64,000 nucleotides of DNA. Source: Parasitella parasitica NRRL 2501. Its lineage: Eukaryota > Fungi > Mucoromycota. Location: contig MU619360.1 of NCBI GenBank assembly GCA_025201805.1, positions 4,616-68,615 on the forward strand. Reading direction: 5' to 3'. The notes beneath the pieces are model-generated. The model made no database searches. It had not been told where the DNA came from and saw nothing but the letters and a program-made list of their open reading frames with translations. Within the stretch, counting starts at the first letter, position 1; the number at the start of each line of letters is the position of its first letter. Positions 1-64,000 of the stretch are shown here, one piece after another. The position numbers were made by a program, and so were the translations under genes.

Positions 1-247
1 TTTTCGCTATACTTACAACGAACAGGTTCTAGCCCTTCATCCATAGCGTCTTTTCGGCCAGCACGTCGTAAGGAGCCTAATGAAATTGTAAAATATAAGG
101 GTAGGTCCAACATCTTTTAGTACATGGACTTTATACCATCATTATTGGAGAATCCTCTTCCTTTGACTCGAACATCTGATATATCGCGTACTCAGAAACC
201 ATTATTGTATATCTTTTATTAATTTTGTTACCTTCGTCAATATTCAT
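1..247 (-). CDS. RNA-binding protein Y14/RBM8A-like (exon junction complex), 5' part; runs off the window start
   Basis: Three short exons joined via GT-AG introns read MNIDE-DVRVKGRGFSNND-GSLRRAGRKDAMDEGLEPVR in one frame. KGRGF followed by P-x-R resembles the Y14 N-terminus before the RRM. Not in the ORF track. Confidence 0.55.
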
Positions 248-540
248 TCTTTCAGGTGAGCGAGACATGATTGTAATATAGAGTATAGGTGATTAAAGGT
301 TTTTTTGGCCTGGTGTTGGGAGAAGATTGCCAAAATGTTTTGAGAAAGCTGGTCACATCCTCAAGGACAAACGCTTTGAAAGCACTGTCAGCACTTTGAA
401 AGATTAAACAAGCGGAGCAGCCCATATACAAGGCATTACAAAGCATACGGATATAGCTTATTGCACATACTTGACAATTCAATTTTTTATTTTTACTTTT
501 GTGAAATGAGCAATTTTGTGAAATAATTTTTTTGTTTGGG

Positions 541-3027
541 TCATTTACCAAACGTCAATAGCGCACGGCCATCCTTAGACACTTGCACGCTTTTCCTTTG
601 AACATTTCGTAAATGTCGCGAAGATGCCAACATACGTTTACTACTGTTGAAATTGCTGCTGCTGCATTTTTGCTGTTGCATTTCTCCTGATGCATCAACC
701 TCTGAAAGGATATAATTGTCGCTTTCATATCGCTGAATTTGGCTTTTAGACATCATGTCTGGATCAATCTGAAATTTCTCTGGGTGAGGAGCTATAACAA
801 AACCTACGTAGAAAAAAAAACCCCATTAACGGCATGCCCCTTTAGTTAAAATACCCATCTTTTATATTGTTATTCCCCACCTTTATTCTTGGTGAGTTCA
901 GTAAACTGAGTCGGCTCAAGGTAAGGAGGAAATGTATAGTAATTACCTTCTTCTTTTCCATCATCCTGAGGTATTTCCACCTTTTCAGCGGCATAACATT
1001 GAATTGCTTCTGTAGCAGTAGCAACATTGAAGCAGTTTCGAATATCTAGACCTGCGTCGCCCAAACAGCCAGGTTGCTGGCCAAACCTTTTTGGACCTAT
1101 GATCTGACCGAACTTCATTGTACTTTTGTCAGAATTCTCCTCTTTCTGTTGCCTCTGGAGCTCTTTACTGTTGATAATTTTAGCGATTTCTTCATTTGCT
1201 TGATCAGACCGAACAGAATGACTAGATTTACTGTATATAGACGAGTGTATTGACGATGCGGGAGACGAGCTAATCAAAGGCGATGAGATTCTTAGCTTTG
1301 CTGTCTTTTCTTCTATCGTGGGCTGTCGATCTGTATCTAGATGTGTGTGTAAGCCTGAAGAAATTGACATTCTGCGGGATATTTGTAGGCCCCATTTGGA
1401 CAAGTTTTTTTTCATGCTCGTAAACTTCTTTCTAGTTGGTACTTTTACCTCGCTTGGAGATCGAGGGCCATCGCTTTCTGCACAAGATGATATGAGTGAT
1501 GGAGTAGACGAGGCTGGTGTTGTTGATTGCGTGGCAATTTTGGCAACTGCTTCTTGCAGCACCAAGTGGCATTCTTCTGTATTACTAGGCGTAACCGATT
1601 TGGTATAATTTCCTGGCGGGGGATCCATCGAAATGGGATGCACAAGCATCACGGGGATATCAAAGACAGCAGTATAAGGGCTAGGTGAATTAATGAGCAT
1701 AATATGTTTACATAGATATGGATAACTCACTTGAGCACTGATTGTATTGACAATCTAATGAAAAAGGACACATCGATCAGCTTTTGATTTCTGACAGTTA
1801 CTTGATTAGGCTGTAAACATATCCAGACAGTGAAAGTTAGTATAGAAGTGAATGATCAAAACTTTTACGATTATTTTACAGGTGTATCAATAGTCATTGT
1901 TACATAATCGCGACTAGTAGGCTCCAACGGCTTCCACCAACCTAAATCTGCCAAGGATGTAGTGACAACCGTCTCACATGAGGCGGTTACTGGCACCAGC
2001 AACTGGCCTTCATTGTTGATAGAGTACGTATTTTGTTTCCGCAAAAGCTCTAACTTGATGTCATTAACTGTATCCTTGAGCGTATCATTGTGGATTTTTA
2101 CTGCAACGTAAATAGGAGCGCCAGAAATCCATACAGAGCGAGGCATGCTTGTTTCAATAGACACATGTCCATCTTGTGCTGACTTCCATACTTGTTTTTC
2201 ATTTAATAAGACTGGCGCGTATAAGGCTGTGGCATCTTTTAGCGATTTCAATACCATGTTTGAATACACAAGCACAGCTTGTTTCTGTAGTGCTGGTTTG
2301 TCTGCGACCCATTGAACCTCGCATTTCAGATAGTACTGTATGGACCCCTTTTTATCGACATATGTCCCACTCAGATCTGAGGGCAATGAAACCAAAAAAG
2401 GAACAATGACGCTGTTTGTATCTTCGGCTGTTGTTGCTGAAACGCTTTGATATGGCGTAACTTGGTCTGAACCTGTCAATTGCAAGACGGGCAAATTCAG
2501 GAATGAATATGCCTTTAGATTAGACTTGCTAGAGTCATTCACGGCTGTGACAAAGAATTTTAGTCTGTCTTGTGTGTCGAATGTAGCAAATAAGCGTACA
2601 TACCTTCCAGGCCGACCAAATCCAGTTTTATGCTTTTGATTTTATGCGCAAGTGTTGTATCACCATGAATAACAATGCTGCCAGCCAGCTCTCCACTGGC
2701 TACAACGTGCGGAGATTTCAGATAGACAAACACATTTCGCTGACTCTTTCTCCAGGACGCATGGCTCATCATTGTGCTCGATCTAGACAGCGTGCGCGTA
2801 GGTGTACGGGCAATCTTCCTGAAAAAGTGCCCAAGTGAGGGTGATGATAGCTCTGGCGCTGCGTTTTTTGTTAAAGGAAAAGGAAGAGGACTGATGCGGT
2901 TTTTGCTGGAGACTGAAGTGATCAGTGGTGTTATTTGCAGATTCGAATACCAAGACTTTAGCGCTAAATCATTCATAGATAGGGCACTGGCACGATTTGT
3001 TGTTAAAGTGTTGTTTATATTGGACAT
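541..3027 (-). CDS. arrestin-domain protein (multi-exon)
   Basis: ORFs 2560-3120, 1871-2542, 870-1730 and 541-756 join through canonical introns. Arrestin-like segments: SGELAGSIVI...IKLDLVGLEG, GSIQYYLK, SVWISGAPIYVAVKIHN, FDIPVMLVHPISMDPPP. Confidence 0.7.
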
Positions 3028-3167
3028 ATTTGTGTATGATTGAGAAGAAGTGCAACATAAATATGTGGACAAACGAGCATTTTGTACAAAAAGTTTTGTG
3101 AGTGTTAATATCCGATGCATTGTTTACATTCCATTTCAAAATTTAAATTCTTTATTTGAGGTAGATG

Positions 3168-3695
3168 CTACTTCTCACTATCAATTGGCAGACTAATATG
3201 CCCATCATCTTTGGTTAAAAATGACACAGACACTAGACATGTTTCAATTGCAAACAGCCCGACTATAAAGTATTTCAAGCAAAAGATAAAGCCAAACAGC
3301 ACACAATTCTCCTGCGATAAACACATGTCTGTTTTACCGATCAGGTCAGTGGATTTGAGGTCGAACATGATGGAAAACGTCCAGCTAAGTGCTAACCCAA
3401 GCGGCATCAAGAATTGACATATGTTCTCAATGAGGGTGTCTGCATGGCTTGCTGTGGTTAGAAGGACAAAAAGTGGGCAGAATATAGATGCTTGTGCGGC
3501 TACCAGTGTAGAGATCAACCTGCGGTCTGTGATTGTTTGGATAACCCATGTGTTGTCGTGCTGTTGGTCCTGCTCTGTTATATTTATTGGAATTGAATTG
3601 TTACTGTAGAATCCCAATGATCCTATCACTATGACAACAGCTGTAATTAAAGTAGCTAATCGAACACAATAGGTGATTGTGGTGGTACGGTTCAT
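3168..3695 (-). CDS. hypothetical multi-pass membrane protein (MARVEL-like topology)
   Basis: ORF from MNRTTT with about four hydrophobic segments. A TATAAA-like signal and T-rich tract lie upstream. Confidence 0.6.
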   Translation of the reverse strand: MNRTTTITYCVRLATLITAVVIVIGSLGFYSNNSIPINITEQDQQHDNTWVIQTITDRRLISTLVAAQASIFCPLFVLLTTASHADTLIENICQFLMPLGLALSWTFSIMFDLKSTDLIGKTDMCLSQENCVLFGFIFCLKYFIVGLFAIETCLVSVSFLTKDDGHISLPIDSEK

Positions 3696-4015
3696 CGTGG
3701 TGGGAGAGAGAGATTGAATATGTAATAGAAAAAAGTAGAGAGAGAAAAACAAAAAGGAAAAACATAAACGTTTGCTCATTCACTCTATAAATACCACAAC
3801 ATTTCTTGAGTCGCATGGCTGAATGTTTTGGCAGCATGTTCAGGTCAAGATTGCAACATTTCCTTTAAATGTCAGTCGGCAATCTTTGCCCATCGCTCCC
3901 ACATCACGGGAATTCCAAAAAGAGTGAAGTAATTTTTTTCTACCACCTTCTTTTTTCCCTTTTTTTTTTTTTTTTTTCTTCTCTCTGTCTCCCATAAAAC
4001 AAAACCTCCATCAAC

Positions 4016-5865
4016 ATGAGCTCTGATACACGTCAAGCAAGACCAAGATATTGGTGTCATATATGCAATGCCGAAGTTCCTATTTATATGGTTCCCGACC
4101 CAACATGTCAACAGTGCAATGAGCAATTTATTGAAGAAGTAAGTGTGTGCCGTCTCTCCAAACTCACGCATTTACATTAAATAATTGCTATCTATTAGCT
4201 TCACTCCGACGACGATCCTCGAGAATTTTTAGCTGGAACAGACCAAGCGCAACATCACACACCCACAGACACAGCAGAAGACGCAGAGGTTCGAATGCCA
4301 TTAGGTTCAGCTCATTTCTTTTCATACAGTCCCTCTACTGGCAGAATAAATAATTTGGGTGGTGGTGCCAGTGGTCATGGTGAGATGGGTGATGATATAT
4401 TTCAGTATTTTACGCCTCCTCCTCCCTCTAGAGACAACAATGCAGAAGATGGCAGAGAAAGACCCCCGACATCGGACGGATCACCTTCACCTTTGGGAAA
4501 CTTTGTACAAAATCTACTCAGCAATATGTTGGGACAGAATGTCGATATAAACACTACTACACAGCCTAGCGATGCAGAAGGAGGTACTCATGGTGCGGAT
4601 GGAAGGCCCATGGTGTTTTTTGGTAATATGGTCGATGGAAACGTTCGCTTTCAGCCTATGTCAGCTGGCCAATCCATGCCAGGTGGTATGCCAAATTTCC
4701 CTGATGAGCACAATGAGAATGGAGAAAATACGAATTCAGGAACCAGAAATAGCAACAATAACGAGGATCCTCGAGGAAATAATATAGCAAGGTACTTTTT
4801 GCGTTTTTACGTACATATTACTGTATACATGTGCTGACATAAAAACGACAGCCTTCTACAATTTTTATCTGCCATGACAGGTGGGGCGATTGACGGCGGA
4901 ATGGTTGGAAATCCAAATGACTACGTATTTTCACAAACGGCCTTAGATAACATTATTACTCAATTAATGGAGCAAACTGGAGGGTAAATAAGCGTGCTGT
5001 TTATATTTGGAACTGATGCTTATTGAAATAAATTGCCATGGTAGAGCATCTGCACCCCCTCCTGCACCCGAGCAAGTCATCGAATCGCTTGAAAAGAGAG
5101 AATTAACGCAGCAAGAAAAAGGTAAATGTTGATATCTCTTTGTCTTCAACTTGACAATCAACAGTTAATCAATCGTTTGTTAGACCGAGAGGCTGATTGT
5201 GCTGTCTGCAAAGACCAATTTGAGCCTCAAGAACAAGTGATTCAACTCCCATGTGAGCACATTTTCCACGATGAGTGTATCAAACCATGGTTAAAGTTAA
5301 ATAGTACCTGCCCTGTCTGGTAAGTTTACTCAGCTGTGGACTCATTGCCAATGGTTTAATATTCAAATCTTGCATATAAAGTCGCCATTCAGTGTTACCC
5401 GCTCAACAAGAACAAGACACCAATAATAATAATAACACTGGCTCCGATGATACCCCATCTAACAATGATACTCAAGCAGAAAGCAATAGATCAGCTGCAG
5501 ATGAAGGCAATAACAGTAGTAACAGCAACAATAATAGTAACAGTACTACAAATAATAACAATAATGGAAGTGGGAGTACACGCACTCCAGTACCAGGATT
5601 TGCGTGGATAGGTGGTGGCAACAGTGGTCAGCAGTGGCCATTGAATTTATCCGCTGCCTTTCCTTGGGCCGAAGGTTTAGTCAGACAAGCCAGCAATTCT
5701 AACAGCAACAGGACTACAAATGCAGCACCTTCATCAACAGCTAATAGCAACAACAACAACAATACCAGCACCAGCACCAGCACCAGCAACAACAACAATA
5801 ACAACAACAATAACAATAACAATAACAATAACGACCAAATAGATGAAGATCTTGATCTTGATTAA
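4016..5865 (+). CDS. RING-H2 E3 ubiquitin ligase, RNF126/RNF115-like
   Basis: N-terminal zinc ribbon YWCHICNAEV...PTCQQCNEQFIEE; GNPNDYVFSQTALDNIITQLMEQ; RING-H2 CAVCKDQF...[26 protein letters not shown]; Asn-rich tail; canonical introns. Confidence 0.9.
5745..5832 (+). repeat. coding AAC/AAT and ACCAGC microsatellite (poly-Asn, TS repeats)
   Basis: Directly visible tandem triplets and hexamers in the last exon of the RING gene. Confidence 0.9.
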
Positions 5866-5959
5866 ACTAACAAAAAAAATGTACATACAAACTTTGCTCT
5901 TGGTTTTTTTATAGAAAATGAAAAGGAGAAAATAAAAGGAAATGTATATGAAAAATATC

Positions 5960-6830
5960 CTATGATTTTTGCAGAGATAATCGATATCTTGATCTAAGAG
6001 AAGACGCCACAATAAATACAGAAACAGAGATGATAGATAAACATATCACTATGGAATAGACGCACCCGTAGTTTACGGTTGCAGATGAATTTAGTGTAGT
6101 CTGTATAAATTCTGTTTCAATTATTGCGCACTACTACGATATATTTCGCTACATGTGGTCAACTTACGGCAAATGACGCTCCATAGTGTGATATGACAAC
6201 CCACCCAATTTTAAACCAGCCTTTCATCCGAGGCAGTTCAGAAAACCCGTCAAATGAAATCATCATCCAAAAAACATGCATTAATGAGAACAGAGATGTT
6301 GTAATAGCCGAAATAAAATACAATGTTGCTGCAGGACATGAGGGACACATCATCACACCAGGTCCGATTGATTCAGCAAGCAGCGATATGTATCCCACTA
6401 GAGAGCTCATCAATGCATATCCAAATCCAGAAACAAACGCAAACACGGATCGATTGAACGGTGATTTTGGATTTGCAGAAACTGTGTTCAAACCAGCTTC
6501 TGCTTTGTTTAGAAGCAGGTAGAATCCCCATCGACAAATCTCCTGAATGGCAACGCTATACGTAATGCCGACAAAGTACATTGATTGTGTTGCTTCTGCG
6601 AAATACCAGATTACGCTGGATAGCAATAAAGCGATTAGACAAAAGAAGGCGCTGAAAATATTTCAATTTATTTTTAGCAGCTCTTCTTTTTGAAAACGTA
6701 ATCTACCGCAAACATACCTGGACACCATGAGTAAGACGTATTGCGCATTAGGCGCTATATACAGAAAGAATATGGATAGAATAGGCCCATATGCTAATAG
6801 CAAACAACCGAAAAACGTGTACAATGACAT
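5960..6830 (-). CDS. APH1: gamma-secretase subunit APH-1
   Basis: MSLYTFFGCLLLAYGP...VLLMVSSAFFCLIALLLSSVIW...QEICRWGFYLLLNKAEAGL...VSGFGYALMS...SIGPG...HVFW...SHYGAS matches Aph-1 motifs (FGC-x4-GP, QE-x2-R, GxxxG-like TM4, conserved His residues). Three exons, stop at 5960-5962. Confidence 0.88.
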
Positions 6831-8230
6831 GCTTTTTTTTTTTTTTTTTTTTTTNNNNNNNNNNATCAAGATAAATAAAAAATGTGCATCATAATCAGGA
6901 GTGTATTTAATTCTTTTAAGGCGACGATCAAAAAAAAAATGGTTGGCTAAACCTTTTACTAAATGGTGATATATCGTAGGAAAAGCATATACATTTGTTT
7001 ATTACTGTAGTAACCATGTTGTTTTATCTCTGAACAGTTTCTCTACTTTTCTCGAAACTCTATCTGTGGTGTTATTCAATGTAAGAATCATCTCTCCAGC
7101 ACTCCTACTGTCACTAATTTAGACAGGAAAAAAGAGCAAATATCACTGTGGTTTTGGTGATTTTGGGCATAAATATATCAATTGCATCATACCCCTAGCT
7201 CACATATATCTTTTTTTTCGGTTTTATGCAATAATACCGCTTTTACTAAAGTATCAAGGCACCTATCAATCAATTCAATGCCTTCTCACCTTTAGTATTT
7301 TCAGTGTTTTCTCAAAAAAAAAAAAAAAAGAAAAGAAAACCTTGTTTCTCTAAGAATTGTATAATAAATTGAACTTGTGTATTAGATTTTTTTTAAAACA
7401 TCTCCCACTTTCATTAACTTTTTCAGAAATTGGCTTGAAATGCAGGAAAAAGTGTACAGTATTTTTTACTTTTTTTTTAAAAAAAAAGAAAAGTAATCAT
7501 AATAATGGCACATTTAGCAGATACAGAATGAGGTATTGATCATTGCACTAGGCGCTTTTTCCATGGAGATATTGTAGGTTTTGTCCAAATTTTGAGATCT
7601 GAACAGGTGATGAATATGGAGTATCCTCAGCTTACTATGATTTTGTTAATATCTAGCTCAAAAACTAATATTTTTTTTATAAAAACACATGCATTTTGAA
7701 GCTAAACTTCAGGAAATTGTAACGAGCTGCTGTTTGTTTAGAAACTGTTCTGTATTGATGTAAATCTGAAGCATTTGAAAATGTATGAACACTTTTTTTT
7801 TTTATTTCTCCAGTATTTTGAGGAGACAACAACTTGAATTGTGTTTAAGAATGGCATTCAGAGTTATCCTTGCAGTACGTACTATTTGAAGACTTTCACT
7901 ATACATAATTGCTTATAATTGAGTGCGCAAAACATATTTGAGCCCGAGAGAGGCGTTTTTTTCTTTTTTTTTCTTTTGACAGATGTAAAATGGCTTGCTT
8001 GTATAATAAACCTAGAAGTTATCAATCATTAACGACTGTGGATTAGCATTTTGACATTTTGGCAAATATACCCACATGCCTATATGCTGCTGATGATGCG
8101 ATGATGGGGTTCCATCCAATCATCCCTTTGTGCTGGTGGGTAACATTCTATTTAAACACACGCGCTGAAAAAAAAAAAAACTTTTCTAGTTCTTTTTTTC
8201 TCCAACTCTAATACATCAAACCAGAATACA

Positions 8231-10424
8231 ATGGATCGTAACAATCGCTATCCAGCATATGACAGAGCTCTTGGTAGACCCCAACAGCAGCATCAACAAT
8301 ACCAACCACAGCAACAACATCAGCAGCAGCAGGCGCCATACATGCAACAGGGAAATAACTTTCGTCGTGATGATTTTGGAGGCGGAGGCGGTGGAGCTGG
8401 TGGAGGTGGTGGTGGAGGAAACCGCAGAGGAGGTGGTGGAGGAGGAGGGGGAGCCATGAGAGACCAAAGAGGAGGGAGACGTCATAATAATAATGAGCGA
8501 TTCAATGATAGTAGACCTTACAATAAGAGAGCTCATCGTCCTCATACGGGAAATAACTTTAGTAGAGTGAAAAGTGAGCCTCAAGACGACTCTGATCAAT
8601 TATATGGTAAGCGTTAATATTGTTTTTCCAAACGTCCTTTCATATTCATTTTTGTTTGCGAAAAAAAAAACAAAAGACAACAATAATTCAGGATTTGATT
8701 TTGATGATAATAACCGCTTGCCGGCGCATATCGAATCAAGAGTAGCTAGAGAAAAGCCCTGCAGAACATTGTTTGTGAGAAATGTTCAGGTAAATTTATT
8801 TGACGCTCGGCAACCCAAAAAGTCTCCTAAATCGATTGTGTATACAAATCTAGTATACTATTCCTGAGAGTGAGGTTAGAGCTTTATTCGAGAAATTTGG
8901 CGAAGTTAAGGACGTCTTCAATTTGATTGAAAACAGAGGCATGATCTTTATTACTTTTGTAAGTGCAAGTTGGGTAGGTTTTGTTGGCATGTCTAACAGA
9001 AAAAGGGAAAATTTTAGTATGATGTCCGTGCTGCTGAGGAAGCCAAGACGAATATGCAAGGCATATTTTTAAGTGACAGAAAGATTGATGTGCATTATTC
9101 TTTACCCAAGGAAGAAGAAGAGAGAGCAAAGTGCGATAGAACGAAAAATCAGGTATGAGTTTTCTTTTCTCATCGATGAGTTGATTTCAGATATTAAGCA
9201 ATCCTGCTACATAGGGCACCCTTCTCTATACCCTTAAAAATGCAAATGGTGAGTTGGACGATTATGAGCTGCAGTCTTATTTTGGGCGGTTTGGTGATAT
9301 TAAGGCAATTCGTGTCCCCCATTTCAAAAAAAGTACAGCTCACAATTTCAGTCAGGCAGAAAGGTATATACATTTGAGATGCATTCTACTATTACCAGAG
9401 AGCGTGTGTGATAAGTAGAAGACGAAAAAAAAAAGAGAGAAAGAGAGAGAGAGAAAATGAATAAGGTTCTTATAAGTGGTTTTTAGAAATCAACAACGTT
9501 TAGTTGAGTTTTATGATTCAAGAGCTTGCGTTGATGCTTTCGACGAAACCTATGATACTGAGTACTTGGGCGGTAGATGGGATGTTGCTTTCTTCTGGGA
9601 CCATCCTTATAAAGATCGTACCAATTCCAACCAAAGAAGAGAGAAAAACCATGATAGAGAACGTGAGGATTCGAAAGCTAGCAATAGAAGAAGAAATGAC
9701 TCTATGAGACCCCGTGAGTATGATCATTACAGCGGAGGAGGGCAAAGCAGTGGACGTAACGATGAGCGCTATATTCCTCCTGGCTCCGCTGCTCCTCCTC
9801 CTGCCCATCACAATACGGACCCTCGATTGCAGTACAATCCCCATTTGCAACATCAATTACCTCTGGGTGGCGCACCTACTACTGGCCTTAATAACTCAAT
9901 GCCAGATGGCCAAAGATTAGAGCAAGCGCAGAAAGCGCAACAAATGTTGTCCATGTTGGCTTATCAGCCGGCCCAACAGCCACAGGTTGCTTCATTGACT
10001 TCACCATTTCAGCCAACTAATCTGCAATCCCCACCCACTGCCTTTGTTCCTCCTGTTCCCCCTGTTCCTCCAACTGAAGACCAAGCTTCTCAAGTCCAAC
10101 AATTGTTAGGCTTATTGGTTAGTTGACCCTATTCTTGACCCTATTTTTTCGATTTTTTATCGTATATTTATTATTTAAATATAGAGTCAAGCTGCTCAGC
10201 AACAACAACAGCAACAGCAACAACTGCATCAGCAGCAGCAACAGCAACAGCATCAGCAGCAGCATCAGCAGCAGCAACAGCAACAGCAGCACAAAGCGGC
10301 ATCTCAGCCTCCAATTCAACAAGGTGGAGTTGCACCTATCCCAGGTATGGATCCAGCTACCGCCTTATCACAATTAGCAGCCCTTCTTCAACAACAGCAA
10401 CAGAATAATAACCAACATCAATAA
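8231..10424 (+). CDS. RNA-binding protein with Mei2/AML-type RRM1-RRM2, RGG-rich N-terminus and poly-Gln C-terminus
   Basis: EKPCRTLFVRNVQ...RGMIFITFYDVRAAEEAK...RKIDVHYSLPK...NQGTLL...FGDIKAIR...VEFYDSRA across seven exons. Confidence 0.8.
10198..10290 (+). repeat. CAG/CAA microsatellite (poly-Gln/His)
   Basis: Tandem triplets in the last exon of the RRM gene. Confidence 0.9.
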
Positions 10425-10851
10425 GCAAAAAATGTGTATTACGAAATACAATCATTTCCTTATTTTCCCAACGAGCTTTAAGCTATTTCGGACCAAGAGC
10501 TCATTATGAATTTTGTAATTTGGTGTTTATGACGAAGTCGCGCAATGTTGACTCTCAATAAATCACATATTAAATAAAACTATTAATGAGTTGTATAATG
10601 AAATCAACAACAAATGTCTTGTCAAAATGTACAAAAAATGGAAGCCGGGATGTGTTTTGAGTGGTTCCTTGTTTTTGAACGTACAGCAATTAGCAAGGAA
10701 AAGCATCACAGTGGAGAACAAGTGAGCGTTCTGCTATAAATAGATTTGATTTCAGCATGAAAAAAAAAAAGGGTATAAATATTACTTACAAGCGAGCTAA
10801 ACCGATCTCAATAACTCTTTGCCATATTTTTATTTTATTTTTCTTGCCAAG

Positions 10852-11334
10852 ATGCTGAAGCCTACTTCATTGCCACTGCCACCTCCTCTACCTCTTCATC
10901 AACACCAGAATTCTACTAGTGCCGCGAAAAGAAATAGCGATAGTCTGTCATTGGACTATGATTTAACATCAAGCGACGAGGAATCAGATACATTGGAGCC
11001 TTCATCTCTAAAATATAAGACTGAAGAGCACAAGTTCTGGCAAGTTCACTCAAGCACTACGATTATTTCACCTCCCGTGGTCGCATCGGATTATACTACT
11101 ATCTCCATGTCTTATGTCAATCCTAAATTAATCAAGAAAAAACCACAACCACAACCACAACCACAAAAAAAGGCAACAGTGGCATTATCGTTAGCTAACC
11201 AAGTTCAGCAAATACTAGGATCCGCATTCGATGAAATCGATGATGAAATCGAACGAGAATGGCAAGTTAGTCGAACAAAGTTAAATCAAACTTTAATTCA
11301 AGTGCCAAGTATTTCGTTAGTCATGGGATCATGA
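10852..11334 (+). CDS. hypothetical protein
   Basis: Single ORF from MLKPT with upstream TATAAAT (10773-10779) and a helical C-terminus (LANQVQQILGSAFDEIDDEIEREW). Function unknown. Confidence 0.6.
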   Translation: MLKPTSLPLPPPLPLHQHQNSTSAAKRNSDSLSLDYDLTSSDEESDTLEPSSLKYKTEEHKFWQVHSSTTIISPPVVASDYTTISMSYVNPKLIKKKPQPQPQPQKKATVALSLANQVQQILGSAFDEIDDEIEREWQVSRTKLNQTLIQVPSISLVMGS

Positions 11335-11938
11335 ACGACTTTTGTCATGAATCATCTGAATATACACACCTATCCACCAGCTTCATATGGTAGCTTTTTG
11401 TAAACATTTCCAGTACTATATATACAATATTCAATATGATATCAAATACATATTATATTCTTTTCATCCTTAACTCAGTTACATTATAATAATAAAATAT
11501 GGCATTTTAAATCGCCATTTTGACTCCACGTGGTACCTGAAGTTGCACCATTTTTCTCTAGAAGAATAATATTTATAGGTATATACTAAATTTAGAATAG
11601 ACGCGAAAAGGATTTACTATAAAAAACATCAAAGAATTTGGGAAAAACGTCAAACACGTATGTATGTTATGCATGCATACACCTGTCTCCAGTTAGACAG
11701 TGAGGAGGTATGATTAGGCATACGATATAAAATGCATATAATAGCGTAAATTCAGGATTGCTGCCATTTTTTTCGCCATATTACTACTAGAAAATCGTCC
11801 TGGTGCCCGAGTAAAACTTGTACGATTTGGATAATTAATTCCTCATAATTGACATATTCGTCTAATGAAATCACGGCATCAAGGAGGCCCAGATCAAACG
11901 TATATATTAAGTTATAATACAAGTATTGGCCATTTTTA

Positions 11939-14900
11939 TTAGTTGACAACTAGCAATATACGGGATAATCTTTCGACAAGAGCGAGATGGATAGGGAAAC
12001 AATTACTATTAGAAGGCATTACATTTACAAAGGAAAGAGCGTGGTATTTTTTGACTATGTCCCTCAGCGTGCTATAAGCGGAATGGTTTGTTTGATTGTA
12101 AACCAAATGTATCTATGTGGGAGATGCAATCAGCACACTGTCAGTTTTTTTTTTTTTTTTTTTNNNNNNNNNNCATCGCAGGCACTAACCTCTAATACTA
12201 ATGGATTACAGTTGAAAAGCTCGTTATTAGGATTTTCTGTTGTTGGCGGTGTATGGATCATGTATCCACTAGCCAAGGGTATCATCCAATCTTCTCTAGA
12301 TATCGAATCTAAACCAAGAATACCAAGAGACATGCGTTCTCGTTTGTTTGAATAGGCTACACGGTGGTTCAATAACAAAGCTTTGGTTTGTCCGTTGTCA
12401 CTGGTATCTGAAAATATCTTTTTTGTGCTTGTTGCAGCGTTCATCATGCTGGGTGCGTTGGTGTTGAGTACATCCGTCGGTGCGTGCATGTCGTTCATCA
12501 TGGTATCGACATTGGTGGTATTCACATAAAGCGTAGACTCTACATCTAGACTGACAATCGCCACCTGCTCGTTACTTGGCAAACACGAAATCCAAGCGCC
12601 AAGTTCGTCCTCAAAAATGAGGCCCATTTTACATACGACAAAGGTCCAAGCGAATCCTGTACGTCTTGATATTTGCTTTGTTCGACTCCAGGCTTCTTCA
12701 AACACCGAGGACAACGGTAAATTATGGCGATGATTGTCTAAAACGGCAAATTCGATCATTTCTCCCTGGTTGTCTGTCCAAACAATGATCATCCATCTCT
12801 TATCCATACTAAAGGCGTAGCCCATGTGCAGCACGGCATGGCTTTCCAGGATGGTGGGGAACGCACTGATGGCTTTTTTCAGTTTGAAATGGATTTGTGA
12901 TGAAATAGGCTTGGACAGCACGAATGGCGGTGCGTACAAATCGGATACTGACCTGCTGCTGTCTGACACGGCTTGATGCTGTCTGCTGACAATCGTGTGG
13001 CATTTACTGTACACTGAAAACGCAACCTCCTTCATTCCAAATTTCACGCAGCCGCCAAAGGAGGTGGCCCGTAATACATGTTCAATTGGCATTAGCTGCA
13101 ACACTAAGCGAGCTGGGATTTTGTCTGGTATTCTGGGCCCAAGTGCTGGCGCAGAAGCATTGTATGCAGCCTTCATTTTACTAAAACATCTACTCAGGTC
13201 CAAGTGCGATGCCAAGTGCGTTGATGGATTGATCATATATATGACAATGTGCATGTTTTCAGCCATAGCGCTACCGAGCGTTGATCCTAAAACATGACAT
13301 TCTGCCATGTAACTGCGAAGTTGTCTACCTTGGAATGACTCATCCTCTAATTGTGCTTTAAGCATATAATAATAATAATGATAATGATAATAATAAAAGA
13401 GTATCAGAGGAAGACTGATTCGAGACGTATATATGTAGCAAAAATCACTTACGTAAAAGCGGTACCGGCACAAGCCCTTTTCGATAGGGTCCAGCGTTGC
13501 CCGGATGATGAACGCCCAACTGGCAGGTTTCATAGACAGTACTCAAACCTTTGAAAAAGTGGGCTACGCTGGTCTCTATCGATTCATTTTGGGGGTATAC
13601 TACAAAGTAACTCACTTGCTTTTTGGACGAGTAGGGCTCCAGTCTAAGCTTCTCCCAGAACATGATCAATTTGAAGGTTCCTTCTATAATATCGTCTTGT
13701 CGATTGACTGTAATGTTTGGTGGTTGCAATGTCCCGAGATTTGGTTCTGCAGGTCTTCTCTTCTTAACCTGGTATTTGCCGTACTTTGAATGCGCCTGAT
13801 TCGTTTCTATACAAGGGGTATATGCATGCGGGTTAGAGGTAAAACAGCAAGTGAATCATATATCCCGAGCTTACCTGATAGCTCATAATAGTCTTGCACA
13901 TTCAACGGGCCTTTTACAGTTAAAGTGGCAGGCAGCGGCAATGAATCAATGCACATAGCATCCAACTCAGAAGTGCTAGACTTCTTTTGCTGATTAAAGA
14001 TATCGGCCAAGACATTCTTGAAGCTTTGGTTCATGTACTCGACATCGCTGGGAGTAGAGGGAACATGAATAGTATCTAGTAAAATCATCAATATCAACTG
14101 CTCGTGGGCTTCGTGGGCTTCTTGGGCTCATGGCCCATGCCAGCATTACCTCCATTGTACTTCTGCAACAGATTTCTCCTTCTAGCAATCACAACTTTGG
14201 CGGACTCCCCTTCGTTGGCTTCGAATCCGTTGGAAGACATGGCTTCGATTCCACCTGAAAACGGGTAGCCGCCCATGACAGCCTGCTGACACAAGTAATC
14301 CAGCGCCTTTGTTTCCTCCAGCTCATTGATATCGATCCGTGCACCTGCAACACGAATCACACTATCAGTAACAGAACGAGCAAAAGGACTATCGTAATCC
14401 ATCATGATCTGGTCAACATTTGTCTTTGTTTTCATCGTCTCGGTATCAGCATCCAGCCGAGTGAGTTTTCCAACAAATTTGCTTTGCGCCAAAGACAACG
14501 AGTCCATGGTGCGAGTGATCTTGCTAGAGATATCCTCATCGTTATAGTCCTCAGCAGAATGCCCGTCATCATAATCATGGTTACTTTCATTATCGACATC
14601 TTGGTCGTCATCGTCGTCTTCCTCGCTGCTATCCCCGCCCAAGCTTGATTCCTCTTCCTCTTCCTCTTCCTCTCCCAGCTCCTGCTCCTGCTCCTGCTCC
14701 TCTTCCTTCTCCTCCTCGTCCTCACCCCCCTCGGGTGACGACGAGATTTGCTGCTGTATACTTTGTATAGAGGCTGGTTCTGAGGTGATTTGTTGCTCAT
14801 TGTTCGAGTTGGGGTGTTCAAACAGCTCTAGCGGCTTGTTTTCCTTGTTGATGGTATCCAATAGTAGCATTTTGCTAGATTTTCGTTTATTCCGTTTGCT

Positions 14901-16456
14901 GGAGCGCACAAGGGGGATGTAGTCAGGGCGGTAGTCTTTGTTTTGCCTGCGTTTACTGGAGAGTGGAGTATCTTGAGCAGGATAGGTGAATTTGCCGCCC
15001 TGGATATACTTGGCATCGTTGACCACAGATGCAAGCTTGATGGGTGCGAATTGTGGCGGAACGAATAGCTGCTGCTGATAATACTGCGGTTGCACTGGGG
15101 GCGGTGGTGGTGGTGGGAGATAGGCGCCCTGTTCTTGTTTGATATGCTCAAAGACCTTATTACTGTCGAACTGGTCGTGCTGCGCCATGCTCACTTGTAA
15201 CGGAGTCACTGACATGTCATGCTGCTGCTGCTGATCGAGATCTGTATCGAGCATATCCTGCTGTTGTTTTCGGTCTAAATCCATCAAATCCTGTTTGAAC
15301 TCGCTAGCAACATCAACACGATCTGGTTGCACATCCTGCAGTAGATCGTCTTTCGGTATTTCGTTTAAAATGTTTGCATCATCCAACAAAGCCGTTGACT
15401 GTGGTGGAGCCGGTGCTGTTGTTGTTGGGCCTGAAGACTCGAAGAAATCAAAGTCTGCATCCGTAACACCGAAATCAAAGCTGTCTAAATCGTCCATGCC
15501 ATCGTTACCCCAACGGCCGGGCATGTCCAGCACCATGCTATCGACATCCATGCTTTCTACCATCTCATATGCATCCAGTCCAAGGTTAGTCATTTGCGGT
15601 GATTGATAGCCTGAATTATTCACTACGTTATTCGATACAGCCGCCATGTTGCTATGGTTAGGGTTCACGTTATGCAGTTCTTGCTGTAGGGGATGCTGCT
15701 GTTGTGGTTGCTGCTGCGGTTGCTGAGGCATGTACTGTTGCTGATGCTGCTGCTGTTGTTGTTGTTGCATTCCAGGTTGGTTGTGATTATCGTTTGGCAA
15801 ATTTGGCTGGTTTGCCACAGATGCATGATTGGGGAGAATGGGGTACTCCACAAGATCATCAGTGCTATTCGGCATTGAAAAATTCTCCATGGCAAAATCA
15901 ACTAGCGATAGACCAGCCTGATGCTTGGGTTTGCTCTTTTGGTGCAATTGCTGTTGTGATTGCTGATGTTGATTCAGGGACAGCTGCTGATCATCGTCAT
16001 CGCAAGTATTGCTCGATGAAGAAGGCGTTGACGTTTCAGTTCTCTGGATTCCAGTTGCAGAGCCCGGAGTTGCTACTGATTTGGTAACCATTAAAGGACT
16101 AGCGATAACAGGCTCGTTGATGGCTTTTTGCAATAATCCAGCATTACTATTCTGCCCATTATCTAACGATAAAGTGTCTAGCACTACGGTAGTCGTTGAT
16201 TCTCTTGGGCAGGCATACTCCCAAAAATTAGAAATACGCTCACCCCATGCCCATCTTTGCCATTTGTCTCCCAAATCCTCTGAAAATCCTTGATTAAACG
16301 CAAATAATCCATTGACGCCTGCCATAGCATTGGGTGATATTCTAGAAGATGACGACAGGAATATCAAGCATGATGGATAATAATAGCTTTCATCGACTGA
16401 TGTGGTGCTTTTGATAGCTACTAAATTGGGCAATTGCTGTGCTGCTGGCTGTTTAG

Positions 16457-16487
<31 letters not shown>

Positions 16488-17639
16488 GTTTGATGCATTT
16501 GGGCCTGGCGGGCATTGGATCAAACGGGTGTAGGGTATATCTAACATTAACGACCATTTCTTCAAAATCATCTCTTCTATTTGGGGCGATAGTGGCTGTG
16601 CATTATTGGCAATCATCATAGTCTCACCAGTGGGACTAATAATCACTATATCATCCGTTAGATCAGGTCACTCATGGAGCATGGCCGTCGTCAAGGTTAC
16701 CTTTTTTACCACGATTGCGAATAGTTTGTATGGTGATTGGCCTTAACCGCATACGTCGAGTATTGGGCTGGAAGATGAGATTCGTGCTCGCTAAATAGAT
16801 GCTGTAGGAACAACATAGCACTGAATTCGTCAGCTTGGCAAGGTTTTGTGGTAATGTACTGTTTGCTTTGACATCTGCAATTACATCTTGATCGGCGTTT
16901 GGAAAGATGTAGAACTCGCCCAGAGGAAACGATCCGTTCTTCTTCATTTGCCTACAGTGTATAGCATTGAGTCGTTTTGAATATCGCAGCATAGCATCGT
17001 AGTATTTGTTGCACTTACACATGAATCAAGTTTCTAACTGATTTGATGAACCACTTGTATTCGTCAGACACTGTGATGGGAAGACATGTATTTGATTGTG
17101 TGGAAGATGCGCCGGGAGATGCTGTTGGTGATTGTATTTTCGAGTATGCATTTTCCCAGGTGAAGGAGCCTACTTTTGACTCTTACATTCCAAGCTTAAT
17201 TAGCATTTGCAGATTCGCTGTGTGTATGCCACCGCTTACCATCTAGCGCGTAAAGGTTATCGTTCGCGTCTATTTTTCCCGTGTGTCTTTCATCGAACCA
17301 AAAGACCCATAATTCAAGCTCAAGATCTCGTCCAGGCTCTGTCGATTCGCAACGTATTCGCCAAAAGGCCGGTATACTGTGGGCGATCATCTCTGTATAA
17401 GCCTTCAGCAAGGCCATGTCTTTGTTAACAGCGTCTGAAGGCAAATGGCCCCAAAAAGTATCGAGACTCTTTCTCGTAACATGTTGGTTATATACTCTAT
17501 ATCTTATCTGTGATACGCCGCTCTACATTCAACGATTAGTTGCCATTCAACAGACCAGCCAAAAACAAAAACAAAAAAAAACACAATGTATCCTGTTTAC
17601 CACAACGAGTATATTAGTTAAACTTGAATCTGTTAGCAT
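11939..17639 (-). CDS. MED13: Mediator kinase-module subunit Med13 (Ssn2/Srb9)
   Basis: N-term MLTDSSLTNILVV; ELWVFWF; YYYPSCLIF; FWEKLRLEPYSSKK; YETCQLGVHHP; LHMGYAFSMDKRWMIIVWTDNQGE; PLASGYMIH; C-term LRDIVKKYHALSF...PIHLALVERL. Confidence 0.9.
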
Positions 17640-18362
17640 GTCACGAATGTATTTCAAAAGTTCATCGACAATCCAGAGCGTCTGTCTATGTCTAATTCGT
17701 TTTTGACAGTTAAAAGAGCAAGCAGAAAAGGGGAAAATTCGATAGGAACAAAAAGATCGTGCTCGAATCAACTTGCTTAACGACGACGTCACTTGAGCCT
17801 GTTCGAAAGTGGCTGCCATCAGGAGGCTTTCCGTTGGCACAGACAGCCAGTATTCTTGCTCGTAAAGAGGTCTTGAACGTGGGCCTATGATTTTGGTTGA
17901 TGTTTGGTGTCTTTATCTTGGTGAATTTTTGTCTAAAAAATTTCAATTCTAATTTGGAATTTTTGATGCATACATCAATCCAGAACACCTGTATACCAAT
18001 CCAATCTCATATTTGGGTACAATGGCAGAAATTGATTGCTGTAGTCGTCGGCATTCTTTCCAAGGCTATGAATGCATCATACATACGGCTCTCTAGACAA
18101 ACAAAAAAGACGGCATCAAAAGTCAACAACTATAAGCTGCCAATCATTGTGGATTGGGGGAAAAACAAAGTGAAAAGTTCAAAATTCAAATCAGATGGAA
18201 TAATGCTATTTTCAAGAAATTTATTGTTTGTTCCAGTGTTTAATCAGATACATTCATAATTAGGGTTCGTTTTGGAAATCAAGTGAACATCTGTTCCACC
18301 AGGTCCTTTAATGGATCAAGAAGGAGACTGAATCAGCTTGTTTTTTTATCTTGCTTGTCGTT

Positions 18363-18569
18363 TTATTCATCGCTAGGTATGAGCCATGTTGAAGGATAAC
18401 AAAATTTTCCTGAGCCCTCCGCTTTAATCTCGGTACACGTATGAAACTCGACACAGTTATCGCTCTGGCAAGGTTGGAAGGACCCAATACGGTCACCATC
18501 AGCGAATACCAAGATGGATAAAGACATGACCATAAGAAACATGGCATAGAATTTGAGATTGAGTTGCAT
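18363..18569 (-). CDS. small secreted cysteine-rich peptide (68 aa)
   Basis: Signal-peptide-like MQLNLKFYAMFLMVMSLSILVFA followed by a 45-aa mature part with C-x4-C-x5-C-x11-C. TATAAATA on the minus strand at 18626-18633. Confidence 0.6.
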   Translation of the reverse strand: MQLNLKFYAMFLMVMSLSILVFADGDRIGSFQPCQSDNCVEFHTCTEIKAEGSGKFCYPSTWLIPSDE

Positions 18570-18984
18570 GTTAAAAAAAAAAAAAGGGTAATTAATGAAG
18601 GTGAAGAGAACAAGAAAGAATACGATATTTATACACATTGGTCCAACTCATACGCATGATAATTTACTTTCTTTGTTCTCGACGTCTCGGTTTGATTGAG
18701 CGAGAATTGAGACTAGAGTCTCTGTTAAATTTCGTGATCATTGTAATGAAAGCATTGTCTAGTTGCGTAGTCATATCCCAAGTTATCAGACCCGCACACT
18801 TGCGCAGCACACTTCCATCCGTAAGTATCAAGACCTATACTGCTGTTTGTTTCAGGAAAATGAGAAAAAATTTCAAATTATTGAGAAACAGGAAATAACA
18901 AATGAGAAAAGTTGATAATCAATAAAGGCATTGTTATAACTGAGCGTTAGTGATAGTACTAAATTCCCTCCTATATAAGTACTA

Positions 18985-19115
18985 ACTGTCGGATAGAATA
19001 CTTTGGGATGTTCATCGAGAAACTCTATCGTTGCCAAAACCTGAATGTTGCCTTCACATCTCGCTGCCATACACGTCCACAGTTTTTACAGACTAGGACG
19101 CAATGCAAGATAGAT
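18985..19115 (-). pseudogene. decayed Fanzor/TnpB C-terminal fragment (Zn ribbon + RuvC-III)
   Basis: LHCVLVCKNCGRVWQRDVK, then after a frameshift GNIQVLATIEFLDEHPKVF. This resembles the C-x2-C-G-x2-W-x-R-D-x-N-A-A-x-N...RP-x2-F terminus of TnpB/Fanzor. Confidence 0.6.
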
Positions 19116-20214
19116 GCTTTGCTGCTCCAAATTGTCAGAGCTCCAAATTTGTGCATAGCCTGAAGCTGATTGACTTGGTCAAGAGCGTGTTTCCTGTACA
19201 CAAGCAATGGTTTGGAAACAATAATCTTGCACGCAACGTCTTTATCTCAATATGTTTTCTCGCAAAATCCAAAATCCAAAATAAATTTCCTATTATGCTT
19301 ACTTTACGCATGTTGTTTATGCTCGTTAATGAAGTCGTTACTATAGAATTTCAAATAAACTGTCTATATTATAGCATTAGTTTTTGATTTAGGGTACAAG
19401 ATTGTGTGCTACTCGAGACACGTTGCTTATTTTTTAAAGGCACAAAGTAATAGACTCGTTCGTTTTGGCTCATTTTTCTTTGATCCTGCTAAATGGAGGA
19501 GGATGAAGTATACTCTGTTTCATATGCATTTCAAAGCATCACAAAAGTAAAGCCTCTTGTCAGTCTTCCTATCCCCATCAAGTATTCACTTATTCTCAAG
19601 CCTTCTCTCATTTCTGGAATAGGGCCTATAAATAAGTCATCAGAGATTTCATTGTTGCTGAATGTTTCTCGAAAGAAACAAAGATCGACTAGCGTCTATT
19701 ATCTTCTAATTTTATACATACAATGAATTGCTATTTTGTGTTAGTCAACATTCGATCTTCAACGTGGTTTCCTCAAAGCTAACCAATGAACCTGTATATC
19801 TCTTAATGAGCTGCATATAGACCTGTGTAAACCTTATGTTGGCTATACACAAAGTCAATGTAAATTGTAAGGTCTACATCCAACTAGTATTTTGCAAAGA
19901 TTACTATCTTCTCGGCCAATCCATTCCTTGAATGTTAGCATCCACCAGGTATCAACGGTGCTCCTTGGATAAACCATTAAAACCATTAGAACCATTTCCA
20001 CTGGATGAAATGGTCTAGTGTTACATACGGCAAAACATTGTAGTCAATCTTTAACCTTTATACCAAAACGGCCGTCCAGTTAGCAAGCTGCCAGACAAAA
20101 TTTTCTTCAATTTTTTATATTTTATTTAAAGGTTTAATACAAGGAAGTGGAAGCGATATACTATTATATTTATTCAAAATGTTGAGGATGGGAGTTGAAG
20201 GTTTCTTTGAGAAT

Positions 20215-21800
<1,586 letters not shown>

Positions 21801-22692
21801 TGTTTAGATGTATAAAAAAGGTAAATAAAGGGAAGAAGAGGGACAAAGTTGGGAGTTTTAAAAAAAAGGATTGTAAAATACAAAAATTTAGCAAGTCCTT
21901 GTCAGAAATGAAAAAAGCGGGGGTGTGCTGGAAGAACTATCCAGGGCCACAGCGCTGTCCAATGTGCTCCGTTTTCGGCGCATTTTACAGATTGAAAGCC
22001 TTATTCTCCTTTTTTGTGTTTTTGTTTAATGCGTATAATATCGCTAAATTGCTCCTCTGCCAGCTCATTGCTCTTTATTTTGAGCATCCTCTTTGTGAGG
22101 TGCAAGTGTTCCAATCTTTCTTTCTCTGGGGACGGCACCTGTGGATCTCCGATCCCCCCGGATAATCATATTGGAAGATGTTGATCCGATTTGGTGTATG
22201 TTGACACCCGCTGGTTAAAACGAATGAGATCCCCATAAATACCCTTTCCAATCTAAGAATATTCATTTTGACATTGCACATCGAGCTACGACTTTTGCGA
22301 TTGGGAATAATGCCTATTCCAAGGACATTTTACGCTCTTTGCATAAACTACTATGTACCTGGCACTTTGCTTGCAAATAAATGTGCTTTCCAGAGCCAGA
22401 ATTCGAAGCGAGAAAGTCTCGCTCAACCGATTCAGGGGAGAATATGTCAAAGTTTGCCCATGATTGTAGTAGTTATATGCTTCCAAACTGTGTATGCTGC
22501 ATTGTACAATCTAATCATATTAGCTTATTGAAAGAGTATCTTTGATTGTTATGAATTTCAATTATTTCTGCTGCATAGAAAGAATATCACGACTCTTTAA
22601 ATGCATAATAAGCGTCTGTATCATAATTTAACTTCTTTATTTTTATTTTTATTTTTTCTCTTCTCGAGCTATTTTGTTTTTAACATTTGAAG

Positions 22693-23220
22693 ATGAGTTC
22701 CTTTCTAGTTTTCCCTTGGTGTTCGTGGTGGTCTAGAAACGACAGGCCAGTTGCTAGTAAAATGGCTGAGAAAAAAAATGCATCGAACCTCAAAAGATCT
22801 GGTAGTGAAAATACTTTGGCAGCAACAGATCAAGCTAAATCAGAATTTCCTCAACTAACACAGATCCAGATAGTTCTCATTGTCGTATTCTCTTCTCTTA
22901 TGTTATTCACAATATTATGTTTTGTTTTGTTCCAACTATACAAACGTAGCAAGGCCAAAAAGCAGCAAGAAACAAATCAAAATCAGAATCAGAATCAGAA
23001 TCAGAATCAATATCAGAATCAGAATCAATATCAGAATCAGAATCATACACAAAGCGAGATCTTTCTCGAGAATGCTTACGGTTCAAAAGAGCCAATGATT
23101 TACGGTGCTAATACCGATTTTAATTCCTCTGCATTTCGTAATCTATCGGCGTCAATGACATTCACCGTCTCTTCTTCACAGAGCACAAGCCGATTTCAAG
23201 AGTTTTTTGAAACAGATTAA
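22693..23220 (+). CDS. hypothetical single-pass membrane protein with QN repeat
   Basis: Open ORF with one hydrophobic helix followed by a basic stop-transfer (YKRSKAKK) and an (NQ)n tract. Confidence 0.5.
   Translation: MSSFLVFPWCSWWSRNDRPVASKMAEKKNASNLKRSGSENTLAATDQAKSEFPQLTQIQIVLIVVFSSLMLFTILCFVLFQLYKRSKAKKQQETNQNQNQNQNQNQYQNQNQYQNQNHTQSEIFLENAYGSKEPMIYGANTDFNSSAFRNLSASMTFTVSSSQSTSRFQEFFETD
22974..23046 (+). repeat. AATCAG hexamer tandem repeat
   Basis: About 12 imperfect copies directly visible. Confidence 0.9.
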
Positions 23221-23499
23221 TCTTGATCTGCTGGGTCGTCCTCTATGCACCACCACGTTACAAACCCCATATACTTTATCAATAAAGCACTATCCTTATC
23301 TTCATACAAGACCTTCAGATATTACACAACAATCTTATTATCCAGACATGTCTGTTTAATGGTTACTTTTTACTAGGTTTCCTTTGCTCGATACATATAC
23401 TCTTTTCGAACTCTCTCATTGCCGAACTCTCTAAATAGCCCAAGTTCCCAACAATGACCCCCCCCCTAGTTTATTCGCCCAGTCAACTCTTTCCTGGAA

Positions 23500-25422
23500 T
23501 CATCCACAAAGGTAAATAAGGTTGACAAATGGTTGTGGCTTTGATTCATGAGGGTGGTTTCCTGAGGCTCTTCCACATTAGATTAACACTTAATCCAATT
23601 AACTGGTCGTATTTCCGCTGCTCTAGAGAGATATACCGCACGTCTAGCTACGGAATACTGACACGCCCGCTTGGGATTGTTTGTTGTATGTTGTCTCTGG
23701 CTCTTGCGTTCCCTTCGTTTCTGTACTGGCGCTACCGGTATCGGTCATTTGTATCCTCCACGTTAGAGTATATTTTTATATTGTAGGGTCCTCCCCCACC
23801 GATTGATTCTTATGATACTTTGCTGGCCCCTCAATAACAAGTGCGCAAACGCGACAATAGGATTCGTCTCCTCGTTTACATTATCAACTTCTGGGGTTTT
23901 TTTTAACTTTCTTTTGTTGCTATGTAGCAGCCTATTTGTGCCCCATGTGTGCCCAGTCTGTGCATATACAACCGATTCAGCCGATCATTTTATATATTTC
24001 AATCAGCAGCACTCCTCCCCCCCCCCCGTATTGACATCCAAAAGGTTGATTGATCAAGATCAAAATTTGTGATTCATTTTATTCTAGTATTTTTTGCTGA
24101 TTGCACCTGCCCGCGGAGCAAGTAAAGGATTCGATGATGTTTCTGAAAAGAAAGCCCTTCTAGAGTTAGGCCTGAACTGTTCGGCAAGTGTCTCTTCTTC
24201 CACATCAGCAAAGACTTTTTCGTTTCTCATCTCTGACAAACCCTATCCATTGGAAAAGTGGCAAATCACTAGGCACAACAGACCCACTTAAATTAATAGG
24301 ATCATGTTCAGCAGTATCAGAGCTACTCAATCTTTGGTCGATACAGAATGTAAGGAGGATAGAATCGGTTGAGTACATTGATACAATCCTGAATAGAACG
24401 GCACATATAACTCTTGGTAACCGAGCGTTGAAATTCAATGATGACAGGAGGAAACGACTGCATGGCAAATGACTGAAGGATATAAAGCACGTCGCATTCA
24501 GCACCATCAGTGAAAGCTCTGTTTGTGCTGGTACAAGCTCTTTCCTACACTTTTAATACACTTGCAGTTATTATATCCACTGTTGACTGGTGTCTGATTG
24601 TTAACTTGCTGACGCGGGCTTCTCCAGGTTTGTGGGAGCGAGACAATTTGATAGAGCAAGCTCCACAGGGAACCCAAAAATAGAATATGAAGATGACATG
24701 AAAAATGACATGATGAATGTCTGCTGTGTTGATCCCCATTAGCATTTGATGCTGTCGTTACAACGTGGCATCGATAGCAAAAGTTTCACTGTAAACAATA
24801 GCGCTACGATGCATGAGGAAAAATTGACGTCTCTTCTTTTTGTTTGATTTGATTTGATTCAATTAGGTCAGTCATGTTCTTCCATCTCTACCTTCCAATT
24901 GCGTATGTCGTCATAAGTCAAGATGGATCCGCCGTCAGTTTCACGTATCATGCGTCTTATTTCAGGAACACTGTTGCCTGCACGAATCATTTGCTGTACC
25001 AAAGCCGTTGTCTCGGATTTTATGAGGGCCCTTTTGGATCTGGGCAAGTGCTGAAAGCTCTCCAAAGTTAAAGGATGGTTATGTGCCTGCTCATTATTCT
25101 CTGCCTTTTGCTTCAGCAACTTCCACTTTGACCCATCAGCAGCCTTCTTCGAATAGCTAATCTTGAAGATGTAGGGACAGTTGGTTTTCAACGATTTCCT
25201 CGTGCGCTGGCGAACAGCAATGGCTTTAAGCTTGGTCTCGCCCCCAAGCTTGCAACGAAGGTGCACACGTCGTTCTTTTTCGTTCTTGCTGATGACCAAT
25301 TCAAAAAAGTTCTTTTGGGCCCAGTCTGTCAAGATTTTGACAATCTCTTGGTACGATGCATACTTTGCATTCAAGATTGTTGCCTCTAGTGGAGTGTCTG
25401 GATAATAGTGCTCTTGATTCAT
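23500..25422 (-). mobile_element. decayed Mutator-like (MULE) transposase locus
   Basis: A FAR1-type DNA-binding ORF is followed by broken frames containing FFLMHRSAI and YSETFAIDATL* (MULE first catalytic Asp context, ~24765-24825) and a possible SWIM remnant (HLPC). Element ends not identified. Confidence 0.55.
24868..25422 (-). CDS. FAR1/WRKY-GCM1-type DNA-binding domain protein (MULE-derived)
   Basis: WAQKNFFELVI...LRCKLGG...RKSLKTNCPYIFKISY...W...HNHPL followed by an HTH-like IRRMIR...LTYDDIRN. Confidence 0.7.
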   Translation of the reverse strand: MNQEHYYPDTPLEATILNAKYASYQEIVKILTDWAQKNFFELVISKNEKERRVHLRCKLGGETKLKAIAVRQRTRKSLKTNCPYIFKISYSKKAADGSKWKLLKQKAENNEQAHNHPLTLESFQHLPRSKRALIKSETTALVQQMIRAGNSVPEIRRMIRETDGGSILTYDDIRNWKVEMEEHD

Positions 25423-25782
25423 TGTTCACAGTTGTATAGGTATACAATTGTAAAAAAAAAAAAAAGCCCTTGCCCCGTCTGTTTATAAGCAACCCCAAAT
25501 TGTGATTTCACGTGAACACTCCTTTGTCTACCACCTCCCAACAAAGGTGTCTCGAGATCACAGCGTCAGTCAAGTCTAACCCATACAACTGCATCATCGC
25601 TGTTGGTTGCCATGAACTACTGGCAGACACAAGCCCTATCGCCCAGCACTTGTATTGCACCTTTCCCCCCCCCCCCTCACTTGACTCCTTTTGATTCATC
25701 TTCTTTTTATTTATATTTAAACACACATAATTGATATATATAACAAATATTTTTTTTTCTTTTATACAAAGCGAACAAAAAC

Positions 25783-27140
25783 TTATTGTTCAGGAGTCCA
25801 CTTCTTGAGACGGATGGAGTGGACTTTGATGAAGCCATCGGCATCTTGAGGGTTGTAGCCACCTTGTTCGTCCATGGAAGATTCTTGCATATCATAGAGC
25901 TTGGCGCCGTCACCGCGAGCAATACGGCCTTCGATCACAGTGTTACCCTTGTAAAGCTTCAACTTGACATCGCCAGAGACATTGCGTTGTGTGAACTCGA
26001 TAGACTTGGCCAAGAACTCACATTCAGGAGAAAAGTATTGGCCATTGTAGAGGGCTTTGCTGTAAGGAACAGTGATGTTTTGATCGCGAAGAGCACGCAA
26101 TTGGCCGTCCAAAGTCAAGCCTTCAAGATCCTTGTGAGCAGTACGCAAGATGGTTCCACCGGGGGTTTCGTAGCAACCACGAGACTTGACACCGATGAAG
26201 CGAGATTCAACAATGTCAATACGGCCAATACCATTACGACGGGCAACTGTGTTGAGGTAAGTAAAGAGCTTGACAGGCTCAGTTTCTTCTTGGCCATCGT
26301 TGTGGTTAACAACCTTGACAGGGATACCCTTATCGAAAGTGATGGTGATGCGTTCGGGAGTGTTGGGAGCATCCTCAGGGTCGATGGTGAGCTTCCACAT
26401 ATCCTTGGGTGGAGTAATGTTGGGGTCTTCGAGAATACCAGCTTCATAAGAGATATGGAACAAGTTCTCGTCAGTAGACCAAGGCTTGGCCTTTGTTTGA
26501 GCGACGTGGATGCCCTTTTCAGAAGCAAAGTCCAAAAGAGCACTACGACCAGCGAAGCGTTCAAAGAAAACTAGGCAAAACATATTGGTAAATATGTCTC
26601 CACTTGTATTATGGCCCAATAAACTTACCAGGTAATCTCCAAGGAGCAATGACTTCAATGTCAGACTTCAAAGCATAGTAAGCAAGTTCGAAACGAACTT
26701 GATCGTTACCCTTACCAGTGCAGCCGTGAGAAACATATTGACAGCCTTCACGCTCAGCAATCTCAATTTGCTTACGGGCAATAACGGGACGAGCTAAAGA
26801 AGTACCCAAGAGATAGACGGATTCGTAAATGGCATTAGCTTGAATGGCAGGGAAGATTTGCTCCTTGACGAATTCCTCCTTGAGGTCCTATACATAGTAA
26901 AAGATGCTATTAAATGGCTGATCTACATACACACGTGTTGAGACATTCTACCTCTACAAAGACCTTGGTGGCACCAACGCTCAAGGCCTTGGCCTTGATG
27001 GCTTCGAAATCCTCTTCTTGACCAACATCGGCAATGTAAGCCAAAGTTTCATAGCCTTGTTCAATCAACCAAGCCAAAATGACAGAGGTATCCAAACCAC
27101 CAGAATATGCAAGAAGAACCTTTCCTTTATCACCAGCCAT
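25783..27140 (-). CDS. ARG1: argininosuccinate synthase
   Basis: [13 protein letters not shown]; [10 protein letters not shown]; [16 protein letters not shown]; [21 protein letters not shown]; [26 protein letters not shown]. Three exons. Confidence 0.97.
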
Positions 27141-27477
27141 TGTTGTTGTAATTGTTTCTTTTATTAAAAAAATAAAGAGTTGAAAGAAGAAGAGGAAAAT
27201 GCAAGACCGATGTCAAACCATTTATATATACGAGACCAAGCAAAATGTTGGGATACCGCTCCATCAGCAAGCTTGATATATACGCCATGACGCTGCTACA
27301 TAGATGTAAACAACCATGTCTCATTCGCGCAACTTTTATCCAATTTGTTCATGCCTTGAGTTAACCCCCCCATCCTACCATACATCTTTGTTGCTATGCT
27401 ATGGGAAGCCTTTTTTTTTTTTGCACTAAAAGCCTTCATTAATCGGACTCTAATCTATCTTGTTGTATGATAAACGA

Positions 27478-27484
27478 TGAGTCA
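27478..27484. promoter_or_regulatory. Gcn4/CpcA (AP-1-type) element TGAGTCA upstream of ARG1
   Basis: Perfect TGACTCA on the minus strand about 340 bp upstream of the ARG1 ATG; TATA-like tract at ~27221. Confidence 0.5.
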
Positions 27485-27639
27485 GAGTTCCTAAATACGG
27501 TTGTCAGTCATAGGGGAATACCCCGCCCCAAGTCGATCTTCGCTCCACACTTTTATGCTTCCATTTTGAATTCATTTGATTCTCAGGAAAGAGGATATTT
27601 GTTTTTGCTTTTCAAGCCAAATCTATAGTTTGAGAGCTG

Positions 27640-27980
27640 CCTACATTCGAGCACTTGACTAAATTCTTTGATAAAGATCCTCATGTCCGAGTATATGACG
27701 CTGTTATTGAACTCGCTAAAAGTTTCGATTTACATGTAATTTGAATATCGTCAAAAAAAAAAAAGAAAAAAAGAAAAGAAAAACCATAAAAGTGCTGAAA
27801 ACTAAAGAGAGACGTGAATGAGACGAAACTTGGTCGAATGCTGTTATGGACCACTCCAAAAAGTGTAGTTTTATCGACGAAAGTGCCTTTGATGTCAACA
27901 TAAACTCACTTCCGGCAGGATCAACCAGAGGCACTCGTGCCAAAATTATCACATCTTCAGCACCGGCAGTTAGTCATTCA
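27640..27980 (+). mobile_element. Tc1/mariner-IS630-type transposase remnant
   Basis: HLTKFFDKDPHVRVYDAVIELAKSF, then ERRE*DETWSNAVMDHSKKCSFIDESAFDVN...STRGTRAKII...AVSH (first catalytic Asp in FIDES), with stops and a frameshift. Confidence 0.7.
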
Positions 27981-28049
27981 GGCAGCCAATGGAACTTATT
28001 GATCCTTTAGCACCCAGGAAAATTAACTTCCTACTAGAATAGCCTCTCA

Positions 28050-28500
28050 GGTCGTCCACCTTCTTTAATTTACTCTGGGGGTGTCAATTGCTAGAATTTC
28101 GACCATTTATATGATGCCATCGGAAAAAGCCTTTTGCAACCAACCAAAACATTGGATAACAAATACCTTTTGGTTTGGTTTTCAAAACATGAGAGAACGA
28201 GCAAAAATATCCATGCGAACCAGGTTTATGAAAGCTGATTTTGGATTGGGTTGACTACCTAATGGCTTTACTTTTACATAACTGATTGCTGCGTTGTCTG
28301 CTTTTTTCGGAAACGCTACTATCGTTGCATCCGGCCTCCATACTATTGTGCCACCATCTTGACGGCTTAGCCATACGAGGTGTTTGCAATGGAGTATATG
28401 GAAGTATCATGAGCATTGAATGGTTTTCATCGTCCCGCTCTCTGTTGTTGTAAAATGAAACCTCCCGATTTCGCATCAGCGTATACATATACATCAACGT
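28050..28500 (-). pseudogene. decayed PD-(D/E)xK nuclease-like gene
   Basis: WRPDATIVAFPKKADNAAISYVKVKP...NLVRMDIFARSLMF*...VFVIQCFG...DGII*MVEILAIDTP. RPD...(E>K)VK motif with internal stops. Extent approximate. Confidence 0.5.
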
Positions 28501-29239
28501 ATGTTAAAACTGGGCAAGTTAAGATTTGTTGACTTGAATCAACAGCTCTCAAGCAAAAGTGCATAAGCAATCAGAAGTTCTCATTTTCGTGTGCTCCCAT
28601 ATTGAATTTTTGATTGCTGACAACACCTTCAAATTGATAGGCTGGTTATCTTCACTTGAAAAATTGTTCTGCTACTATATAAAATATTAATAAATTAACT
28701 GCCCTTTCACTTTTTCAAGCTTGCAATATATCATTCGGCTACATGTTGGGCTGAAGAATCGCAAATTCCAAGCTGAATTTTCAAGACATGTATCGTTAAC
28801 AGATGGTACATTGAATGCATTTAAAATGGCCTTTATGGAAAAGCTCTAGCTACTATAAGGAGCTTTCACATACGACACTTTATGCAACGAGGAACGTCCT
28901 TGTTCAAAAAGCCATCAAGCAGAATAGTGATATTCCAAAATAATATCAGACGAATTTATGGTTGCTCACAGCCATTAGTCGATGTTCATTTATAATACTC
29001 ATCTAGTTGAGGTGAGAGGCCACGTCGAAATCAACAACGCGTTATTACAATCGAATGATTCCTCTTCTAATTTTCATTATACTTGATCTCCTTGGTGGTA
29101 CAATCAATTATGCATACATTTCGATAAGCCGACACCTGGTAGCTTTTATAGATGGAGAAAAATTGTTGATCTTCGACTTGTTGTTTCTTTTTTTTTTGCT
29201 TTGCTTTGCTTTGCTTTGCATTGTACGTAAAATATAACA

Positions 29240-31195
29240 ATGGCTATCTCTGCATCAAGAGCCGACATAACAACCATTTCTGCTGCCACTGTAGCCACCA
29301 TCACAGCGTTTTTGATGTGGAAATACCCTGATCGTGCCGTTTTCAGAGAGCATCGTGCTGGACTTATTGATCTCGAAGGAACACCTATTTTGGGGAATCT
29401 TCCAGGCATGGTACTGAATGGCGACAGGTTTTATGACTATTTGACTGAACATTTCGAAAGGCTAAACACCTTGACATTGTAAGTACGAGACCTTCTTTCA
29501 TGTGCCCATGCGTGTATTTTATAAACTTGTCAAATAGCCGCACTACTCGCATTTTCATGCCAAACATGATTCACACTACTGATCCACGGAACATCGAGCA
29601 TATATTAAAGAGTATGCAGCCAATGTTTACCGAAAACTTCAACTAACGACTTACACACANNNNNNNNNNNNNNNNNNNNAAAAAAAAAAAAAATAGACAA
29701 CTTTGAGGGATATATCAAAGGGCCCTCATTTGACTACATGATGCACGAGCTTTTAGGAAAAGGTATTTTCAATTCAGACGGTGATCGATGGAAGATGCAG
29801 CGCAAAACGGCAAGTCGAATCTTCCATGTAAAGAATTTTCGTGACCAATTCACAAGGTATATGTGTGATATCCTTATTGAGCATCAAAATCACCAAATAC
29901 TAAATGCAGCCAGTGTGTTTGTGAACGAAATTAACTTGGCCTCACGGGAGATATTTGACAAAGCCGCTGTTTCAGGAGAAGTCATTGATTTTCATGATAT
30001 TATGCTTCGCTTCACCATGGACTCATTTGCAGAGTGAGTCCGTCGAATATTCTGTCGTACACTATTAACTAATCTTTATATTTAGACTGGGCTTTGGCGT
30101 TGCGTTAAACTCGCTTCTAAAGCGAGCCGAATTTGCAGACTCGTTTGATGCATTGCAATCGCACGCATTCAATAGATTCGTAATGCCTGGTATTGACGCA
30201 TATGAAACGGCAAAGCATTACTTGACATATTGGAGCAAAACTAAATCCATAAAACAGCACTTGGAAACAGTCGATACTTTTGCTGAAAATCTGATCAAGC
30301 AACGTCGTGAAGAAGAGGCGGCAGCAAAATTAGTAGGCGTTCAGTTGGAAAAGCAAGACTTGCTGTCTCGTTTCATGCGAGAAACATATGCTTCCGGCGA
30401 GACGCTTGATGATGTTGATTTGAGAGACACTATTCTTAACTTTATCATTGCTGGGAGAGACACAACTGCGCAGGCGCTTACGTGGACATTCTACCAGCTG
30501 ATGCTTTATCCAGAAGTCCAAGCAAAGGTGCATGCCGAAGCCGAGCAGTTTATCAGCAAAGAGGTAGAAGCAAATTCGTCTAGACTATATTCAGCCATCC
30601 AAGATATGGTATACTCCCATGCAGTGTATGTTAATCAGACGGTCTTCTTTTATGTGTCTTGTTATTAACAACCCTATGATAAACAGGTTTTTCGAGGTGC
30701 TGAGGCTGTATCCATCTGTACCTGGTAACCAAAAGGAGGCCGTCAAGGATGATGTATGGCCTGATGGAACTAGAATTTTCAAGGGCGATTATGTCTCATG
30801 GCAGCCCTACTGCCAAGGTCGTTTAACAAAGGTATGGGGTGTAGATGCAAAGGAATTCAAGCCAGAGCGTTGGATATCAGAAGCAGATGGATCCCTTGTA
30901 CGTGCATCACCTTTTCAATGGTCTGCATTTAATGCCGGTCCTCGTGTATGTTTAGGTAACGTAAACAAAACAAAACAAAACAAAAAAAGGTTCATCGTTG
31001 TGCTCTCAAAGTAACATGCTTTTTGTACATTTAGGTCAAAACTTGGCCATTTTGGAGGCTTTGGTGGCCATTCTCCTCATGGTAAAAAGATACAAGTTTC
31101 ATCAGGCTCCCGGTCAAAAGGTAGAGGTCCTGAATTTAATAACCTTATCAATGAAGGATGGGCTCAAGATCACCGTTGAAAAGCGAAAGCCATAA
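29240..31195 (+). CDS. cytochrome P450, CYP86/CYP94/CYP704-like (putative fatty-acid omega-hydroxylase)
   Basis: GKGIFNSDGDRWKMQRK; NFIIAGRDTTAQ; EVLRLYP; FKPERW; heme motif FNAGPRVCLG. Multi-exon. Confidence 0.93.
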
Positions 31196-34100
31196 TGCAA
31201 TTTAAATGTACTATTGTATCAACCTTCTTCTCCCTGGCCAGCTATATTGTTTAACAATGAAAATTGCATATCAGATGTAATAAACCGATTTTATGTGCAT
31301 TCACATGTAACAGTCTAATATACATGACCCTGACTAAACAAGGAAGGGGGAAAGGGTGGTGGGGGGTGATCAACACCTGCTAAATTCATCATCATTTAAC
31401 AATTGCTTAGAACAGTGGTTAATATATTAAAATCCCTTGAAAAGACGCAAGTTTAAGGAGCATGTTTGGATCACCTATTTATAATTTTGAAAAACAATGC
31501 AAATGGATGTACTAAATGTCTTGGTTCCGTTGATCATACATTATATACCTGCTTGAACAGCAATATGCTGACACATGTGATCATCAACTCCTTGCGATAC
31601 ATGTACAGAATTATGCCTGTAATGATTCGATTTTTAAACAATATCAGCCCTGTATCCAAATACTTGCACGCTACTTTTTGTGTAAATACCATATTATACT
31701 GTAATGATGACACCTCTATGTTGTTTACATCAACAAGCGGATAACGCTAGCATGTGAAAGATCGAGATTAGAACAATCAACAATGCAAAATGGGCGGATC
31801 CTAAATATGTCAACTGGCTTGTCATTTATAAAGCATTTTTTTTACATGCTCTTGAAGCCGTGTTTAGAAGCTTCACTAACGTAAGAATCGTAACTTAGTA
31901 TACAATTAATACGAAATTCTTACTTGGTTTACACACAAACAAGGTAAGCTGAGCCGTATCGAGGCCTTTTGTTTACATTGTAACCGTCAAATGTGGCTGA
32001 TCATTTTGAGGTCTGACTAAATTCAGGGGTAATTTTGTTTTGCTCAATGTGGCGTCAAATCTCTTGATTGGAGCCCCTAAGAACAGAATCCCATCGTATT
32101 ATATATAAATATACAAGGTCGGTTGTCGTTTGGCGAATAATACCAGTTTAGCAAAAACAACTGACCTGTTTTATTTATAATCAATTGTAATATGAGTTGA
32201 CCAAAACAAACTGATAGACTATTATCATCAATAATATTTACAGCGTTTCATATGTACAATCAATCAACCCAATCATATCCATGTTTATTCCTATAAGTAT
32301 GGAAGCCCCAATATTCCGGGATAACGCATTGGGTTTGGGCACCCATAATATTTATTCAAAAAGCTTGCTAGCAAAGAAGACTGGGCATAAGGATCGCACT
32401 TGCTTAGCCATACGACAGCGCAAATAAACTTGGCATGGTTATTTATGCATAAAAATATTTGTGTGCACAAGAATAAAGTTCACGACAAGTTTCAAGTATG
32501 CATGTTATGCATGCATGTACGCAGATCAGAAAAAAAAACATTAGCTTTTTCACAGCACAGATCTGAAAAAGAAACCCATCTTGAATTTAATAGCCAAGAA
32601 ATTAATTAAACCGGTTGATATCAACAATAGATTGGCTCCAGTAACTTTGAAGAGTGATTTTTCAAAAAGCTTCTAAAGTAGACCAACAACACGGCCATGA
32701 TAATAATGATACCTTAAAAANNNNNNNNNNAAAAAAAAAAAAAAAAAAAAAAAAACGGGGCCAATGGGAGCACGTATGTACCTGGCATTGATTAATGCTA
32801 TATAAGATATACATGCCCGAATCAAATATACATAACCTTGTTTACAATCTAAAATATGAGGCTCCAAAATGATCTTTTCTATATGTCATGATCTTTTCCG
32901 TGATTTTACAAAGATAAAAGACCTCTACTAGTCTCTATAAACGGCTGAATTCCTGCCTTGTCCTACTCTGCCGAGATCGGGTAAAACTTCCTTTTAAATG
33001 CGACGTTACATGTATTTTCTCGTATGTTACATGTATTTAGATAATGGTCTGAATTCCACAGATCAAAATAGTTACATTTCATGGTTTATCAATGTGATTT
33101 ATGTATGTAAGCGTACATGCAACATGATTTTATTAAAAAAAAAAGGAATGATATTGCATTCTATTGAGTCGATTTATCTGCATGATTGTTTTTTTTTTCT
33201 ATTGTGGAATTTACTTGTATAGAAGCCAGATTTTAATTTCAAGCGTAAAGTCACTTTAGAAGCTAAAGGAGAGGGCATCTTGATATCCATATGTGCCATG
33301 TACGATGAATTCACCCGTTTTAAAGGCATCTCCTTGCTGAATGTTACAGCACATTGTTCGACATAAGGGTATATTATATGTAATCGTTTTACATTGTCTG
33401 ATATAAAACTATAAATCACTGGGGGAACACAAGTATGAAATAGGAAAAGGCTTATTTACCTGGACATCCTATGCGTGCGGCACCCAATGAACCTAAAAAA
33501 ACATACTGTGCCACGCTGATGTATCCAAGAACGAAAGGAATTTGTTGTCGTCGGATGATGTTCTTAATTTAGACGGTATCTTTGATGATGATGATTTTCG
33601 CTCTTATCAAAAAAAAAAAAAAAAAGAAGGGGCTTTGGATTATGTACTGAAAGGAGTTCTTGTTATTGTTTATATGCTTCTGTTCCCAAGGATTTAAAAA
33701 GCACTATACAATATTCGAGGGGAGTGGGGGGAGGGAAGGGACGATGTAAAGGGGACAATCTATATACAAGACACAGTTTAAAATGTACAAACACAGATTA
33801 TTTGATCAATGATACTAAAATATCTTGTTTGTGTAATCATCATTATGAAATATATTTCTGTTCATGATGTCGGTACATATCTAGCAGATTATGTATATGA
33901 TCTATATTGTAATATTTTAAATTGATGAAAATACAATGGGTGTAATGAGCTTACTCCTTCTGCTTTAATGACTTTCTTATATATGCTTTCTTTATGCTAA
34001 GATTATATAATAATGAAATAAATAGAAGCAGGGTCAAACATCATTTTAAAAAAAAATCAGGTCGCGTGCTGTGTAACTCCATGGCATTCAAATGAAATCA

Positions 34101-34451
34101 TTATCGTTATCATGCCTTGTTCTGCATAGCATCTTGAGTGTTCTAAACATCGATAAATTGTTGTCATGGTAACCTGAAAAATGAATCGAACCCTGTTCCC
34201 ATGAAAACATATACATGATTTGATGTTGTTAGCGCCGCATCACTCTCTTTATCTATACCACACTCCTAAAATGGACTCGCCGTCTGTTCCTTTATTCTGT
34301 TTCCAATTTAGATTCTCCTTATGCGTAGCAAAACAATATAATAATGTATACTCTAAACCTTAAATGTTTGTGTATGTCAAAATACAAGTTTTTCTTCTTT
34401 TTTCATCCACCTCTCTCTCTCTCTTTCTCTCTTTTTCTACATTAAAATATA

Positions 34452-35528
34452 ATGATGACAATACAATCGATGGATTTTTTACCTTATTACGATCCCACTT
34501 ATTCTGTCAAGCAACCCTTTGCATATAACCAGCAAGCACAGCAGCAACAATGGACTGAACAGCTATTCATTCCACAATCAATCATTTCACCACCACAACC
34601 ACCGCAGGAGACTAAGCAACAATTACTATTATCAGCTCCAAACGATCTCTCAGTAATGAGCCAAAAAGTGATTCGATTATTATGCTGTGGAAACACAATT
34701 TGGGACATGGATAGAATAACAAATTTCTCGAACTTTTGTGATCGATTAATGTTGCAAATTGACATTCCTAAGTCGGTTGTGTACACTAGGTGAGTGTTCA
34801 ATCATTTTTGCATGTATAATGTATGTTATTAATAGAGTTTTTTTTTTTTTCTTTTTTTTTCTTAGCTTGAAATACATTCAGCGTATCTTGGCAAATAGCG
34901 TAAACGAATACAATTTAATCGATCTATCAGATATCGCACATGAGTATTCTTTATTTACTGTATCACTCTTGCTGGCGTACAAGTTTCTTGAAGACAATCC
35001 TCCGTTTATGGTAATATAGCATAACCAAAAACATGTCAACGATTATATATTAATAAATAATACTAATAGCGTCAATGGTCCTTTGTATCAATGATTCCAA
35101 TAGAAGACCTTGTCAGAGTCGAATCACAAATACTGCAGAAACTTGACTATTCACTTGATATTTCAGTCGAAACATTTGATGAATGGACCGACCAATGTAA
35201 CGAGATATTCCATGGCGTTCAAGATATTTTTAAGTATGATTTGCACATGACTCGAGCTCGACTTGGATGCAGCATTTTATTACCGGTTTTATTAGATGAT
35301 TTCTATTTTAATCATTATCAACAAGAGCAACAGATGATGATGATGTTGATGCAGCCACAACAAGAATTGTTCATACCTACACCAACAGAACAGCAATATG
35401 ATGAGCCATACTTTTATGATTTAAATGATACTATAATGACCACAAACATGTATTTGCAAGAGCACCAAGTACCCGTACCCATGGATCCTTTGTGGTACTT
35501 GACACATAATAATAGCACCATTTTTTAG
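34452..35528 (+). CDS. cyclin-like protein (PHO80/PCL-type fold)
   Basis: FCDRLMLQIDIPKSVVYTSLKYIQR...LFTVSLLLAYKFLED...W...LVRVESQILQKLDYSLDISVETFDEW. Two introns. Confidence 0.75.
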
Positions 35529-35753
35529 ATTTGTTTGTTTATCACACGCACAAGCTCACGCACACCTTTATACATATGCACATATTACATTTTCTTTATA
35601 TACTTTTCTCTTTTGTATTCATTCTCGCTATATCCCCCACCCCCTTTATATTCTTCATCGCTTTTAAGTATAGATGTACAGCACCAGCATCACTTGTAAA
35701 ATAAACTCTTCTATCTTGATCAAGTATTTATTTACAACCATCTAAAAAAAAAT

Positions 35754-36817
35754 CTATCGCTTTCCTCTCTTCTTTTCAAATTTTTTACTCTTGTCACCAA
35801 ATTTCTTTTTGGCGTCAAAGTTGTTGGCATATTCTCTCTTTGACTGAAGACGAACAGCCTTTTCGGTATTTACAATGTCATTCTTTCCAACAATCTTTTT
35901 GAGAATGTCCAACGAACTGTTCTTTTCAGCTTTGATATCGCCAACAGTAGGGCTGAATTGGTGCGTAACGCCCTTCATCTTGGTTTCTCCCTTCAACTTG
36001 CTGTCAAATTTACCAACACTTGCAGTAGCCTTTTTAGAGGCTGCAATGGCAGTCTGCAGTTCCTCCTTTTTAAATTCTTTAATATCTTTTTTACCGGCCA
36101 AGGTAGCAGCAGCAGCTTCTTCTTGATTACGACGCTGACGTTTAGTGTTCTTCTCTGAGCGCCCCTTCTTCTCCTCACGTACTTTAGCATATTGATCTTC
36201 CATGGGATCCCCATGATCGGGAACGGGCAAGAGCCAATCGTGCTCCAATGTTCCTTCAGGTTTGGCTCCCTTGTAACCCCATCGAGGTGTGTATTCGCCT
36301 GTATCTTCGTCATAAACCATACGATCACGTTTCTTATTCTGAATGCCCTTAGTCTTAGCAAACTTCTCCCATCTGGTAAGAGGCTTGTCCTTGGGCAAAG
36401 GCTTTTCACGAGGCAATACACTCACACGACCAGGCAATTGTGCCAAAACACCGGCATCAGCACTGGTGACAGGCAGCTTGAAGAGCTCGTTGACAATCAA
36501 CTGAGTATTGTCTCTGGTTAGATCCAAAATGTATTTGTCTGTAGTATTCTTGCTCCTAGTCATACATGTTAATTATGCGACATTTCTGCAAGTGATTTTG
36601 ATCTTTCTTACTTGAGGGTCTTTTCATCCAAAGCGTTAGTATCGAATGCTGACAGAAGATTGATGTCAAAGTCAAGAGGTACCAGTTTTTCGACAGTAAT
36701 GGGTTTACTAACAAAGTATTCGAGATCATTTAAGTCCGCAGATTCTCGGTATAAATGTCCAATGTTTCCAACTTACAACTGAGCTTGATGAGCTTCTAAG
36801 ATCTCGGTAACATCCAT
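35754..36817 (-). CDS. RRS1: ribosome biogenesis regulatory protein Rrs1
   Basis: FDINLLSAFDTNAL; LTRDNTQLIVNELF; LPREKPLPKDKPLTRWEKFAKTKGI; PRWGYKG; TASVGKFD. Confidence 0.95.
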
Positions 36818-37683
36818 TTTTTTTTAAATGTGCCAAAAGATGAAAAATGAGTTAATGGAAGGGTTCCTATGGATTTGATTTATGAAATGTTAAAAAAAAA
36901 AAAGCTTTTAGTCGACTGCTTTTAGTGACCATTTTGTTCTTTTCTTCATTTAATGCATCATGTCTTCATAACGTATATTGTTAAGCAAACGAGATGTACC
37001 AAAGAAAAACTTGATAGCTTTTCACAATATGTTAACAGATCGCCCGTTTGGCCAGTGAATATGCAATAAAATTTAAAGGAAAGCGCTTTTGAATTTGTGT
37101 GGGAGAGAGTGATTTTGCTTCATATCATCGATTATTTATAAATCAGCCCTAATGAATCTACTCCACAAACACTGTATTATGAATAGTTATCGTCTTCTTT
37201 CAACAATGACTCTATATGCCATTTTTCTATTTCAGTTCTATGCATTATAGTAATTCTGTTTTCAATAAAATTAAATGTTTGCATGCATACTATCGACCAT
37301 TTGTGAAGCTCATTGGCGGCAGCCGCTATGTATTATGTCTCGTTCCTTCGTATGGATACTGAATACAGCTTAATTCGCATACATCATCTTTATACACCAA
37401 ATTTATTTTCTCTTATTCTTTTCTTCATGGCAGCCTTTACTTTAATATACTATCTTGTCTTTTCTTTGCCTCATATTGTGTTTTGTAAATAAAAATCAGG
37501 AGGACATATCCCTTAAAAAAAAAAAAAAAAAAAAAAGTTTGACTGAAAAACAGAGCCACGATTTGATCGTCATGTTGGTAAAAAGAGCCTTTATTTTGAA
37601 AGCTGACAACTAGTGATCTACAAGCAGCTGCGTTTTGTTGGGGCGCTTCTTCTTGTCGAGGTGCGCACATACGGTATTATCGA

Positions 37684-38991
37684 ATGGTCCTTCCCAAAAT
37701 CACTTTCTCTCAACTCACCGAGAAAATCAAGCAAGATCAGCTCCTTCTAAAAAATACAAGATTTATTCTCGTTCTTGATTTGGGATTCGACCCTGACGAT
37801 GTCTTTGCTGTCGATTACGCTATCAGGCATATTAAAACAAACATTGCTCTTATTGTCACTAGTTTCTACAAGACTCATGAAAAAGCGCTAGAGACATTGA
37901 TCCACTTATATTCTCAAGGAATCTACGATATTCCTGTCGCCCCTGGCATTGCTTTTGCAGACAACGATGACAAGAATGACTCCAAGTTCAAGAAAGAAGT
38001 CCCGTTGTGGCCCGCATCCTTTGGTTATGCTAGTGATTCAGAATCTCTCATCGGCAATCATTTCAAGAACTATATCAAGAATATCAAGTGTCCTCCTGAG
38101 ATCCTGGAGCGGATGACTAGATATGCTTACGACGTTTATAAGAACCCTGATTATACTACCAGCCTTGTTAGGAAAGTTTTAGCCGATGCAAAAAAGGATA
38201 ATGTGCATATTGGCGTTCTTGCTCAAGGGCCTTTGACAGATGTTTCCTCTTGGATCGATAAAGGCTACTTTAAAGATGGCCCTGACGTCTCAATTTCGTA
38301 TGTCATGAATGGGGCTTTCTTTGAAGAAGGCCAGGAGTATGTTATGGAGCGCCTTGGTTACAACTATATGATGGACCCTGATTCTGCAGCCAATTTCTTC
38401 AAGAACATGCCTGGCTATATTGTTATTATCAGCCCTGACTTTTGCCGGACGAACAATTTTGTATTGAATGAGGACGACTACGATAAGTTGATGGCTATGT
38501 TGAATTCTGGAGACATTGATGTTAAAAAAGCACTTGCTGCTGATATAGATTTGTTTTACAAAAAGAAACCTCGCTCAGTATCTTTATCACTTGCTGATTG
38601 TGGTGTGCCTTATTTTGCCCATCAGCCGGAGAAGATGGTCGATGGTGTAGCTGCTAAATTCTGTAAATCTGACGAACATCATGTCGGTCCGAACATCACT
38701 TCCGTTGCATATGTCCAAGACGAACATTTTCTCAACGCTGACCCTTACAAGTATGCTCAACTGAGTGTCGAACCAAGCAACATATTCTTTATAACTAGTG
38801 CAGAAGATATGGAGACTATGAAAGCCAGCATTATGGACACAATCATTGAATCTGTAAAAATGAGAAGACCTTTTCAGGAGATGGTTCTTCCTGGAATCAA
38901 AAAGTTGATGGAGAGAGACGGCTATAATTGGGAGTGTCCTGATTTTGAAAATCAATTGAAGCACACATCAATAGATAATTCAAGCAATTAA
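37684..38991 (+). CDS. divergent inosine/uridine-preferring nucleoside hydrolase-like protein, intronless
   Basis: N-terminal Asp cluster VLDLGFDPDDVFAV; DIPVAPG; AQGPLTDV; VMNGAF; GYNYMMDPDSA (E-x-N-x3-D-P-x-A-A-like); LSLAD. Confidence 0.65.
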   Translation: MVLPKITFSQLTEKIKQDQLLLKNTRFILVLDLGFDPDDVFAVDYAIRHIKTNIALIVTSFYKTHEKALETLIHLYSQGIYDIPVAPGIAFADNDDKNDSKFKKEVPLWPASFGYASDSESLIGNHFKNYIKNIKCPPEILERMTRYAYDVYKNPDYTTSLVRKVLADAKKDNVHIGVLAQGPLTDVSSWIDKGYFKDGPDVSISYVMNGAFFEEGQEYVMERLGYNYMMDPDSAANFFKNMPGYIVIISPDFCRTNNFVLNEDDYDKLMAMLNSGDIDVKKALAADIDLFYKKKPRSVSLSLADCGVPYFAHQPEKMVDGVAAKFCKSDEHHVGPNITSVAYVQDEHFLNADPYKYAQLSVEPSNIFFITSAEDMETMKASIMDTIIESVKMRRPFQEMVLPGIKKLMERDGYNWECPDFENQLKHTSIDNSSN

Positions 38992-39748
38992 CGCATAAAG
39001 AAAAGTAAATCAATTAATTCAGGAAGTTGTGTATTTACCTGCTTTTTGGGTTTAGAAAAACTTAAAACCAACTAAAAAGCCTTACTCAAGACATGAGTAG
39101 CTAATTAAATCTTTTCACTAAAAAATCTTTCAAAAGCTTCAATGCAATACATGCGTTGCTTGTGAATCCTTTATGTTCAAATATGGAACAAGACAAGAGT
39201 CCCAAAAGGTCATTGACTATTACTTTTCACATGAATCCATCACCGAAATCCTGTTTTGTTTTTCGAATGAAATAAACGCCCTGAATTCTCAACCATCAGT
39301 TTCTTTCCAGCTTAAGGGCATAATACTAGATTTTAAATATCTTGGGAAAATAGACATGTTCGATTCAACAAACTATTGTGTACCTTGTATTTTCGTTTAG
39401 ATGGCAAATTATGGGCGATATTGTTATACTAATATTGTGGTGATGCTCTTTTGTTTTGGTATTGTTTGGGTACAGATGCATATTAGAAGTTATACCGTAT
39501 TATGTATAATTGATGAATATTTTTGAAGAAATTGCTCACTTCACTCGCAGCAAGTGCTGAGCCAGGCAATCGAAAACAGGAAAAACCCCTCCACAAAAGA
39601 GACGAATTTCCGAGTTTTTGGGATCAAGCCATTGTGTGCAGATCAGCTATTATGTTTTTTTTTATTGTGTTTTCAATGCATGTATGCTACTTTTAAGTAT
39701 CAATTGCATTCATCATGTCAGCGATCGATGTCCCAAAACAAAAAAATC

Positions 39749-41436
39749 TCAATCCAACGAAATAGGAGATGTTACCAACTGCTCTTCTTGATCATCATTT
39801 TCAGCGTTAACAAGTGGGCTTAAAGTGTCATTTGTAAGAGTAGGTGACACCGTGTCTGGATTGCTGCCTTGGCTCGACTTGACTCGTCTTTTGGCTCCGA
39901 CATCAATACGAGAACTTGCCGAGTCCTTGAAAGATAGCTTTTCATGATATACCAGTAAGTCACCGCCACTGGGCTTATGTTTCACATTGTCCAGAGAGCC
40001 CACTTTAGAAGAGATTTCCTTGGATTTAATAAATTCATACTTGTCGTCATAAATCTTGAGATTGCCACCACCTGGCTTGTGCTTGATGTTATCCAGAGAA
40101 CCGACTTTTGAGTTGATCTCCTTGGACTTGATGAGCTCACATTTGTCGTAAATTTTAATATCGCCTCCACCTGGCTTATGCTTGATATTATCTAGTGAGC
40201 CTACTTTGGATGCAATATCTTTTGATTTGATGAAAGCGGCACGATCATCGTAGATCTGTACCAGGCCACCTCCGGGTTTATGTTTTATGTTATCTAATGA
40301 GCCGACTTTTGAAGAGGCATCCTTGAATTTAGTCAGGGCGGTTTTGTCTTTGTAAATCTTGACTTGGCCTCCTCCAGGTTTGTACTTGATATTGTCCTTG
40401 GAACCAACCCTAGATTTGATTTCCTTGGTCTTCACTAGAGGGGTTTTCTCGTCAAAGATCTGCACCAAACCTCCTCCTGGATTGTGCTTGATATTATCTT
40501 TAGAACCCACCTTTGACTTGACCTCCTTCTTGTCAAACACTGCTTTAGCGTCGTAGATCTGCACTAGGCCGCCTCCCGGTTTGTGTTTGATGTTGTCCTT
40601 GGAACCTACTTTTGATTTGACTTGCTTAAACTTGACAAACGTCAAATTGTCGTGGTAGATTTTTACTGATCCTCCTCCAGGCTTATGCTTCATATTGTCT
40701 TTTGAGCCCACCTTGGCAGTAACATTGGCAGAGATGCGTTCTTTCAAAGCGCCTAAATTTTCGTCAAACACTCGTTTGGTGCTACCAGTTGGTCTGGGCT
40801 TCACATGACTAGGTACATGAGAGTATAGTTAATTAACTCCCTTATGGCATCTCTGTGCGCGTTTGTTGTTCGTGGGACTTACACGGAATCCGGGCGAGGT
40901 GAGGTTAAAGGAGATGCAATGGAGGACCTTTTGGATGAGCCTCTGCTTGCGTCGCTTTTCAATGTGGAGGGTCTTGTAATAACTGATAATTGAGGCGTAC
41001 TTTTCGTTCCCAAGATGTGCTGTGTAGATGGAGATTCTAAATTAAACCCACCCCTCAATATATTTAATACGTTTGCATGATACGATACACTTGGTCTTTT
41101 TTTTTTCCGCCCAATCAAAATGTGTAAAATTAACGTACCTCGACTAGTTTCACTTTCACTACTATCGCTAATTTCTGGGCTGCGCTGTGGGTTTGCAGCA
41201 GCGGCTGGCTTTGACAATTGAGCAGCCTTTTTCTTGGCAATGCCGACAGTAGATCTCCTGTCACTGATTGATGCCGTGCTATGGCTACTTGCGCTTTTGT
41301 TGTCAGCCAAAGACGGGGCTGAAAGAGGCTTTTTGCCAGATGTTGAGGGTGTCAAAGGCTGAGAGCCAAGACGAATGGATGTAGCTGTCATTTTCGATTC
41401 AGTGAGTTTCCGATGACTGTTGGTGGATGTGGCCAT
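39749..41436 (-). CDS. Tau/MAP2/MAP4-like microtubule-associated protein with 8 tubulin-binding repeats
   Basis: Exons ~41436-41139, 41036-40883 and 40808-39749 join in frame. A basic Ser/Pro-rich N-terminus precedes eight SKVGSxDNIKHKPGGG-type repeats and the R'-like HEKLSFKDSASSRIDVGA. Confidence 0.88.
39890..40723 (-). repeat. eight ~99-102-bp coding repeats (Tau-type tubulin-binding repeats)
   Basis: 33-34-aa periodicity, with synonymous divergence between copies. Confidence 0.9.
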
Positions 41437-41752
41437 CTTTGTGTAAAAGGGGGAAAAAAAGAAGAAGAAAAAAGAAAGAGGGCTTTTTCACAACCAATTA
41501 AGCAAAATCAGAATTTATAAACGCACTGTACTTTTCAGACAATAGAGCAAAAAATCCAGTTGCACAAAAATTCAATAATGCTATCCTCATCCACGTGGGT
41601 GGATGCGCCTTTTCGCTGTTCTTTTTTGTTCAAAGAGTTTATTTTATGGTATGAAATTTGGGTGGGTGTTCTTCTTTTTCTTTTAAATGTGTGTGAGTGC
41701 CCATTAAATAAAATAAAAAAAAAAGGACTTTGTATCTTTCTTTTGCTCCTCT

Positions 41753-43810
<2,058 letters not shown>

Positions 43811-44559
43811 GTTGTGTTATGTTTTTTCTGCTTTGCTGAAGAGGGAGAATAGAGAAAAAGAAGAAAAAAGATGCGTCGGGTGTAGTATCTGATATATGAA
43901 CATAAACTCTCTTGTGTTGTTTGAGTTTCGTCAACGTCACGAACATGAACGTCGGGTATTTAACGATTTAGACGTATGTCAATCACATAAACCACCTTAC
44001 TCTTACTTGAAAACATCAGTTCATAGATCAGATCTCGAAAGAGTCTTCTGTACTCGTGGATTTCTTTCGAGAAAATACAAGGAAACTGGACGGCAATGCA
44101 CTTTGGAATGCTGAGTTTCGATAGCAACATTCAGGGCAAATGTCTTTCCTTGAATCCTTCAATGTAGCCATTATGCTGATGCCAATGCAATCGAAAATCC
44201 GCTTTTAGCAGCTTTCAATAGAGGAGATATCAAGCTTTTCAGTTTTATATACATTGAGCTTAAGCTTGAGCTCAATTAAAGCGTCTGCTTATATCCCTTT
44301 CCGTGAGGTCCGTGCTTGTTTGCAAGATGATTACCACAGCCAAAGAAATTGTACAAATCCTTGCCATATATATACACACAGGGTGGAAAAGGCTAATACA
44401 CTGCTACTACGTTGTAGAATAGACAAGCGATTCACTGATATATTAGTTACATGTCTTTTGAAATCCCCCCAAGCAATCAGATATCCCGGTTTACAACTCT
44501 TTTTATTGCAAAATTCTTTTTTTTTTACATATCTTATTTTGCCCCTTGTTTATATATAA

Positions 44560-45434
44560 ATGACAGTGGCCTCTGTAGCAGCAGCCATAGTTGGTATTCC
44601 AGCGCTCCTTGTAGCAATGGCTCACATAAATTCTCTTCCGTTTTCATACACCATCAGATCTTGGTGGTTACTGCGAGCATTGGTGGCAAGAGCCGAGAAA
44701 CTTGAATTAAAGCCAGAATGTATGTTTGAGAATACAGTGCACCTATATTCGTTGCTTATATCGATCGTGTATACGTATGTAATAGATTTGTTTGCTATAG
44801 TGTCGCAATCACAGCGTTGTATGTGGGATGATATCGATTATAATCAGCATATGGTAACTACTTTATGAATGTATTGACAGTCTACAAAACTAACCACCTG
44901 GTAGAATAATAGGTTTGTTTAAAAGTTTTAAAATGCCATATCGAAAGACAGTGATACTTAGTAAGAAATATTCATAGCACATACAACAAAAACCTGGATT
45001 TCTGTAGGATTCATTTGCTCTACGTTGTTTTACCGAAAATCATGATGGAACCTGATCACAACATCTTTGCACACAATGCAGGTGTGTTTACATTATTTAA
45101 GAAGGAGATTCCACCTTTACAGCCCTACACAATTGAAACTCGGATTTGGACATGGAACGAAAAGTGGCTCTTTTTGCAACATCGATTTGTCATCACTGGG
45201 GGAAATACAGTACAAGTGTGTTGTATTGCAACTAGCAAAATTGTATTCAAATTGACATCAGGAAAAACAGTGTCGCCTGCTGAAATCTTTCAGATCTGTG
45301 GACACTTTGATACAATCCATGATCAGGTTATCGAAGCAAGAAGGCGCAAGAGCTGGGAAAGTGCTAAATATTTATTGACAATGCAACATGACTGGAGTAA
45401 TGATGGTAGAAACGCAAAGGAAGCAAAGCTATAA
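44560..45434 (+). CDS. hotdog-fold thioesterase, THEM6/4HBT-like
   Basis: DDIDYNQHM-NN-STYNKNLDFCR...FKKEIPPLQPYTIETRIWTWNEKWLFLQHRF...SKIVFK...GKTVSP. Includes an 8-nt microexon at 44905-44912. Confidence 0.8.
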
Positions 45435-47085
45435 TTTGCTAGTGATTGCGTTTAAAAATGTCGGTGAACAGTATTTCATGTTGTGTGCTATAAAGGCGTA
45501 TCATCAGAATCAATAAATTACAAACCCATCAACACTTACTTCTCCAGTCATTTTGAAGACATGTACACTTTAATTCAGCATACTTGTACAAATCCCTTGG
45601 GCAAACAGATCCAGCGCCATATTCGTAGCCTGGCACATCTGCGAACGCAATTTCTGATCGCTTTAGGAATAGGCTTGCTGCAACAGTTTGCGGCATAGCA
45701 TCACCCCATCTTTTTTTTTTTTTTCCATTCGAGTGAGTTGTATGTACATCTATACAAATGTTGCCTTATTCGACTTACTTGTGATAAAAGAACCCCCCGG
45801 AAGCGTCCAACTCGTCAAAGTATTTCGTGTATTCCTTTGATTTCAAAAATTGAAGCGAAAATATAGCGAAATTGTTGTAGATCATGCAGTTTGAAAAATG
45901 GCCGTTGTATTCGCCCAGTGGATTGCTTGGGTCTAACTGTTTGTGCCTGCTATCTTCACTCCAAAGGCCCTTGAAAATGCTTTTACTAGTCGGCTGGATA
46001 ATATCCTTGTTTTCTATGATAAACTTGTCCAAAACGTCGTTGAATTCAGCAAGGTTTTCGTGATTTTCAGTTAGTGTCAATGCAAATGCTGTGCGTGAGG
46101 TTAGCATACAATGCACGTCATATGCTGCAAAACTTACCCAATTTTTGGTTCTTTGCCTTGATTGTCTTGAAAGGATCAACTGCAATATCACAGGTATAGC
46201 GCGAACCAGCTTGCACCTTCCAATAATACTCTAAATCTTTCAACAGAGGGTGGTGAGCAATGAACCCCATGTTATATCTGGAAAGAGTGAATGAAGATTT
46301 AATTAACACGTTCGTAACAACAGCAGAAACAAACAACAAACAAACACTTGCCTAGTCATTCTTCGCCAGCTCATACTCTCGCCATTATTGATGTTGTGAT
46401 CCTTGACCATCTGCATCATATTTCTCTCAGCCTTTTTAACATCAATCCAGTAAGGTTCTTGCCATTCAATTGCTGGTGCTTGGCCAAAATACACAGGTGC
46501 CTTGCTTGCATTGGTAATCCATTCTCTGAATTTTTTAGAAAATACCTTGTCGCTAATGATAACCCATGGATATCCCTCGCGTTCATTGAAGCTGCGTTCA
46601 AGCTCTATCATTGTACTTCTTAGTTTGTAGACCTCTTCTTCCTGCACTAGTGCTACCAGGGCAGCCTTAACTTTAGTAGTTGAGTTCGCGACGTCTTCCC
46701 AGTTGAGGTAGGTATCAGGAGCAACGTAATCAGTGTTAAATGGCTTCAGCTTCTGTTGATGTGGGGCATAATTTAAGAATGAAGGGTCGTTGAACTTTTC
46801 CTTGATGCTTTTGAGAATGCTTTCTGCACTTGCATTGTATGCGCTTGATCTGTATGACGATTGATTAGGTGTGAGGAATAAGTACCCTGTAATCAATAAA
46901 ATCACACTGCCTGTCAATGACCACACAATGTTGCGCTGTATCCAAAAGAACATGCGGCTCCAGTAGGTATGGTAAATGGTTTTTGGCCACCATCTGTCTT
47001 GATTTGGTTTGATGGTAATCCGATGGGGACCAGGAGAAAGAGATCGTTCAGCGTCCAAGAGGGTTTCACCAGAATTGACCACCAT
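45429..47085 (-). CDS. alpha-1,2-mannosyltransferase, GT15 (KRE2/KTR/MNT1 family)
   Basis: Type II TM anchor; ELERSFNEREGYPWV; SWRRMTRYNMGFIAHHPLLKDLEYYWKV; CDIAVDPF; CMIYNNFAI; YFDELDASGGFFYHKWGDA. Confidence 0.9.
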
Positions 47086-47842
47086 TGAACTGTTTTCTTG
47101 TAGTGAAGGAAAGAAAGGAAAAAAGAGGAACATACAAACATAAATCAAACAAGGTACTAAAAAAATATGTATATGTTGATAATTAGTATTAATTAGGCAA
47201 GATGAAAGTGTCAACTGCAGCAGTAGTGTATTTTTTGCTCGATACAACAAGCAAATGTACATGCATTCTTCAAGCAGGAATGTCTCTCTTGAAATATTAT
47301 TATCAATATTGTAGTTTCCAATATTTTCTTACTTTCCACCTCATAAAACAGGGTAGGCCATATACAACATACCTCCGGCACACACAAGTGTACCGCTACC
47401 ACCTGGGTCTAAGTTTCTTTTTACCATTTCCAGAGACTTGCAACCTGGAAATGTTGATCTTTGGTTTTAGATCTGATGTGGCAAAAGGCCGAGATGTTGG
47501 CCTCAAAGCAATTGAACTTTCCCCTTCCCTTCAACGCTTGTAGAAACAATACCAAAGCACTAGGGAAACTAGGCTTACAGCGACGAGCTCATGAAGCGGT
47601 ATTATGATAAGGCTTTCAAGCAAAAGTTTACAATATAAGCTTTCGATAAAGGCAGGTACGATGTGTGGACGGCTCCTCCATCGCTCTTCTCAAACTGCCT
47701 ACTCGAGAGCAGCCTTATTACACATTGCAAGTAGCCCCTTCCCCCAAATAATGAGAACCGACTGTGTCATCCTTTTCCAATAGCATGGCTGTACTCTAGA
47801 ACAAATGACACGAGTTAATACAGCGATCTTTCATTTCATAAC

Positions 47843-48165
47843 TTTTTTTTTTGTAGTTAATGTTTTAAGTACTATGATTTTATTTTATGATTATGTTTTT
47901 TTTAGGGAGCAGTTTATCAGTGTAACAAACTGTCCTGGACAAAAAGTGTTCCATTGAGGCGGGGGAGAGCGGTGCCGTATTTTGATTACCGTGAAGCCAA
48001 TACAGATTCCATATTTGCCAGACGGTGGTAGATATAACGGCGGTGTATTTAGAGGGATCTTTAATAAAACGAGCAAGATGTAGATAACGCACGGTGCCAT
48101 AAGTGATTTCTGAAGTCAAAGGATAGTTGGACAGTCAATGAGAAAATGCCTCAGGGTATGTCTTA
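47843..48165 (-). mobile_element. 5'-truncated non-LTR retrotransposon (LINE) 3' end with poly(A)
   Basis: TLRHFLIDCP (zinc-knuckle remnant), then VISTTVWQIWNLYW, a stop, and an A10 tail at 47843-47852. Confidence 0.65.
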
Positions 48166-48631
48166 AATACTGCCTGAGATCCAAGGCCGCTCACCATGAG
48201 GTCTGATTCCATCCTGAGCAACACCAGCGCCATTCGGTTCAAAAGTATCGTAATAAAGTGTCAATCCTTGAAAGCAATATGCGGAGAGCAGCTTTTGGAG
48301 ACTTGGATATCAATAGTCGATTCCATTTGCGTTCCAGATGCTTGTTACTCATCCTGCGCCAATCTACATGCTTCACTCCAAACTTTTGGATAATCTTTGA
48401 TGAACTTGAGCCTTGGCCGAAACCAACGAAATCAATCGCCCAAAGTATTTTTCAAGAGGTCATCTTTTACGAAGCCTACAAGAAGAGAATGATTGGTTTT
48501 CCTTGTCGTATGTTGCTTCCTCTCTGTTTTGCGTTATTTTCCCCATCTTTACGTATAAATGTATAAATAAAGTTTGTAATATAGTATCTGCCAAGTTAGT
48601 TCACAATCCCAAGGCTTAATCGCTGCTTCTA

Positions 48632-50273
48632 CGGTTGTCTATTGACAAACATTTGTGATTCTGGGTGTATATATGTCTGTTGACTTTGGATCAAAAAATT
48701 TTAACTGGATTCAGGAACGAAGAGCGAGATTAAGAATAAACACATTTATGTCCTTGGGACTTCATAAATTTCTACACAGATAACTTTATATGAATGAATG
48801 TGTTTTGGGAGATTGCTTCCTTTTCTTTGGCATTTTCTAGTATAGAAGATCTTGTCAGCTAAGTACCAAGCTGGGTTCTCTGTATCCAGTTGCACAGTAA
48901 AACAGCTAGTCAAACCTGTGCCATCTTTTCCATAATATTGGAATGGTTCAAAAGTGTGTGCCTTTGCAAAGCCAGTGTAGATTTCAGGTGCCTGATTTTT
49001 TTTTTGGTCTATGCAAACTTTAGCGTGTCTTGTCAGAAAAAAGACAAAAAACTGTAAGAAAACAATATCTAATGATCTCAAACATAAATAAAAGTAATAA
49101 ATTAGACTATAAGACATCTTTTGATAACATATTTGCGTAGCTTAGAGCAAATTTTTGTACTTTTCAAGTTGACATCAGATGAAGGTAACGACTTTTTTGG
49201 AAAAATATTTTTCAAAATCGGAGCGTGAGATCGTCAGGCCAGGTAAAGACATGAAAGCACTATTATTAGAAAGCCAAGAAGCACACAATTTGAATATACT
49301 ATTTTTCAATTGTTTTTCTCTTAATTTGAGTAAGCTATGGTTTCTCAAAGGTGATGCTTTCTTCAAAAGAGAAAACATCATTTTTCTCTGATAGCGGAGA
49401 TTAAGCGCGTCCAAAAACAGGAAGGAGAAATTCTTTCAGAAACTCAATTTGGACATTTCGAAAACAAAATTACTCCTTTGAGGCAAGGTATCATCTTCTG
49501 ATACTATGCATACCACTGCTGTCAGTCTATGATAATAGCTGTATTTTTGGGCGCTCTATACGATGGTATCATTTCATAATTCCGGTATGCTTATGCAATT
49601 ATTTCTGTTGAGAAAACCTCAAAAACAGATCAAGAGAGAAAAGTCAACATTTTGCTTAATTAGAGCGCATTTCCAGTCTTTGAGATCAAGGAATAGACTT
49701 TCACGATCATTTTCTTTTAATATATACTATAGTAAAAAGTTGCATTTTTGGGGTCAAAATCGAGGATAATGCATAATCGACGATTTTAGATGTGTGGATA
49801 CCAAGGAAAAAATCGAAAAAATCCGTCATTTTGGATAGAAAAAAAAATCATGCTCAAATTGCACCAAAATCATATATAATATAGCTTCTTCCCAATGGAT
49901 ACTATTTCTGGTGTTTTCAAGACACTTTCGATTATGAAAATCAATCAAGAAATGGTACACAAAGCTAAATTTTATGCTTTCAAGCTGTAAAAAATATCTA
50001 TTTGGAGATGATATCAAGTCTATATCAATTCTAGTGCATGACACAGCTCTATAAAGTAAGTATTTTTGGTATCACAAGTATACCTTTCTACATAGTAAAA
50101 CGATAAAACAGGTGTGGATCTTCTCCCAGAAACTTCTCAGCTTTTATCAGAAACCCCAATACATATTATCACAAACACTGTGATATGTATCATTTACTTG
50201 AACTTTTTTTCCCAGAAACTGCAAAATGACAGTATAATGCGCCCTTCCATCCAGGCTTTCCGTCCGTCCAAAA
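48632..50273 (+). repeat. left inverted arm
   Basis: Reverse complement of 52339-53955. Confidence 0.9.
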
Positions 50274-50457
50274 TTAAAAAAATTTATAACGTGTCCGTCC
50301 ATTTAGGCTTTCCGTCCGTCCAAATTATAAAAAACCTCTGTGTCCGTCCAGCCAAATTAAAAAAACCCCTATAAAGTGTCCAAGCCAAGATAAAAAAAGG
50401 TGCCTTCACAGAAAAGTAATAAATGAATTCCTTACTTTTCATTTTTCTTTGGAACAA

Positions 50458-52110
50458 ATGTCTCACGAAAATTGCTTACAATGCGAAGAAAAAGTTTCTT
50501 CCAATAAACACAAATATGAATACCATATCCAGACGATAGACGTACAAGTAGGAAAAGATATGCAAATATTAAAGTCTTATGAAATGTGTGCTAAATTCTT
50601 CAGTAGAGACTATCATTTGCGTTAGAAACGAGAATGGTGAATTCATTTGCCCATTATGTTCGCGTCTTTACGTTACTGCTTCGTCAATCAGTAAGCATCT
50701 CCGAAATATACCCAACAAGGGAGAGGAGCTCTCTTTGACAGTAGTACCACGTTCATCAAAACCTGTAATTGCTGAAAAGCAGATTGAAGTAACCAGCCCA
50801 ATATTCCGTAATAATAACAATGCAATTTTAAATGCAAGTGGGTTAATACACCGAAGCCGTCATGAACAAGTATCGTCTTTGAAAATAATAAGGGCTTTAG
50901 ATTTGGAGCCTTTTACATTTGTTGATTCAAATAACAACGAAGAAAATGCACTGGCGCATAAAGATGTTATTAACAAGATTATAGGAATGAAACGACCACC
51001 ACAGATCTAACATTGTTCACCAGTCAAAAGAAAATGCGAGTGTCTGGGAGAAAGCAGTAATAATTGTCAAGTTTTAGGAAGTATTAGCCTTCAAAACATA
51101 ATCGCAAGTAGTTACATGCTAAATATTTGAATGAAAAAAAATATTTCGAGATGGACGACGATACATGCAAATTACTAAATAACGACTGGGCTTTTCGGCC
51201 TCAAATGCGATTTTTCTGCACCCGTGTTCTTTCAGGGGCTATACTGGTCAATAGAATGACTGGTGAAACACTCCTTATTAACACAATTGAAGTATATGGA
51301 CGTTTTAGAACGATCGACAGTCATTATGAAAGATTTAACATAAAAAAAAATACTTCCACCAAATTCTTTACCACCAAACAATGCTAGATACAAAAACCTT
51401 TGTTTAAAGGCAGTAAGAGATCCGGATGGCGTAAAACTGCTGGTGGGAACGAAAGTATTTAATGGTTTAGTAACTTCGAGCACAAGAATTGACAGAGACC
51501 TACTTCCGGAAGTAGGGCCAACAACATCAAACTTTGTATTAAACGGAGAAGATGCTGGGATGATTGAAATATACATTGACAAAACAGCATGGTACGATGC
51601 AAAAAAAATTGGCAGAAGACGAATTAGCGCAAGAAGTTTATTCATTCAATATCCTTTACCAGTTGAGGCAACTTCGATCAAAATTTCATCACTATTCCAT
51701 ATATTTTAGCAGTAGAGGAAGCTCCACTGATACTAATGATCATATGATACAGCCTTACACAATATGGACATACTGCAACTTTGATAGTCGAAATGATGAA
51801 TATTCTGATGGAAGAATAGCCTCAAAACTAATTCATAACATTGCTATTCGAGTTATAAAATAACAGGAAGCAGCCACAGTTGAAGAAAAGATGATACGGA
51901 ATCTTATTTCGCAATGTAAGGGTGAGAAAGTAAAAGAATGCATGGAGAATATACTTGATTTGTTTGATGAATCAAAACAAATCAAGATAATTGAAAACAA
52001 AGTATTAAATGATGAATTATGTAAACTTGCAGTTATTTTAAACCCTTAAATTGCAAATGCGAACAATAATGTGATGAAATCAATTTCGATTCCAATTAAA
52101 AGGACATAGG
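50458..52110 (+). pseudogene. C2H2-zinc-finger-containing cargo gene of unknown family, disrupted
   Basis: MSHENCLQCEE...HKYEYH, an intron, then VRNENGEFICPLCSRLYVTASSISKHLR. Continues through ORFs 51127, 51443 and 51564 with stops and frameshifts. Confidence 0.65.
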
Positions 52111-52338
52111 TTCAGTCAGTTACAAATATTTTAGTATGCCATTCCAGTGTAACAGGTATGTTGGTTAAATATCATTGCATCTATTTTTATTACTGCGTCC
52201 GTTTTTTCGAATAAAGTATCGAGTTTTAAACAATTCACCTATTTCTTTCACAAAATGCTTACAGATGTTGAATAAAGAAATAATAGACTTTTTACAATAT
52301 TTTTGTTTGATGGGACGGACAAATGATGCCTCTTTATA

Positions 52339-53955
52339 TTTTGGGCGGACGGATAGCCTGGATGGAAGGGCGCATTATACTGTCATTTTGCAGTTTCTGG
52401 GAAAAAAAGTTCAAGTAAATGATACATATCACAGTGTTTGTGATAATATGTATTGGGGTTTCTGATAAAAGCTGAGAAGTTTCTGGGAGAAGATCCACAC
52501 CTGTTTTATCGTTTTACTATGTAGAAAGGTATACTTGTGATACCAAAAATACTTACTTTATAGAGCTGTGTCATGCACTAGAATTGATATAGACTTGATA
52601 TCATCTCCAAATAGATATTTTTTACAGCTTGAAAGCATAAAATTTAGCTTTGTGTACCATTTCTTGATTGATTTTCATAATCGAAAGTGTCTTGAAAACA
52701 CCAGAAATAGTATCCATTGGGAAGAAGCTATATTATATATGATTTTGGTGCAATTTGAGCATGATTTTTTTTTCTATCCAAAATGACGGATTTTTTCGAT
52801 TTTTTCCTTGGTATCCACACATCTAAAATCGTCGATTATGCATTATCCTCGATTTTGACCCCAAAAATGCAACTTTTTACTATAGTATATATTAAAAGAA
52901 AATGATCGTGAAAGTCTATTCCTTGATCTCAAAGACTGGAAATGCGCTCTAATTAAGCAAAATGTTGACTTTTCTCTCTTGATCTGTTTTTGAGGTTTTC
53001 TCAACAGAAATAATTGCATAAGCATACCGGAATTATGAAATGATACCATCGTATAGAGCGCCCAAAAATACAGCTATTATCATAGACTGACAGCAGTGGT
53101 ATGCATAGTATCAGAAGATGATACCTTGCCTCAAAGGAGTAATTTTGTTTTCGAAATGTCCAAATTGAGTTTCTGAAAGAATTTCTCCTTCCTGTTTTTG
53201 GACGCGCTTAATCTCCGCTATCAGAGAAAAATGATGTTTTCTCTTTTGAAGAAAGCATCACCTTTGAGAAACCATAGCTTACTCAAATTAAGAGAAAAAC
53301 AATTGAAAAATAGTATATTCAAATTGTGTGCTTCTTGGCTTTCTAATAATAGTGCTTTCATGTCTTTACCTGGCCTGACGATCTCACGCTCCGATTTTGA
53401 AAAATATTTTTCCAAAAAAGTCGTTACCTTCATCTGATGTCAACTTGAAAAGTACAAAAATTTGCTCTAAGCTACGCAAATATGTTATCAAAAGATGTCT
53501 TATAGTCTAATTTATTACTTTTATTTATGTTTGAGATCATTAGATATTGTTTTCTTACAGTTTTTTGTCTTTTTTCTGACAAGACACNNNNNNNNNNNNN
53601 NNNNNNNNNNNNNNNNNNNNNNNNNNNNNNNNNNNNNNNNNNNNNNNNNNNNNNNNNNNNNNNNNNNNNNNNNNNNNNNNNNNNNNNNNNNNNNNNNNNN
53701 NNNNNNNNNNNNNNNNNNNNNNNNNNNNNNNNNNNNNNNNNNNNNNNNNNNNNNNNNNNNNNNNNNNNNNNNNNNNNNNNNNNNNNNNNNNNNNNNNNNN
53801 NNNNNNNNNNNNNNNNNNNNNNNNNNNNNNNNNNNNNNNNNNNNNNNNNNNNNNNNNNNNNNCTCTTCGTTCCTGAATCCAGTTAAAATTTTTTGATCCA
53901 AAGTCAACAGACATACTTACACCCAAAATTACAGATATATGTCAATAGACAACCG
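52339..53955 (-). repeat. right inverted arm (contains N gap 53588-53862)
   Basis: Reverse complement of 48632-50273. Confidence 0.9.
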
Positions 53956-54105
53956 TAACTTTGTTTGAAGAATACCTTGAACTTAAAGACATGATGTATT
54001 TCACAAAACATTCTCTTTGTATTTTCACTATGAATGAAATAAAGGAATTACTCCTTTTCTCTAAATATGAAACTCTCACTTAAAATCTTTTTAGGGAGAC
54101 ATTTC

Positions 54106-54240
54106 TCTTCTCTTAGAAACTTCTTGGCTTTTATCAGAAATAGAAGATTTGTTATCAGAAACCCTACTATATATTATCACGAAAACCGCGACATATATCA
54201 TTTGCTTGAACTTTTTTTCAGAAACCATAAAAAGACTGTA
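54106..54240 (+). repeat. diverged third copy of the arm inner end, ending CTG|TA (TIR-like)
   Basis: Aligns by eye to 50119-50234 (cttctc..agaaacttct..gcttttatcagaaa...tattatcac...tatcattt.cttgaactttttt...gac.gta) with a 21-nt insertion. Confidence 0.7.
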
Positions 54241-54482
54241 TTCAATAAGGGAGACCGAAAGAGACTACCTTTCATTCAGCAATGCAATGTTTGAATAAAG
54301 AGTCTTTGTGGCAGTAATCGTCTCCAATAATCATCTTCAGTGAGCGGTTGATTTGGTGGTTTCAAATATTTGGTAAAAAATTAAAGGCAATATAAATTAT
54401 GACAAAAAAGATGCATAAAGAACAGTTTGTATTCTTTACACCTTTTTTTTTTCTTGAATATTTATTCATTAGAAATAGAGAA

Positions 54483-55925
54483 TTAGTATTCTTCGCCATC
54501 TTCAATTTCGGAATCACCCAAAGAATCAGAACCGACTTCCTCATAATCCTTCTCAAGGGCAGCTAAATCTTCACGAGCCTCGGAGAATTCACCTTCTTCC
54601 ATACCTTCACCGACATACCAATGGACGAAAGCACGCTTGGCATACATCAAATCGAACTTGTGGTCAAGACGAGCCCAAGCCTCAGCGATAGCAGTGGTGT
54701 TAGACAGCATACACAAAGCACGTTGAACGGTAGCAAGATCACCGCCAGGGACAGAAGCAGGGGCACGGCAATTGATACCGACCTTGAAACCAGTAGGGCA
54801 CCAATCAACAAATTGAATGGTACGCTTGGTCTTGATGGTAGAAATGGCGGCATTTGTGTCCTTGGGGACAACATCACCACGATACAACAAACAACAAGAC
54901 ATGTACTTGCCAAGGCGGGGATCACACTTGACCATTTGGTTATTAGGTTCGAAACAGGCGTTGGTGATTTCTTGAACAGAGAGTTGTTCATGGGTAGCCT
55001 TTGCCTTGGAGATGATGGGGGCATAAGTGACCAAGGGGAAATGAATACGGGGGTAAGGAACCAAGTTGGTTTGGAATTCGTTCAAATCAACGTTGAGAGA
55101 ACCATCGAAACGCAGGGAAGCGGTGATGGAGGAGACAACTTGAGCAATCAAACGGTTAAGGTTGGTATAAGAAGGACGCTCAATGTCCAAGTTGCGACGA
55201 CAGATATCGTAGATAGCTTCGTTATCAACCATGAAAGAGACATCAGAGTGTTCCAAAGTGGTATGAGTAGTCAAAATAGAGTTGTAGGGCTCAACAACAG
55301 AGGTAGCGACTTGGGGAGCAGGGTAGACAGAGAACTCGAGCTTGGACTTCTTACCGTAGTCGACAGAAAGGCGCTCCATCAAGAGGGCACCGAAACCAGA
55401 ACCGGTACCACCACCAAACGAGTGGAAGACCAAAAAACCTTGAAGACCAGTACAGTTGTCGGCCAACTTGCGGATACGGTCTAAGACAGAGTCAACGAGC
55501 TCCTTACCGACGGTATAATGACCACGAGCATAGTTGTTGGCAGCATCTTCCTTGCCAGTGATTAATTGCTCTATATTGCGGGTCAAGGAGTCAGCACATG
55601 TATGCGCATGCGAAATGCTACATTCTTATTTGTTTGTTTTAAAACAAACAAACATAAACTTACCAGGATGGAATAATTGGCGATAGGCGCCAGTGCGAAC
55701 TTCATCAACAACAGTGGGCTCCAAATCAACCATGACGGTACGAGGCACATGCTTACCAGAGCTTGTTTCACTGAAGAAGGTATCGAAAGAGTTATCGCCA
55801 GTGTTTGCCTCATCGGGAATATGGCCATCGGGTTGAATACCGTGTTCAAGACAGTAAAGTTCCCAACAGGCGTTACCAATTTGGACACCAGCTTGACCGA
55901 CGTGGATAGAAATAACTTCTCTCAT
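54483..55925 (-). CDS. alpha-tubulin
   Basis: [25 protein letters not shown]; GGGTGSG; C-terminal GEEY. One intron at ~55572-55663. Confidence 0.98.
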
Positions 55926-56090
55926 TTTGATAATAGAATAGGGTGTTTAGAAAGTTGATTTATTCAAGAGTTAAGGGAGAATAAACAACAGTTGTTTGGA
56001 TAAAAAAGAAAAAAGAAGGGGACGAGGTGAGGAATCATGGTTTTTTATACTACACAGTTTAATACAACGCGCCAATCATTGCAATGGGAA

Positions 56091-57765
56091 TCAATGAATA
56101 GCTGCTGCTAGATATTCATTCTCTTTAGATAGCAAGTTTAGCTCTGCCTTTAATGCAAGAGCAGGACCGTCCAGCTGATGCAGACCAATGACGGAAGCTT
56201 GTTTATCTTCTGTATAATCCCTGCATTGAATCCAGCTCTGCTGTGGTGTTTCCATGTAAAATGAAATCTGTTGAGCTGATGCAACATTAATTTCCAACCT
56301 TGCCCAGCCAGGTCGGCTACTTAATGGCGATAGCTTTATAGATTGAACAAACTCTTGAGGAAACTCCATTTTGAACTTGGAAATACCATCCTGGATGCAC
56401 CAGCTAAAGAGCTTGGTTTCTTTGTCAAATTGGCAAGATAGATCGTTGGGTTCAAATGCCATTCGTTTCCAAGTTCCAATCTGCAGTGCTTCGGCAGAGA
56501 TGCATTGTATATTAGAGGCGCTACTTGCGGTGGGGATATCAAAAGTGTTGCTGTTGTTATTAGTTGAGAGAATAGATGGCATAGTAGGCGTCATCATAAG
56601 AGAAGGGTCTTCATCTAGCATATGTATGTGTGAGTTGTGTGTTTATATTACAGTTAATTAACAACTTAAGCTTACAGAAAGGCAAGTCTGTCCACGCTAA
56701 TTGCTGCTGCTGCTGGTCGTAAAGTGATAAATCTTGAACAGTCAGATTTGCAAATTGCTCATGTTGAGCTGGAGATAATGAGCTTGCGTTATTCATCATG
56801 GTTGTATAGTCGATATTTTCTATTACGTTACTAGTGTTTACATTAAATGGTATCATGGGGTTCTTATTAGATAGCTCGGCTGATGAACCGCGAAACTGTT
56901 TGTATGGTTGATGATAGAAGGTAGAGGTGTATGGACCGATAGTATGGGCTCTTGCTCTTTGCGGGTGCATTTCTCTCCTTGGCCATTGGCTGTACGGATC
57001 AGAATTCAATGTGCCAGAAGGGCTAATGGACCCACCGTTCTCATCCAGTATGCCATAAGCGGAAGCAACAGAATGAGGCGGAGGCGGTGGAGGAGGAGGC
57101 ATAGATTTTAAAGAGATAGGAGGGGGCGGCACTGAAGAAGATGAGGTGGAAGAGGAGGAGGAAGCATAGCGCTGATGTTGACGTTGCTGTTGTGCATATG
57201 GGTGATGCATGGTATGCTTTTGGCGTTGTTGCAGCTGCTGCTGCTGGTTATAATAATAGTAGTAATAGTAATAATACAAATCAGGGTTACTCTTAATGGG
57301 ATCTTCCATGACTTGGCTGACATCTCCGCCCTCTTTCTGCCTCTGATGGTACACAGCAGCCTGACAGGCAGCTGCAGCCGCCGAAGAAGCATAGTACTGC
57401 ATTCTCAGTGTCTCATCGTGCAACATGCTTGACTTTTTCGCTACATTTTTGACTTTGGCTCTTCTGTTTTGGAACCAAATTTGAATGGATCTTTCAGTCA
57501 TGCCAAGCTCGCGAGATAATTGCTCTCTGACACGGTTATTTGGACTGGGATGTACATTAAATGTCTTTTCTAAAACAGCAAGTTGTTCAGGTGTAGCACG
57601 GGTTCGTTTACGCGGCGCATTGTTAGAATTCGTACTTGAAGCTTTATCTTTGGCTGTCGTATTTTGTTGTGATGGTGGCAGTGGCGGTGGTGGCAAAGGC
57701 ATCGTTGCGTATTGCTGCTGTAATGAATGTATTGACGCGGGTGAAGATGAGGTGGGGTTATCCAT
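56091..57765 (-). CDS. homeodomain transcription factor, PHO2-like
   Basis: PRKRTRATPEQLAVLEKTF...IQIWFQNRRAKVK. The second exon carries LQIGTWKR...W...FKMEF...WIQCRDYTEDKQAS...H.L.GP. In-frame intron at 56675-56615. Confidence 0.88.
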
Positions 57766-58651
57766 TACTATGGAGAGATACGAAAAGAAAAAAAAAGGGG
57801 GGGGGGGAGAGAAACAGTGGAAAGAAAGAGAGCCAACAAAGATTTAATAAAGAACTTTTAGTACAAAGTTTTATTGTGTGCTTTTGAAATATCCATCTCA
57901 TAAACCTTGCGTACTTGATTTTTAATTGACAGGCTACCGAATTTGAGTTTTATTCCGCACTCTTTTGTAACAAAGGAAAGTTACAACCGCTGTGATAATA
58001 GCACAATACCACGCTATTTAATATATTGGCAATTCTAGAACGTTATAACTATCAGTGATTTCAATTGGCATGGTTTTATACATGTGCCTTAACACATTTG
58101 ACAACATTTTAGGATTGAGCATATCGGAGGTTTAATGTATTGTGGTAAAACCTAGTAGGCCTGGCTTTTTGCCTTCAAATTTTTGTTACACGTATTGTAA
58201 ACCAAGCTTAACGGGTACACGTGCTATACTTGATATATACAAGCACCTTTTTTTTTGTAATAAATCTTTTATTACAATCAAGATATGAGAATGGCCTGAT
58301 ATTTGTCTCGACCTGTTAAATTGAATTATTAGAGAACTTCCACATTACATGTTTTGAGAAATCCCCAATTATTAATAAACACAAGAAATATATTTTAATA
58401 GAACACAAATTTAATTTCATATAATATATTCAAGGAGAAGGAATAGATTAAAAAAAAAAAATTGAGCAAGAACATAGAAAAACACATGAGTCGTTCTTTT
58501 CGTTGGAAACTTGTGTCTTATACATCACCATAAACCAGCTGCTGCTACCATGGTTTATGTTGAGAAAGTTTAGGGGAGAGGAGGGGAGAGGAGGGGTATC
58601 AAGTCAGCTCTAGTATAAGACATTACAATTATTATATTGCGGATCAATTTT

Positions 58652-60460
58652 TTAAGCTGCGTAATCAGGTGGGGGGATCGACGGTATACGATCCAAGAGA
58701 GGCATGGCCGGTGCTGATTCAGTTGGTAAATACAAGGCTTGAGATGCTAATTCCATCTCCCTACAAAAGGCATGATAGCAAGCGCACAAATAAGGATGAG
58801 GTTGGTTAGGCTTGTCCATAGTCGTCATTGTCGATTGAGCTTTGTATTTTGATTTTTTACCACTCGGGTTGTTGATAGCTAGAGATGGCTTTACCCCTAA
58901 TTCATGATAGGAGGGTAATCTACCGTAATCTTCTTTTAATCTGCAATCAAACACTGTAATAGGTGAATCCAATGTAATCGTCTCTCTGTTCCTGCCATCT
59001 TGAATATCTTGATGTGCCTTGGCCTTGTTCAGTCTAGATAGGACATTGGACCAACTTGCGCTATTCTGCTGCTGTGATTGTGGAGAATTGGTCGCAGTCA
59101 ATGGTGGTGTGCTCGGTAAACTGGAGCTATTACTGTTATTGTTGGCACTAGTGGTCGTCGGTGGTCTGCTCGATTGTGGAAGCGGTATTGAGGCGCCGAC
59201 GCCTCGGGAGCTGTTGTGATGGTGATTATTTGCAAAATGAGCTGCTGGCGGTGGAGTAAGGGTACCCGTGGCTACTGCAGGTTCGGGTACTGCCATAGGC
59301 TCTTCAAAGCTAACTTGGCTGCTGCTTCTACTGAGAAATTGTCGATTCCCGTCGATATCCAAGTAGGACAATGTCAAATTGATCTCTAGATGATGTTTGA
59401 ATTGAATTTCTTTAACGTAGGTAGTATGCCGGATATTCTGCTGACACGTAGGTGCATGAAATGCTAAACGATGGGCAAAATCATGGACTAATTCAATGCC
59501 GTTTTGGTTCTTGTCAAATATGGGTGCCAGCTGCTTTGTTGTAACGTCAATCTCGCCAAACTCTGCTAACCTGACTGAGCCTGCGAACGGCATAGGAAAT
59601 GTGATGGCATCGTTTCTCCATGCTCTCATTTCGGGTACACTATAACGTCGTGTTTCCGTCACATTGACTTCCATGTGCTCAATACGACTGTGTTTAAGAT
59701 GTGGTTCGATAATCATGCGAATATAAAACAGATCGCCTGAAGAAAACGCTGCTGCTTCAATCAGGACTTCGATGTCGCCAAACACCATGTGTTTTTCAAA
59801 TGTTCTCGACAAATTCGCTAACGAATTGTTTGTAAGGAGCGAGTTTGACATATAGGTTCGCAATATCATAACAGGTTTCGTAATGTGCCAACTATTAAGC
59901 ATGACAATTCCAGGCCTTTGTACTTGAGCCTCTACGACATGACGGACTCGACCAAACGTATCTTCGATTGTTGCCACAGTGGACTAATAAAAACAGGTTA
60001 GTTTGTGTACGTTAAGTAAGGAGTATGCAATACATTGAGCATTTACATTTGGTACAACGAAGGCAAATGAGAAACGGTGGGTTCCGGCCGGTAAAACAAA
60101 GGCTGGTGCATTCTTATCAATGTTGGGTGCCAAAATCTCGAGTGTTTGCTCTCCAAGAGACTTTTCTGCTGTCAACTTTGTTCCGCGTGCTCCAATGCCT
60201 TTTTTATGTATAGTAAAAACAAAAATTATGATTTGACCCTTTCACTTTTATGTAAAATTTAACAGACCTTCAGGCCAATAGGTAGTGGAGTGGCTTTTCA
60301 AAGTAACTAGAACATTAGAAATCTTGGTTGCTTTGGACAAATTCAAAACCACATTGCCAGCAAATAATGTGGATGCATCTTCCGTTGGTAATCCCCTCAA
60401 TATAATCGGCTTAAAGGGATCGAATGTCAGTTGCCCATGAGACAGAAGCCCTAATTGCAT
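58652..60460 (-). CDS. arrestin-related trafficking adaptor with C-terminal PY motifs
   Basis: FAGNVVLNLSK...YWPEG; VLPAGTHRFSFAFVVP; TIEDTFGRVRH; LPSY and PPDY Rsp5-binding motifs. Confidence 0.85.
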
Positions 60461-62329
60461 CTTTCTTTGCGGTTGATGTTGTTGTTGGCTTGATATGTGT
60501 GTATCCAGAAGAAAGGAAAGGAAAGGAAAAAATAAGGATAGGGTCCAAAACGAAAATATTTTTTCATCAGGGAAACGAAATATGGTACAACCACAAGGCG
60601 GGATAAATCATAACCAACGAGAAACAGCAATTGAATGTCGGTACCCTAATACATCGATACTATAGATGTTGCGTCTCTTTGTTGAAATGTCATCGTCTTT
60701 GTCGAGAGAAAGGGCCCGTTTACACCCAAGCTGTCAAACTCATATATTTGTTACACCAGAAATATAAATACACTTGAATGTTGAACTTGCAAAAAGAATT
60801 TAGGCTTCAGAGGAATGAATGCAGACAATTTTGCAAATTCATTTCAATTGCAAAAAGGCATGCAAGACAAGAAAAACTACAAACTACAGACTCTGCGGAT
60901 ACTATCATACCACTGTACTCTTTCTTGAACTTTTTATTTGCTGGATTCTTCAGACACAAATTTGAAATGATATCAATAAATAGTGCTAGCACTCTCTGCT
61001 TTTGTTTATATGCTGATTTATGATCGATATACGCATTTTTATTGTTTTCTTTTGATAGAATTCGATGCATGTTTGAAAATGTGAGTGAGTATCAATAAGA
61101 AATGTATGTGAAAAACTCTGATCTATCATCGACGATAGCCGTGGAAAAATTTCCCAACATCAGAAAAACCAGTTTCTTGATCAAAAAGTTAGTTATTTGA
61201 GGTATTAACAGAAGCATATGAGCTGATCAAGAGTGGCCCTTATCCTATTCTATCAAGGTTGTACAAGAAAAATAAAGACAACAACATTCATCGCCTTTTG
61301 GATTAACTCTTGTTTTGATGGAATGATGTTTCATATCTCGCGCTTCAAGAAGGCTGTCTCAATTAACACAATACTAAATTAGATCCTATTTAGCCTATGA
61401 AGAAAGTCCCTTTCGTCGTTCATATAAAACTTTGTTAATGTGTTGTGGTATATTGGCATTTCACTCAATTATAAACTTTCCATGTAATTAGTAGAATGTT
61501 TTCTCGCTGTGGTAAAGATGAAGATAAATGGTTCAAACTAGCTATATGTTATATCTGTAGTATTAATCAACTAGACAACTTTGTGTTTTGTAGTCTTTCT
61601 CGTCTAAAAGCAGCAATAGTAAGTTTATTCTGGAAACAAATACCGTTTGCTGTTCAAATAGGGTACATCATGAATATTCATGCGTTATTCTGCTTGAAAC
61701 ACAGGATCTGGATTCCCAATTTGAAAGACTCACTTTGTATTTTTTACTTTTGGTTCTTTACTTTCAAGTAAAAAACAATATCCAGTTTTATTTATGTAGA
61801 TAAAAATATAAAAAACACAACCCTTGTTCTTTGTTTCAAGCAAATAGTTTTTGAAGCAACTAATTACTGCCTATCAAACCATCCATCTTTTTACGTTTTG
61901 CAACTAGCCCATCTAATTTCAACCGGATGGCCAATATATCATTATCAATTTCTTGTCTTGCCCGTTTTAAATGAGCCATCCATGGCCTTTCCCTACATAA
62001 TTAAGAACATGTAAGCCTAAATCATTAAAAAATACATAATTACTTAACAAATCATTCCGTGGTTGCTCTTGAGTAGATGGTGGCTGCTCTTGGGTGAATG
62101 ATGGCTGCACTGGCTTACAGCAACAAAATGAAGAGCCACCCAAGATATTTTGTAGCCCCTTAAAGCACTATGAAAATGACAAAAAGTGAGATTATATTTC
62201 TTTATCCTTTATATGATTTATACGTTACATAAGTTACCGGCTTGCCATTACACATGGTAGGTCATACAGTAATTTTTTCAAGAGTACGACAGATTGTGCG
62301 TTTTTGCACAGCATATAATAAGAAAAAGC

Positions 62330-62990
62330 TTGCAGCTTTTGCCTCATTTTCGGAGTGTACAAAACAGAAGTTTGTACGGTACTGTAACTCGCGTCAAGCC
62401 TGTCGAAGAGCGAAGAAACTTAGCTGCCACAATCGAGGTAAGATTTAAGTATGTCAACAAATTGTTGACAAAAGGCATTGTATCTTTGTCGATGAAGCTG
62501 GTTTTGATGCCAATTTGGTTCGTGGGGTTGGATACTCTAAGAAAAGGAGCCAGAGCGTTGTGTTCACGCAATCCAAGAGGGCTGTCAACGTCTCCATTCT
62601 TGCAGTCATTTCATATCATGGCGTTGAAGATGTCTCTTTCAAGAAGGTCCAAGGAGGCACAACTGGCGAGATCTTCAAGGAGCTTATCCAAGGCATTATG
62701 AAGAAATTGGATGACACTGGGCTGGTTCATACCATTTTGTCATGGATAATGCCTCCATCCACGAGGGGACATGGTGAAAGAGTTGTTCAAGAACTCTCAG
62801 CACCAAATATGCCTTTGCCTCCGTAATCTCCCTTCCTCAATCCGATTGAGGGATGCTTCTCAAAGCTAAAGACCTTAGTCAGAAGAAATCCTGGTATGAG
62901 AGGTACTCATGTTTTGGTTGAACACATATGGAAGAGTACTTACGAAGTATCTGCTGAAAATTGCCAAGGATGGGTCCCAGTGCACTGAAA
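62330..62990 (+). mobile_element. Tc1/mariner-IS630-type DDE transposase pseudogene
   Basis: CIFVDEAGFDANLVRGVGYS...NVSILAVISYHGV...GGTTGEIF...MDNASIH (frameshifted)...LPP*SPFLNPIEGCFSKLK. Full DDE triad context, with stops. Confidence 0.85.
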
Positions 62991-63328
62991 AAAAAAACGA
63001 GATTTATTATTGACGAAATCAAGTTTGAAAACTGACCAAAATCTGGTACCAGAAGGTTTCACAACACGAAGGGGTGGGTTTCTTGTGCACTTTCGTAAAA
63101 TGTAGAAAATTTTACTTTCTTGCAATACTATAAAGATGGGCCCAGTAATAAGAACTGACAACCAGGTTTATGACAAGAATTGCACATTTTGCAATGAATA
63201 AAGAAAAAAACGCGGTTTGCAAAAAAATAAAATAACTTACATCTTTTATTTTTTTTTTTAAAAAAAAAGATACTTTTCATGCAAAAAAAAAAAGAACGAT
63301 ACTTTTCTCTTTCTTTTTGATTAATTAA

Positions 63329-63406
63329 TTCCTTACTCTTGGGAACTACTTTATTTCCTTTCTTTTGGGAGCTATTTTATTTCCTTCTCCTTGGGAGCTA
63401 CTCTTT
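63329..63406 (+). repeat. three imperfect 26-bp tandem repeats
   Basis: TTCCTT-N4-TTGGGARCTAYT... units starting at 63329, 63355 and 63381. Confidence 0.8.
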
Positions 63407-63877
63407 ATTAAAAATGAAAATAAAAAATTAGCTTTTTAAGTGTTAATGATGCGTGCTGGAACAGATGTTTGTATGCTTTGTTGTGAGGGTGCGGTAACGG
63501 AGTGTAAATTTACCTGTACTTTCAGCAGTGTATGCTTATTCAACTATTCAACAATCCCTTCACGGCAAGTAGCTATCAAAACCAATACCACTTTTATGGT
63601 GCAAGGAAAAAGGATAAATCAAAATGAAATAAACAAACTAAAAAGATTTATTTGTAATGTATTGAATATTTGTATGTACAGTTGACGAAACTAAGTTGGG
63701 CCAATGAAAATAGATTTTGGTCATTTCCAAATTGAGTTGGGACACGATTACAAAAATGGGTCACGAATACGAAAATGGGACAACAAGATGAAAATGGGAT
63801 ATGAGTACGAACATGGAGACAATGTTAGTATCTTTCAGAAGAATCAGAATTATTACAGCTTCTTACCTGCAATATCT

Positions 63878-63990
63878 TTAAGTTGCTGACTCACCGGAGT
63901 GAGCAGCAACAACCACATTGGAGGTGGCGGTATGTCTTTTGAAGACCTGGGGGCGGCCATTTCCACACCAAATTGATGTGGCAATGGTGA
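63878..63990 (-). ncRNA. candidate Fanzor omegaRNA scaffold overlapping the ORF 3' end
   Basis: Three stems on the minus strand: 63957-63987 (CCAUU-G-CCACAUCA/UGGUGUGG-A-AAUGG), 63912-63928 (GCCAC/GUGGU) and 63882-63910 (GUUGCUG-CUCAC-uccg-GUGAG-U-CAGCAAC), immediately followed by UUAA. Confidence 0.5.
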
Positions 63991-64000
63991 GCATGTTCTT
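63878..64000 (-). CDS. 3' end of a putative Fanzor (eukaryotic TnpB) RNA-guided nuclease; rest lies beyond the window
   Basis: Open frame KNMLTIATSIWCGNGRPQVFKRHTATSNVVVAAHSGESAT*. It resembles the sequence after the RuvC-III R-D-x-N-A-A motif of fungal Fanzors (N-M...G-x-G-R-P-x2-F-x-R). The catalytic motif itself is not visible. Confidence 0.6.
   Translation of the reverse strand, partial: KNMLTIATSIWCGNGRPQVFKRHTATSNVVVAAHSGESAT

What the first reader, a model, noticed from the sequence alone, without database searches (positions are those of the whole stretch)
39749..41436. A fungal Tau/MAP2-like protein with eight microtubule-binding repeats
Seen: a spliced gene with a basic S/P/T-rich region, eight repeats of consensus (V/I)xSKVGS(K/L)DNIKHKPGGG-x-V(Q/K)IY, and then HEKLSFKDSASSRIDVGA. 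Established: human Tau repeats read e.g. VQSKIGSLDNITHVPGGG and are followed by the R' segment HKLTFRENAKAKTDHGA; vertebrate Tau/MAP2/MAP4 have 3-5 repeats of 31-32 aa; the family is usually described as animal and is absent from model yeasts. Inference: a true Tau-family homologue that predates the animal-fungal split or was transferred, with twice the repeat number and 33-34-aa spacing. It could stabilise long microtubules in coenocytic hyphae, by analogy with axons.
Basis: partly seen in the sequence, partly recalled or inferred. Interest (0 to 1): 0.88.

Follow-up and report, generated by a model that had tools for sequence, protein, structure and literature searches.

The report
Tau-family microtubule protein in a fungus
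A Mucor-like fungus expresses a real relative of the human Tau/MAP2/MAP4 microtubule-binding proteins with eight binding repeats, and the same family turns up in other early-diverging fungi, so it is older than animals; it had been noted once in passing but never studied.

Summary
On the minus strand, 39749-41436 holds a three-exon, 503-codon gene. Its last exon carries eight Pfam PF00418 Tau/MAP repeats (E 1.2e-85) spaced 33-34 aa apart, then a Tau R'-like tail. A 1,567-nt spliced transcript contig matches with no mismatch and skips exactly the two predicted introns. The gene is single-copy, and V-ATPase B lies just upstream as in Helicostylum.

Every Tau residue that contacts tubulin in the cryo-EM model is kept in the repeats, and the alpha-tubulin pocket is intact in this genome. 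The chain is predicted disordered. A tubulin co-fold gave weak support only.

Named relatives occur in Mucorales, Bifiguratus, four Glomeromycotina genera, Linnemannia and three chytrid genera. No fungal repeat nests inside an animal group. Descent from the fungal-animal ancestor with later loss is favoured over transfer.

It is not wholly new. Sundermann et al. 2016 listed a Rhizopus delemar homologue, and UniRef auto-names several 'Microtubule-associated protein'. I found no functional study. The 34-aa period is specific to Mucorales. Eight repeats is high for vertebrates but not for the family.

The scan's earlier notes cover only this same stretch, not other DNA.

The parts
41139..41436 (-). 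Exon 1. ATG at 41436-41434; 99 codons plus 1 nt. Basic S/T-rich N-terminal region with the Mucorales-conserved KMT.TSIR.G motif.
   Evidence: Sequence. Transcript contig piece 41139-41447. Motif shared with Helicostylum, Pilobolus, Benjaminiella and Cokeromyces. pI 10.5.
41037..41138 (-). Intron 1: 102 nt, GTACGT..TAG, phase 1. It is in frame and free of stops, so it is invisible to ORF logic.
   Evidence: Skipped in the transcript contig. The same position and phase has a GT..AG candidate in Helicostylum, which the public annotation reads through.
40883..41036 (-). Exon 2: 154 nt. S/T/P-rich basic linker with 4 SP/TP sites, ending ...SPRPDS.
   Evidence: Transcript contig piece 40883-41036. 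52% S+T+P, pI 11.6.
40809..40882 (-). Intron 2: 74 nt, GTAAGT..TAG, phase 2. It sits just before HVK.
   Evidence: Skipped in the transcript contig. Helicostylum has an intron at the same position and phase, RPDF(S)HVK.
40733..40808 (-). Start of exon 3: relic of the ancestral first fungal repeat plus the linker (HVK-PRPTGSTKRVFDEN...KERI). The SKIGSLEN..K core present in orthologues is absent.
   Evidence: Alignments to Helicostylum, Pilobolus, Benjaminiella and Mycotypha show a 10-12-aa gap at the core.
39947..40732 (-). Array of eight Tau/MAP tubulin-binding repeats, 33-34 aa each, all in one exon.
   Evidence: PF00418 x8. The own-genome scan places the 8 matches at C124:44574-45347, which is window 39959-40732. 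Unit table. Contact residues. Purifying selection.
39893..39946 (-). R'-like pseudorepeat tail, HEKLSFKDSASSRIDVGA.
   Evidence: Aligns with the vertebrate R' and with echinoderm and mollusc tails. Aligned to human Tau R4-R' by phmmer.
39749..39892 (-). Acidic S/T/P-containing C-terminal tail (pI 4.2) and the TGA stop (39751-39749).
   Evidence: The transcript contig runs on to 39721.

Best explanation
This is an expressed, single-copy gene of a Mucor-like fungus. It encodes a bona fide member of the Tau/MAP2/MAP4 family of intrinsically disordered structural microtubule-associated proteins. Shown here: the gene model, the splicing and expression, the eight PF00418 repeats plus R' tail, and conservation of every repeat residue that contacts tubulin in the cryo-EM model of Tau. 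The matching alpha-tubulin residues, synteny and a shared intron with another Mucorales species, purifying selection on each repeat, and homologues across early-diverging fungi are also shown. Inferred mechanism: each repeat's S-K-V-G-S-x-D-N-I-K-H segment docks at the alpha-tubulin site at the interface between tubulin dimers. The linker then runs along the protofilament ridge to the next dimer. Eight anchors in tandem could therefore tie up to about eight consecutive dimers (roughly 64 nm) and stabilise or bundle microtubules with high avidity. The basic S/T/P-rich N-terminal flank should add electrostatic affinity for the acidic tubulin tails. Binding is probably switched off by phosphorylation of the KxGS serines (7 of 8 repeats) by a MARK/Par-1/Kin1-type kinase, which this genome encodes, and by proline-directed kinases at the SP/TP sites. 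The family most likely descends from the common ancestor of fungi and animals. Repeat number was reshaped lineage by lineage, and Mucorales lengthened the period to 34 aa.
For: Gene and RNA: (spliced contig, 0 mismatches, introns of 74 and 102 nt skipped). Family: PF00418 E 1.2e-85 with 8 stretches, and best solved matches are human Tau, including microtubule-bound 6CVN/6CVJ. Tail. Contacts: Kellogg et al. preprint 10.1101/267153 names S258, K259, I260, S262, N265, K267 and H299. The window repeats keep S262, N265 and K267 in 8/8, S258 and H268 in 7/8, K259 as K or R in 8/8, and I260 as V in 8/8. The three own alpha-tubulin genes keep Y262, I265, E420, E423, D424, E434 and V435. Disorder: AF2 with an 18-sequence alignment gave mean pLDDT 42 and pTM 0.16 with no secondary structure. 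Co-fold with Mucor alpha-tubulin and own beta-tubulin: weak support. Scores were 0.56/0.39/0.56 against a best control of 0.01. That mark was reached by 51 of 78 solved complexes and 2 of 108 mismatched pairs. At 0.60 or under it was reached by only 5 of those 78 and by all 4 passing mismatches of 180. Partner pLDDT was at least 66 and the runs agreed in at least 81% of contacts. Constraint: between units, codon positions 1+2 are 82% identical and position 3 is 36%, with dS saturated in 22 of 28 pairs. Kinase: five KA1 loci, one with a Pkinase exoN directly upstream. Vertical history: synteny with V-ATPase B and a shared intron with Helicostylum; named homologues in Mucorales, Bifiguratus, Glomeromycotina, Linnemannia, Rhizophlyctis, Powellomyces and Spizellomyces; all animal units cluster apart from fungal units.
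Against: No experiment shows microtubule binding for any fungal member. The co-fold pass is weak and may reflect the model's memory of solved Tau-tubulin complexes. The 33-34-aa period differs from the 30-32 aa of animal members, so the register along the lattice is untested. Beta-tubulin contact residues were not checked. Deep phylogeny is unresolved: on 31- and 56-column alignments fungal monophyly is neither shown nor rejected (p-AU 0.35). Intron positions do not match the animal ones in phase. Absence from Dikarya and presence in unicellular relatives of animals could not be tested with these tools. Run X1 is labelled RNA only by guess, although a spliced contig can hardly come from genomic DNA.
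Confidence: 0.85

Rival explanations
1. Horizontal transfer: an animal Tau/MAP gene or cDNA entered a fungal ancestor, and the fungal genes are not vertically inherited from the opisthokont ancestor.
For: All eight repeats lie in one exon, whereas each human repeat has its own exon (PMC8909800), which would fit a cDNA origin. The best non-fungal hits are teleost Tau at about 50% identity. The family is patchy in fungi as far as I could see.
Against: Named homologues occur in three chytrid genera, Mortierellomycotina, four Glomeromycotina genera and many Mucorales. A single transfer would therefore have to predate the split of these phyla, near the root of Fungi. Fungal units are equally distant from vertebrates (0.57), echinoderms (0.58) and molluscs (0.56), and all animal units cluster together outside them. 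The high teleost scores follow from their many repeats. Chytrid genes carry many short fungal-type introns inside the repeats. Funneliformis is as far from Mucorales (0.57) as from animals.
Confidence: 0.07
2. Tau-family by descent, but the main job in the fungus is not lattice stabilisation of cytoplasmic microtubules. It could be a spindle or nuclear-division MAP, a regulator of motor traffic, an actin or membrane linker, or a condensate scaffold.
For: Animal Tau also regulates motors and binds actin (titles and abstracts of PMC6279373 and PMC4421749, seen). The fungal protein lacks Tau's acidic N-terminal projection domain: exons 1-2 are basic. Chytrids, which lack long hyphae, also carry the family.
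Against: The residues under the strongest constraint are exactly the tubulin-contact positions, and the tubulin-side pocket is intact. Any of these roles would still start from microtubule binding.
Confidence: 0.07
3. Artefact: animal contamination of the assembly, a pseudogene, or a chance low-complexity repeat.
For: None beyond the unexpected taxon.
Against: The gene sits in a 64-kb fungal window with the same G+C as its surroundings. It lies next to V-ATPase B as in Helicostylum and has short fungal introns. It is expressed and correctly spliced, has an intact frame under purifying selection, and scores E 1.2e-85.
Confidence: 0.01

Closest known systems
Vertebrate Tau (MAPT), with MAP2 and MAP4
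   Same: PF00418 repeats with the KxGS...N..H.PGGG core. All cryo-EM tubulin-contact residues are kept. R'-type pseudorepeat follows the last repeat. A basic S/T/P-rich flank lies upstream and an acidic C-terminal end downstream. Disorder is predicted. Human Tau is the best solved match at E about 1e-33.
   Different: Eight intact repeats plus a relic, instead of 3-5. The period is 33-34 aa instead of 31-32. The aromatic I(Y/F) follows PGGG-x-x-x in every repeat, and no cysteine occupies the I260 position. There is no acidic N-terminal projection domain. All repeats sit in one exon instead of one exon each. The protein is only 503 aa and comes from a non-neuronal organism.
Invertebrate MAP2/Tau-like proteins (echinoderm, mollusc, brachiopod and nemertean entries found here; PTL-1 and Drosophila tau from my own knowledge)
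   Same: Short N-termini and variable, often larger repeat numbers (5-13). The tail motif EKL.FK(D/E)TA.PR.D.G is closer to the fungal tail than the vertebrate R' is.
   Different: The period is 30-32 aa. Many units carry KCGS. In the unit tree they cluster with vertebrate units, apart from fungal ones.
Rhizopus delemar MAP homologue listed by Sundermann, Fernandez and Morgan 2016 (BMC Genomics 17:264, PMC4815063)
   Same: A Mucorales protein with Tau-like microtubule-binding repeats, used as part of the non-vertebrate outgroup. This is the only literature mention of a fungal member that I could find.
   Different: It is mentioned in one sentence as having a 'distinct' architecture. There is no gene model check, expression, distribution in fungi or function. 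Rhizopus microsporus relatives have only 4 repeats at 37-aa spacing in 220-228 aa.
Uncharacterised fungal orthologues: Helicostylum pulchrum EDC94DRAFT_689961, Pilobolus, Benjaminiella, Cokeromyces, Mycotypha, Syncephalastrum; Glomeromycotina; Linnemannia; chytrids including Spizellomyces punctatus SPPG_00495
   Same: Helicostylum shows 66% identity over the repeats, the same upstream neighbour, and the same intron position and phase. It shares the N-terminal motif, the first-repeat start RPDF.HVK and the tail.
   Different: The window protein has the most intact repeats among the Mucorales seen (8 against 4-7), and it alone has lost the core of the first repeat. Glomeromycotina use PKGG and a 31-aa period. 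Chytrid genes are short and intron-rich.

Membership tests
Tau/MAP2/MAP4 structural MAPs (Pfam PF00418) | One or more tandem PF00418 tubulin-binding repeats above Pfam's gathering score | tested here: met
   281.4 bits against a cut-off of 27, E 1.2e-85, 8 stretches. Each unit scores 36.6-45.7 bits on its own in the genome scan.
Tau/MAP2/MAP4 structural MAPs (Pfam PF00418) | Conserved anchor residues of the repeat (Tau S258, K259, I260, S262, N265, K267, H268/H299) and the PGGG turn | tested here: met
   Residue list from the preprint 10.1101/267153. Window repeats: S262, N265 and K267 in 8/8; S258 and H268 in 7/8; K259 as K or R in 8/8; I260 as V in 8/8; PGGG in 7/8 plus one PSGG.
Tau/MAP2/MAP4 structural MAPs (Pfam PF00418) | C-terminal pseudorepeat (R') directly after the last repeat | tested here: met
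   HEKLSFKDSASSRIDVGA aligns with the vertebrate, echinoderm and mollusc tails and with human Tau R4-R'.
Tau/MAP2/MAP4 structural MAPs (Pfam PF00418) | Basic, S/T/P-rich region flanking the repeats on the N-terminal side | tested here: met
   Exon 1: 40% S+T+P, pI 10.5. Exon 2: 52% S+T+P, pI 11.6, 4 SP/TP sites.
Tau/MAP2/MAP4 structural MAPs (Pfam PF00418) | Intrinsic disorder of the free protein | tested here: met
   This is a prediction only. AF2 with an 18-sequence fungal alignment gave mean pLDDT 42.3 and pTM 0.16 with no secondary structure. A single-sequence beta-stack model (pLDDT 56) was not robust.
Tau/MAP2/MAP4 structural MAPs (Pfam PF00418) | Usual but not defining: repeat period of 30-32 aa | tested here: not met
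   The window has 33-34 aa. Animals have 30-32, Glomeromycotina 31 and chytrids mostly 30-34. Other Mucorales have 34 or 37, except Syncephalastrum with 30. The extra 2-3 residues lie in the linker, outside the conserved core.
Tau/MAP2/MAP4 structural MAPs (Pfam PF00418) | Binds along microtubule protofilaments and stabilises them | tested here: inconclusive
   The co-fold with alpha- and beta-tubulin gave weak support: score 0.56, best control 0.01. The mark was reached by 51 of 78 solved complexes and 2 of 108 mismatches. At 0.60 or under it was reached by only 5 of the 78 and by all 4 passing mismatches of 180. Partner pLDDT was at least 66 and contact agreement at least 81%. The pass may come from memory of solved Tau complexes. 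It needs an experiment.
Vertebrate MAPT/MAP2/MAP4 subfamilies specifically | One exon per repeat, and membership of the vertebrate clade | tested here: not met
   All eight repeats are in one exon, whereas human exons 9-12 encode one repeat each (PMC8909800). Fungal units fall outside the cluster of all animal units. It is a family member but not an orthologue of any one vertebrate paralogue.

The most novel reading that the evidence does not exclude
The complete Tau-type microtubule-binding module (tandem KxGS...PGGG repeats plus the R' pseudorepeat) was already present in the last common ancestor of fungi and animals. It survives in chytrids and all three subphyla of Mucoromycota and was lost on the way to Dikarya. 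Mucorales then re-tuned it, with a 34-aa period and up to nine anchors. Tractable fungi such as Mucor and Spizellomyces punctatus would then offer non-neuronal, knock-out-ready models for the ancestral function of Tau. That includes KxGS control by MARK/Kin1 kinases and the behaviour of the VQI(Y/F) aggregation-prone segments.
Probability: 0.65. Interest if true: 0.7.

Novelty: new member of a known kind. Interest (0 to 1): 0.58.

Why it matters
Tau, MAP2 and MAP4 are usually treated as animal, largely neuronal, proteins. The Tau-evolution papers I could read trace them only to a non-vertebrate metazoan ancestor and mention a fungus in a single sentence. This gene is an intact, expressed and constrained fungal member, and named relatives occur from chytrids to Mucorales. 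That moves the origin of the Tau microtubule-binding module to before the fungal-animal split. It also implies loss in the fungi that supply most cell-biology models, which would explain why it was overlooked. In practice it offers genetically tractable organisms in which to ask what a Tau-type MAP does outside neurons. It also allows tests of whether KxGS phosphoregulation is ancestral, and of how a 34-aa repeat fits the 8-nm tubulin lattice. The finding itself is a sound annotation rather than a new kind of system.

Tried and rejected
1. Intron-position homology with animals was inconclusive. Funneliformis has a phase-1 intron and Powellomyces has phase-1 and phase-2 introns near the P.GG turn, while the human boundary is phase 0 after PGGG-x (from my own knowledge). 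The rotifer Adineta has no intron in its repeats. My script found no exact exon model for Rhizophlyctis. Dreissena and Asterias genes were not on record.

2. The deep trees do not resolve. The 31-column unit tree separates animal from fungal units but has few supported forks. The 56-column last-repeat-plus-tail tree is unresolved, and fungal monophyly is not rejected at p-AU 0.35. Neither shows a clade.

3. The ESM Atlas returned only animal PF00418 clusters at 0.88-0.89, below the 0.9 level, and gave no new lead.

4. The AF2 single-sequence model suggested a beta-hairpin stack (pLDDT 56, pTM 0.61). I rejected it as a fold because the alignment-based run collapsed to pLDDT 42 and pTM 0.16.

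5. Literature searches for Tau with Mucoromycota, chytrids, choanoflagellates, PF00418 or SPPG_00495 found no study of fungal members. The Dehmelt and Halpain review is not held. Trushina et al. 2019 does not mention fungi.

6. The search of earlier findings by words returned nothing.

7. Several unnamed environmental proteins (P0003, P0121, P0219, P0256, P0293) could not be assigned to a taxon. Presence in protists therefore stays open.

8. The exons were never joined into one full-length protein for any search, fold or script. Exon 3 was used by reference, and exons 1 and 2 were analysed separately.

Full report
**What is there.** The finding lies on the minus strand. Reading 41560 to 39600 gives an ATG at 41436 and a GTACGT donor after 41139. 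An acceptor follows at 41037, a GTAAGT donor after 40883, an acceptor at 40809, and a TGA stop at 39751-39749. That makes three exons (41436-41139, 41036-40883, 40808-39752) and 503 codons. Intron 1 (102 nt) is in frame and has no stop, so ORF logic alone would miss it.

The model is confirmed by RNA. Run X1 is the only public run holding this stretch. It contains a 1,567-nt contig lying on 39721-40808, 40883-41036 and 41139-41447 with no mismatch. The contig skips exactly 74 and 102 nt, with CT..AC ends on the plus strand, which is GT..AG on the minus strand. The run is labelled RNA only by guess, but a precisely spliced contig is hard to obtain from genomic DNA. Its word depth is 185, against 2,747 for the neighbouring V-ATPase gene.

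**The repeats.** Exon 3 translates to eight units with core-to-core spacing of 34,33,34,34,34,33,34 aa, followed by HEKLSFKDSASSRIDVGA. Pfam PF00418 matches at 281 bits against a cut-off of 27, E 1.2e-85, with eight stretches. In the whole 32.8-Mb assembly of 450 contigs, PF00418 hits only this locus, so the gene is single-copy.

The units are old and constrained. Between units, codon positions 1+2 are 82% identical and position 3 only 36%. Synonymous sites are saturated in 22 of 28 pairs, and median dN is 0.21. The start of exon 3 holds the relic of a ninth, first repeat. Orthologues read RPDF-S-HVK-SKIGSLENIKHK-PSGG, whereas the window reads RPDS-V-HVK-PRPTGS. The KxGS core has been lost from the mature mRNA.

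The charge layout is as follows:
- Exons 1 and 2 are basic and S/T/P-rich (pI 10.5 and 11.6).
- The repeat array carries about +27 net charge.
- The last 52 residues are acidic (pI 4.2).

**Is it a Tau-family protein?** Yes. All 49 solved-structure matches are Tau, the best at E about 1e-33. They include microtubule-bound Tau (6CVN, 6CVJ), and repeat 8 plus the tail aligns to R4 plus R'. The tail motif EKL.F(K/R)(D/E).A..(R/K).D.G is shared by fungal, echinoderm, mollusc and vertebrate proteins. The fungal version is closer to the echinoderm and mollusc tails than the vertebrate R' is.

The cryo-EM model of microtubule-bound Tau (preprint 10.1101/267153) names these contacts:
- S258 and S262 bind alpha-tubulin E434.
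- K259 binds the acidic patch D424/E420/E423.
- I260 sits in the pocket formed by I265, V435 and Y262.
- N265 stabilises a turn within the repeat.
- K267 meets the alpha-tubulin tail.
- H299 sits in a beta-tubulin cleft.

The eight window repeats keep S262, N265 and K267 in 8/8 and S258 and H268 in 7/8. K259 is K or R in 8/8, and I260 is V in 8/8. All three alpha-tubulin genes of this genome keep [10 protein letters not shown] and [19 protein letters not shown].

AlphaFold2 with an 18-sequence fungal alignment gives mean pLDDT 42 and pTM 0.16 with no secondary structure, so the chain is predicted disordered like Tau. A single-sequence beta-stack model was not robust.

I co-folded repeats 5-6 with a Mucor alpha-tubulin, which is 98% identical to this genome's alpha-tubulin exon, and this genome's beta-tubulin exon. 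The verdict was weak support:
- Scores were 0.56, 0.39 and 0.56 against a best control of 0.01.
- The mark was reached by 51 of 78 solved complexes and 2 of 108 mismatched pairs.
- At 0.60 or under, it was reached by only 5 of those 78 and by all 4 passing mismatches of 180.
- Partner pLDDT was at least 66, and the runs agreed in at least 81% of contacts.

Tau-tubulin complexes are already solved, so this pass shows likeness rather than independent binding evidence.

Seven of the eight repeats carry KxGS. The genome has five KA1-domain loci, one with a protein-kinase exon directly upstream of the KA1-ending frame. A MARK/Par-1/Kin1-type kinase that could regulate these serines is therefore available. 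That link is an inference.

**History within fungi.** The closest relatives are 'hypothetical proteins' of Mucorales: Helicostylum pulchrum (66% identity), Pilobolus, Syncephalastrum, Benjaminiella and Cokeromyces. They share the N-terminal KMT.TSIR.G motif, the first-repeat start and the tail.

In Helicostylum the gene lies on a 1-Mb contig directly downstream of V-ATPase B on the same strand. The window has the same arrangement. The Helicostylum intron sits at the same position and phase as window intron 2.

A fungal profile search and an exhaustive HMM search found 1,367 clusters at E up to 1e-3. Name look-ups then added:
- Mucorales and allies: Mycotypha, Rhizopus microsporus and Bifiguratus.
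- Glomeromycotina: Funneliformis (two species), Cetraspora, Geosiphon and Paraglomus.
- Mortierellomycotina: Linnemannia.
- Chytrids: Rhizophlyctis (two genes), Powellomyces (two assemblies) and Spizellomyces (two species).

None of the fungal names I saw belongs to Dikarya, but that is not a systematic test.

**Ancient or transferred?** Fungal units are equally similar to vertebrate (0.57), echinoderm (0.58) and mollusc (0.56) units. Funneliformis is as far from Mucorales (0.57) as either is from animals. In a unit tree all animal units form one cluster, apart from one long-branch artefact, and no fungal unit nests inside it. Mucorales first repeats group together and last repeats group together, while the inner repeats are lineage-specific.

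A tree of the last repeat plus tail is unresolved, and fungal monophyly is not rejected (p-AU 0.35). Intron positions near the P.GG turn in chytrids and Glomeromycotina differ in phase from the human boundary, so that test is inconclusive.

Taken together, a single transfer would have to predate the split of chytrids and Mucoromycota. Vertical descent from the fungal-animal ancestor, with later loss, is the simpler reading. I put it at about 0.65-0.8.

**What is and is not unusual.**
- The 33-34-aa period is derived in Mucorales. Animals have 30-32, Glomeromycotina 31, chytrids mostly 30-34, Syncephalastrum 30 and Rhizopus 37.
- Eight repeats is the most among the Mucorales seen (4-7 elsewhere), but not for the family. 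Danio mapta has 8, Lingula 11 and Lytechinus 13.
- All repeats lie in one exon, unlike human exons 9-12 (PMC8909800).

**Prior knowledge.** Sundermann, Fernandez and Morgan 2016 (PMC4815063) included 'fungus Rhizopus delemar' among the non-vertebrate homologues and called its architecture distinct. UniRef auto-names several fungal members 'Microtubule-associated protein'. I found no paper that studies a fungal member or describes its spread in early-diverging fungi. The library lacks most subscription journals.

**Verdict.** This is a new, well-documented member of a known family. Microtubule binding is a strong inference that still needs an experiment.

Noticed in passing
window 55200-55919 (-), = G000:C124:59815-60534; locus L013: An alpha-tubulin gene lies about 14 kb from the Tau-like gene in the same window. 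It keeps the Tau-contact motifs [10 protein letters not shown] and ...EKDYEEVG. The proximity is probably coincidental.
   Followed up: partly
window 41753-42358 (-) and beyond: A V-ATPase A/B-type subunit gene (ATP-synt_ab, ATP-synt_VA_C) lies directly upstream on the same strand. The same arrangement is seen in Helicostylum pulchrum. Its transcript contig has about 15-fold higher word depth than the Tau-like one.
   Followed up: yes
L009:8001-8470 (Helicostylum pulchrum gene for P0001): The public protein model seems to read through an in-frame intron. A GTATAA...ACAG stretch of about 72 nt sits at the same position and phase as window intron 1, which RNA shows is spliced out. The true Helicostylum protein would then be about 24 aa shorter.
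   Followed up: partly
L024:3886-3962 (Geosiphon pyriformis gene for P0306): The annotated protein has an odd insert (ASKEGSLDTLPPK) inside a repeat, right at an intron. This probably comes from a mis-called acceptor. The intron would otherwise match the Funneliformis phase-1 intron after HxPK.
   Followed up: no
P0357-P0359 (Rhizopus microsporus), P0029 (Syncephalastrum racemosum): Repeat arrays were rebuilt independently within Mucorales. Rhizopus repeats the first-repeat-plus-linker unit (37-aa period, 4 copies, 220-228 aa). Syncephalastrum has two repeats separated by 55-aa serine-rich linkers, each carrying an intron, followed by a tight 30-aa array.
   Followed up: partly
window 39960-40723 (repeat array): Every repeat has an aromatic residue in the segment after PGGG: VQIY, VKIY, VQIF or LLVY. 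This corresponds to the VQIVYK/VQIINK aggregation-prone hexapeptides of human Tau. It is the subject of the scan's other note on this stretch. The aggregation behaviour of the fungal protein is untested.
   Followed up: no
window 35754-36563 (-) and 37684-38991 (+): The downstream neighbours are an RRS1 ribosome-biogenesis gene and a 435-aa protein with a weak inosine-uridine nucleoside hydrolase match (35.7 bits against a cut-off of 34.2). This downstream side is not syntenic with Helicostylum.
   Followed up: partly
P0219/P0133, P0121, P0003/P0176, P0256, P0293 (unnamed environmental proteins): Several PF00418 proteins come from unnamed marine or metagenomic sources. Some have tryptophan-rich linkers and up to 10 repeats. 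One lies on an 863-kb contig. They could be protists or unsampled animals, and their taxon would bear on the family's origin.
   Followed up: no
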